Source of the DNA: Haliotis cracherodii
Lineage: Eukaryota
Assembly: GCF_022045235.1 (NCBI RefSeq)
Contig: NW_027266286.1
Span: forward strand, 21,886,001 to 21,950,000
DNA length: 64,000 bases
Reading direction: 5' to 3'
A model generated the notes under the pieces. The model saw nothing but the letters and a program-made list of their open reading frames with translations. It made no database searches and was not told the origin of the DNA. The position numbers and the translations under genes are program-made. Below are positions 1-64,000 of the stretch, one piece after another (positions within the stretch are counted from its first letter, which is position 1; the number at the start of each line of letters is the position of its first letter).

Positions 1-344
1 CTCTTCATGTTTCTACAAATCAATCAACTGATTTCATTACTTTTGGGAGTTAAACCCGAATCTGAACTCTTAATCAATACCAACATGTAACTATTATTTC
101 CGTGCAATTTCACATGGTGAAAGAATATGAATAAGGCTACAGCCTTAGTGATTTGCTGTTTTGGGTTATTGTTGGGCCTTGATTTGTTACAAAGCTCATT
201 CATTATCATATGCAGTGAGAAAACACAATGGTAGCTTCCAAATCAGCTCTCAGCCGTCAGCCCGTCCCGAGTATATTCAAAAGCTTCGGTAATGGAACTA
301 CCGTGGACGTGTGTACAAGGGCTACCTACTCTGTTACTCTTAAG

Positions 345-621
345 TTGGTTGGTTGGTTGGTTGGTTGGTTGTTTAACGCCGCACTCAGCAATATTCCAGC
401 TATATGACGGCGGTCTGTAAATAATCGAGTCTGGACCAGACAATCCAGTGATTGATATCATGAACATCGATCCACGCAATTGGGATCGATGACATGCATC
501 AACCAAGTCAGCGAGCCTGACCACCCGATCCCGTTAGTCGCCTTTTACGACAAGCATAGTCGCCTTTTACGGCAAGCATGCGTTGCTGAAGACCTATACT
601 ACCCCGGAATCTTCACGGGTC
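345..621 (-). mobile_element. SINE family C (central GTCGTAAAAGGCGAC hairpin motif, tandemly doubled; (CAAC)n tail)
   Basis: Flanked by TSD CTGTTACTCTT (331 and 622). Homologous copies at 11228-11450 (+), 14036-14290 (+), 20550-20770 (-) and tail only at 35210-35310 (-). The motif resembles the Meta/MESC SINE domain from memory, not verified. Confidence 0.8.
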
Positions 622-1219
622 CTGTTACTCTTCGGTAACTTAAGTACTCGCTGGACAAGTATCTGAATTTGGCAGCATTCACCTTCTAATGTTATTCCTT
701 CCTATTATTATACGAGTAAACACCCAGGGTACATTCCCATTGCTTTTTTCATTTTCATTCTCAGTCCTATTCGAAAGGCACAACGCCAAAATAGCCATCC
801 AAACATATTACACAAAGGGAGAGAGCTATTGGGTCCTGTGTGTTTATCATAGAGGTGTAATGCACTGGGTAATAAGTCACCATAATGTATAAAACATTAC
901 TCATCCCAGAAATGTATGACAATAATTAACTACATTTACTAGGGCTAAAGGCTGACGAACTGGCAGTCCCAGTTTTGACTCGTCCCAACGTCACTTTGGT
1001 TAACTTTATTTAGTGGCATTTTCAAGTTGGTTTGATGAACAAGGGAGATAAGTCTATCCTGGTTATAATGCCCCTGCCACTTGCATGATGACGGTGTTGT
1101 TTTCTACACCGAAACGTCATTGTATTAAAGAAGTTGTATATTCATAGAACTATCTTACTTGTTGACCCTTTGGTTGTGTACTGACTCAAATACACTACTC
1201 ATAGGAAAGTTAAAGAGTG

Positions 1220-1670
1220 TGTGAGTGAGTTGGGTTTAACGCCGCTTTTAACAGTAGTCCTGTTATATCAGCTTAATGTTGGAGGAAAGCCCGAAGTGAT
1301 GCAGGTCTTAGACGTTTACCACTTCGGTGAAACCCACGAGCACGGGTATGGTGGTGACAAACCTAGAAACATAATCGGTATGAATGAGCTTCGAACCCAT
1401 GATCATGGGTATATGGCATGCCCAAGGGACACAACTCTGTATAGCGAAGTGTGGTGTCTTAAACGAGTTGTGCCCCCAATTCTGGGATGGAATCTCAACA
1501 GACTCCTATCACAAGCATACATTAATAACAGTCAATGGTGTTCGAAAATAGCATGAAATTCAAGTGATACTTGTCATAACACTGATGTTGTAAATTGAAG
1601 ATTTAGGGGGTCCCTAGCCCACAATCGAACCCACAATCATAGCCTTAGACGACTGGGCCACCCGTGCCCC
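1220..1670 (-). mobile_element. SINE family A (tRNA-headed, (ACTC)n tail), interrupted by a ~130-bp insertion
   Basis: Homologous to full copies at 11644, 51142 and 53447. TSD GAAAGTTAAAGA at ~1205 and ~1672. Confidence 0.8.
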
Positions 1671-1913
1671 AGAAAGTTAAAGAACAAGACAGATTTACTA
1701 TAGTTATATGAAAAAAGAACGGATGTTCTTTAACTTCTATTCATATAAATGCACACAACTTTTTAAGTATAACCACACCATGCAATTCTACTTGGTTTAT
1801 TATAGTTTCGTTTATTTATAGACATGTCTAAATTAATAGTTTCAGCTTAAAGTATGCAGCTGGGACCAGTGGCGGATTAGTCGTGAAGATAAACTGAACT
1901 GACACAGTTCAAT

Positions 1914-2764
1914 ATGGCGTCCAGAACCGACTCAGGGGGCTCCGTAGTTTCCGGGGAAGATCTGGACCACGCCCATTATCCCGACGGTGGGTCTGACCAC
2001 GAGGCGGTGGAGGTGGAGGATGTTGGGTCAGAGGCTTCCAAGAGCGGCGGAGCCTGGACACTTGCGAGCGGAACCGGAAGTCCCGACGAGCTGTTGCTTC
2101 TGGAGAGCGATTGTGCACCCCCCTCCCGTGAAGACAGCGTCTGGAGTGGGGGAAGTCGGAGGGGACGAAGTGGGGGCGGGTCACGTGTGTCGTATGACAG
2201 CAGTGACAACCAAGAGGCTCCCGGGTTTCGCTCACGCGACGACGGTGCGTGTTCATACGCCAGTAATCGGACCGGAAAGCGCGACTCTCTCAGTAGCAGG
2301 CAGTCCACTTCTTCGGAGCTTCGTCTTCAGATGGACCGGATGCAAAAAGCGGACGAGGAAAGGAAGATGGCAGCGAGGAAGAAAAGAGATGAAGAGGTGG
2401 CGCTTCTTCGTAGGAAAATGGAAGAAGTAAGGAGGCGAAAAGGTATTGAACTCGTGCCGGGGTCACGTGATAGCCGCGGAGTGATACGAGCGTTCCTGAC
2501 GGAGGAAGAGAAAATGGCGATGGAGAGTCAACAGAAAGATCTCGCTCAAGAGACAGTGGAAATGATTTCCCAAATAAAATCAAAACATGGCATTCCAAAG
2601 GACAAAGATACGTCTCCTGACGTGGTAGTCATGGCCAGTGAGTTCTACAGCAGCAAGGAGATGCCTAACAAGCTGCTACCTGATCACATCCGGCTGAATC
2701 TCACCACCGAGGAGATCCGGGACCTCAAGCTGGTGTTTGACATGTTTGACGTCAAAGGAAGGGG
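1914..2764 (+). CDS. Centrin/calmodulin-like EF-hand protein with long N-terminal extension, coding exon 1
   Basis: ATG 1914, GC-rich coding-like frame ending LTTEEIRDLKLVFDMFDVKGRG (start of EF-hand 1). Donor GG|GTAAGG at 2765, phase 2. Confidence 0.88.
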
Positions 2765-2792
2765 GTAAGGAGGATCTGCCTAAATACCTGTA

Positions 2793-3030
2793 GTGAGTGA
2801 GTTGGGTTTAACGCCGCTTTGAACAGCATTACAGTTATATCGCGGCGTGTCAGCTTCATGTTGGAGGAAAGCCCGAAGTGATACAGGTCTTAGAGTTAAC
2901 CACTTTGGTGAAACCCACGAGCACGGGTATGGTGCTGACAAACCTAGAAACATAATCGGGGAAAACCAGGATTCGAACCCACAATCATAGGTTTCTGGTG
3001 TGCCTAAGGGACGCAACTCTGCACAGTGAT
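2793..3030 (-). mobile_element. SINE family A, 5'-truncated
   Basis: Colinear homology to the other family A copies, with GTGAGTGAGT tail. Confidence 0.85.
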
Positions 3031-3609
3031 CGGAGTGAAAAATTGATCTGGAGTGTAAATGGTTGATTGAATGGGAGAAGGGGTAACGAAAAAGCGACTA
3101 AGCACAAATGAGTTCGAGATGCAAAAACACTTTTTAAATATTTTACAAAATGTATTTTCGTGATACATACAGTTCCATATTTGAACTGATACCCTGCAAA
3201 TTCAAATACCCATGTTGTCAATGGCAACTGTAGATATGTATATGTGGCCATATTACCTATCTGGGTACAGGAACTGTTTTACAAAGTCCTTCCCTGAGCT
3301 GTGAGTATTAATTAGGTATATGTGTCGATGCTTATACACTATAAAGATGTCAGTAGAATGTAAACACAGACCAAGATATGTTTAGATTTAAACATGATTA
3401 GGTATTGTGTTTAAATCCTAAACGGAATACATTGGTGTGTTTCATCTAAACGCATTTAGATCTAAACACATGAAATCAGTTATCGTCTCACAACCAAAAC
3501 ACCACCTACAAAAAAAGGTAAACACAACATCCCCATAATCTAAACATGTCCAGAATGTAAACACGTTAAAACATGTTTAGAATTTAAACCCGTTTCAATA
3601 AAGTGCATA

Positions 3610-3800
3610 CCATTAGGCAATAAGTCCAATAGAGACCGGTCGATATATTAAGGAAATTAGAGAACAGAGACTGTGTTTGATTTGTAACCAGAATTTTATT
3701 GAGGACGAATATCATTTTGTGCTTATATGCAATGCTTATAGTGATTTAAGAGTTCTATATGTAGAATATAGGATTCGGGAGTTAACAGTGTCTTAAAACT
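3610..3800 (+). mobile_element. LINE C-terminal zinc-knuckle fragment, inverted relative to the adjacent LINE body
   Basis: The + strand translates IETGRYIKEIREQRLCLICNQNFIEDEYHFVLICNAYSDLR, homologous to the C-terminus of the ORF at 29888-30922. Confidence 0.75.
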
Positions 3801-6800
3801 AGAATAACTTTCTAAAAAAAAGAGAATTTTCTACTTTACTATGCCAATTTTGAATTCCAATATCCTTACGCCGTTGTTCGAACTGCTGCAGAAATGCATC
3901 CACATCCCCCATACGATTGCATAATCCAAACATATGAAAAACCTGTATTGAACAAGAGTTCCCGAACGTGACTGACCCAGTTTACTCTTCCTAACTCATC
4001 ATGTGATTTCAACATGGCATAACAAGCCCTGGGATATCTACCACAATCTAAGGTTAAAAGTTTTTTGTGAAAAACTCAACATTTATATAATTTCTACCAC
4101 AGTCTCCGAGAACCGCATTGCTGGAAGAATATTTAGATAAACCTACCAACTTTGAACCTTTTCTATTTTATCGTTATATTTAAATCCCCAAATCTCGGAA
4201 CCATATGTCAAAATCGGTAATATTTTAGTGTCGAAAATTCTACGTGCAACAGAAAAGGAAATATTTTGAAACTTATAAAAAAATCGAATAAAAGAAAGAA
4301 GCAGCTTTTCTAGCCTGGATCGCCAATGTTTCACATGCCTTTGACCAAACTAAACGAGAAGAGAAAACAATTCCTAAATATTTATAATATGTAACAGCCG
4401 ATAACTGAATTCCTTTATAGAACCATTTTTCACAAGCTCTGAGAATGCCTCCATTTCTAAACACAACAACATTTGACTTACCTAAATTAAATTCTAACCC
4501 CCATTTCTTAGGGAACTTTTCTAAACTATTTAGCCGCTTTTGAAGATTAATAACGGAATCCGCTACCAACACCACATCATCTGCAAATAAAAGCAGTAAA
4601 ATGTCTTCAATATCCTGATTTACAAATATTCCCCTCCCTGAATCTTCCTTTATATCAACATGAATCAACATTATATAATTTACCATGAAATCCATTTAAT
4701 AATAACCTATATAAAACCTTTTCTTTATCAACTAAATTAAATGCCTTTTTGAAATCAATGAAAACTGCATAAAATCTGTGATTTGGTTTACTAAGGTACT
4801 TTTGACATAGTGAGTGAAGAACAAACATATTATCCGCATTTGCAAATCCCTTTCTAAAACCGGCCTGTGATTCATCAACTTAATCAAATAATTCTACCCA
4901 TTTCCTAATTCTTGATTCAACAATATTAGTAAAAACGTTCCCCATAACACCTAACAACGAAATACCTCTAAAGTTGCTTGGGTCTCAATATCTGTCTTTT
5001 GCAGTTCGTCTATTTACAATGTGGATATTCCAAGTTTTACACAGTTCTAATAAAGACATGCCAAATTTATTTACTGTTTATCCTGTGAAACTCTTGATTT
5101 ATTAAAAGTGTCGGCAATGTAATTGTCATGTAACTGGAGATAATCTTGATAATTATCCTCTTCCAAAATATAATCATCTTGATTTGCCGTTCTCGCATTT
5201 AAATCTCCCATTATAACAATTTCACAGTCATTTCCATATTTATAACTAAGAACAGCAATTTTACTGTCTAATTCATCTATTCCATCAGTATTTAAATTAC
5301 TGTACATGTGAGATTTTTCAGGTAAAATATAAACAGCACCAATAATGAACTGATGAAAAACGGACTGAAATAAAACAAATACACAGTTTTTCCATTCTGG
5401 ATGGAGTCTTATACAAAAATTTGATAGTCAACTATGGAGATACAGACAAACACCACCCGAAAATCTACCTCTATCATGGTGTCTTGTGACAAATGAAGAA
5501 AAACAAACATGGTCAGGGAAATAGTATTCTGTAATACTATTATCCGGTTGCATAGTTTCTATTAAACTAATGATGTGATACGAGGAGAGCAAAGAAAAGA
5601 AATCTTGATTAGACAGATGTGAGCGCAGCCCACATATATTCCACGAACACACAGTGACAGTTTCCGTCTTATCGATTTTCTCAACTGCTAGGGCGGTATT
5701 ATCTAGGCCACGGCCGAGTCCCTATGGGCCAGTAGTGTTAGCTTGGTCGCGCTGTTCTCTGTGTTTGGATTTGGATCCAATTCGCGTTCCCTTGTCTTCA
5801 TCCAGTGTGTGAACATCGCCTTCAATCACAAGTTTATCGTACGAGAGATAAGCCAATTTCCCTGAATCCCGTGCTTGGACATGAAAATGAATTAAAGCCT
5901 TACGCTTTAGTCTTGTCATGGTCGTGTAGTCATCAGAGACTCTCATTTCTTTCACATTCTTTGATATATCCCTTGCTGCACTTACAACCACTTGCTTTTC
6001 TTTGTAAAGGCTAAATTTCACTATTACAGGCTTGATGGTAGACCTGGTATTCAGACGATGTGCACGATCTATTTGGATCATATCCGAGTTTTCTAGCCTC
6101 AATGTGTCCCTGAAATATATCTTACTAAAGATTCTGTTTCTTCCCAAAACTCCCAGGCTTTACCACGATGTCCATGAATTAAGATATTTCCCCTTCTGCT
6201 CTGGGCTTCAAGTTTATCTTGATTCACTTCAAGCCGTGAAATCCTGTCTCTTAGTTTTGCATTTTCTTGTCTTCAGATTGTATACTATCACTGAGATTGT
6301 CAAACTTATTATGCAATGCAATCATCTCTGCTTTGATAGATTTCAAACTCATGTGAACTGATTCATCGCTTTCGTCATCGGGACTACTATCGGCTGACTG
6401 ACTGAAGGGAAGTTTACTTTGACGAGTTTCTCTCGGGCCAGGATTAGTGAGTGAGTGAGTTGGGTTTAACGCCGCTTTTAACAGAATTCCAGTTATATCA
6501 CGGCGTGTCAGCTTAAAACGTTTACCACTTCGGTGAAACCCACGAGCACGGATATGGTGCTGACAAACCTAGAAACATAATTGGGGCGAACCGGGTTTCG
6601 AACCCACAATCATAGGTCTCTGGCGTGCCCAAGGGACGCAACTCTGCACAGCGAACCGCGGCACCTCTGACGACTGGGCCACCCACGCCCCCGGGCCAGG
6701 ATTAAGTTCCATATCGGAACATAATTGCAACAGTTTATCTACATACGGAGAGTCACTATTACTCAGGCAATGGGGACCATCACAATCAAAATAAAACACC

Positions 6801-6910
6801 AGTCGTCGCCAGGGTGGAGCGTTAAAGCGATTTGTCAAGTCGGTGTACGGGGACTCCTTACCAAACTGCGCGGTATAACGAGCGCTGTGAAATCCATTCA
6901 GATAGAGCAA
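3800..6910 (-). mobile_element. Decayed L2/CR1-group LINE: 2A-like leader, ORF1, APE endonuclease and RT fragments
   Basis: ORF1 IDRAHR..KPVIVKF motif (5722-6147). EN motifs SWNICGL, ETM and MGDLNART. RT motifs FIDFKKAF, LLFADDVVL, YKYLG and ILTYGSEIWG. Multiple frameshifts. Confidence 0.9.
6446..6692 (-). mobile_element. SINE family A inserted in the LINE 2A-like motif
   Basis: TSD CGGGCCAGGATTA on both sides. Confidence 0.9.
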
Positions 6911-7614
6911 GATATTTACAAGAATGAATATTTGGAGCTGTCTGTTTATTAAACTTCAATATGGTGTCAAATACTTCATTTTGTCCCTATTTTTCTTCCG
7001 TTTCTGAATGAAACAGCCAATTTTGACCCTCCACTGTTCAACACAAACACCCATCTTGCGCGTGCAGTCCGTGCTTCACAATCTGACTATGGTTCACTCT
7101 GACACAGTCGTATTACAAAACGTTCCACTCTATTTTTATCGTTACTTTTTTAAGAATAAGTGTGTACTCACTGAAATTCGATACTTGTGACTGCTTTGTT
7201 GTTGTTTATAACTTGGTGTAGACCGTGTCACAGACGAATTTTGAAGAGCGACATGAACACGACCGCTTGCTACCCACGCATGCGCAAACTCCTTTCAGAT
7301 GGAACACACCAATGTATTCCGTTTAGGATTTCAACATATTCCTAATTATGTTTAAATCTAAACATGTCTTGGTCTGTGTTTACATTCTAATGACATCTTT
7401 ACAGTGTATAAGCATCGACACGTATACCTAATTAATACTCACAGCTCAGGGAAGGACTTTTTAAAAGAGTTCCTGTACCCAGATAGGTAATATGGCCACA
7501 TATACTATTTCTCTCATTCAGGAACCTGACAATACAAAAGTACATCTGATAACTACCAACGACCTTGAACATCTTTTAGTTACCAGCATCCAACCACAAA
7601 TTATTACGTTTAAG

Positions 7615-7968
7615 GTGAGGTGAGGTGAAATGGGGTTTAACGTCGCATCCAAGATTATTGCACTTATATAGCGACGTGCATGTACGTGTGTGTGTTTGTG
7701 TGGCTGCTTGTACTAGTCCGGGCTGATGCCGATTTATAGTGCTAGCTCACTGAGATACCATGCCGCAGTTTGACACAATACCCCACTCAGACACAGTATA
7801 CTGACTCCGAGCCGACCAGTCCTTGTTTTAGCCCCTTCATGCCGAGCGCCAGACAGGGTAACAACAAGTACCATATTTTAACGTCTTTTGGAATGACGCG
7901 GCCGGGGATCGAACCCCGGACCTTCCGCTTTCCGGGCGAACGCTCTACCACTAGACCACGGAGGTGGT
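7615..7968 (-). mobile_element. SINE family D (tRNA head, V-domain-like core, (TCACC)n tail)
   Basis: A box TGGTCTAGTGG and B box GGTTCGATCC, followed by GCGTCATTCCAAAAGACGTTAAAATATGGTAC, resembling the V-SINE domain. Fragments also at 29996-30045 and 57320-57413. Confidence 0.75.
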
Positions 7969-7975
7969 TATTACA

Positions 7976-8141
7976 CTGACTGACTGAGTATGGTTTTACG
8001 CCGCTTTTGGCAATATTCCAGCAATATCACGGCGGGGGACACCAGAAATGGGCTTCACACATTGTACCCATGTCGGGAATCGAACCCGGGTCTTCGGCGT
8101 GACGAGCGAACGCTTTAACCACCAGGCTACCCGACCGCCCC
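7976..8141 (-). mobile_element. SINE family B (short, tRNA-Asp-like head)
   Basis: A/B boxes, GTC-like anticodon loop and TSD TGGTTATTACA. Copies at 21076-21244 (+) and 43304-43474 (+). Confidence 0.85.
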
Positions 8142-8546
8142 TGGTTATTACAATTCAATTGATATTGTGACAGTGGCATGTAAACAAAGCTACAAAAGCC
8201 TTTTTCCTTATTTAATAGAGAACTCTGCAAAAAGCAGAGTCGATTTACGATTTACGATTTACGATTATATCGTGAGCATGTGTTAATGAATCACTATCAA
8301 ATAGTAATGATACAAGGTGTTCGCGAAAAGTGAGCATACCCTGCCCCATCGGTGGCACCCGTTACAAACACATGCAAAGGCAAATCAATTGTTAGCCTGA
8401 AAAAACATGGGAACATAGGGTACAAGTCAAAATAAGGAATTGCATCGGACATCATTTTTGTCACTGATGTGTCAAATATCGAAATGACCTCCATATGTCT
8501 ACCATAACACTTTAAGCATGCGGTGACTTTGACGTGACTGTTGCAG

Positions 8547-8629
8547 CTACATCATCTCCTACGACCTGAGGAGAGCAGCGGGGATGCTTGGCTTCACAGC
8601 AAAGAGACACGTGTTTAAGGAGATGATAG
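8547..8629 (+). CDS. Centrin-like EF-hand protein, coding exon 2
   Basis: TTGCAG acceptor and G|GTAAGT donor. Reads (G)YIISYDLRRAAGMLGFTAKRHVFKEMI, completing EF-hand 1. Phases 2/1 fit both neighbours. Confidence 0.9.
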
Positions 8630-8711
8630 GTAAGTTTGTAATGGGTGGAGCTAGGAGCTGGTGGTTATTGCGAGAGACGCATTATGTCGCTAGGGTTGGT
8701 GGAATTGGAGT

Positions 8712-8890
8712 TGATGGTTGGGCCTGGGATGTTGGTAGCTTGAGATAGGATATCGATGTATGGGCCTGGGATGCTGGTGGCTTGAGATAGGATATCGATG
8801 GATGGTCCTGGGATGCTGGTAGCTTGAGATAGGATATCGATGGATGGGCCTGGGATGCTGGTGGCTTGAGATAGGATATCGATGGATGGG
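8712..8890. repeat. 42-bp minisatellite, ~4 copies
   Basis: Unit GATGGGCCTGGGATGCTGGTGGCTTGAGATAGGATATCGATG. Confidence 0.9.
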
Positions 8891-9089
8891 AATAACTTTA
8901 TTTTATACAAGCAGGGGTTAAAAAAAAGTTTGAACCTAGGTTGTTATGCTGGCATATTTTAGTACAGACCTATGTTGGTTGAGTCATTGTCCACAAATTA
9001 GCGTGCTTCAGTCTTGTGACTTGTTGATAGTTGACTTCGACTGAATAATTGAACACTCTTTATGACACTCTATGTGTGAGAAGAGACCA

Positions 9090-9160
9090 CAGGCTTCAAT
9101 CCTTCGTGAACATCTAAATATGTGAAAGGTCTGTGCTCGATGGGTTCCACAAAGGCCACT
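9090..9160 (+). mobile_element. Small mariner transposase remnant
   Basis: Translates ILREHLNM*KVCARWVPQ (WVPxxL linker region). Confidence 0.55.
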
Positions 9161-9309
9161 GGGGTCATCACCTCGAATGCCTTGTTATCCAGATAGAATC
9201 ACAGCCCATAACATTTTAATTTTAGTGATGGGGCATGGATGCATTACCCTGATCCCGAAGGAAAAAACCGACTGAAAACACGTCGGGTCTCCCCAAACCA
9301 AGACGTTTA

Positions 9310-9900
9310 GAGCAATTTGATGGATGGATCTAAGCTGTTGATGGGTGGAGCTAGGTAATTTGATGGGTGGATCTAAGCTGTTGATGGGTGGAGCTAGGCA
9401 ATTTGATGGGTGGATCCAAGCTGTTGGTGGGTGGAGCTAGGTAATATGATGGATGGATCCAAGCTGTTGGTGGGTGGAGCTAGGTAATATGATGGATGGA
9501 TCTAAGCTGTTGGTGGGTGGAGCTAGGTAATTTGATGGATGGATCTAAGCTGTTGATGGGTGGAGCTAGGCAATTTGATGGGTGGATCTAAGCTGTTGAT
9601 GGGTGGAGCTATGCAATTTGATGGATGGATCTAAGCTGTTGGTGGGTGGAGCTAGGTAATATGATGGATTCATCTAAGCTGTTGGTGGGTGGAGCTAGGT
9701 AATTTGATGGATGGATCTAAGCTGTTGATGGGTGGAGCTAGGCAATTTGATGGGTGGATCTAAGCTGTTGATGGGTGGAGCTAGGCAATTTGATGGGTGG
9801 ATCTAAGCTGTTGATGGGTGGAGCTAGGCAATTTGATGGATGGATCTAAGCTGTTGATGGGTGGAGCTAGGCATTTTATCGGTCGATCTAAGTTGTTGAT
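9310..9900. repeat. 43-bp minisatellite, ~13 copies, decaying to ~10200
   Basis: Unit GATCTAAGCTGTTGATGGGTGGAGCTAGGCAATTTGATGGGTG. Confidence 0.95.
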
Positions 9901-10400
9901 GTGTGGAACTTGGCTACTGATGGGTGAGACTACTGTGTTGATTGACGGAACTGGGTGTGTTGTGGATGGAGGGTGCAGGGTGCTGATACGTAGAGCCAGG
10001 ACATTGATGGATGGAGCTAGGGTATTGACGGGTTGAGCTGTGATAATGAAGGCTGGAGCTAGTCTGGGTGAGACCAGTGTATTGACTGGCGGAGCTAGGG
10101 TATTTATGAGGGGATAGTGTGTTTGGGATGGAGCTTGGGTGTTAAGCTAAGACATCGAAGGATGGATATGGGTAGAAATGGATCGGAATTGGTTGTTGAT
10201 AGGTGTAATCGCTGCGCTGGTATTATGTGTTTAGAATTCTAACGTTTTTCCCTAAGATTGTTGAAACTTGAGACTGCCTGGAAACCGACTCGGGGTTCGA
10301 ATCCTGACATTTATATGTGTGAACTTCTTTATTTAAATAATTTACATTGGTAGTCTGTATCAAACCTAATATTCAACCTACTCCGCCATTTCAATTTCAG

Positions 10401-10507
10401 ACGAGCTTTCCACAGATCAAAAAGGGAAGGTCACTTTTATCAACTTCTTGGAGTTTATCATCAAGTCGCAGGGTGAGGGACCAGATCCTTACGAGGAGAT
10501 CATACAG
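10401..10507 (+). CDS. Centrin-like EF-hand protein, coding exon 3
   Basis: TTTCAG acceptor and CAG|GTTGGT donor. Reads (D)ELSTDQKGKVTFINFLEFIIKSQGEGPDPYEEIIQ (EF-hand 2 plus linker). Phases 1/0. Confidence 0.9.
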
Positions 10508-11120
10508 GTTGGTAGCAGTCAGTCTGTACACTCGTCCAGGAGATCATACGGGTTGGTAGCAGTCAGTCTGTACACTCGCCCAGGAGATCATACAGGTTGG
10601 TAGCAGTCAGTCTGTACACTCGTCCAGGAGATCATACAGGTTGGTAGCAATCAGTCTGTTCACTCGTCCAGGAGATCATACAGGTTGGTAGCAGTCAGTC
10701 TGTACACTCGTCCAGGAGATCATACAGGTTGGTAGCATTCAGTCTGTACACTCGCCCAGGAGATCATACAGGTTGGTAGCATTCAGTCTGTACACTCGCC
10801 CAGGAGATCATACAGGTTGGTAGCATTTAGTCTGTACACTCGCCCAGGAGATCATACAGGTTGGTAGCAGTCAGTCTGTACACTCGCCCAGGAGATCATA
10901 CAGGTTGGTAGCAGTCAGTCTGTACACTCGTCCAGGAGATCATACAGGTTGGTAGCAGTCAGTCTGTACACTCGTCCAGGAGATCATACAGGTTGGTAGC
11001 AGTCAGTCTGTACACTCGTCCAGGAGATCATACAGGTTGGTAGCAGTCAGTCTGTACACTCGTCCAGGAGATCATACAGGTTGGTAGCAGTCAGTCTGTA
11101 CACTCGCCCAGGAGATCATA
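10495..11120. repeat. 44-bp minisatellite, ~14 copies, spanning the exon 3 donor
   Basis: Unit GGAGATCATACAG|GTTGGTAGCAGTCAGTCTGTACACTCGTCCA. Confidence 0.95.
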
Positions 11121-11227
11121 TAGACACTAAGGCTATTGTAAGTCAAAATACGAGTATGGGCGTTAGGACGTTTTGCACAAGTGGGCCCTGGTCGCCATCA
11201 TCATAGAATATTCACAGAGCTTAAAAA

Positions 11228-11450
11228 ACGTGAAGATCCGGGTTAGAATAGGTATCCATCAACCCATGCCTGCCGTAATAGGTGACTAACTAGGTCAGGT
11301 GGTCGGGCTCGCTGACTTGGTTGATGCATGTGATCGTTTCCCAATTGCGTAGATAGATGCTCATTATATCAATCACTGGACTGTCAGGTCAGGCACGATT
11401 ATTTACAGACCGTCGTCAAAAAGCTGGAAGCGTTGAACAACAAACAAACA
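11228..11450 (+). mobile_element. SINE family C copy
   Basis: Homology to 345-621. Confidence 0.8.
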
Positions 11451-11643
11451 TAATCAGAGATAAGATTGCTTTGTGCGGATGATAAAAAACTGATAGGTAC
11501 GTTCACAATATTGTTTCTGCCTCAACTTTTACAGTCGGCTCGTCACAAAATGGCTGAAATTCTATCGATGTGACTTATTCGATCACTCCACAGTCGGCCT
11601 GTTACAGTTTGTTACAGTAGTATGATATAACTTCCCTTGTGGT

Positions 11644-11924
11644 GGGGGCACGGGTGGCCCAGTCGTCTAAGGCGCCGCGATTCGCTGTGCAGAGTTGCGT
11701 CCCTTGGGCACGCCAGAAACCTATTATTAGGTGTTCGAATCCCGGTTCGCCCCGATTATGTTTCTAGGTTTGTCAGCACCATACCCGTCCTCGTGGGTTT
11801 CACCGAAGTGGTAAACGTCTAAGACCTGCATCACTTGGGGCTTTCCTTTCATGTTAAGCTGACACGTCGTGCTATAACGGGAATAATGTTCAAAGCGGCG
11901 TTAAACCCAACTCACTCACTCACT
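11644..11924 (+). mobile_element. SINE family A, full length
   Basis: A box TGGCCCAGTCG, B box GTTCGAATCCC, (ACTC)n tail and TSD CCCTTGTGGT. Confidence 0.92.
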
Positions 11925-11976
11925 CCCTTGTGGTACGCCTCACTACAGTGTTACCTTGGTAACTATCTAATTTCAG

Positions 11977-12204
11977 TGTTTTCATCTTCTCGACGTATCT
12001 GGGAAAGGTTTCCTGACGTTCTCTGACTTGCGGGAGGCGGCTGACCACACCCAGGTGCGCCTGTCCAACAGGGCGGTGCGGGAGATGCTGCAGGAGGCCG
12101 ACGTCACGGGGGACGGGAAGATCACCCCCGACGAGTTCGTCCACATCATGTTGCAGACCAACACCTTCAGACTGACCAACAAGGGCAGGACCAGGCTGAA
12201 GTGA
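11977..12204 (+). CDS. Centrin-like EF-hand protein, final coding exon
   Basis: TTTCAG acceptor. Reads CFHLLDVSGKGFLTFSDLREAA...EMLQEADVTGDGKITPDEFVHIMLQTNTFRLTNKGRTRLK* (EF-hands 3 and 4, centrin-like C-terminus). Total CDS 1269 nt = 422 aa. Confidence 0.92.
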   Translation, partial: CFHLLDVSGKGFLTFSDLREAADHTQVRLSNRAVREMLQEADVTGDGKITPDEFVHIMLQTNTFRLTNKGRTRLK

Positions 12205-13169
12205 TCCTGTAAAAAATTACCAAAACTCAAAAGTGACGTATATGATACTTGTGCTACCTGTGATATCCACAGACTTGTGGTAGCGACAAGCGCATTCGTC
12301 ACCACTCGCCCCTTTCCGTAACCTGCTTGTCCGGGAATAACACGAGTTGGTCACGAATGCGACAAGTGCTTACGGTCAAAGGGAGATAACTCTAGATACC
12401 GGATGTGATAACGAATGTCAACTGTTGTTACCTTTATTATATTATTGCTATTTACATAATTATTCATACATCGTCATCATCATAATTATCTATATTTTGA
12501 TTGTTTGTCTTGTTTACAGTTGCATGTCAGTAAATAATTCTTTAATCTACTTAACGCCCTTATTTTCAATTCACCAGATCGTCCCCTTAAACCTTCTGTC
12601 TATCTTTAGACATTTTTTCACACCTGCAGGGCTTCCCCAGTCTATTTATATCTTGCATTAAGCACTTCCTTTGATCTATCTTCTAATTGGCCACCCTGGT
12701 CCTTTACAGGTAGCTTCTTTCCATACCTGACTTCCTCCTCACTTCTTGTGCTGCTGTTGAGGAGGAAGGATATTTTCTTTTCTTCAGGTATGGAATGGCC
12801 ACTTTTCAATCTGTTTTCATCTGCCTCTGTCAGAAATTAATATCTATATTAGGTTGCGGAATTAAATTGAATAACATATGTAATATCTTTCAAAGTAATA
12901 TTAAATTAGTAAATGAAATATTAATATTATAAAACTAGTTTGTAAAATAATTAACCACATGGTCCATTTTGGCCCATGTGCTTTTTCAAGTATTATAGAA
13001 TTTTAATGTTAGATTATTACTAGTTTTATTATGTTTACAAAATGGCTTTGTACTTCTATGATAATATAAATACCTGTTATCCTGCAAATACCTGACTTCA
13101 TGTGCTGCTGTTGAGGAGTAAGTATATGTTCTTTTCTTCAGGTTATTTCTTCAACAGCAGCCACCCCCA

Positions 13170-13363
13170 TCATTTAATAAAAGCGTAATCATCATCTGCT
13201 AGTGTCTGTGTTCTCCACCAGCCTGAGCCGGATCAAATACACCACCCCGGCTACAAATTTGGCGCCCAACTTTGGGCTGAGCACTTTCATATTACATTTG
13301 AGCAAAATAAGCCTCAGTACCCTACTATGCGGCCCGGGACGTACCTTCTGTTGACGGGGAATA
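13170..13363 (+). mobile_element. LTR 3' end, tRNA-Lys PBS, short internal region and PPT-like tract
   Basis: AATAAA...CCCCGGCTACA (ends 13255), then TGGCGCCCAAC at 13260 (tRNA-Lys primer site), then GACGGGGAATA immediately before TGTAGC at 13364. Confidence 0.6.
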
Positions 13364-13535
13364 TGTAGCAGGGCGTGGAGTCATCCCACAGATGACATCC
13401 TTACCTTGACAGCTTGTTGACGGGGTTAACCTCTTTGGTCATGTGGACAAGGCGTCAGACCTCGCGTCAGACCTCTGATCAGAAGGTCCGTGGTTCGAAT
13501 CCCTTCAGGGGACACAATTTTTTTATGGCCGCTAA
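13364..13535 (+). mobile_element. LTR-like repeat containing a tRNA-Arg-derived pseudogene
   Basis: Second copy at 53761-53921 (-). TGTAGC start, GGACAAGGCGTC...GATCAGAAGGTCCGTGGTTCGAATCC tRNA-like core, then an oligo-T run. Confidence 0.65.
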
Positions 13536-13687
13536 GTATGACTGGTAAGTAATGGTAAGTGATCGAATATCGATATCTGGTTCGGTAGTGAGGATGTAAC
13601 GGAGATGGTAGAATAGCAGAGTCTGAATCTTGAATAAATAAGTGGTGTTGTAACGAGCTGTTACGATCTTTCACTATCCAGTACAAA

Positions 13688-13940
13688 GAGGCACAGGTTG
13701 CGCGGTCATATAAGGCGCCGTATTTCGCGGTGTAGAGTTGCGTCTCTTATGTGTGCCAGGAACCTATGATAGTGGTTTCGAATCTCGGTTCGCCCTGATT
13801 ATGTTTCTGGATTTCTGAGCAACATACCCATGCTTGTGAATTTCACAAAAGAAATGAACGTCTACAACTTGCATCACTTCAGGTTTTCCTCCCATATTAA
13901 GCTGACAGGTCGTGATATAACTGAAATACAGTTCAAAGTC
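13688..13940 (+). mobile_element. SINE family A, old diverged copy
   Basis: Colinear but mutated homology to family A. Confidence 0.75.
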
Positions 13941-14035
13941 TTAGTGGAATAAGACCAGAAACATTAATGCCCAAATAGTCAGTGAACTAAAGCCATGAAG
14001 AAGTTTGGTTCATTGGCGTTGCTTTTGCATAAACG

Positions 14036-14290
14036 CCCGTGAAGATCCGGGGTAGATAAGGTCTTCAGCAACCCATGCTTGCCGTAAAGGGCGACTATGC
14101 TTGTCGTAAGAGGTGACTAAGGGGATCGGGTGGTCAGGCTCGCTGACTTGGTTGATGCATGTCAATTGCGAGGATCGATGCTCTTGATATCAATCACTGG
14201 ATTGTCTGGTCTAGACTCGATTATTTACAGACCGCCGTCATATAAGTGGAATATTGCTGAGTGTTGCGTTAAACAACAAACAAAACAAAT
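14036..14290 (+). mobile_element. SINE family C copy
   Basis: Homology to 345-621, with (CAAA)n tail. Confidence 0.85.
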
Positions 14291-14567
14291 TTTGCATAAA
14301 CAAACGTAAATAAAAAGAATTTTACTTGGAGCCCTACATTTCTGCTTTCCACTAATCAGTGAATTAATGAATGTAAGTCTTGTTATGCAGCATTTTACGG
14401 TTTCGGTGGAGTAAACTTTATCCAAAAGTACGCGGATATGTATTTATATAAAAATAATAGGCCATCTGACATAATTCAAAAATGTTTTATCGCCATAGAA
14501 GGATTACTATGGCTTCCGAACTTTCTGAATATCAAAGTTACAGCGCATGTTCATTACTAGACCGTCA

Positions 14568-14715
14568 AACAGACCCTGAAACAAATATATCCAATTCGGC
14601 CGATGCGAGTCTGTAATATTTGGCAAGTCTAGATTTCTTGCAGTACCAGGGGGAGAGTTTCTGGGCTCCTTTTTATTGTATTTTAATAACTATAGTCTAA
14701 CAGTTGTTTTGATTT
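14568..14715 (+). repeat. Dispersed repeat, unclassified (second copy ~44066-44215)
   Basis: Shared ACAGACCCTGA.ACAAATATATC...TTTGGCAAGTCTAGAT...CTGGGCTCCTTTT. Confidence 0.7.
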
Positions 14716-15659
14716 GAGTCGTTGTTAGTCTAAAGCATAACTATTTACCCTGTTATTTCGTATTTTAATAATGGGTACATGATGAATGAATTGTTAAGCT
14801 GTTTTATTACCCAGCCAGGAATGTTGTTCGAATTGTTTAACACAATATTTAATACTGATTTCGAACTTTCATGATATTGTCGTAACTGCTTTCGGGCGTC
14901 AAGTAAGAGACCCGACTACAGTTACCTGAACGCATCGTCGTTCCTGGTCATCATGGTCAGTTAAGCCATGACTTTGCAGCTCGCCTGGTCAGCATCGGGT
15001 CATCTATGTCAAGGAGTGATTGGTCTATCGACGCTTACTCCGAATTGTCTCCATCAGCATTTATACTCGCATGATAAAGAAACGCATCACCAGCTTTATA
15101 CTCACATTAGTTTTACTGACTCTCAATCTATCTATAACTACACGACGGGATCAGACCGACCAGGCTCGTCACTAAGTGGGTAGAACTTAGAAAGATCGGA
15201 GTTTGACTCGATCGGGCGCAAACCGCGTTCTTCTCTCATAATGTTGACTATCATTTTAAAGTGTTCGGGCCTGGCCTTTGTCACATGTCTTCATAGATAA
15301 TTTTAGTTGGTTAAGAACAATATCAGACCATGAACTCGTGTCAGCGTCGTGACCAGCAAATTACCGGAACCTACAAACCGATTAAAGATGTCTATTGATT
15401 AATTGGCGAAAACACCACCGAAGCTATCCCGAAATATCCTGTGACTGTCATCGCCCTATTGATTTCCTGCTTGCTTCTGTCTCCATATTTTTTTAAAGCT
15501 ATAACCATCAATTTAAAGGTTGTCTGTTATTATTTTGTAAGGTTTTGGGGGATGCAGTTTTACCTTATAACAATATCTAAGCAACTCAAAAACCATATCA
15601 TAACAAAATAATCTGACAGTTGTAACCCCAATTGGTAGATGCATATATCTACCACAAGT

Positions 15660-16171
15660 CATCTTCTAGAGGCAAGAGTTAACTGAGTGTAAAAGTCCAG
15701 TTACCACCCTTGCCGAACCATGTTGGAATTCCTCGGCTTGATCGTAGCGCCACCAGTGGTTGTTATGAGTTATGTCCCTTCTATGCTTCTCTTATGGACC
15801 AATCAGATTCCACCTCTCGTATCACTTGTATTTGCTTCAAAAAAACCTCGGCGCCCAGTCAAGACGATCTAATCGATAATCAAGATCTATATATTGTGAT
15901 AAAACGACTCTTACATCGAAAAGTGCATCAAATCACGTGAGCATATATGTTGACAATGAGCTAGCGGTGCACATGCTTTGCAAATCCTGTAATCGACCGA
16001 AATTTACATGACAATTTACGAACCGGATTTCGATTTCGGAAGGCGATTTTGATTGGACTATGCATAGACTCATTAGTCCAGCCAAAATGTAACTTCATAA
16101 TACCAGCCTAGTTCGGCAAGGGTGGAAACTGGACTTTTATAGTCAGTTAACTCCCTTGCCTCTGGAAGATG
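15660..16171. mobile_element. MITE with ~60-bp TIRs and a perfect 9-bp TSD (MULE-like TSD length)
   Basis: TSD ACCACAAGT at 15651-15659 and 16172-16180. TIR CATCTTCTAGAGGCAAG...CCCTTGCCGAAC and its complement. Confidence 0.88.
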
Positions 16172-16367
16172 ACCACAAGTATGTTACAACATCACGTAAC
16201 ACTGGTGTGGACATTTATCAAATGATGAGATGTGTATTCAGTGTTTAATGCGTCACATAGCATATTAGTTGTGTAACAAGACAGGCTTTGGGCACCTTAT
16301 ATTTGCATGCCTTTGCGTTGTGATTCTTTTATCAAGGATATATTGATGCCGAAAATACTAAAGAAGG

Positions 16368-17174
16368 TGTCTACGGTCCCTCTGTCTGTCCTTTACGACC
16401 TCAGTTAGTTAGATATAGGGAGGTGATTCAAAAAAATATAATCAAGTTTCAACAGTTTATTACAGAAAAATAAAAACACACGAAAAAAACCAACTGTAAC
16501 AAAATATAAATACGAACTCAACAACAATTACAAATCAGTCATTCCTATGCCTAACTAAAATTTACATTATTAAGCCAAAAATCCTACTTACTTATATCTT
16601 AAGAATAAAACTCAGAAGCAGCCTAAAGCAGACGAGAAACCCCTCACTAACCCACTTTAATAAATAATCCCTACAGCATCCTTAACACCGTCTACGAGGA
16701 CAAACAAACCACCCTTCCAAACCTCCGAACAAAATCGGTCAATGTAGCTACATCACATAGCTTACATTATTTCCTAATTAAATCCACCCATCCAGGAATT
16801 GTTCGACCTCCGAACAGGTAATTTGGTGTGGTCTCCCTCACCTGTAGTGATCTTCCCGATCATGCAAGACAAGGAGAGCATTCGCGCCAATCTCTTATAT
16901 ACTCGCAAGGACACGTAACCCATGGGTCAACACGTCTAAACGGTGCAGCCACTGGCTAACCCAGTCTGTCACCAACCAATCGGAGCGCTCTTACCATACG
17001 ACCCACGACTGAAAACACTAAATCGGCATGCAGCCGACAAACGCACGTGCCCGCACGTGGGGCAAGATCTGAAACGTGCTGTCCCAAGCGAACAACATAT
17101 CGGTAAGGAGCTATTAACCACGTAAATGCTGCCATCTATCCTACATAATCAGAGGAAATTTCAATATTTCTACA
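16368..17174 (-). mobile_element. Probable solo LTR
   Basis: On the - strand: TGT...ACA ends, a TATA-like TATATAAG (~16900) and a downstream AATAAA (~16456). No TSD seen. Confidence 0.4.
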
Positions 17175-17316
17175 CTTGTAACCGCTAGTTGACAAACTCG
17201 TCATATCCAACTGCAACTGAGCATCCGATAGTAGGAATTCAAAACAAATTTGCAAAGCTTACCGTGATTTTCATAAACAATTTCTGTAGGTCTTTAATGT
17301 TGATCTTTCTAAGCTA

Positions 17317-18325
17317 CGAGGGCTGGTCATAAAGTTCTAAGTCTTACTAACTTTAAACTATGGACCATAACAAAGTGAACTGGTCAGTAGAGTACATTGT
17401 TTGTGTATTTCATTGCAAGGACATTTTAAGGCTGGATGAACAATACAAGCCTTGATGTTGACCCTAGGTCTGGAGGTCCCTCAACTTCCATCAATGAAGA
17501 TTGAATCAAAGAGATAGAAAAAACTTATACTGTCAGATAGACGTATTACCATTGCTGAACTTGATAAAGACACAGGTCTTAGCCATGGGTACATTGAAAC
17601 TATTATTCATGAACATTTACAGATGAATAAGATGTTTCCTCGTTGGCTGCCAAAGTTTCTAAATTCTGATCTTAAGGGAAAGGGAACAGGCATTGTCAGA
17701 GACAATTGAGAGCTAATTGAGGAGGATTTCATCAAATTCAGAAAAGGATTAGTAACGAGTGAGGAAACATGCGTCTACCACTATGATCCCGAGACACAAC
17801 GTCAATCCATGGAATGACACCAAGTTATGGCCACTGTTTTCTGGGATGCAACGGATGTTTTCCTTGTTGATTATTTATAGTCAAAAGGTGATTACCGGTG
17901 CCTACTATGTTGATTTGCCTCATCGTCTGAGAGATTCTATCAAATAAAAGCGGCGAGGAATGCTGATTCCTGTTCTACTACTTCACGACAATGCCTCTTC
18001 TCACACCTCTCGACTTGCAAAGGATGCTGTGCGACAATATGGGTCCGAAGATCTTCCTCATCCTCCATACTCGTCAGACCTGGCACCAAGTGATTTCCAC
18101 CTGTTTCCTAAACTGAAAGAACACCTTTGTGGAAAGCGCTTTCACGACAACAATGACCACAAAGCTGCCGTCAATGGGTTTATCAGGATGGCTTCAGAAA
18201 CTTTTTCCTGATTGAAATTGAAAAGCTTCACTATCGATATGAGAAGTGTATTGAAAACATAAAATTAAAAACATTTTCACAATTGTTGGTTTTGTTTGTT
18301 GGGCATAGAACTTTTTTATGCGAGA
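17317..18325 (+). mobile_element. Decayed mariner (DD34D-type) transposon
   Basis: TA|CGAGGG TIR start. Remnant motifs RWLPKFL, YHYDPETQRQSMEW, LLHDNASSHTS and HPPYSSDLAPSDFHLFPKLK. Confidence 0.92.
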
Positions 18326-20549
18326 GTTTTCTTTTACAAATTTCGAAATAATTTGTTCAATCTTGTGTATTACTGCGTTTATGATTTATGCTATACCAAC
18401 CATCACTTAGTTGAGAATGTTTATTGGAGAATAGATATTTTTCAAGCAACATGTAATTTTTTGTTCACTTATCTCTTGTCGCAAAGAAGTTGCAAGGGGT
18501 ATCTTAGAGAACCAGATAATCACCCAAATATATATTTATAGCAATTAAATCCGTATATTAAATACATTACCACTGATCTAATTTTGATAGTTATAATCCA
18601 TCTACACAAATGCACCAGTTAATATGATAATAAAGCAAATATAACATCATTGTTAAAGCACTAGTTATGGAAGTGGGTTGTTTCTATTTATGTCAATGTC
18701 TGACAAAGAAATATTTTAGATAGTTAATTAAAGCTGACATAGACCTTCATAGGCACGTGAGTAATTTGTTTTGGAATCGGTAATTAGTTAATTACTTTGA
18801 TACATTTTCAACTCTTGGTGTATTTTTATACAAAGGATACTACACAGAATGTCGTTTTTGAAAGCCAAGACTAGTTATAGCTCAAATGAACTGTCGCAGT
18901 CAAGTGAGCCGTTGCGTGAATGTAACTAAGCTCACGTGTATATTTGAATTTATCACCAAACAGCCCTACAAGGAACAACATCAATTTTTATAACACATTT
19001 CTGTTATCCTTATACACTGCGATGTGAAACTGACATTCTATATTTTTCCACTTTTTTTGTACAAAAGCTTGTTGCCATACTTGATTTATATACTCTGCAT
19101 TATCAAAGGCGTACCTCCGGTCGTCGTCCTGCGAATGGAAAAATTCGAGGGGTCGTCGTCCTGAGAATACCCCGATCGAAGTACCCATATAGTGACGCGC
19201 AATCTGATTGGCTTGCACCGTTTCGACGCATGGCGGCCTTCGAGAAGTGGACGAGCCTTTTTGTTGGTTATGGAAACACGCGAGTAGTGACGAATGAGTA
19301 GAAGCAAGAATAGGATAGAAAACACATAGTTATTTTTCTTTGTGGTCTTAGTCTTCTTTCACTTCGAGGTTGAGTTTGCCCTTTTCTTGAAAACGTTTTA
19401 TGGAGTACGTTTTGTCGAAAAATAGTTCAAAGTTCGTACTTAGAAACGCCTACAAACGAAAAGATTTGTGAAACAACGACTTAGTGTTGTCCGTCTCGCA
19501 TCGAAGAACTTCCCAACGAAAAGAATGTTTCTGTCTAATCCTGTAGCAAATGAATGCAAACAAAATGCAAATATCGTCATTACCACCAACCAAAGTTATA
19601 TGTATAATGTTAGGCAATTAACTTTTTCGTGGAATGCATCCGTGAATATCCACATAAAGGAAAAGTATACCATACATCTACAGCTGTACGGAGGAACGTA
19701 GCTTTGTAACAATATATATCGTTTCTGGATACTATAACGCGTGTTTATAAAGTGAAGAACATAAGAAATCAACATCAAAGGGTTTGATAGGTATTCCAGT
19801 GATATCATTTCTTGGTGGTTAATGAACTAAGAACCACGACTGGCTCTTCTTTAAGCATAAATCTGTACATCCAATTGAAAGCAATGCATGAATAGAATAT
19901 AAGTATGATAAACGATACATATCAAAGTAGGCAAATAAGAAAAGAATATGTTACATGAAATCGTTGGGATGGCCACTTGGGATGGCATTCATTTTACAGG
20001 TATTAATACCTCAGTTCTATATTCCATTTACAATTAAGTATGCTTGGCACAATACACCATAGTTTGGTGATCCCGTTTGTAAAAAGCAATTACATATAGC
20101 GTACACATGGTTGATTCACAGAAGAAACATGAGTCAGTCAGTCATGAGATAGACAGCGGTCCATTCATGTACTGTCCCCATGAAGGATAGATATTCTAGC
20201 TGCGAGGCATATTGTTGTATCAGGTGATAAGTCTTAGTTTCATAAACAAATACCAAACATAGTCCTCCCAGATGCATAAAAAGCTTTATGGTACACATAT
20301 GTTATAGTCAGTTCGTATTATCTTGATTCATAATTTGGGACACAAATACATATCTCCTGGGACGTTCCAGTTCAGAAAATCAGTAATCACTGGCCGTAAG
20401 TCACTTGAATCAGCCTCATCCATATCCAACGTGCATTTCCTTTCTGAGACAGCCAGTCATTGCCAGCCTAAGCTTCACCTCATACTCTGGAAGCCGACCT
20501 TCTTTGGTGATCCTTAGAGCATTTCCATCCAGCTCCTTGATGAAGATAA

Positions 20550-20770
20550 TTTGTTTGTTTGTTTGTTGTTTTATGCCGCACTCAGCAATATTCCAGCTGT
20601 ATGACGTCGGTCTGTAAATAACCGAGTCTGGACCAGACAAGTCAATGATTGACATCATCAGCTTCGATCCACGCGATTGGGATATGATGTCATGCATCAA
20701 CCAAGTCAGCGAGCCTGACCACCCGATCCCGTTAGTCACCTTTTACGGCAAGCATTGGTTGCTGAAGACC
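20550..20770 (-). mobile_element. SINE family C copy
   Basis: Homology to 345-621. Confidence 0.85.
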
Positions 20771-21075
20771 AATGTTTCATGTTGCACGTTTCAGTATACA
20801 ATTGTGTTCGCAACTCCAATCTTTTAGTTTTATTCGTGAATATACTACTCCATAAAATCACAAAGCTTTATGTATTGTTTTGTTCTTATATTAACTCAAT
20901 CAATAAAGGGGGTGTTACACATTGATTCGACAATTATAAGAAGGTGTATCCATTTTTTGTGCTATGTCTTTGGCAGTGTGATTTTATTCCCTCACTATGA
21001 CCCTTTTCGTACTCTTCGTCGGATCACTGAAGGCTGACCTCGCATCTTTAACGCGACCTGTCCTTACACCAAGCC

Positions 21076-21244
21076 GGGGGCAGTGAGTTGGCCCAGTGGT
21101 TGAATCATTGGCTCGCCAGGCCGAAGACCCGAGTTCGATTCCCTACATTGGTACAATGTGTGAAACCCATTTTCCGGTGTCCCCCGTCGTGATATTGCTG
21201 GTATATTGCTAACAGCGGCGTAATACCACACTCACTCACTCACT
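21076..21244 (+). mobile_element. SINE family B copy
   Basis: A/B boxes, shared tail and degenerate TSD TTA(C/A)ACCAA(G/T)CC. Confidence 0.85.
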
Positions 21245-22006
21245 TAAACCAATCCGTAGATTGATGGACAGCGGTTTCAAATCCCTTAACCTCGCGCATA
21301 ACGTACTTCCATGTATAAAAGGTAATATGTTTTCACATCAATACCTTCCAGAAAAAATTGTGATTTTTTTCAAGTAAGAAGGGGTATATGTTGACATAAT
21401 CATAGTGGTATACATTATACGGTTGGCGTTGATATATCTACAGTGTTATTGTCATAAATACATTTTATAAGTAATAGCTACATGGTTGTAATATTATTTT
21501 ATATTCTACCATGACATTGATGAATGCTTGATTCTGATTGGTTAAAAAGAGGTTTCCTTATTGCTACGGAAACCCCTTTCACACATATTAAGCCTTTTCA
21601 CACACAAAAAACGTGCGTATGAATACATAGATAGTATACATATCGATTCATAGATCATAGATCTATAATGATATAAGAACTCTATTACCGAAATATTATG
21701 TACAAAACCCAACTCTTTTTAAATTCCAACAACTACTGTCATCACAAAATGCCTACACTGTAAATGTCTTAGCGAAATATATTTTCCTGTTAATGAAAAA
21801 AAGATGTAAACAACTCAATATTAATTAATTGTCACTTTGATTGACCAATGTATAATATTGTATGGTGCTCAATTGAATTGAAAAAATCAAAGAAATATGT
21901 ATTGTATAATGGGCCGGTGGCCCCTTTACTGCAATAAACTCTCTCGCTACCGATTCATAGAAAATGGCTGCCGATCGATCACCCAATATCAACTGTAAAA
22001 CGTATC

Positions 22007-22125
22007 TATATTTCCTCTAATAAACTCTGGGTCTCTAATACCAGCCAGGTCTCTCATACACGCCGAGGCAAGGGCTCTCGCGAAATTAAAAGACGACATA
22101 GCGTCAAATAGAGGAAATACGGTAG
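22007..22125. mobile_element. Small Tc1/mariner/pogo-type MITE
   Basis: TATTTCCTCTA ... TAGAGGAAATACGGTA inverted termini. Confidence 0.5.
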
Positions 22126-22559
22126 TTTGATATCGGATGTTTTGAGCGTTGGCTTAGCCGCAACCGTAACTGCTTCGATGATGACATTAAAAGATTTAAC
22201 GAAGGCATATCTTTTGCAAACAGATGAAATGTTTATGAAACTGTTAGGAAAATGTTCTATGGTGACCAGAATCGGAACAATTTAAGGTATTTCCTCATTG
22301 AAACAACAGACAATGAAAGTATATTATAACATTATATAAATTGTTTGAAAAAACTTTATTCATGACAACATGTTCTTTACAAACCTTTTTAAGTGAGCGA
22401 TATTCGTTACCATCTCCGTCAACCACCATCGTAAGGATTTGGCAAAAAAGGATTTGAAAGTCAATAACTCAGAAAACAGTTGTCCATTCGAAAATCCACG
22501 TCCCCAACAATGTCCCGACATAAATTGATGTCAAACTTGATGAAATTCATTTCAGAACA

Positions 22560-22812
22560 CGGGGGCACGGATGGCCCAGTCGTCTGCGATTCGCTGTACA
22601 GAGTTGCGTCCCTTGGGCTCGCCAGAAACCTATGATTGTGGGTTCGAATACCGGTTCGCCCCGATTATGTTTCTAAGTTTGTCAGCACCATACCCGTGCT
22701 CGTGGGTTTCACCGAAGTGGTAAACGTCTGAGACCTGCATCACTTGGGGCTTTCCTCCCACATTAAGCTGACACGCCGTGATATAACTGGAATACTGTTA
22801 AAAGCATCGTTG
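22560..22812 (+). mobile_element. SINE family A copy (tail clipped)
   Basis: Homology to family A. Confidence 0.88.
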
Positions 22813-25084
22813 TACCACATCATAGATCGGGGTTGTCATCCTGTTTGGTTTAACTTGCAACGGAGAATGTAAACACAAGATTGTCAGCCATTGACAGCTG
22901 TGAGGTGTGAGTCACCGTCATGAAGGTCAAGTTCTGCCTCATCCAAGTTCGGGGTGGAGAGGCATTCATATTTGTGTTATTATTGTTTACTGGGGGTAAT
23001 TGATAACTAACTAATAACACTGACACAAGTTAAATGTACAATAGAATGTTAATTCAAAAAGTCTGTTGCAGAAGTATATTCGTTTAGCATTTTAAAACCC
23101 TTTTCTACAACCTGTCACCCCTACTATAGAAATGCTGGCATGTTCGATTTTCAAGAAATGACAGGGTCAGCCGAAACAGTGTACCATGGGTTGGAAGGAA
23201 TTAAAACATCTGTCTTTGGACTAAGTTTGGAGTTTTATTGTGTCAACTTCTTTTGCAAAACTATCTGTTTTGAACACTTATTTTGAACTACTCACGACTA
23301 TGGAGTTATTAATCTTGAACTTTAGTAATAATTGTTACATATATAACTACCTGTGACCACTTTTCGGAATGATCTAAGATTGCGGAGCTATGTGCCTGTA
23401 TTGTTACGCATTGCAAGAGAGCACCGTTTTCAAAGCGTTGTTGCAGTCATGGTAGAATTGTGGTTTAGTGCTCGGTTCCAAATCATAATAAAGAGGTGTC
23501 TACTCTACAGTAAGACTACATCAAATGAAAGTTACCTCCCTAACGCTCATATGATTACTCTGACACGTCAATTGTTCACGCTGTCCAAAAGTGCTAATAC
23601 CTCGCTACAAGGAAACCGTTAACCGCTTTCGGCCTCTCCCCGTCCTTCTCGTCAGCCAGACTCGTTACACGGAAATTGGTTCAACGTTTCCTGCATCGCT
23701 AAATGCTGTAGGCTAGTCCCCGACCTCCTCTACAGGCAAACCCGCTACACGAGAATGTAGCCACACGGGGATGGTTTATACCCCATGTCAAAATGTCGCA
23801 TTCTCGCGTTCTCGACTATTGACGAAAAGTACGAAATAACATCAACAGAGGAATGCGAGATCGCGAGAACGCGAGATCTGAGCCAAATTTCGCTTTCTCG
23901 CGATTCTTATACTTTTTGCATATTTAGCTTTTTTCTATTACAGTGCATATATTTCATTATACTTTTTATATTTTTCACAAATTTAAACTTAAACTATGAA
24001 ATATGAAAATTCGGAAGTCGTTAGACCAGTATTTCTCGTTTTTATCGCCACTAGTCGACCATGACGTCTGCTCCTTTGCAAGCTCATACACACAAACACT
24101 AAATTACATAATCATAGATAAAGTCGCCGCGTACGTCTGCCCCAGCCCTTGTTCTCTTGATAAGTGTTTTGTTACCAGCTGGCGCAGTTTTTGACCATCA
24201 TCTAAAACTGTAATTAAAATAAATTCTTATTGGGCAATACTGATACTATTCTATTACCACCTGCTTTTGTGTAGTCAACTTTCACAGCCTAGGACAGATA
24301 ACAGAGACCGAAATTATAACTTCAAAGTAATTGTTAATGTGATAAGAGTAGAGCTGTGGGGGTATATAACTCCTTGGGTGTTGATCCTCAGCACACTTGC
24401 TTGAATAAACCCTAAAGACCTCACAGCTCTCTTCTCTCTTGTTTCAAGGTGAGAAACATTTAAATATTCCTATTTTATGACTAAACTTCTTATTTCATTG
24501 TTATTATTGTCTAGAAAATGTTATAGTTAAGTTGAATCAGTACTGCCATATTGTAACTCTCTATCTACTGTGTACAAGTTCTAAATGACTGCTTATTATA
24601 TATATTATTTACCGTTTAATACTCAGGCACTCTTCAGTGTTGTTTCTAGTGTAATGCGTTGTGGGCTCCTCCAGTTTATGTGTCATTAATATGCGGCACC
24701 AATAGTTCAAACGTCACTATTATATATTAATTGATGTAACTTGAATGATATGAGACACTTGCTTGAATAAACCCTAAGGACCTCACAGCTCTCTTCTCTC
24801 TTGTTTCAAGGCTAGCTCCCAATAGCTAATTCCCCAAACCGAGGCCTGGCAGTTATTTGTATCACACCAACAAGGCTGTCTTAATTGGTGGAGACGTTCG
24901 ATCCTCGGTGCCTGGAGCCAGCCTTGTGAAATACAAGTTGAGACTGTGACGTTACCTGTACCTGACTGCACACTACCACCACCACCTCCACGGCTTGACA
25001 CCACACTATGCCTGCTGACACCATTGTCCCCTACAGAAGCAACAACACAGTCAGTCTCATCTTACCCAGCAACAACCCCCAGTA

Positions 25085-26161
25085 ATGGCACAGATACATC
25101 TCCCCACATACACAGGTCAGCAGGAGGCTGAAAGTTGGTGGGCAGATTTCTACAATTTCAACTTCCTCCATGGTCACACAGACCCCCAATCCTGTAGAAT
25201 TCTGCCCTTCTACCTGGACGGAGCTGCTAAAGTATGGTTCAGGGACCTGCCTGCGCACACACAGCTGGACATCCACTTGCTGAAAGCGGCCTTTCAGCAA
25301 CGATTCCGAAGTTCATCAGCTTTCAATTTGAGTCTTCTTGACATGACACAGAAGGAACAGGAGGACGTTGGAGACATCATCACCAGGGTCCAAGCATCCG
25401 CGTTACACTCCTGCTTACCACAGTATGTGATAGTAGCCATTGCAATCAATGGGCTACTCCCACAGATTAAGCAGTGGGTGTATATGAAGGAGCCATTGAC
25501 CCAGGATGAGGTTCGTCACCACGCCCAACTGGCCGTACAATCGCAGGCCCCAAGCAAGGAATAGGTCAGCTTGTTCCAACAAGTTGAGAAATTAACGAAC
25601 TTGGTGACCATGCTGATCACTACAAACAAGGTCTGTGCTGTACAATCAGCAACTCGCTCGTCCCACCATCAGCAGCACGAGCCCCAGGTCCAGCAGCAGC
25701 CACCCTCCCCATCACGAAGATACCACCAGCAACCACAACAGGAACCATGCCAACTACAAGAGGATCCATACCAGTCACCACAGCAGTACCAACCACAGCA
25801 GGATCCATACCAGTCACCACAGGATCCATACCAGTCACCACAGGAACCATACCAGTCACCACAAGAACCATACCAGTTACCAAAGGAGCCATACCAACCA
25901 CCACCACAGCTGAACCAACAACTACAACATCATTACCAGATACTACAGGAACAATATCAACCTACACAGGAACAATACCAACCATCACCACAGCACTATC
26001 AGCCACCACAGAAGGAGTATCCAGTCCCATCACCTCAGCCCAACCACACAGCACAGCAACAACAACAGACGCCACCCTTCTACCCGTACAGCTCCAGCAA
26101 CAGTCAACGTCTGCTAATTCCACAGCACCTTCAAAGCAGGTGGACTACATTTAAAAGGTGA
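25085..26161 (+). pseudogene. Gypsy gag with Q/P-rich repeat region, one in-frame stop at 25562
   Basis: LPFYLDGAAKVWF and MTQKEQEDV retrotrans_gag motifs. ORFs 25085 and 25571 share a frame. Confidence 0.85.
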
Positions 26162-26339
26162 AATTCCTTCCACCTATACAGATGTTCAAGTCAAGGGTCT
26201 AACTGGCCTTGCTCAAGAGTATGACATACATGATGGTATTCTGTACCACTTCTATCATGCAAAGCACAGAGGTCAGAAAAATAATCTCCCTCCTATGGTA
26301 ATGCAGATAGCTGTCCCTGTCTGCTGTCGCAAATAGCTT

Positions 26340-27794
26340 CTTTTTGCCTACCATGATTCCAAAGCTGGTGGTTGCCACTTTGGACGAGATGCCACTCGTC
26401 AGACAATACTCCCAAAGTATTACTGTCCAGGCTTATACCAGGATATTGAGAATTATGTCAAGTCCTGTGATGACTGTGATGAAGGACAAATGCCAAGCCA
26501 GCACCAATGGTGCCCATGCCTATTGAGGACACATTCTCTCTTCTCCATGTCGACATCCTTGGGCCACAAGGAAGGTTATAAGTATGTTCTCCTTGCAGTT
26601 GATTCCTTCTCACGCTGGACAGAAGGTTTCCCTGTGTGCATTCAAGAAGCCTCTGAGGTTGCATCAATCCTGTTCACTGAGGTCTTCTCACGGTTTGGTG
26701 CTCCCCGTACACTTCTTACTGACAGAGGTAGGCAGTTCACTTCCAAGCTTGCAAATGCTCTCTGTGAACTCCTCGATATCAAGCACTACTACACTTCGTC
26801 CTACCGCCCCAAGACTAATGGGATGTGTGAAAGGAGGAACAGTGTCATAGAGCAGGCTCTCCGAACATATGCTGACCCTGATCAGACCAATTGGGCCAAA
26901 CTCATTCCATGTGTAATGATGGCCATGCGCAATGTACCTTGTCAATCTACAGGGTATTCATTCAGGAAATGAATCTTCCTTTTGACACAACCTTGCTGCC
27001 TAAATCTACCCTCGGCAAAGATACACAGGGTCATCTTCAAGATCTCTTGAAAAATCTGAATGTGGCAAAATCCCTTGCAAAGGACAACATGTCTGCTGCT
27101 CAGGATAAAAGCAAGAATCTTCAAGATATCAATCAGAGCCAAGGACACTTCATTTGCAGTTGGTGATCAGGTTCTCATGACTGATCCAACTGTCAAAACT
27201 GGCCTTTCCCCCAAACTGTCAAAGAAATGGATCGGACCTTACAGAATCATTCACATCGGTCTAAACCATACATTCAAACTAAAGAACACTAACACAAACA
27301 AAGAACATAAATCCTTCATTCATGCCAACAGACTTAAAACTTAAAAACCTCCAACCCCTCGAAGACAACCTGCACAACCCGCTCCGCATCTAGCAACACC
27401 CACTCAGTCGATGGCCTAAAAGCCCGACAATCCTCGTAGAGAAGCCTCACAAACAGCTCAGCATCAATCAACTCCAACTCAGTCAACATCCTCCCATCCT
27501 GACAATCCTACCACAACACAGCACACTTCCGCAGAGCATCCCATTATGCTACCCACTATGAGTCCCACATCATCTGCCCAACCAGATGATTAACTTTATG
27601 CTGTAAAAAGCATACACAAAGCTAAAAAGAAGTCAGGAGTAACTCATTACCTAATTGAATGGAAAGGTTACCCCCAACGCACCTGGGAACCTGCCTCCAA
27701 CCTTAGTGCGGAAATGATAAGTGATTACCATACATTTAGAACAGGATCTGGTCACAGACGGAAACGGAAACACAGATATTTTGCAAAATCATAG
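26340..27794 (+). pseudogene. Gypsy integrase (Zn finger, DDE core, GPY/F) plus C-terminal chromodomain, frameshifted
   Basis: YHDSKAGGCHFG; VDSFSRW, LTDRGRQF, TNGMCERRN; KWIGPYRI; YAVKSI...YLIEWKGY...TWEPASNL. No PR/RT/RNase H recognisable between gag and IN. Confidence 0.9.
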
Positions 27795-29333
27795 GTCGTG
27801 ACCTTCCATGCTATTCCTCCTGGCAACAAGTCATCATTTGTCAAGGTAGATGAGCTCTGACCACCCCCTACAGGTAATCAAATTGCCTTGTGTTCTGTGA
27901 GTGCTATGCAGTGAACTGTTGTGGCCACAACTTTCTAGCATCAATGGTCATCCCATCTGACTTGTACTTTGGTTTCTTTTTGTCTTTGGTCCATCATGGG
28001 TAGCCACTATCCTTGAGTTCGGCTGATATTCGTGCCTCCTGTCCTGAGTGAACTTGCTTTGCCTCCAATCCCTAACTATGATACTTACACGTCAACTACC
28101 GTTAATCTCTCGTTGTCATCACCACCTTAATGGACTACAATGTTTCCATTCTGTTAGGAATCTTGGCTGTTCCTTGGGCAGCATTCCTCATCCTTGTCTC
28201 AAAATCTCAACTGTATTCTCCAAGACTTGAGAGTGTCACAATTCCAAATCTTCCACACACTCTGTGTCCTTCCTATTGGCACATCCAAACTCCTTCTGGT
28301 GTCTCACTTCCCGCACATTCACAAACTCTTTAAGCACCTCTTTGCCGCATATATGCTAATATTTCACCATGGATACTTTTAAATCGTAGCCCTAGCATGA
28401 TGTGAAATGTTTCACAGTGTAAGGGCAAATTGTTCGGGAACGCTAAAACATCCCTCATCACACAACCTTTCCTCAATCCATATTATGTATGTTCATGTTA
28501 ACTGGTTTCCACTTCACAGAAATGCTTGTTCATTACTTCAAATTGTCATTTTTCTTGTAGTTAATGTGTAGGTATGTTTCAGAACCTTTGTAATGGAAAT
28601 CATGTGCCTTGTGTTTTCAACTTATCAAACTATCTTCATTCACACGTTGTTCATGTCCAACGTAATCTATTGTATCGTTGTATTTTGATTATCTAGGTAC
28701 ATTTGCTTTATTTTGAATCCTTTTTTTTTGGCTTTTGAGGACAAAAGCTCCTCGACGCTTAGGGGTATTGTTACAGTGCATATATTTCATTATACTTTTT
28801 ATATTTTTCACAAATTAAACTTAAACTATGAAATATGAAAATTCTGAAGTCGCTAGACCAGTATTTCTCGTTTTTTTATCGCCACTGGTCGACCATGACG
28901 TCTGCTCCTTGGCAAGCTCATACACACAAAAACTAAATTACGTAATCATAGATAAAGTCCGCGTGTCACCCCAGAATAAAATCTCCCGTACGGTATACAT
29001 TGTGGACAGACAGCCAATAATTTATTAATGTCTCACTTCTGTACATACATAAAACAGCTTTGTACAAATAAACTTTGATATAATATACAGAACCATTCAA
29101 TAGAATTATGAGAGATTATTAACAGAATATCCCACTGCTAAGTATATGATAAATTGTTGAATTAACATTTGATAAGATTGAGAATTAAGTGTGTGTATTT
29201 TCAATACATCTTAGACTGGTGAGTCGTCTGCTCGATGATAACCAGCCTACTCATATTTTTACCCTTTTCCCCATTGTTGGAAAGTGTGTCGTCTGCTACC
29301 CCAGCTGGAGCCATCTGGTAACAATTAATCACA

Positions 29334-29522
29334 AGCTGTCAATATACAATACATTATAATACATCAAGATGGCAGTTTCCATGTAAAGATTAAGTATTTC
29401 TAAGCAACCTAAAGATATGCACAATATCTAGATAAATGTATCTTTAATTTGCTTAGAAATACTTAATCTATACATGAAAACTGTCATCTTGATGTATGAT
29501 TCTGTTTTGTATATTGACAGCT
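29334..29522. repeat. ~190-bp palindrome (foldback/MITE)
   Basis: AGCTGTCAATATACAA...TAAGTATTTCTAAGCAA arm mirrored by TTGCTTAGAAATACTTA...TTGTATATTGACAGCT. Confidence 0.85.
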
Positions 29523-29815
29523 GGCGATTGAGTATGAGGTTATACTGTATCATTTTTACTGTTTTGATATTTTGCAATATGTTGTGGTCATCAGTTATGC
29601 AAATCAGTTTCTGTGTGTCTTTTTAACAAGGTGTTTTTCATTAAGATTCACCGCCAGCCCGATTGTAACAATTACATGTGCACTTTGCTTTGACGATGCT
29701 GGTTGATGTTGTTCAATACAGGCTGGCGGTGGGTGTTTTAGAATCTATTCTACATGCTAATCATTTCGGGAAGATGATACACATTTCTCTATATTTTGGG
29801 TTACTTTGCTTATAA

Positions 29816-30990
29816 AATTTCCTATTATCATTCTTAGTTTTACTTTTTCTCTTTGGCTGCGGTGATATCCATCCGAATCCAGGACCTTTGCATAGTCCAG
29901 ATTTAAAGATTATATATCTAAACGTACGCTGTCTTAAAGACAAAGTAGATTTAATCAGTGCTGAATTAGATAGTTATGATGTTGTATGTTTCAAGCAAGG
30001 ACTGGTCGGCTCGGAGTCAGTATACTGTGTCTGTGTGGGGCATTTTAGCGAGTGTGCTTATAAATCTTTTTTCAAAATCTTTGACACGAAAATAATTCCT
30101 ATTCTTTCCTATGGTTCAGAAATATGGGGTTTTGCAGAGGCTAAAGAAATTGAATCCGTACATTTATACGCATGCAAAAGATTTTTTGGTGTTAAACATA
30201 GTACGTCAAATGTAATGGTTTATGGTGAATGTGGTCGCATGCCCTTGTATATATATCACTACTTAAAAATCATAAGATACTGGTTAAAATTACTAAAAAT
30301 GCCAGTAAGTAGATTGCCAAAAAAATGTTATAATATGATGCTATTGTATGAAAAGAATGGAGATCAAAATTGGGCATACAATGTTAAATGTCTACTGTAT
30401 AAATGTGGGTATGGTTACATCTGGGAAAACCAATGTTTCTTAGAGAATCATGTCATGTTCATATCGAAAATAAGGCAGACGCTTTTTGACATGTACTTTC
30501 AAACATGGAGATCTACTGTAGATGTTTCTAGCAAATGCGAATATTATAGATATTTTAAAATGCAAATATGCGCAGAAAAATATTTAACTGATGTAAATAT
30601 AAGAAAATGCAGAATATCATTAACACAATTTAGATGCAGCTCACACAGGTTAATGGTTGAAGTTGGCAGGCACAACAAACTACCCAAATGTTTAAGATTA
30701 TGTAAACAATGTTCTTTAAATGTTGTCGAAGATGAATTTCATTTTCTACATGTATGTTGTAAATATGATAATTTAAGGAAAAAATATATTGAAAAGAAAT
30801 ACTATGTACATCCAAATAAATACAAGTTTATCTCTTTAATTTCACATGTGAGCAAAACGGCTATACAAAATCTCTCTCTCTTTATATATCATGCCATGTT
30901 ATTAAGAAATGAATCCTTGTAACATTCCACATTGTCATGTATTCTGTACTATGGGCCTGTGGCCTTACAGTTATATATGAATAAACTGAT
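29816..30990 (+). mobile_element. Chimeric LINE fragment: 2A-like motif + EN N-terminus + SINE snippet + L2-group ORF2 C-terminus and 3' UTR
   Basis: GDIHPNPGP, then IIYLNVRCLK, then ILSYGSEIWG...CKQC..EDEFHFLHVC. 3' end GGGCCTGTGGCC...AATAAAC, also seen at ~21910-21940. Confidence 0.85.
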
Positions 30991-31621
30991 AACCGGTATA
31001 AAATCTGCGGGGGGAGAAATTGTACGGGGGAGAGTTTATACCGGGACAACGGCCCTTGTTCTCTTGATAAATGTTTTGTTACCAGCTGGCGCAGGTTTTG
31101 ACCATCATCTAAAACTGTAATTAAAATTTTAAAAAATTCTTATTGGGCAATACTGATACTATTCTATTACCACCTGCCCTTGTGTAGTCAACTTTGACAG
31201 CCTAGGGCAGGTAACAGAGACCGAAATTATAACTTCAAAGTAATTGTTAATGTGATACGAGTAGAGCTGTGGGGGTCTATAACTCCTTGGGTGTTGGTCC
31301 TCAGCACACTTGCTTCAATAAACCCTAAAGACCTCACAGCTCTCTTCTCTCTTGTTTCAAGGTGAGAAACATTTAAATATTCCTATTTTATGACTAAACT
31401 TCTTATTTCATTGTTATTATTGTCTAGAAAATGTTATAGTTAAGTTGAATTAGTACTGCCATATTGTAACTCTCTATCTACTGTGTACAAGTTCTAAATG
31501 ACTGCTCATTATATATATTATTTACCCTTTAATACTCAAGCACTTTCCAGTGTTGTTTGAAGTGTAATGCGTTGTGGGCTCCTCCAGTTTATGTGTCATT
31601 AATATGCGGCACCAATAGTTC

Positions 31622-32607
31622 TCTCCTATATTTCGACATTCATGATTATTTTCCCCTTCTATGTCTAACAGCATCTTTTCAAAATGCCAGATGCATATAC
31701 CGTTTATATTTCCGTGCAGTAGCGTAGCGTACTTCTAGCTTAGTCACAAACCGGTTCCTAGAAGTAACACACCTGTTTCAAGCAAGATTTATTCTATACG
31801 TAGGTCGGTTATTCCATATTTTCCGCCGACAGTCCACCGTTCAAAGGTTATATGAGCAGCTTTACCTTCCGTGTGCGCTTACAGAATAGGCTATAACAAC
31901 GCATTGCATATTTAGGTTTTATCCTCATTAAGTAAGTATTTGAATATATTGTAAAGAGTCCCGTCCCTCATATAGTTGCAACACAGCCTATACCACAATT
32001 TCATTACCGTAGTCATTTAAATACTGTTATAGTCATCCTTTATACTTCATAACAACGTACATACAAACGCGCATCGTTTAAGTATACAATTACCATATTC
32101 ATTCCATTAGCTGTTATCGTCTAGCTCCGTAAATGCGCGTAGTCAAAAGCAACACAGCCGCCGTGATTCATTACCGTAGTCATCAAAGTAATCACTACTA
32201 AAACTAATAATTACACTAACTAAAACCGAGCTATATCTTCTACCGCGTACATTCGTATCTTTATTTGGATCAAGTATTTACTTTCAGTATTTGCCGAAAT
32301 AATTATGTTGTGATAATTATTACTGAAACTACAAATATTAATGTTTACCGTCTTTTCATAAGTAGATGTCATGTTCCTCATCTAAGCAGTTTGCGCAGTC
32401 TACCGTACATGCCCTATTGAAATGTTACGACTATTCAATTTAGCTGTTAAGAAATGTTATTTGGCATTACCGTTATTATTCTAGTAAATACGGCATCTGT
32501 TGTATAATGTTACCGTACATACTCCAATATTAAATACATTGCCTTTATTATTATGCCTTTATTAGATGGACACTGTGTTAGCATATTATTATCATTATTA
32601 TCATTGT
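31622..32607. mobile_element. Unclassified ~1-kb insertion in the Gypsy 3' LTR
   Basis: Absent from the 5' LTR. AT-rich with recurrent TACCGT motifs. Confidence 0.55.
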
Positions 32608-33606
32608 ACGTCACTATTATATATAAATTGATGTAACTTGAATGATATGAGACACTTGCTTGAATAAACCCTAAAGACCTCACAGCTCTCTTCTTTCTTG
32701 TTTCAAGGCTAGCTCCCAATAGATAAGTCCCCAAAACCGAGGCCTTATTTCTAAAGGCCGAGATCGCGAGAACGCGAGAATATCCCTTACAGTATTTCAT
32801 AGTATCTAGGTCAAGTTTTCAGCACGCGGCATGCAGCTCCAAATGCACCCATGTTATATATCACGAAGTCTGGTGCATGGTCAAATCAGGCCCGGAGACT
32901 GCATCGCCTCGCTGACAGTGTAGCCCATATCGTGAATACAACCCAATTCTAATATAATGTCATCATAACCCACCCAACACCTCGTGAGGTTTCTATTTCC
33001 CTCTTTGCTTGTGGAGAGTGTCTGGGTGGTCGAGCTGCTGAACGCCTCTCTGTGTCGTTGTCTATGTTCTGACAGGAAATATCCTTGGAACCCTGGACAA
33101 GGTCTGAGCCGTAAGGGACGGAGACAAAATTGAGAAAGTTGGGAACTTCTGCCGTCGAAGTTTACTAAGGTGACATTTTGACTTGTTAATGTGGCTAACG
33201 TGGTGTCTTCTTCCAGTTACATATCGGTGTCAATAACTGAATGTTATAAGGTCAAGCAAAACAAACATAAATGAGAGCATATGTGATTGACTTCTGATTT
33301 GGTCAGGGATCGTGTGTGGTGGGTCATCACTATCATTTTAATAACATTATATATTGATAAGTAATACTATGGCTTGTTGGGTGACGTGTATTTCACTGAT
33401 AACAGGGCAACTATAGAGGAAGAGGCGTTGCTGCTTAGTCTAACATAACTGCATTGAATTCAATCCCAAATCTTTATCAAAATAATGATTTTCTCAATTT
33501 CCCTGCCAAGGGCAATCCAAGATAAATCCCCGTATAATTATAATAATACTGACATGGCTTTACAAAATTATCTATGGTCGAACACAACAAATCTCTTGTC
33601 AAGACA

Positions 33607-33883
33607 GAGGGCACGGGTGGCCCAGTCGTCTAAGGCGCCGCGATTCGCTGTGCAGAGTTGCGTCCCTTGGGCACGCTAGAAACCTTTGATTGTGGGTTCG
33701 ATCCCGGTTCGCCCCAATTATGTTTCTAGGTTTGTCAGCACCATACCCGTCCTCGTGGGTTTCACCGAAGTGGTAAACGTCTGAGACCTGCATCACTCCG
33801 GGCTTTCCTCCCACATTAAGCAGACGCGTAGCGATATAACTGGAATACTGTTGAAAGCGGAATTAAACCCAACTCACTCACTC
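33607..33883 (+). mobile_element. SINE family A copy
   Basis: Homology to family A. Confidence 0.9.
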
Positions 33884-33929
33884 TAGTAAAGACAAACATT
33901 CAGTCGGTGGATGCATATATATAATGTCA

Positions 33930-34840
33930 CATAAAAAAACAATATGGCATATTGCTGTTGTCACAGAAAAAACCATCTACATTCGGTCATTTATGTATTG
34001 TCAAATAAAACCATCCAGGCATATTGATATTGTCAAATAAAACCATACAGGCACATTGTTATTGTCACATTATACAAGCCTGGCAAATTGCTTTTGTCAT
34101 ATTAAACCATCCAGGCATATTGCTATTTACACATTAAACCATCCAGGCATATTGTTATTGTTACAGTATACAATCATGGCACATTCTTATTGGCATATTA
34201 AACCATCCAGGCATATTGATATTGTCGCATCAAACCATCCAGTCATAAATATACTGTCACATTAAACCATCCAGGTATATATATACTGTCACATTAAACC
34301 ATCCTGGTATATATGTACTGTCACATTAAACCATTCAGGGATGTATTTACTGTCACATTAAACCATCCAGGCATATATGTACTGTCACGTTAAACTATCC
34401 AGGCATAAATGTACTGTCACATTAAACCATCCAGGCATATATGTACTGTCACGTTAAACTATCCAGGCATAAATGTACTGTCACATTAAACCATCCAGGC
34501 ATATATGTACTGTCACGTTAAACCATCCAGGCATATATGTACTGTCACGTTAAACCATCCAGGCATATATGTACTGTCACATTAAACCATCCAGGCATAT
34601 ATGTACTGTCACGTTAAACCATCCAGGCATATATGTACTGTCACGTTAAACCACCCAGGCATATATGTACTGTCACGTTAAACCATCCAGGCATATATGT
34701 ACTGTCACATTAAACCATCCAGGCATATATGTACCGACACATTAAACCATCCAGGCATATATGTACTGTCACGTTAAACCACCCAGGCATATATGTACTG
34801 TCACTTTAAACCATCCGGGCATATATGTACTGTCACGACA
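33930..34840. repeat. 32-bp minisatellite with a divergence gradient
   Basis: Unit CTGTCACATTAAACCATCCAGGCATATATGTA. Degenerate on the left, homogeneous on the right. Confidence 0.95.
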
Positions 34841-35112
34841 TAGAATTAAATCTATCATGGACCGCTGATTACTAAACCCAGTGGCTCCCCATTGCAAAAG
34901 GAGTGCATTCAAACTGATCAGTCAATTTGTTTGAAACCTTTTAATCGTGTGATTGTCACATAATACAAGTTTAGCGATCAACCAGCAGATCAACTATATA
35001 CTGTACGACGGCTGTGAAGTGTTACAAGTGTCAAGTGCACATGACACAGTAATCAGGTGCAATGCCTCAATATAGAAACTTGTCGCCTGCAGGATAACAC
35101 ACACACACTTCC

Positions 35113-35902
35113 TCTCGCTGTTGACCTAGATTACACCGCATAACTCCGAATTTGCTGCGCGGTGCATGTAGGAATATGCTAACTGCAGTGATCTTTAATC
35201 CCATGTGTGGGTTGGTTGGTTGGTTTGTTGTTTAACGCCGCACTCAGTAATATTCCAGTTATATGACGGCGGTCTGTAAATAATCGAGTCTGGACCAGAC
35301 AATCCAGTGAGTAATATGTGTACACAACCAAATGCAAATAATAAGAAGCAGATAACATTCACCTCGCTGTTGACCTAGATTACACCGCATAAATCTGAAG
35401 TTGCTGCGCGGTGCATGTAGGAATATGCTAACTGCAGTGGTCTTTAATCCCATATGTGTACACAACCATATGCAAACAAGAAGCAGATAACATTCACCTC
35501 GCTGTTGACCTAGATTACACCGCATAAATCTGAAGTTGCTGCGCGGTACATGTAGGAATATGCTAACCGCAGTGGTCTTTAATCCCATATGTGTACACAA
35601 CCATATGCAAATAAGAAGTAGATAACATTCACCTCGCTGTTGACCTAGATTACACCGCATAAATCTGAAGTTGCTGCGCGGTACATGTAGGAATATGCTA
35701 ACTGCAGTGGTCTTTAATCCCATATGTGTACACAACCATATGCAAACAAGAAGCAGATAACATTCACCTCGCTGTTGACCTAGATTACACCGCATAAATC
35801 TGAAGTTGCTGCGCGGTACATGTAGGAATATGCTAACTGCAGTGGTCTTTAATCCCATATGTGTACACAACCATATGCAAATAAGAAGCAGATAACATTC
35901 AC
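35113..35902. repeat. 135-bp tandem repeat, ~4.3 copies plus a partial unit split off by a SINE C tail
   Basis: GTGTACACAACC at 35456, 35591, 35726 and 35861. Confidence 0.93.
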
Positions 35903-36188
35903 AGTCGCGCCTTAACTTGCTTCCACTCCTGTGTATAAGCTATAATAGTGTCTATCTTGTTTGATTGGTTCTGATTAAATCAAAATAAGTTCAAGTATTA
36001 AGTCATGAGACATTTAAACCTGAACTTTGCGCTTCCTCTGGTAATTAGTGTCCGACTATGCTATTATTAGACTTTAGTGTGATCCTTGGTCTGATCACAA
36101 CTATGTTAATGTTTCCGACCACAGGATGTCACAACGGAAAGCAGACGCGCCTTGATCTCAATCTTTATACAAGTACTCAATGGCGACA

Positions 36189-36462
36189 GTGAGTGAGTTG
36201 GGTTTAACGCCGTTTTTAATAGTATTACAGTTATATCACGGCTTGTCAGCTTAATGTGGGAGGAAAGCCAGAGGTGATGCAGGCCTAGACGTTTAACACT
36301 TCGGTGAGACCCACGAGCACGGGTATGGTGCTGACAAACCTAGAAACATAATTGGGGCGAACCGGGATTTGAACCCACAATCATAGATAACTGGCGTGCC
36401 CAAGGGACGCAACTCTGCACAGCGAATCGCGGCGCCTTAGATGACTGGGCCACCCGTGCCCC
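36189..36462 (-). mobile_element. SINE family A copy
   Basis: Full length, TSD CAATGGC(G/A)ACAG. Confidence 0.9.
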
Positions 36463-36857
36463 CAATGGCAACAGGCATATTTTACATAGAACAGAGTTTT
36501 TCCATACATTTACCTGTTATTTGCATATTTCTTTCTTCTTTTGTATAATTAACTTTACTCTACTATTGAACAGATATTTGACTAATTAAAGTAATGCTCA
36601 GATATATACACTAACGGGCAAAAACACTTTACCAAACATTAAACTATTTGTCGTAATTAAAATCAAAATGTTGTTAAAACATTGCTGTAAATTAATCACC
36701 TAAAGCATCGCCTGTGTTTCTGACATCCCCAGTTCTAGTCAAGGGATCTCGTGTAAAATGACTTTAAATAAGCGTGAGAGTTTGATGCACCTGAAACACA
36801 ATGTGTAGTTGTCAACTGTGGCACCTGAACCAGCGTAAAAACACAACGACCACGCCA

Positions 36858-37162
36858 GGGCTATTGACAGAAGAGGGAAAGGGCAATTGAAAGAAGAAGG
36901 AAAGGGCAATTGAAAGAAGATGGAAAGGGCAATTGAAAGAAGATGGAAAGGGCAATTGAAAGAAGAGGGAAAGGGCAAGTGAAAGAAGATGGAAAGGGCA
37001 ATTGAAAGAAGATGGAAAGGACAATTGAAAGAAGAGGGAAAGGACAATTGAAAGAAGAGGGAAAGGGCAATTGAAAGAAGAGGGAAAGGGCAATTGAAAG
37101 AAGATGGAAAGGGCAATTGAAAGAAGATGGAAAGGGCAATTGAAAGAAGAGGGAAAGGGCGA
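36858..37162. repeat. 23-bp purine-rich minisatellite, ~13 copies
   Basis: Unit GGGCAATTGAAAGAAGATGGAAA. Confidence 0.95.
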
Positions 37163-37349
37163 TAGGCAGATGCTGATGGGAGGTACACGTTACCACGTGT
37201 CAAGATTGGTCAGTTATCGGCATTACGATCAGTGGGTTGATTACATGTTCCAGGCACACTGACTATACACAGTTGACAGTGTGGTAAACCATTCCGCCAA
37301 CTAATCCGGTATCTAACGCACAACAGACAAACGGTCAATGATTTCAGCA

Positions 37350-39620
37350 GCTTTGTTGTTGTTGCATTAAGTGTTTAACAGGTCGCCTTTTGCCAAAGCA
37401 ATTTCGGCTGACCTGTCCCTCTTTGGGACTCCTGTATGTGAGTAGGGTACACATATCTATTGTGAGTTTGGTATTCACAGAATTTCTGTTTTTGTATTGA
37501 TATGATTTCTATTTTCGTATATTGATATAATTTCATTTTTATCTTTGGCTGCTCTGTTTATATACGTTCGAGTAGCTGTCCATCTCTCAAAAATAGAGTT
37601 AGTTTGGCCTTCGCTATTGCATCTCTTGGCTTTAGGAGATCTATGACAAAGGGCGGATCTAACTGCAATTCTTGTTTAACCGAGTCCGGGCTGGGGCTTG
37701 GTCTTGACATTCCAGTAACAAGAGTGAGCAATGGATTCAGCCCAACTGCAAGATGAACAAAACTTGTCATTGTTCTTTGTGTGACCGAGTCTGAGGCGTG
37801 AGATGGCAATTTCAACTTTCCGTTCATTTGAGTGTGAGTTTGGCTTTTGTTGGATCTTGGGTTGAATTTTGTATAGCCATCTGCCGATCTAACTTGCGTC
37901 CCACAGGTCTTGCCATCTTTCTGCTATAGAGGCTTTGATTTTGATTTTTATCTCTAGTTTACTAAAGGGAATAGGCTGTATCTCCGCTTCGTCTAGAGCT
38001 ATTGTGTCTGTTTTTCATTTCTATGAATATCTATGTGAGAGGAGTTCCAACACAGCTCCACCTGTTGCCCTTGGTCCGATAGTTTTGTATATTCGTACAG
38101 AATATTATTGACTGTGTTTTGGCTAGAGTTTGAGTTTCTGCTGCTGATGCCTTGAAGTGCACCTAGCGAGTCTAATAGGACGACTGCCTTTGCTTCCGGA
38201 AGTTCCGGTATGAGTTTGAGTGCATGATGAATTGCCTCCAGGCGAACCGAATGTGCATGGGGTTTGGAGCTGTGGATATGGATCCCGTAACCAGCACTGT
38301 TGTTGATAGGATTCTTGGATCCATCAGTGTATATATGGGCCCAGCTGTCCAAAGTAGTTTGAATTTTAGTGATAGCTACTGATCGTGGTAGGGTTGGATT
38401 TTCCTTTTTAGTGACTTCTGATGTTAAAGCTGTATCTACTTTGGGAGTTTTTAAAGTCCAGGGAGGGTGTAACCCTTTGTAGTGACTTTCTGGAGGCTGA
38501 ATGTCATCACAATTGTGACTTCGGATGAGTTCTTGTACTAGTATCCCAGATGGCTTTAGAGAGGGATTTTTTCCGAGCTAGGGCTTAATCTCGAGTGTTT
38601 TTGTCTTGACATATCTTTTTAACCAAAGGGTTTGATGTTCGTCCCCAGAACGATATTATAGCCTGCTCTCTTCTTAGTTTCGACTTGTAGTGCTTCTAGT
38701 GAAGTGCCTGTGGCCAGCATTAGGGCTTGGTATTGTATTCCGTCGAGGCGGCTCAAGACAGTATTTGATGCTAAGTGAAAGATATCACAACATTTGCCAT
38801 GTTCCCTTCTGCTCCATTTTGTGCTAGTTTTGTGAGGAGTCTGACATGCCAAATCATGTTGAAGACTTTGCTGAAGTCCAGAAATACTGCGGCTACGTAT
38901 TGTCTGTTTAATTGAGCTTTTTTCAATTTCATTTTCCAGTCTTAGATGATAATCTAAATATGAGTGTCCCCTCCTGAAGCCGCTTTGGTCAGGTTTGATG
39001 TGGTTGTTAGTTTAAGGTGATGCATGAGCCTTTTCGTAAACATGGCTTCCATGGCTTTGCACATGTTTGAGGTGAGTAAGATCGGTCGATAAGTATTTGG
39101 TAGGGCTTTGTCTTTACCTTGCTTTAGAAGCAGGATAACTGAAGCATGTTTCCATGCTTTTGGGATTCTCCTTTGGACCATATCGTGCTATACAACTCAG
39201 TGAGTAAGCTTTTGGTTTGATCAGGTAGGTTTTTCAATATCTCGTAGCTGGTTGTGTCAAAACCAGGTGCTGTGCCTTTTCTATGTTGTATCGCATCGTC
39301 AAACTCTTTCACAGTAAATGGGATATTGTATACCAGATGATTGCTTTGCGGCTGTTTTGATATTTAATTCCAGTTTGAATTCTTTGCTTCAATGTTTGTT
39401 GCTGCTGGGTTTCAGCAGCTTCAGTAAGTACTCTTTATACGCTGGTACTGCAAACTGTTATCAAGAGCGTGGCAGAGACTGTGAGTGGGGCTATGGGCTG
39501 TTTCAGGCTTGCCATAGTGTGACTAGATCTCACCCCAGTGTGCTTGCCTTCTGAGCGATGAGTCGACTGTTAGTTGTTGGCTGTTGGCTCGTGTGGCTGT
39601 TGCTGTTCCTATGTTTCTTC
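37350..39620 (-). mobile_element. Decayed I/Nimb-like LINE (RT + RNase H) with (CAA)n tail
   Basis: RT N-terminal motifs GTAPGFD..SYEILKNL and WKHASVILLLKQGK..YRPILLTS. RNase H motifs IYTDGSK, LEAI..AL, LDSLGALQ and WNSSHIDIHRNE. 3' tail ...GGCGACCTGTTAAACAC...CAACAACAAC. Confidence 0.85.
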
Positions 39621-40659
39621 TGGAATGCTCTGTCGGTTTGGTCCTCTTCTGTGCCCCTCCCTGCCTCTGTCGACTTCACTGACGGTGCTGTTTATATAGG
39701 GGTTTCTTTGCTAATTAGCTGCGACCCTGCTCCAGCAGGTTCTCAAGCAGTTGGTGACAACAAGCGTCCAGCTAAATCACCCGGCATTACTGCCAGTCGA
39801 TAAATGGGCCATTAGTGATACTCAAGTTCTCAGAGCGTCACAACAAGCATCCAGTTAAATCAACCGGCATTACTGCCAGTCGCCAAATAGAACATAAGGG
39901 ACCCACAAATCATTAGGGTGTCAAAACACAAGATCGCATGGAGGGTGTCTCCTTTCCTATTACCATGGGTCAGTAACTGATGATCACAATAAGCCCACCT
40001 GCCTACACAGCGTCTGGCCACACTGGATAGTGTTACATATCTAAGTCGTCATACACGCGAGGAACAAATACGTCACAGTATCGAAAAAGAGAATAGTTGC
40101 ACTTTGGGTGACGAAATACCTATCTATCACTACATACCAGCCCACCAATTACAGCACCAGAAGTAAAACCCTGACGACTCGGCCACAGACACCCTCTGAC
40201 ACAGCAACGGAATTGGGCGACAACGATAGTAACTTAGAGGGGACTAACACTAACAACAATCCTCCAGTTGCAATCAACAGGGTCCCACCTCATCCACAGG
40301 CTCCACATGTGTTATATGTGGGAAGCTTTGTACCTAAACTTACTGGCACAGGCAATGGCTAAAGAAGATTGTCTGTGACAGCACCAGTCACTGACAGACG
40401 CTAACTACATGAACCTTTTGTCCCTACATTCAGAAGGCCCTGTCGCTACCTCCTTTGGACTCCATCCGAACCACAACAATCCCAGCACAGTTGGAAGTCC
40501 TCTTCACACAGAGGTTTGCTGATATATCATTACTGATAGCTTTCCTGTCCGACCACGAGGATTGCAATGCATCCAGTTCTTCCTTAATTGATCGCATTAA
40601 GGTGAAGACAGCTGGCATCCGGGTAAGCCTTCAAACCTAACCCTTGATCTCAGCAAAGC

Positions 40660-40945
40660 CATACTGAATAATGCTCAGGATTCTCTATTTTCTAGACTTC
40701 TTAAAGGAAACAGGAATGGAACACACATTGGCTGCTGATACGACTGACCTTGGTATTTCTAACCTATATTCACATAGAATAGACACAGTGACTGTCTGCT
40801 CATCAAACGGATTGACAGACCAAGGAACTACTTGACGTTGGGTTCATAGAACCCTCCATGGCAAAACCCTTTTAACTTAGTAAGAAGAAATCAAGTGAGT
40901 TCCGTTTTGCCATAGATTACAGATCTGTGAATAATAATACTCTTC
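40660..40945 (+). mobile_element. Gypsy RT N-terminal remnant
   Basis: Translates KKKSSEFRFAIDYRSVN. Confidence 0.55.
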
Positions 40946-40975
40946 AGCGCACGCACACACACACACCATGGTGAT

Positions 40976-41920
40976 TCATGGAAGCATGCTCATGATATGG
41001 TCGGGATTTACAATCGATTCTGCTTTGGGCAGAGTTTTCTTATGAAAATGGAAGGGGTTTGTCGCTTTTATTAATATCGTAAAGAAGTTCTTGTCAAATC
41101 CGAATAGATACATTATTCCAAATAAAGTCTTCTTGTCTTGACCTGAAGCTTCTCTTGCTGTATAGGTCATTGAGCTGATAATTGAAATGAATGGGTATTG
41201 TATAAATATGTCCGAAGTTCCACCTTTAAAGAACATTTTTTGGCTAGTTTATTGAACACGATGAGTTCCCATTAGTCACAATAACATTCTAGTATATCAA
41301 TTTTGTTTTGCAAATAACCAACTATGCTTCAAAACATTATACTTTCATCTGCAGATAGAAGAAGGAAAATACATACAACATCTGAATGTAGTTGAATACG
41401 GTTGGCACCAATATTATGAATCTCTAATGATAATAAAAACAATATAATAATAAAGGACTCAATATGCATCCTTGTCGCACACCAAATTTCCATTCATACG
41501 TTACACCCTTGTCTCTCACACACGTTTTCTTATATACTATACATTAATTTCAACGTGAATTAAACAGCCTCCATAATTTACATCAATATACCGAATCAAA
41601 CCCTTTAGAAAAGTCAACAAATAGCGCATAAGGTTTTCCACGTGTCTTGCTGATGTAGGGCTGCATTGTAGATTGTCGTACACAATTATTATCTACTGTT
41701 GAATAGCCTACACTAAAACTACCTTGATATTCAGATATTTTATTCGTAGCATGGACCGAAAATACAAATATCTTGTTAATATCAAAAGTAAATATTTTAT
41801 TGAAGATTCATAACAGAGTTATCAATCTGTAATTATTGACATCATTGGAAACACCGATATTATGAAGCGTAACTAAAATCCCTGTGAAATTGTGCTTGTG
41901 AAACCATTATTTGTAATAAT
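40976..41920 (-). mobile_element. Old L2/CR1-group RT fragment
   Basis: Degenerate FVDFSKGFDS, GVRQGCILSPLL and LLSADE motifs. Confidence 0.7.
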
Positions 41921-42407
41921 CGTCCGATGCTGTTGCTGTTTGCAAAGAAACTAATGAAATACACAAAAACTGTCAGCAATATTACAAATACTTTCAAAAT
42001 AATTTGTACAAATTTTCTCACAGCCCAGAAGGTCTTTGACTGATATTAGTTTATAAAGACACTGCCTAGTAAGTCGTATACAAGAAAAGTAGTACAGTAA
42101 AGTTATTTCAAAACCAACTGACTACATTTCATCTATTAATTATAGACCCATCAAGGGTGGGTGCAGACAGACAGGTTATAGACAGCTCTTTCATTGTGGT
42201 GTAAGCTTTTCATGAATAAATACACTTTCGGATTGTGGGCTCACTAAGAAGTCAGCGTGACATTAGCTGCATGTTTTGTAATGGTAATTACGTGTTGTTG
42301 ATATGCATGTCAAACAAGCTATCCACTTGGTGTCTAAACATCACGCAACTCTCTGAGATTTTAAAGGTGAGTCGTAACGGATTGCCTTGTTACACAGACG
42401 TGGTCGT

Positions 42408-42497
42408 AGGTGGGGCTAGGCGGTGGGGCTAGGCGGTGGGGCTAGGGGGTGGGGCTAGGGGGTGGGGCTAGGGGGGTGTGGCTAGGGGGAGTGGGGA
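42408..42497 (+). repeat. G-rich 13-bp repeat (GGTGGGGCTAGGS), G-quadruplex prone
   Basis: More than 8 G-runs of 4-6 nt. Confidence 0.85.
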
Positions 42498-43303
42498 TAC
42501 ACGTGATCGGGCAATATGAAACACAGGCAGTCAGGCAACGCAGTGTCCTGCCAAATTTTCCTAGATTCCTGGATATGTTTGATACCCTGGAATCCCCACG
42601 GAGCGATAGTGCTGAATACACTGGTACAAACGAGGTTGTTAACATGTAACTAGGTTGGGCAATACAAACATACACTGGAAACACTGATTCGGGACATAGT
42701 TTTGTTTATGTAAAGTTTGGGCATGGCAGGCATTCCCTGCAGCCATTACGCCCTTTGAACAACACACGTGTTCGGGTTAAGCGGAAGCGTTACCACTGTA
42801 AATTGGGTTTCAAACGATTATGGATTGTCGTGTACACAGCATAGTGTACATGTAAATATACACAGTATAGGGTGCACGTAAAGATAGACAGTATATAGGC
42901 CAGGAGAAATAGAGTTTGACCCTAAACAAATTGCCACAGAAATAAATCAAGCTGTTTTGTACTCAGTCAACATCAGTGAACACTATACTATACTATACTA
43001 TACTAGTCTTGAATGCACTGAGGGGAAACATTTTAATTCGACTCTAATTAAATAATTAATATTTTGAAAAATATGAATTTTTTTTTTGAAATGTGACATA
43101 TCATTTTAAAGCTTTTGACAAAACAGTATACTTTATTACTTAAGTAAATTCATAAAATTAATTGATTCTTAATTATTTAACTTTTTCATTGATTTTGATT
43201 AATTGGTATAATTACAAGAGAAATGTACCGAGAACATGTTTGTAACTACTCTCTGGAAAGCTCATATCAGTCACTCTGTAGTGATATACACATAACATAA
43301 TGA

Positions 43304-43474
43304 GGGGCGGTCGGGTAGCCTAAGGGTTAAAGCGTTCGCTTGTCACGCCGAAGACCCGGGTTCGATTCCCGACATGGGTACCATGTGTGAAGCCCATTTC
43401 TGGTGTCCCCCGCCGTGATATTGCTGGAATATTGCTAAAAGCGGCGTAAAACCATACTCACTCACTCACTCACT
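43304..43474 (+). mobile_element. SINE family B copy
   Basis: A/B boxes, shared tail and (ACTC)n. Confidence 0.9.
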
Positions 43475-43719
43475 ATTACATAAAGAGCATGCCTTTTACA
43501 ATATTTAAGAGACAAGAAACTCACCTAAGTATTTCCAGATGTAATTGGTTGGATTAAATAATTGCAAATCTGCCATTGTTGTGCATGTCTTATAATTTCT
43601 CTCGCCATCCTTGTTTACCTGTGAAAACCAGACCATATGTGCAAATTACCTCAAGCACTACATACACTATTAAAGGTTCATTCCACTGTTCAGTGAGATA
43701 CTTGATTGTGTCTGAAAAT

Positions 43720-45930
43720 TCACAATGAATAATTCGCAATTGTTACAATGGTACTGTAACACGATTCACTGAAGCCACCCACCAACTTGATCATGCACTT
43801 TTGAACCAATGAGCAGATGTTTAAATCTTCACCAGCTGCACTTATATTGGCACAGCTGACACCCATACACTCGCCACATGCAGTAGAACAATCAAGGCCA
43901 TGCCTCCTACAAGAATATTTCATGGACATAACACTCAGTTTTACAGTTACATCTGATCACTTTGAGGATTGACTGTGGAGCCGCTGGCATATCTGTCTGG
44001 ATAGGTATTAACTTGCCTTGGCAGATTTTCCAACCCCACTCTGCAGGGTGTATATTAGTCTGTCTTACAGACCCTGATACAAATATATCAAATACAGCCC
44101 ATGCAAGTCTATAATGTTTGGCAAGTCTAGATCACTGCAGTATCAGGAATGAAGAGAGTCACTGGGCTCCTTTTACTATATTTTTATTAAGATAACTGAA
44201 CAACTGTTTTTTTCTGTACGCTATGTTCATTTCAGAGACTAGATGTTAGTCTAGTTGTATATCACCTGATCTGTCTGCCCAGTCAGAATCTGGTAGAACA
44301 CTCTGTAGCTGTGAAAGCGAGCAGCATTTTGTGTTTGACTGGGGCTTGACACACGAAAAGCTGATTGACACCTTTCCGCAAAATTTCCTGTACCTGAGTT
44401 GGTCTCGTGTCACGCCAGGTTTTCCTCCACATAGGCACACTAGGACTGCTTATCCTGCCTTGGCAACATCGTCATGTGAAGACTCGGGATTAAGAAATAT
44501 CATTGCCTGAGAACAAAAACGTGAACACTTACTGATGTTCTTTAAAGCAAGTCCCTTGTCCAGTCCATACAGCCTCGATGTTGTGTCACATCCAAGTATA
44601 GCATGAACAAAGAGTATACTCTCACACATCCAGGGGCCAAGGATAGCTTTTGTTCTCTTGATATCCCCAATCCTCTGTTGCTTCTGCTTCCCTTGTTTCA
44701 CTTCTGACTTGAAGAAAAGCTCTGACTCTGTATCAGCGTGATAGCAAAGAAGAACTAGGAGGTCTGTGTCATCACTGATGAGAACTGTTGGTCCCTGTTT
44801 CGCTTCTTCTATAGGTTTCTGTACAATAAGAAGATCCGCATCAGACCCAGCATGGTGAGTTGTGCATCCATTTGCTGTCTACTATTGTCTCATAGCGCAG
44901 AATTCCAAGACTGTAGATGCTGATATATAGTGAAGAAGTTTAAGCCGCCCAAGCTGCAACAGATCCTCAGCTTTCACATTTGTCTTCATGACATGGATGC
45001 TTGTCTTCGTTCCTGGGCCTCGTTCCTCAAAGCGATCTTAGCGCTACAATGATCTTAAGCCTATGTTAAAGTATGGGACTTACGATCAAATTAGCGCTAA
45101 AATTGCCTTGAGGAACGGGGCCCTGGTGTAACTGTCGCAGTCATGCCCACACGGTGCAATGTGTTTGATCCATCAAGAGTTCAGGTCCACATTGTCTGCA
45201 ACATACTCAATGATGTTTCCAAAGCTTCCTAGACCTATTTCCGGGATGTCAGTTCCCTTGATGATAGCAGCACTTCTCTCAAAACCTTTCACTTCATTAT
45301 AGGAACTGCAGAAGCCATGAGGTATCCACAAGCAATCTGGAAGCAAACTGATGGTGCATTTGCACGGCAAGTCCTATCTGAAGTGGAGCTGTGAGAAATC
45401 GTGGCCTGCATTATTGATTGCGCTAGAACAGCTATCTTGATATCAACATGTTTTCTCGGAATCAGTTCTGTCAGGAAACAATGTAACACCTCCAAGGACG
45501 CTTCTAAGGATGCCATTTCATCACATGAAGGATACCTCTCATTGTTGACCTCCACTGACTTAATGTCCTGCTTTATAAGCTTGGCTGCTGTTTGGACAAT
45601 CTGCAGTTTTTCTTTCTCAATGTCTTTCTTTTTTGGGTTGCTGATAGAAGTCATGAAGAATGGACGAGGCCGTACTTGTAAATGTAACAACATTATGTTT
45701 TCCAATGATATCAGTTATGATGATTCTGTCTCCAAAATGTTCATGCAAACGCTTCTTCACATAGGGATGGCTGTATGCTTCAACATCTGTTTCCTTTAAG
45801 TCAGTAACAGAAATCTGTTCATCATCATTTTCCTCAAGGAAGTGTGCTACAGATTCAAAAGCTGCTGTCCTTTCAAAATCTTCTGGTCGTCTCTGTTTAG
45901 ACTTCTTGGGAGGGTCTTCAGTTTTGTCAA
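43720..45930 (-). mobile_element. Decayed Academ (AcademX-type) DNA transposon protein: transposase region, XPG-like nuclease, Cys-rich C-terminus
   Basis: AFESVAHFLEENDDEQ, YVADNVD, DADLLIVQ, DTDLLVLLCYH, HAILGCDTTS and CRRHGLDCSTACGECMGVSCAN motifs. Confidence 0.75.
45016..45122. mobile_element. PIF/Harbinger-like hairpin MITE
   Basis: GGCC...GGCC termini and CTG TSD. Second copy at 52685-52781, partial copy at ~11125-11190. Confidence 0.8.
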
Positions 45931-45936
45931 ATTGAG

Positions 45937-47640
45937 TCAGTGCAGGTAAAGATACACAGTATAGAGCGCAGGTAAAAATACACAGTATAGATTTTCAGGT
46001 TTAGGATACACAGCATAGAGTGCAGGTAAAGATACACAGTATAGAGTGCAGATAAAGATACACAGTATAGAGTGAAGGAAGGATACACAGTAAAGAGTGC
46101 AGGTAAAGATACACAGTATAGAGTGAAGGTAAATATACACAGTACAGAGTGCAGGTAAAGATACACAGTAAAGAGTGCAGGTAAAGATACACAGTATAGA
46201 GTGAAGGAAGGATACACAGTATAGAGTGCAGGTAAAGATACACAGTATAGAGTGCAGGTAAAGATACACAGTATAGATTTTGAGGTTTAAAATACACAGA
46301 ATAGAGTGCGGGTAAAGATACACAGTATAGATTTTGAGGTTTAAAATACACAGAATAGAGTGCAGATAAAGATACACAGCATAGAGTGCAGGTAAAGATA
46401 CACAGTATAGAGTGAAGGTAAAGATACACAGTATAGAGTGCACGTTAAGATACAGAGTATAGAGTGCAGGTAAAGATCCACGGCATAGAGAGCAGGTAGA
46501 GATACACAGTATAGAGTGCAGGTAAAGATACACTGTATAGATTTTCAGGTTTAGGATACACAGTATAGAGTGCAGGTAAAGATACACAGTATAGATTTTC
46601 AGGTTTAGGATACACAGTATAGAGTGCAGGTAAAGATACACAGTATAGAGTGCAGGAAAAGATACACAGTATAGAGTGCAGGTAAAGATACACAGTATAG
46701 AGTGCAGGTAAAGATACACAGTATAGAGTGCAGGAAAAGATACACAGTATAGAGTGCAGGAAAAGATACACAGTATAGAGTGCAGGTACAGATACACAGT
46801 ATAGAGTGCAGGTAAAGATACACAGTATAGAGTGCAGGTAAAGATACACAGTATAGAGTGAAGGAAGACTACACAGTATAGAGTGCAGGTAAAGATACAC
46901 AGTATAGAGTGCAGGTAAAGATACACAGTATAGAGTGAAGGAAGGATACACAGTATAGAGCGCAGGTAAAGATACACAGTATAGAGTGCAGGTAAAGATA
47001 CACAGTATAGAGTGCAGGTAAAGATACACAGTATAGAGTGCAGGTAAAGATACACAGTATAGAGTGCAGGTAAAGATAAACAGTATAGAGTGAAGGAAGA
47101 ATACACAGTATAGAGTGAAGGAAGAATACACAGTATAGAGTGCAGGTAAAGATACACAGTATAGAGTGCAGGTAAAGATACACAGCATAAAGTGCGGGTA
47201 AAGATACACAGTATAGAGTGAAGGAAAAGATAAACAGTATAGAGTGCAGGTAAAGATAAACAGTATAGAGTGAAGGAAGAATACACAGTATAGAGTGAAG
47301 GAAGAATACACAGTATAGAGTGCAGGTAAAGATACACAGCATAGAGTGCAGGAAAAGATACACAGTATAGAATGCAGGTAAAGATACACAGTATAGAGTG
47401 AAGGAAGAATACACAGTATAGAGTGCAGATAAAGATACACAGTTTAGAGTGCAGGTACAGATACACAGTATAGAGTGCAGGAAAAGATACACAGTATAGA
47501 GTGCAGGAAAAGATACACAGTATAGAGTGCAGGAAAAGATACACAGTATAGAGTGCAGGGAAAGCTTTACAGTATAGAAAGCAGGTACAGATACACAGTA
47601 TAGAGTGCAGGGAAAGCTTTACAGTATAGAAGGCACGGAA
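45937..47640. repeat. 26-bp satellite, ~65 copies
   Basis: Unit GATACACAGTATAGAGTGCAGGTAAA. A few related units at 42832-42905. Confidence 0.97.
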
Positions 47641-48005
47641 AGCTACACTGGTTAGTTGAATATCTTCTCCGTACGCATGCGTTCCCAAATCTGGTTTGGC
47701 TTTGTTTCAGGACATACTCTAGTTACCCCCCTCCTCTCCCGCCCCCCATTTCCCCCGTTCTATATTGAAGTGCTTAAAATAGCACCAATGTAGGCCGATG
47801 CTGCCTGGTACCGTGAAACTGGAGACTTAGCCAGTCGTGCAATAATAGCAAAGATTCCCTGTACACAATATGTAGACTGGTATTCCATCTTGAATACGAT
47901 ACATCGATGCACTTATGACACACTCAAGTAATATATAACACGCATTTTTTGGATTTCCCTATATATCTGTGAAACATCCATTAAGTAGCTTTTTGTCAGT
48001 TTCAG

Positions 48006-48041
48006 CAGAGACCACATAATAGATCTATTATATGGTCTCTG
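48006..48041. mobile_element. 36-bp palindromic micro-element with 7-bp direct flanks
   Basis: CAGAGACCACATAATAGA|TCTATTATATGGTCTCTG flanked by GTTTCAG on both sides. Confidence 0.65.
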
Positions 48042-48225
48042 GTTTCAGCAGACGATGGTTATAAATGTGGATATTTGTTTTGTTTTTGAACAACCACAGC
48101 GTCACGTGGTACCGTCTATCCCATAATTCAGGGCGAATTGACTTTCATCAAACGGTACATGATAAAATAAACGAAGAATTGTTCGTTAAATGCTCGTATT
48201 GCATTGCATATTGATATAATAGTCA

Positions 48226-48425
48226 GTGAGTGAGTGAGTTTGGTTTAACACCGCTTTTAACATTATTCGTGTCAGCTTAATGTTGGAGGAAAGCCAAAAG
48301 TTATGCAGGTCTCAGACGTTTACCACATCAGTGAAACCCACGAGCACGAGTATGGTGCTGACAAACCTAGAAACATAATTGGGGCGAATCGCGATTCGGA
48401 CCCATAATCATAGGTTCCTGGCGTC
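48226..48425 (-). mobile_element. SINE family A, truncated
   Basis: Homology to the family A 3' part. Confidence 0.85.
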
Positions 48426-48504
48426 GTAATAATAATAATAATAAAACTAATAATGATGATAATGATGATGATGATCATTATTATTTTTATTATTATTATT
48501 ATAA

Positions 48505-49405
48505 AAATCTGGAGTTCAGAGCTGAACGCTCGCAACAAAGTCAAAGCCACAAATACTTATGCTGTGTCCGTCCTTTCGTATTCTTTTGGTGTTGTTGATC
48601 GGACGAAACAAGAAATTCAGGGTATTGACACCCTCACACGCAGAATCATGTCAGACAATAGATCCCACCACACTTGCTCTTCCCTCAATCGCTTATATTT
48701 TCCAGTCATTGTGGGAGGGCGTGGTTTGATTAACGTTGGGGCTCTTCATGATAGAATTGTTTTGTACACTTTTGCACAGATTTATTTGTCTGATGATCCT
48801 CTTGTGAAGCATATCAAGACTCATGATGAAAACAAGGCATTCCACAGATTTCTAAAACGAGCCAAGGATGTGGGACATAATCTCAATGTCGCTGTTGATT
48901 TTGTTGATGGTTCTGTACAGCTGGACGGTACAGAAATGAGTGTCAACCAATGATTGTCGTCTGGGCTGAAAAGTGAAACAGAAGGCTTTATGTTTGCTGC
49001 TCAGGACCAGTCACTTCCCACTCGATACCATCAATGTGTGATTTTGCATCAAAATGTAAATATGAAATGTAGATTATGTAATGAATTTAATGAGACTGTC
49101 CAACACATCGTCAGTGGATGCCCAGCTTTGACACAAACACAGAATCTTAAACGACATCATGGTGTAGCTCGATCATGTTATTATCGTCTTCGACATGCTT
49201 GTGGTTTTGACACAGAGGTCCACCCAGGGAACGACCAAGAATATGTAGAGGGCGTCATGGAAAATGATAAATACAAAATTCTTTGGAATAGGCCCATTTA
49301 CAACCTCAGACTTATCCAGGCCAACAAACCTGATCTTGTCCTTTTTGATAAATCCAATGAAATCATTTATATCACTGAAATTTCTGTCCCCTTTGACCCT
49401 TATGT
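48505..49405 (+). mobile_element. R4/Dong-clade non-LTR retrotransposon C-terminal fragment (RT thumb, CCHC, restriction-like endonuclease)
   Basis: NKVKATNTYAV..LSYSFG, RLY..GGRGL, ETEGFMFAAQDQSL, CRLC..ETVQHIVSGC, RH..VA and KPDLV..D..EISVP motifs. Abuts (TAA)n/(TGA)n. Confidence 0.88.
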
Positions 49406-49862
49406 TGTGTGCAGTTTGATATCTAAATTGAAATTAATAAGATAAAGTATGTTTTACGAGTAAGTTAGCAAGCACTTACAGTCAACCAATGACCGTTTGC
49501 CAGGCTGTACAACAGTGTAACAAAGTACTAAATGTACCGAATAGTCCTTTAACAACCTCTCCAAGGCTAGACGTGTGTTTGTTATCGGTCCACAAAGAAG
49601 TCAATATTTTGCGTGGAAGAACTCGGTTATCACACATGTGGGCAGAACGCGGTGCTCGCTGTCGTGTCCAACACTCTCTTTCACACAACAAACAGTCCAC
49701 AGCGCCGTCAGCCGGCCGACACAGTCTACTCGCAAACAACGAGTTGTAAAATTTGAATTTGCAACATAATACCATTGTCTTATTTCTCTTCGTTAACAGT
49801 GCAGTGGGCCGTGTCAGTTGTTGAAAACTTCATAACGTCTTGATATACACCTACGGAGAAGG

Positions 49863-49977
49863 ATGTCATTCCCCAGCCTCATCACCAAGAAGAGGAATAA
49901 GGAGGAACTGACTAGGGAAGACATCGAAGCCTTCGTCAACGGCATCGCTGACCAAAGCGTGCAGGACTCCCAGATCG
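49863..49977 (+). CDS. TYMP: Thymidine phosphorylase, coding exon 1
   Basis: MSFPSLITKKRNKEELTREDIEAFVNGIADQSVQDSQI(G). In-frame stop upstream at 49833; donor G|GTAGGT. Not in the ORF track. Confidence 0.92.
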
Positions 49978-50139
49978 GTAGGTAGGGGCTTTAGGGAGAT
50001 TGTACGTTTTGGCGGAGGCGGCTGCACAGCCATTGTTACATTCATGCAATACTTGTGTACATAGAGTGCATGTGGGTTTCGGGCATGTTAGTTATAAGGT
50101 TTGATCAAACATCCACGTGTATGTTGTGTCATTCATACC

Positions 50140-50720
50140 AGGTACTATTATTGGCCATATATTGGCCATATTGGCCATATTGGCCATATATATATTGCAT
50201 ACTGTGGTACTGCTGTAGATGGTTGTATATTCAGTTATGCAATATATGCCTTGACATATACATATATATCTGGTACTGCTGTAGATGGTTGTGTTTTCAA
50301 TTATGCAATATGTGCCTTGACATATATATCAGGTACTGCTGTAGTTGGTCATATATTCAGTTATGCAATATGTGCCTTGACATATATATCAGGTACTGCT
50401 GTAGTTGGTCATATATTCAGTTATGCAATATCTGCCTTGACATATAAGGTACTGCTGTAGTTGGTCATATATTCAGTTATGCAATATGTGCCTTGACATA
50501 TATATCAGGTACTGCTGTAGTTGGTCATATATTCAGTTATGCAATATGTGCCTTGACATATATATCAGGTACTGCTGTAGTTGGTCATATATTCAGTTAT
50601 GCAATATGTGTCTTGACATATAAGGTACTGCTGTAGTTGGTCATATATTCAGTTATGCAATATGTGCTTGATATACAAGGTACTGCTGTAGATGGTTGTA
50701 TATTCAGTTATGCAATACAT
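50140..50720. repeat. ~56-60-bp minisatellite, ~9 copies, preceded by (TATTGGCCA)n
   Basis: Unit GGTACTGCTGTAGTTGGTCATATATTCAGTTATGCAATATGTGCCTTGACATATATATCA. Confidence 0.93.
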
Positions 50721-51141
50721 GCAATGACAAACATTAATTTGTGCTGTCAATAATTATAGATATACAGAGGCTAACCAAGTCCTTTAATGACATACAACGT
50801 CTGATTTACTGAGAGTATGAATACCTATTTTAGAGAATCAATCATTAAAGAATTCACCTATCCATTTTCACGAACAGACAAATAAACTGTAAAAGAAAGG
50901 ATACACCTATGTTTGATGGTGGCTAAAAATTAAAAAAAACAAGAAATGGTTATTCGTCATTAACGTCTTTAATACGAGTATCACATCACATGCAGCCTGT
51001 CAATGCCTATCTCACAACAGGTGACGTGCATATGACGTTCCTCAAGGAACAAGGGGGTCGCAATTTCACAGTACACGTTAATGTTTTCTTTTACCCCGTA
51101 GTTTACCGCACACATCTAGTTAGATCTAGCTCTATTTGACT

Positions 51142-51423
51142 GGGGGCACGGGTGGCCCAGTCGTCTAAGGCGCCGCGATTCGCTGTGCAGAGTTGCGTCC
51201 CTTGGGCACACCAGAAACCTATGATTGTGGGTTCGAATCCCGGTTCGCCCCAATTATGTTTCTAGGTTTGTCAGCACCATACCAGTGCTCGTGGGTTTCA
51301 CCGAAGTGGTAAACGTCTAAAAACCTGCATCACTTCAGGCTTTCCTCCCACATTAAGCTGACACGCCGTGATATGACTGGAATACTGTTAAAAGCGGCGT
51401 TAAGCCAAACTCACTCACTCACT
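51142..51423 (+). mobile_element. SINE family A, full length
   Basis: TSD CTCTATTTGACTG. Confidence 0.93.
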
Positions 51424-52684
51424 CTATTTGACTGAGTTTTGGATAGAAAGTAGTGACAATTCATTAACGTATTTCCCTGGTCCATCACGTATCCATCCCG
51501 TATCTACCCGTATCTACCCGTATTTGTATCTTCTATCGTTTGTGCATTGCATGCGTTTCGTGTGTCCATTAAATAAACATGGCGTTGGTCTCGGTAGCAG
51601 GTCCCAGGTGCATATGAAACACCAACATTTTTCACAAACCGTTTTGGCACCTGGAAATATAATCTCGAAGGAAACACACCGTATCACGAGTAAGGATTAA
51701 AAATATGGATGAGCAACTTCTTTATCACATTACGGTACGACGTTTCATTCTAATTGTATTAAAGAAGTTGGTCATCTGTATATCTTATCCTTACAAAGAA
51801 CTCCAACTGTCAAATGCTTCTCAATGACACGTATACATTTCTCATCGCTTTTTTCAATTTACCTCTACTTCATCAACGGTTAATTATCAGCGAGGAGCCT
51901 TCTTGTAAGGATATGTGTCTGAAGTGTTATTGCAATGGCTCTCAGTGGAATACCACTTCACCTTCTAGTCAAGCAGAGGTTCTTATGATATCATAATAAC
52001 AAAATATTGTATATATTTCAAAATGATCTTTTCAACAACGACTTTTAATTTTCCAGCCGATATATGAAATGACAAGGCCACGAAATCATTTTACTATGAA
52101 TGTGTGAGAGAGTAAGATATCGGTTTGATTTGATGAAATAATCGTCATGTGAAGTATAACTATAATTTCCTCTTAATATTACAAGCCAAACTATGTCCAG
52201 GTCGTTAAATTGTTTGAACATCCATCTGCAACAATCGTCACACAACTGGCGACAACTGAGCCAGTGTTTTGTCATCTGCTTCATGACGATATAATACGGT
52301 CACCTAAAGTCACACAAGGTCACACGGGGAAATTAACCTATATCTACACACATGTGTTAACAAAAGGAATAGATTTCAGTTGGTAACGGTCAATATTACA
52401 CAGACACAAGATCGGAATCTTTAACGCATGTCTTACTTCGCAGAACAAGAGGGATATATATGAGTTGTTAATTGTTGATAATACTGATATCAACTGATTA
52501 ATGTCTATTGTATAACCCTATATATATTAGGCGTAATCCTGTTTAAACAACACTCCTTTGCAACCCCCTACATATGTGCTATGTTAAATAAGGTCACACG
52601 CCAGCCGGTATTGACCAGATGGCCGACATCACAAACAATGTTCCCAGTAGCAGGAAATCTATTAGTAATAAATATACACACCTG

Positions 52685-52781
52685 GGCCCACTTGCACAAA
52701 GCGATCTTAACGCTAAGACTATCGTAAGCCTATAAAGTATGGGATCATCTAAGGGCTAAGATTGCTTTGTGCAAGTGGGCC
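52685..52781. mobile_element. PIF/Harbinger-like hairpin MITE
   Basis: GGCCCACTTGCACAAAGC TIRs and CTG TSD. Confidence 0.85.
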
Positions 52782-53062
52782 CTGGAGAATAGTAAAGCAC
52801 GGCTTTCTCTATATGTCCAAGTAAAATAATCATTTTGTAAAAGAAATCCTATCCTGTTTGCAAGTATCGTCCTCCCTGGTAATAGTGATGACTTTCGTCG
52901 AGCGGAAAATATGGCATTATAAACAGTGTGACATTATAACCAGGAAGTGAAACTTTATCTTTAATACTGACATGATATGTGGAAGATTAACTAAGAACAA
53001 AACCACATCCATTCAACCCAATCTATTTATTTAAACAGGACTTCATCAAATACTTTACCAAC

Positions 53063-53080
53063 CGCGCGCGCGCGTGTGTG

Positions 53081-53144
<64 letters not shown>

Positions 53145-53149
53145 TGTGC
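53063..53149. repeat. (CG)n-(TG)n-(CGTG)n microsatellite
   Basis: Uninterrupted purine/pyrimidine alternation. Confidence 0.97.
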
Positions 53150-53446
53150 AATGTTTGTTGCCATGTGCCCCTATGGTATTAGGGCAATGTATGTTGGCAA
53201 ATAAAAAACGTCAATGGCTGGGAGGAATCAGTCTCGATTATTTGCCGAAAGAGATTATATTGGGCGTAAAAGGCAAAATGGTGAAAATCATATTACACCC
53301 TATTTGCCGTATGTTACTGATTTGTTTGTGTCCAGACATATGATCCTCTGGTACACCTATCTTCTCCCTGTTTGCTTGGCTGTGCGTACAATATGTAGAT
53401 TGTCATACCGGTACACTGTCTATGTCGCTCGGTTATTCCGCCTATC

Positions 53447-53727
53447 GGGGGCACGGGTGGCCCAGTCGTCTAAGGCGCCGCGATTCGCTGTGCAGAGTTG
53501 CTTCCCTTGGGCACGCCAGAAACCTATGATTGTGGGTTCGAATCCCGGTTCACCCCGATTATGTTTCTAGGTTTGTCAGCACCATACCCGTGCTCGTGGG
53601 TTTCACCGAAGTGGTAAACGTCGGAGACCTGCATCACTTCAGGCTTTCCTCCCACATTAAGCCGACACGCCGTGATATAACTGGAATATTGTTGAAAGCG
53701 GCGTTAAACCCAACTCACTCGCTCACT
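53447..53727 (+). mobile_element. SINE family A, full length
   Basis: TSD TATTCCGCCTATCG. Confidence 0.93.
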
Positions 53728-53760
53728 ATTCCGCCTATCGTCATTTGAATTACATACAAA

Positions 53761-53921
53761 TGGAGCGGCCATAAAATTTCCGAGTCCCGTGATGGGATTC
53801 GAACCACGGACCTTCTGATCCGAATTCGGACGCCTTGTCCACGTGACCAAAGAGGTTAACCCCGTCAGCAATCTGACAAGGTAAGGATGTCATCTTTGGG
53901 ATGACTCCATGCCCTGCTACA
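53761..53921 (-). mobile_element. LTR-like repeat containing a tRNA-Arg(UCG)-derived pseudogene (second copy)
   Basis: The - strand reads TGTAGCAGGGC...GGACAAGGCGTCCGAATTCGGATCAGAAGGTCCGTGGTTCGAATCC...TTTTATGGCCGCTCCA. Confidence 0.65.
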
Positions 53922-54003
53922 ATTAGGTTGGCGAATACCAGACATCGCGCGCCGGCAGCCAGTTCTCGGAAAGCGTTTTGTCCCGGTTTGATATCTGCTT
54001 CTC

Positions 54004-54230
54004 AGAAAACATTTTCCAAATAAGGAAATGTCATGACGAAATAACATAGTTATTACATCACATGATTCAATCGCCCTGGTTCCCTATTATTATGTTCAGT
54101 TCAAGGTTATTTGCATCGGAAAACATTTTCCAAATAAGGAAATGTCATGACGAAATTACATAGTTATTACATCACATGATTCAATCGCCCTGGTTCCCTA
54201 CTATTATATTCAGTCCCAGGTTATTTGCAC
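54004..54230. repeat. ~115-bp direct tandem duplication
   Basis: GAAAACATTTTCCAAATAAGGAAATGTCATGACG... occurs twice. Confidence 0.9.
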
Positions 54231-54270
54231 TGAAAATGATCGGTCTGTGTCCCATGGACACTTGTTGGTA

Positions 54271-56674
54271 CGAGGGTTGATTGATAAGTTCTGAGCTTCA
54301 ACATAGAAGGATTAACGTAATTTTAACTTTTTTGTTGTGGCGATTACAGGAGGTCATACAGGTATGAGAACACAGAACCTTGCCATGGATACATTCCACA
54401 CGTGGAGCTCTGAACACCTTCAACAGAGCCTTTTCATGGCTACATTCCACACGTGGAGCTCTGAAGTCCTTCAACAGAGCCTTGTCATGGCTACATTCCA
54501 CACGTGGAGCTCTGAAGTCCTTCAACAGAGCCTTTTCATGGCTACATTCCACACATGGAGCTCTGAACACCTTCAACAGAGCCTTGTCATGGCTACATTC
54601 CACAAGTGCAGCTCTGAACTCCTTCAACAGAGCCTTGTCATGGCTACATTCCACAAGAGCAGCTCTGAACTCCTTCAACAGAGCCTTGTGATAGCTACAT
54701 TTCACACGTGGAGCTCTGAACTCCTTCAACAGAGCCTTGTCATGGCTACATTCCACAAGTGTAGCTCTGAACGCCTTCAACAGAGCCTTATCATGGCTAC
54801 ATTTCACACGTGGAGCTCTGAACTCCTTCAACAGAGCCTTGTCATAGCTACATTCCACAAGTACAGCTCTGAACTCCTTCAACAGAGCCTTGTCATAGCT
54901 ACATTTCACACGTGGAGCTCTGAACTCCTTCAACAGAGCCTTGTCATATCTACATTCCACTAGTGGAGCTCTGAACTCCTTCAACAGAGCCTTGTCATGG
55001 CTACATTCCACACATGAGGCTCTGAACTCCTTCAACAGAGTCTTGTCATGGCTACATTCCACACGTGGAGCTCTGAACTCCTTCAACAGAGCCTTGTCAT
55101 GGCTACATTCCACACATGAGGCTCTGAACTCCTTCAACAGAGCCTTGTCATGGCTACATTCCACACATGAGGCTCTGAACTCCTTCAACAGAGCCTTGCC
55201 ATGGCTACATTCCACAAGTGTAGCTCTGAACGCCTTCAACAGAGCCTTATCATGGCTACATTTCACACGTGGAGCTCTGAACTCCTTCAACGGAGCCTTG
55301 TCATGGCTACATTCCACAAGTACAGCTCTGAACGCCTTCAACAGAGCCTTGTCATGGCTACATTCCACACATGAGGATCTGAACTCCTTCAACAGAGCCT
55401 TGTCATAGCTACATTTCACACGTGGAGCTCTGAACTCCTTCAACAGAGCCTTGTCATGGCTACATTTCACAAGTGGAGCTCTGAACTCCTTCAACAGAGC
55501 CTTGTCATGGCTACATTCCACACATGAGGCTCTGAACTCCTTCAACAGAGTCTTGTCATGGCTACATTCCACACGTGGAGCTCTGAACTCCTTCAACAGA
55601 GCCTTGTCATGGCTACATTCCACACATGAGGCTCTGAACGCCTTCAACAGAGTCTTGTCATGGCTACATTCCACACGTGGAGCTCTGAACTCCTTCAACA
55701 GAGCCTTGTCATGGCTACATTCCACACATGAGGCTCTGAACTCCTTCAACAGAGCCTTGTCATGGCTACATTCCACACATGAGGCTCTGAACTCCTTCAA
55801 CAGAGCCTTGTCATAGCTACATTCCACTAGTGGAGCTCTGAACTCCTTCAACAGAGCCTTGTCATAGCTACATTCCACAAGAGCAGCTCTGAACTCCTTC
55901 AACAGAGCCTTGTGATAGCTACATTTCACACGTGGATCTCTGAACTCCTTCAACAGAGCCTTGTCATGGCTACATTTCACAAGTGGAGCTCTGAACTCCT
56001 TCAACAGAGCCTTGTCATGGCTACATTCCACACATGAGGCTCTGAACTCCTTCAACAGAGTCTTGTCATGGCTACATTCCACACGTGGAGCTCTGAACTC
56101 CTTCAACAGAGCCTTGTCATAGCTACATTCCACACATGAGGCTCTGAACTCCTTCAACAGAGTCTTGTCATGGCTACATTCCACACGTGGAGCTCTGAAC
56201 TCCTTCAACAGAGCCTTGTCATGGCTACATTCCATACATGAGGCTCTGAACTCCTTCAACAGAGCCTTGTCATGGCTACATTCCACACATGAGGCTCTGA
56301 ACTCCTTCAACAGAGCCTTGTCATGGCTACATTCCACTAGTGGAGCTCTGAACTCCTTCAACAGAGCCTTGTCATAGCTACATTCCACTAGTGGAGCTCT
56401 GAACTCCTTCAACAGAGCCTTGTCATAGCTACATTCCACAAGAGCAGCTCTGAACTCCTTCAACAGAGCCTTGTGATAGCTACATTTCACACGTGGATCT
56501 CTGAACACCTTCAACAGAGCCTTGTCATGGCTACATTCCACAAGTGGAGCTCTGAACTCCTTCAACAGAGCGTGAGAGTGTATCAATTTGGAATGGGAAT
56601 AAGAGGGCAAATATATATTTTTTAATGTCTTTAGACCAAGTCTTCCTGTTTGAATCCCTATCAATCAACCCCCG
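54271..56674. mobile_element. Mariner-type TIR element filled by a 51-bp tandem array (~43 copies, 54375-56571)
   Basis: TA|CGAGGGTTGATTGATAAG at 54271 mirrored by CTATCAATCAACCCCCG|TG at 56658-56674. Unit GCTCTGAACTCCTTCAACAGAGCCTTGTCATGGCTACATTCCACACGTGGA. Confidence 0.8.
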
Positions 56675-57319
56675 TGGTAAATGCAATCACAGAGATTAGA
56701 AGTTCACACTTAGATTTGGCGTCTGTAAAACAATCTTGCGTTTGAAATCCTCACAATCCAGTCCAGTGGATATTTAGAAGCAGAGAACAATATTGATGTT
56801 GTCTGTCCAGTGTGAATTATATCAGGTGTGCACATTTCCTCAAACCAGATTGTCATTTTAAGTTTTAATTCCTCTATGAAATACATGGTACTGGTTAGGA
56901 AGACTTGTTGTCAGTTTGGCACGTATGTTCAAGGACTATCCGATGTTTAAGAATGTCATCAATTAATTAACACATACATTATTTATGTTAATCTGCTTTA
57001 CCTCTCCAGTGGAAATAGAAACATTTACGCCATAGCAACACAACTTCTCATGACACTTAAAGGACAGAATATGAAATGTCTTTTCACTTACACACACAGC
57101 ATTACAATTGTCTCCGGTAATTAGTCATAATCGTTTATAGAAAAAAATGTCTGTTTTGTTTATCACGTAGGAAAATACCATTAGTGAGTTATCAGAACAT
57201 CCAGTTCAACATCGGGTTTTTTCCCCACCGAATCATTCAGTCAAGATTGTTGTAATTATTTCGAGTAGATGTCAGATATACACATACATGTATATTGGTG
57301 TATATGATGGTGCCAGACA

Positions 57320-57413
57320 GAGCAATAACAAGCACCATCTTAAGTGTCTTTTGGCATGACGCGGCCGGGAATCGAACCCCGAACCTTCCGCTCTCCTTGC
57401 GGACGCTCTACCA
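57320..57413 (-). mobile_element. SINE family D head fragment
   Basis: Homology to 7870-7955, including the B box. Confidence 0.7.
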
Positions 57414-57729
57414 CTGAATAACGAATGCGGTCTGTGTCAAAGGACATGGTCAGTAACCGCCAGATTCAAACGTTTGTTCCCCGAGAACGGGAAGTGCAAG
57501 TTAGTCATGAAACAGGAAGACATGACATTTGTGGAACCCGGATGAGCGAGTCTGCCCGTTTTATGTTTCATTCCTTCCCGACCTCTGCTTCGAAGGGTGA
57601 TTTGGTGGATGAATATTCATGATCTTCGCTAAAGAGTCTGGGTAGTTGTTAATAGATAGTATTATATGTTTTCAGGCGTCTTACTGAGCTACTTTACAGG
57701 AACCTTGTTAATGGTATTCTATGTTACAG

Positions 57730-57932
57730 GTGCCATGCTTATGGCCATGTATTTAAACGATCTGACCATGAGGGAGACGACAGACCTGACCCGCGCCATG
57801 ATGAACTCGGGGGAGACGTTGAGTTGGCCTGAGGAATGGAGGGGTCAGCTGGTGGACAAACACAGCACCGGGGGAGTCGGGGACAAAGTCAGCCTAATCC
57901 TCGCCCCGGCACTGGCAGCCTGTGGGTTGAAG
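57730..57932 (+). CDS. TYMP: Thymidine phosphorylase, coding exon 2
   Basis: AMLMAMYL...[34 protein letters not shown] acceptor and AAG|GTAAGA donor. Confidence 0.97.
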
Positions 57933-58104
57933 GTAAGAGCACTGGTCCGTCTGTTTCATGCTGTCAAGCTCGAGTCCATACATTCAAAGACATGCTTTCA
58001 GTTGAATAAAACTTGAAGTTGGAGAGGTAAGACGTCCTGCTTAGCAAAATGCAAGGTTTTAATGACGAAGAAACTACCCCTACTATAAAGAAATCGAACA
58101 AGCA

Positions 58105-59750
58105 GCGTATAGCCCCTGCCTGAACAGACTTATATTCTCTTCTTGAACAACCGTATAGCCCCTGCTTGAACAACCGTATAGCCCCTGCTTGAACAACCGT
58201 ATAGCCCTTGCTTGAACAACCGTATAGCCCCTGCTTGAACAACCGTATAGCCCTTGCTTGAACAACCGTATAGCCCCTGCCTGAACAACCGTATAGCCCT
58301 TGCTTGAACATTCCGTATAGCCCTTGCTTGAACATTCCGTATAGCCCTTGCTTGAACAACCGTGTAGCCCTTGCTTGAACAACCGTGTAGCCCTTGCTTG
58401 AACATACCGTATAGCCCCTGCTTGAACATTCCGTATAGCCCTTGCTTGAACATTCTGTATAGCCCTTGCTTGAACATACCGTATAGCCCTTGCTTGGACA
58501 TCTCGTATAGCCCCTGCTTGAACATACCGTATAGCCCCTGCTTGAACATTCCGTATAGCCCTTGCTTGGACATCTCGTATAGCCCCTGCTTGAACATACC
58601 ATATAGCCCCTGTCTGAACATACTGTATAGCCTCTGCTTGAACATACCGTATAGCCTCTGCCTGAACATACCGTAAATTTTCTGCTTGAGCATACCATAT
58701 AGCACTTGCTTGGACATACCGTATAGCCCCTGCTTTAACATACCGTATAGCCCTTGCTTGGACATACCGTATAACCCCTGCTTGAACATTCTGTAAGGCC
58801 CCTGCTTGAACATTCTGTATAGCCCCTACTTGACCATACCGTATAGCCCCAACTTAAACACACCGTATAGCCCCTACTTGACCATACCGTATAACCCCTG
58901 CTTGAACATACCGTATAGCCCCTGCTTGAACATACCGTATAACCCCTACTTGAACATACCGTATAGCCCCTGCTTGAACATTCTGTATAGCCCCTGCTTG
59001 AACATACCGTATAGCCCTTGCTTGAACATTCCGTATAGCCCTTGCTTGAACATTCCGTATAGCCCTTGCTTGAACATTCCGTATGGCCCCTGCTTGAACA
59101 TTCCGTATAGCCCTTGCTTGAACATTCCGTATAGCCCTTGCTTGAACATTCCGTATAGCCCTTGCTTGAACATTCCGTATAGCCCCTGCTTGAACATTCC
59201 GTATAGCCCCTGCTTGAACATTCCGTATAGCCCCTGCTTGAACATTCCGTATAGCCCCTGCTTGAACATTCCGTATAGCCCTTGCCTGAACATACCGTAA
59301 ATTCTCTGCTTGAGCATACCATATAGCACTTGCTTGGACATACCGTATAGCCCCTGCTTTAACATACCGTATAGCCCTGCTTGGACATACCGTATAACCC
59401 CTGCTTGAACATTCTGTAAGGCCCCTGCTTGAACATTCTGTATAGCCCCTACTTGACCATACCGTATAGCCCCAACTTGAACACACCGTATAACCCCTAC
59501 TTGAACATACCGTATAACCCCTGCTTGAACATACCGTATAACCCCTGCTTGAACATACCGTATAGTCCCTGCTTGAACATTCTGTATAGCCCCTACTTGA
59601 CCATACCGTATAGCCCCAACTTGAACACACCGTATAGCCCCTACTTGAACATACCGTATAACCCCTGCTTGAACATACGGTATAGCCCCTACTTGAACAT
59701 TCTGTATAGCCTCTACTTGAACATACCATATAGCCTCTGCTTGAGAACAT
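58105..59750. repeat. 23/24-bp minisatellite, ~68 copies, with internal higher-order duplication
   Basis: Unit CCGTATAGCCCCTGCTTGAACATA. The variant block at 58661 recurs at 59285. Confidence 0.97.
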
Positions 59751-59831
59751 ATCTTAAAGCCTTGAAAACGATTTCTCGCATTTACAGCAAATCCATGACT
59801 CCATCACTGAAGTACATTCCTGTGTTTCTAG

Positions 59832-60060
59832 GTACCCATGATCTCCGGGCGGGGTCTGGAGCACACAGGAGGGACGCTGGACAAACTGGAATCTATCCCA
59901 GGATTCCAAGTCTCTGTGACGACAGAGAGGATGCTGGATATCATCAAGACTGCAGGCTGTTGCATTGTGGGGCAGACGCAAAACCTGTGCCCTGCTGACA
60001 GAAAGATGTACGCAATACGTGACGTCACAGGCACTGTCGACAATCTTGGGCTTATAACAG
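59832..60060 (+). CDS. TYMP: Thymidine phosphorylase, coding exon 3
   Basis: [25 protein letters not shown]...[17 protein letters not shown] signature. Splice phases 0/1. Confidence 0.97.
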
Positions 60061-60189
60061 GTGCTTCACGCTGGTGATACGTCATATCTAAGTCATATAT
60101 GACAGTGATATAATTTTGAAATACTTTTTAACTAAGAGTAACTAAAAACCTAAAAGCAATAAATCCCTTTCCATGAACATGAGAAATTT

Positions 60190-60472
60190 CGGCTTAAAGC
60201 ATTGATTTTAACTAAACTGCCGGGCCAAAGAATATATACGCTCGAAAATTGGATTTGACCAAAAAAATACAGACGTTATGAAAACGTTATACGGCTGAAT
60301 ACAATCGCAGAAACATTGAACATCAGGTTCAAAACACAACTATGATACCCTTTTCAAATATACTTCTCCATCAAAGAACCTTTTCTTGTTTGTTTCATTT
60401 TTAGCCACCATCAAACATGGGTTTATACTTTCTTTAGCCGGGCAGTTTATATCAAAAGTAGCGTTTTAAGCC
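60190..60472. mobile_element. Degenerate MITE in TYMP intron 3
   Basis: GGCTTAAA...TAAACTGCCGGGCCAAAG mirrored by CTTTAGCCGGGCAGTTTA...TTTTAAGCC. Confidence 0.55.
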
Positions 60473-60503
60473 AAGCTCCCCTAATCATTCACTGTTGATA
60501 CAG

Positions 60504-60622
60504 GGTCGATCATCTCCAAAAAGGCTGCAGAGAAGATAGATGCTTTAGTGCTGGACGTTAAGTTTGGCATCGGGGCTTTTCTCAAAGACATTGACACGGC
60601 ACGGAAGCTGGCAGAGATGATG
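60504..60622 (+). CDS. TYMP: Thymidine phosphorylase, coding exon 4 (gene continues past the window)
   Basis: (G)SIISKKAAEKIDALVLDVKFGIGAFLKDIDTARKLAEMM. ATACAG acceptor and ATG|GTAGGA donor. Confidence 0.96.
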
Positions 60623-60742
60623 GTAGGACTTAATGGAAAGGGTTTCTTTCAAAGGCATTTTTACCACTGCAACAACATCTCGATATTTACAATACTATTA
60701 GGTTACAATTGCATTATACGTACAACTATTGCAGCAATAATA

Positions 60743-60775
<33 letters not shown>

Positions 60776-60844
60776 GGAGAGGGCCCTGAGCTGATGATGA
60801 GCCTAACCAGCCTGACTGTGCCAGGATCACCAAAATAAGGAAAA

Positions 60845-61360
60845 TAATAGATCCCACCACCCTTGCTCTTCCCTCAATCGTTTATATTTACCAATTATGA
60901 TGGGAGGGCGTGGTTGATTAATGTGGAGGCTCTTCATGACAAAATTGTTTTGTGCGCTTTTGCACACATATATTTGTCTGATGATCCCCTTGGGAAGCAT
61001 ATCAAGACTCATGGTGACAACAAGGTATTCCACAGTTTTCTAAAACGAGCCAAGGATGTGAGACATAACCTCAATGTCGGTGTTGATTATGTTGATGGTT
61101 CTGTACTGCTGGACGGTACAGAAATGAGTGTCAACCAAGCAAAGTGCCATATCAAGTCGGCCCAGACTCAGTTTTTCAAGGAGAGACTATCTGAACGAGC
61201 ACTGCATCGAGTTTATGTGTAGTGTGTTGAGAAAATCAGCAACCCTGCCGAGTCCTTCGTTTGGATGAAGTCGTGTGGCCTGAAAAGGGAAACAGAACGT
61301 TTTCTGTTTCCTGCTGAGGACCAGTCACAATGATGTGTGATTTTGCAGCAAAATGTAAAA
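60845..61360 (+). mobile_element. Second R4/Dong-clade fragment
   Basis: Closely similar to 48655-49065 and preceded by (TAA)n(TGA)n. Confidence 0.88.
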
Positions 61361-61752
61361 ATTTAAAACTGTAATACTGTTTTTCATTAGATTTGAACAG
61401 TTTATTTTGTTTTATGAAATTATTTTCCTTGTCCCACTTTAATTTCTTTCTGTTCAAACCTTTATCTTTGCCTACAGAGAATCAAGAATTTGATTATTAA
61501 TTTTCCCTTCGTGTATTTATTTTCCATTTTTTTCCGAATTATTTTTTGGCGTTTTGACATTGATTGCCCTGAGGAACGTAATTTTAAGCAAAGTTCTATT
61601 CAGGACATGTCTTTCCTTGTTTCATTTAGTTTTATGTGGAGACAGTTTTCAGTTTGGGTGATTTTCCTTATCACCTTTTTGTAGTTCATTGTCTTTTGAA
61701 ACTGTATTTTTCATAATCAGGTATGATTTACCATTGATTTGAGGTCGGTTGT

Positions 61753-62680
61753 CACTATCTACTTTGCGTGACTACCGTGGAGGGGCCCTATTAGAAGCAA
61801 CATATCATTTTAGTTCATAATATTTTAACCGTTTACTGGAAAGCGTAACTTAATAACCTTTATTTGGATTGACCTATTATAATAAAATAGTTATTTATGA
61901 AATGCTCAGGTCATGATTTATAATCTCGTAAAAGAATATTTTCAATATGTTCGTCGCCAAATTTTGGTTGGTAAGAGCAAAGGTCATATTTTCTATCAAC
62001 TTTATTCACTGAGATTAAAAGAGTTGTTAAACTTTTCAAATTAAGGTTGATTTTGACACAAATTATGATTTTCTAGGTTCATCTAAATTTTATGTCATTT
62101 GAAACTCCTATAAACTGGTTGGTTGACATTGTGTGCATGATAAACCATTACGAGTAAACAAAAGTTGGTGTTTTGTATTTAGATCAACAAAATATTATAA
62201 AATTTGGGCATTGATTCCGTTCATAAATAACAGCTCGAAGTTTGATAAAAAAAAATATCAAATATACCAAATCTTAGAAACAGTAGAACCATAAAGGATC
62301 ACTTTAAAAACATTATTTCTAAAGATGTTGAGCAAAAGGCAGAAAAGACTTTAGCTAATGCAACTGCTATTATCGTTATATTATGTTTCATATTTTAAAC
62401 CTATCATCTATAGAATGTACAAATCTTAAATTGTTACACTGTTAAGGGACATTTTGACTTTATCGGACAGTTTTGACACGATCAACAATTTAGATGATAA
62501 CCGGTTGGGAAACAGTTGTCAGTACGAGATATGTGTTGATAAGTGTAACAATTGTTTATACTTGTGTTTAAAGTTATTGACTTAAACTTTCCAGTAAACG
62601 GTTAAAATATTACCTGAACTAAAATGACATGTTGCACCTTAAAAGGTGTCCAGCATTGTTGTCACGGGAGGTAGATATTG
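61753..62680. mobile_element. MITE with ~95-bp imperfect TIRs, CACTA-like terminus
   Basis: CACTATCTAC...AATATTTTAACCGTTTACTGGAAAG mirrored by CTTTCCAGTAAACGGTTAAAATATT...GTAGATATTG. Confidence 0.7.
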
Positions 62681-62689
62681 GAGCATGGT

Positions 62690-64000
62690 GGTAGTTTATA
62701 GTGTTAGCGAATAGTAGGACTTGTTACTGTTGGATGGCAAATCTGGATAATGTTGGCAAATTGTAGGACTTAATAGTGCCTGGGGTGATAGTTCTCTGTA
62801 GTATTAGCGAATGGTAGGACTTGATCGTGTTAGCGAATGGTAGGACTTGATAGTGTTGGCAGATGGTAGGACTTGATAGTGTTGGCAGATGGTAAGACTT
62901 GATAGTGTTGGCAGATGGTAGGACTTGATAGTGTTGGCAGATGGTAAGACTTGATAGTGTTGGCAGATGGTAAGACTTGATCGTGTTAGCGAATGGTGGA
63001 AATTGATAGTGTTAGCGAAAAGAAGAACTTAGTCGTGTTAGATGCTGGTAGAACATGATAATGTTTGACTTGGTAGTGTTGGCAGATGGCAGGACTTGAT
63101 ATTGTTGGCAGATGGCAGGACTTGAAAGTGTTGTCAGATGGTAGGACTGGATAGTGTTGGAATATGGCAGGACTTGATAGTGTTGTCAGATGGTAGGACT
63201 GGATAGTGTTGGCATATGGCAGGACTGGATAGTGTTGTCAGATGGTAGGACTGGATAGTGTTGGCATAAGGCAGAACTTGATAGTGTTAGCAAATGGTAG
63301 GACTTGATCTTGTTGGCAGATGGTAAGACTTGATAGTGTTAGCAAATGGTAGGACTTGATAGTGTTGGCAGATGATAGGACTTGATATTGTTGGCAGATG
63401 GTAGGACTTGATAGTGTTGGCAGATGGTAGGACTTGATAGTGTTAGCAGATGGTAGGACTTGATCGTGTTAGCGAATGGTGGAAATTGATAGTGTTAGCG
63501 AAAAGAAGAACTTAGTCGTGTTAGATACTTGTAGAACATGATAATGTTTGACTTGATATTGTTGGCAGATGGCAGGACTTGATAGTGTTGGCAGATGGCA
63601 GGACTTGGTAGTGTTGGCAGATAGCAGGACTTGATAGTGTTGGCAGATGTGAAGACTTGATAGTGTTGGCAGATGGTAGGACTTGATAGTGTTGGCAGAT
63701 GACAGGACTTGGTAGTATTGGCAGATGGCAGGACTTGATGGTGTTGGCAGATGGTAGGACTGGATAGTGTTGGCAGATGGTAGGACTTGATAGTGTTGTC
63801 GGATGGCAGGACTTGTTGTGTTGGCAGATGGCAGGACTTGATGGTGTTGGCAGATGGTAGGACTGGATAGTGTTGGTAGATGTCAGGACTTGATAGTGTT
63901 GTCAGATGGTAGGACTGGATAGTGTTGGCAGATGGTAGGACTGGATAGTGTTGGCAGATGGCAGGACTTAATAGTGTTGGCAGATGATAGGACAGGATAG
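62690..64000. repeat. 26-bp minisatellite running off the window
   Basis: Unit GCAGATGGTAGGACTTGATAGTGTTG. The variant block at 62981 recurs at 63464. Confidence 0.96.

Follow-up and report, generated by a model that had tools for sequence, protein, structure and literature searches.

The window analysed here, a 64,000-nt stretch of Haliotis cracherodii DNA, contains two copies of a short repeat, which lie at 13364-13535 on the forward strand and at 53761-53921 on the reverse strand, are identical at 141 of 170 positions in a pairwise alignment, and both begin with TGTAGCAGGG. The first-pass annotation had proposed exactly such a pair, and both units are found where it placed them. The features of the two copies and of the sequence joined to the first of them are as follows, with short motifs recognized by sequence:

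12424..13255, + strand: long LTR of an autonomous family termed Gypsy-1, lacking its first ~13 bp; 5' LTR of a mosaic; ~830 bp, 85% identical to a TSD-flanked solo copy of the 860-bp Gypsy-1 LTR
13176..13181, + strand: AATAAA within the Gypsy-1 LTR, likely a Pol II polyadenylation signal
13256..13259, + strand: 4-nt spacer of Gypsy type that separates the LTR end from the PBS (in the TRIM itself, this spacer is a single T)
13260..13277, + strand: tRNA-Lys(CUU) PBS, the mosaic junction, within 20 nt common to TRIM and Gypsy copies
13259..13363, + strand: non-coding TRIM internal region, 94% identical to a young copy; typical length, 106 bp
13353..13363, + strand: polypurine tract (PPT)
13364..13535, + strand: 3' TRIM (Helenus-type) LTR, by alignment, with eroded end bases and a 12-bp internal duplication
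13428..13512, + strand: tRNA-Arg(TCG)-derived segment, by alignment to the host gene (L117)
13518..13524, + strand: oligo-T run, predicted to terminate Pol III transcription (typical copies have T4)
53761..53921, - strand: solo TRIM LTR without recognizable TSD, 95% identical to the young copy; it contains an A-box-like element (53849-53839), a B box (53805-53795), and a T4 (53776-53773)

Upstream of the first copy, a purine tract, an LTR end, and a tRNA-Lys PBS had already been noticed, and these are present at 13353-13363, at 13245-13255, and from 13260, respectively. Likewise, the A and B boxes and oligo-T run reported inside the repeat correspond to an A-box-like element at 13436-13446, a B box at 13492-13502, and the T run at 13518-13524, while the consensus end GCTACA, originally deduced from the two window copies, is seen in genomic copies. 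Two caveats attached to that description also hold: neither window copy has a TSD, and the upstream LTR, whose end differs from that of the repeat, belongs to a different family. The proposed start of the feature at 13170 requires revision, as the upstream LTR is present but runs from 12424, well before that position. Exons of a host gene encoding an EF-hand protein (~419 aa in relatives) are located at 1893-2768 and about 12010-12200 (+), and the product is 94% identical to a Haliotis rufescens-named protein and 74% identical to an H. asinina-named one. The mosaic begins ~220 bp past the apparent stop codon of this gene, which may place the Gypsy LTR within or close to its 3' UTR. The window also holds two abundant families of short interspersed repeats that are likely SINEs (13690-13938 and 14036-14290, with many further window copies), a broken remnant of an unrelated LTR element with gag-like and integrase-like frames and a Gln/Pro-rich repeat (25019-27344, +), long 51-bp and 24-bp minisatellite arrays (54270-56700 and from 58262), and frames that by eye resemble LINE-type remnants (4273-6568, 29816-30922, 37999-39011, and 48414-49445).

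The intact TRIM is a 428-bp element in which two LTRs of 161 bp flank an internal region of 106 bp with a tRNA-Lys PBS and a purine tract. A search of its own genome returned 1790 candidates, 40 of which were scored, and many were paired ~267 bp apart. An exact 23-nt LTR motif occurs at least 763 times, and the exact PBS-internal start at least 167 times, at least 105 of them directly after an exact end of the element's own LTR. Copies take the form of LTR-internal-LTR elements, solo LTRs, and some three-LTR tandems. In a first set of 25 distinct loci, six were not two-ended and were left out; 14 of the remaining 19 have a perfect 4-bp TSD, two agree at 3/4 positions, and three have none. A second set gave a similar picture, with 17 perfect TSDs, three at 3/4, and one absent among the 21 scorable loci of 37 further ones. 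The LTR pairs are identical at 156-161 of 161 positions in 12 of 13 two-ended multi-LTR copies, and several are identical at 161/161, which indicates that the family has been recently active. The anatomy and TSDs, together with the tRNA-Arg alignment described below, thus bear out the original proposal of an LTR element that is non-autonomous and carries a tRNA-derived unit inside its LTR; LTR-internal-LTR pairs, tandems, and a PBS past the CA end, all named there as signs to look for, are present, as are TSDs, predicted at 4-6 bp and found to be 4 bp. Several TRIM copies (L008, L161, and L187/L188) contain fold-backs in which their own LTR or internal region is inverted. In L004 (1357-1426), another tRNA-like repeat, scoring 24 bits against Rfam (below threshold), is located just 5' of a TRIM LTR.

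The Gypsy-1 LTR elsewhere flanks an internal region encoding RT and integrase domains (RVT_1 then rve). A second family, Gypsy-2, was discovered via one of the mosaics (L072) and has the domain order RVT_1, RT_RNaseH, Integrase_H2C2, rve, while the pol regions of the two families are 72-74% identical at the nucleotide level. The long-LTR partners accordingly display the LTR pair around pol and the RT-RNase H-integrase order by which Ty3/Gypsy elements are recognized. LTR pairs are 98.7-100% identical in Gypsy-2 (7 copies) versus 96.3-99.2% in Gypsy-1 (4 comparisons, two of which stem from one duplicated insertion). The Gypsy-2 LTRs (L120, L122, and L124) exist in ~850-bp and ~550-bp forms; two 43-bp direct repeats delimit the stretch that is missing from the short form, which occurs in both LTRs of a copy. 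An inverted pol fragment of a third, more distant Gypsy family (L185, upstream of the PBS; L030:2603-3057) directly adjoins a TRIM PBS, and this family is possibly another helper.

The TRIM has both its termini and its target bias in common with the two Gypsy families. All three kinds of LTR start with TGTAGC and end with GCTACA; the TRIM LTR start equals that of Gypsy-1 for 10 nt, and over its initial 21 nt it agrees with the inverted end of the Gypsy-2 LTR at 19 positions. The PBS is common to all three over 19-21 nt, and a GGGGG run immediately precedes the LTR in each. Past the PBS and short chance words, no homology was found between the TRIM internal region and Gypsy. Among sites with perfect or near-terminal TSDs, an ATG before or a CAT after the TSD (the pattern ATG-N4-CAT) was found in 8/14 TRIM, 12/16 Gypsy-2, and 7/10 Gypsy-1 insertions, compared with a background of 4.1%. 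The TRIM is primed by tRNA-Lys(CUU), since the whole tRNA, including its CCA, stands in reverse complement directly behind a TRIM LTR at L071 (3204-3276; Rfam 57.9 bits). Such a reverse copy is the expected trace of plus-strand synthesis that ran through the primer and was then integrated. A reverse tRNA-Lys copy with a partial Rfam match is also found behind a Gypsy-1 LTR (L041:1435-1492). Self-priming by the tRNA-like unit of the LTR was considered as well and was rejected, as the PBS fits tRNA-Lys whereas the LTR unit derives from tRNA-Arg.

In the window copy, a Gypsy-1 LTR is joined to the TRIM exactly at the common 20-nt primer site. Fusions of this kind are recurrent: 11 distinct mosaic loci were identified (the window, L032/37, L034, L044, L046, L129, L138, L072, L135, L137, and L071), involving both sister Gypsy families and both directions. 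L032 and L037 are one duplicated insertion and were counted once, L072 was added along with L075 through pattern searches, L185 was left out, and L154, a Gypsy-2 piece beside an inverted TRIM LTR that could be a nested insertion, was not counted. It should be noted that an assembly error at the window junction would be excluded only through these parallel loci. Among 30 Gypsy-1 LTR loci, which came from 40 matches of 63 candidates ranked by likeness to the window copy and hence do not represent a frequency, seven lead into a PBS and TRIM internal region, one into a PPT and TRIM LTR, four into a Gypsy internal region, and one into a tRNA copy, while 17 have no PBS. In the reverse direction, 2/10 Gypsy-1 internal starts follow a TRIM LTR, as do 0/17 Gypsy-2 internal starts. 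The first 100 of the 167 PBS-internal starts, which are unranked, include 93 located after the TRIM's own LTR, one after a Gypsy-2 end, one after the inverted pol of another Gypsy, three after a TRIM fold-back, and two after nothing recognizable. Mosaics are therefore rare, amounting to about 1-2% of well-preserved TRIM copies. Some are elaborate. L129 reads TRIM LTR - Gypsy internal - Gypsy LTR - TRIM internal - TRIM LTR, and L135, L137, and L071 have Gypsy pieces, some of them inverted, between TRIM LTRs. At the start of L072, the Gypsy-2 LTR end is folded back, with an inverted arm (158 nt) longer than the sense arm (94 nt), such that a second template is needed. At five mosaics (L130-L134), no Gypsy sequence was found further upstream.

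If a fusion had been integrated as a unit, a single TSD should surround it. All five mosaics with readable ends agree at ≥3/4 positions (4/4 in L072 and L129; 3/4 in L138, L137, and L135), compared with 12.6% of pairs at ≥3/4 and 1.9% at 4/4 at unrelated sites, although these five TSDs were placed by eye after the ends had been seen, two of them are located within simple or tandem repeats, one holds only if a terminal base is changed, and one has a degenerate start. The other six of the 11, including the window copy, have eroded or interrupted 5' ends that make them unreadable for TSDs. Taken together, we estimate a probability of roughly 0.7 that this is an abalone Helenus-type TRIM, likely transcribed by Pol III and likely dependent on two sister Gypsy families that copy it in trans, and that the window copy is a mosaic, likely created by a template switch at the common primer site. 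Since the mosaics probably arose through template switching in shared particles, they point to Gypsy as the helper. In such a scheme, TRIM RNA would be co-packaged with Gypsy RNA, and a TRIM minus strand ending at the PBS would sometimes anneal to Gypsy strong-stop DNA or RNA rather than its own, or the reverse, placing the strand-transfer cross-over at the PBS, the sole internal homology of the two RNAs. The hybrid could then be inserted by the Gypsy integrase because both of its ends would be valid attachment sites. The Gypsy-type spacer before the window PBS fits an LTR and PBS that came jointly from the Gypsy side. By extension, and with odds that we place only a little above even, the genome would hold a fossil record of co-packaging, in which a Pol III-type mini-retrotransposon and its Gypsy helpers swapped LTRs at the primer site to yield integrated hybrids with two unrelated LTRs.

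The same joins might instead have formed after integration, either because a Gypsy and a TRIM copy underwent ectopic recombination or conversion at the 20-nt PBS or because a one-LTR Gypsy circle recombined into a TRIM. Consistent with such an origin, the junction falls at the only common homology, 6/11 mosaics lack a readable TSD, the structure of L129 is also what a circle crossover should produce, and most plant complexes are recombinational according to PMC1950507. However, recombination between resident copies should leave unmatched flanks, yet all of the readable mosaics match at ≥3/4, and the inverted Gypsy pieces, the Gypsy-2 LTR-end fold-back, and the whole tRNA copy all indicate reverse transcription. 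Moreover, 20 nt is short for homologous recombination. For these reasons, we consider a post-integration origin unlikely, even though it is the strongest competitor to template switching.

The tRNA-derived unit occupies LTR positions 66-135, which align to the host tRNA-Arg(TCG) gene with a local score of 66-75, whereas 1000 shuffles reach at most 47-49, so the tRNA likeness is beyond chance. In the second window copy (53761-53921), 49/69 columns match the host gene. The tRNA-Arg(UCG)-like sequence of the first-pass annotation is hence real, and its origin is shown only by this direct alignment, given that ARAGORN made no tRNA calls in the window or in 26 loci and Rfam yielded no tRNA match on the TRIM LTR segment in the window or the genomic loci. 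With no ARAGORN call, no Rfam tRNA match, and no cloverleaf, the unit is not a working tRNA; in folding analyses, the host gene forms a cloverleaf, while the LTR unit has lost both this and the acceptor stem. Folding also detected no significant structure in either the tRNA-like or the internal part (z about -1.4 and 0.08, respectively) and two hairpins in U3 (z -2.3), the fold-back of L008 mentioned above turning at a U3 hairpin. The B box is perfect and nearer to consensus than that of the host tRNA gene, while the A box has the YGG and a first word with 1 mismatch to TRGCY. In the young 428-bp copy, the sole runs of four or more T are at positions 146-149 of each LTR, just past the tRNA unit. 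From these motifs, the TRIM is likely transcribed by Pol III, which would start at approximately LTR position 65, leak past the T4 of the 5' LTR, and stop at the second T4, in the 3' LTR; R would then measure about 85 nt. Over the tRNA segment, 22 small-RNA reads were counted, mostly antisense and ~33 nt, which is too few to test Pol III; they come from 2/3 runs of one study (0, 19, and 3 reads) whose source need not be the species of the window and, at 90% likeness, may derive from other tRNA-derived repeats. A run search identified 20 runs (5 organisms, 8 studies) that contain 71-95% of the sampled words, none of which is listed as RNA.

Conceivably, the tRNA segment persists as a passive, SINE-like remnant, and TRIM RNA is made by Pol II read-through or from a cryptic U3 promoter. 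The imperfect A box would be compatible with this, as would the fact that Pol III use is read from sequence, and the T4 of the 5' LTR could halt Pol III ahead of the internal part. A passive remnant does not readily account for a B box that surpasses that of the host gene even though the cloverleaf is lost, or for T runs confined to the site just after the unit, and no AATAAA was seen in the TRIM LTR among the genomic copy sequences. Thus, we view a passive remnant as doubtful, and slightly more so than a post-integration origin of the mosaics.

We also considered whether the mosaics could be relics of one intermediate family, with the TRIM descending from a deletion element flanked by Gypsy LTRs that were later replaced. 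The common termini and PBS would agree with such a history. The TRIM halves of the mosaics share 88-97% identity with the young copy, and 9/9 of those aligned carry an older internal variant, which likewise favors a single intermediate; together, these values suggest that most mosaics formed while Gypsy-1 was active. However, the mosaic Gypsy LTRs come from two families and are scattered over the tree: the Gypsy-1 LTRs of mosaics are not one clade, requiring 4 changes on a tree of 25 rows, with 0/200 bootstraps permitting a single change, though the starred branches alone force only 2. In addition, no Gypsy LTR-TRIM internal-Gypsy LTR copy exists among the examined loci, and the absence of Gypsy homology in the TRIM internal region noted above also counts against this history. 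A single intermediate family is accordingly quite improbable. A template-switch fusion made in a single round of reverse transcription should have outer LTRs that resemble each other. The TRIM LTRs inside one mosaic share variants in 3/4 multi-LTR mosaics (L129, 155/161 identical; L137, 153/156; L071, 122/134), while those of L135 (124/137) share none; the shared variants may be subfamily markers. A shift of the TRIM from an older to a younger sister helper is suggested, the Gypsy-2 mosaic being nearest to the young TRIM form (97.4%), but L137, which joins 98% TRIM to Gypsy-1 pieces, runs counter to it. Lastly, despite the tRNA-derived A/B boxes, the oligo-T, and the missing TSD at both window copies, there is almost no chance of an ordinary tRNA SINE (SINE2) or an internal piece of a DNA transposon, because the copies have fixed TG...CA ends, paired LTRs around a PBS and PPT, and fixed 4-bp TSDs rather than a tRNA-head start, a simple-repeat tail, and variable TSDs, just as the first-pass annotation had argued against a SINE.

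That annotation had also pointed to small-RNA-bearing LTR families, and the group in question is already named: Helenus (TRIMp3), defined in the accessible text of Kojima 2024 (PMC10886601) by two LTRs, a size of <1 kb, an A/B-box tRNA-like unit in the LTR, a PBS, and a PPT. The abalone element has every sequence-level Helenus feature. Its 428 bp are below 1 kb, too short to encode proteins, and within the 311-1263 bp range of the group, solo LTRs and tandems occur in both, its 4-bp TSD is that of animal Helenus, its tRNA-Lys primer is used by some bivalve families, and a Gypsy helper has been proposed for animal families. The same text gives the TRGCY A-box word for most, not all, Helenus families, describes Pol III transcription as predicted and not validated, and favors several origins of the group. 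The abalone case differs in two respects. Molluscan members are reported there only from pteriomorph bivalves; in the supplement, a term search for Haliotis, Gastropod, Vetigastropoda, and abalone gave no match, and of five short strings from the abalone TRIM, four were absent and the fifth appeared 3 times, never at an LTR end. Furthermore, within the portion available, animal helpers are tied to Helenus by PBS similarity only, whereas the abalone case adds termini, target bias, and physical mosaics.

Comparable features are known from plants. Cassandra, as covered in the accessible part of PMC7215508, similarly carries a small-RNA-derived Pol III unit in short LTRs and forms tandem arrays, for which template switching is one proposed route, but its unit is 5S-derived, it is a plant element, its Pol III transcription has been shown, and its autonomous partner is called unknown. 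Sabot and Schulman 2007 (PMC1950507) described fusions of LTR elements that have TSDs at their flanks and outer LTRs resembling each other, and invoked a jump between co-packaged RNAs. In those complexes, R homology connects closely related members of a single family, unlike in the abalone mosaics, which combine unrelated LTR bodies with a ~20-fold size difference and are joined at the PBS. The chimeric TRIMs of sugar beet, to judge from the available text of PMC13570524, also have LTRs donated by another family and were likewise explained by template switching, but they are TRIM-TRIM chimeras and not fusions of a small-RNA TRIM to an autonomous partner. Template-switch fusions as such are thus already known (PMC1950507 and, in the parts accessible, PMC7215508, PMC13570524, and PMC6894440). 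The open literature (subscription journals, Repbase, and Dfam being outside this scope) yielded no report of an abalone Helenus or of mosaics between a TRIMp3 and its helper, and the family itself may already be catalogued in Repbase or Dfam. The element is a member of Helenus, and what is new is the mosaic evidence for its helper.

These results extend the range of Helenus from bivalves to a gastropod and reveal a recently active family, with no fewer than 763 LTR copies, that could be misannotated as a SINE. How the dependence of a TRIM on its helper is kept is described as not known, and the helper of Cassandra as unidentified, in the accessible text of PMC10886601. Apart from a 20-nt primer site and a purine tract, TRIM and helper have only ~6-21 terminal bases in common in the abalone. 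If the genome does preserve co-packaging in this form, the hybrids would directly name the helper of a TRIMp3, the TRIM would appear to have left an older helper for its younger sister, and one mechanism would serve for TRIM tandems and LTR replacement alike. A search for mosaics of helper LTR, PBS, and TRIM would offer a cheap route to the helpers of Cassandra, Ajax, and other Helenus families.
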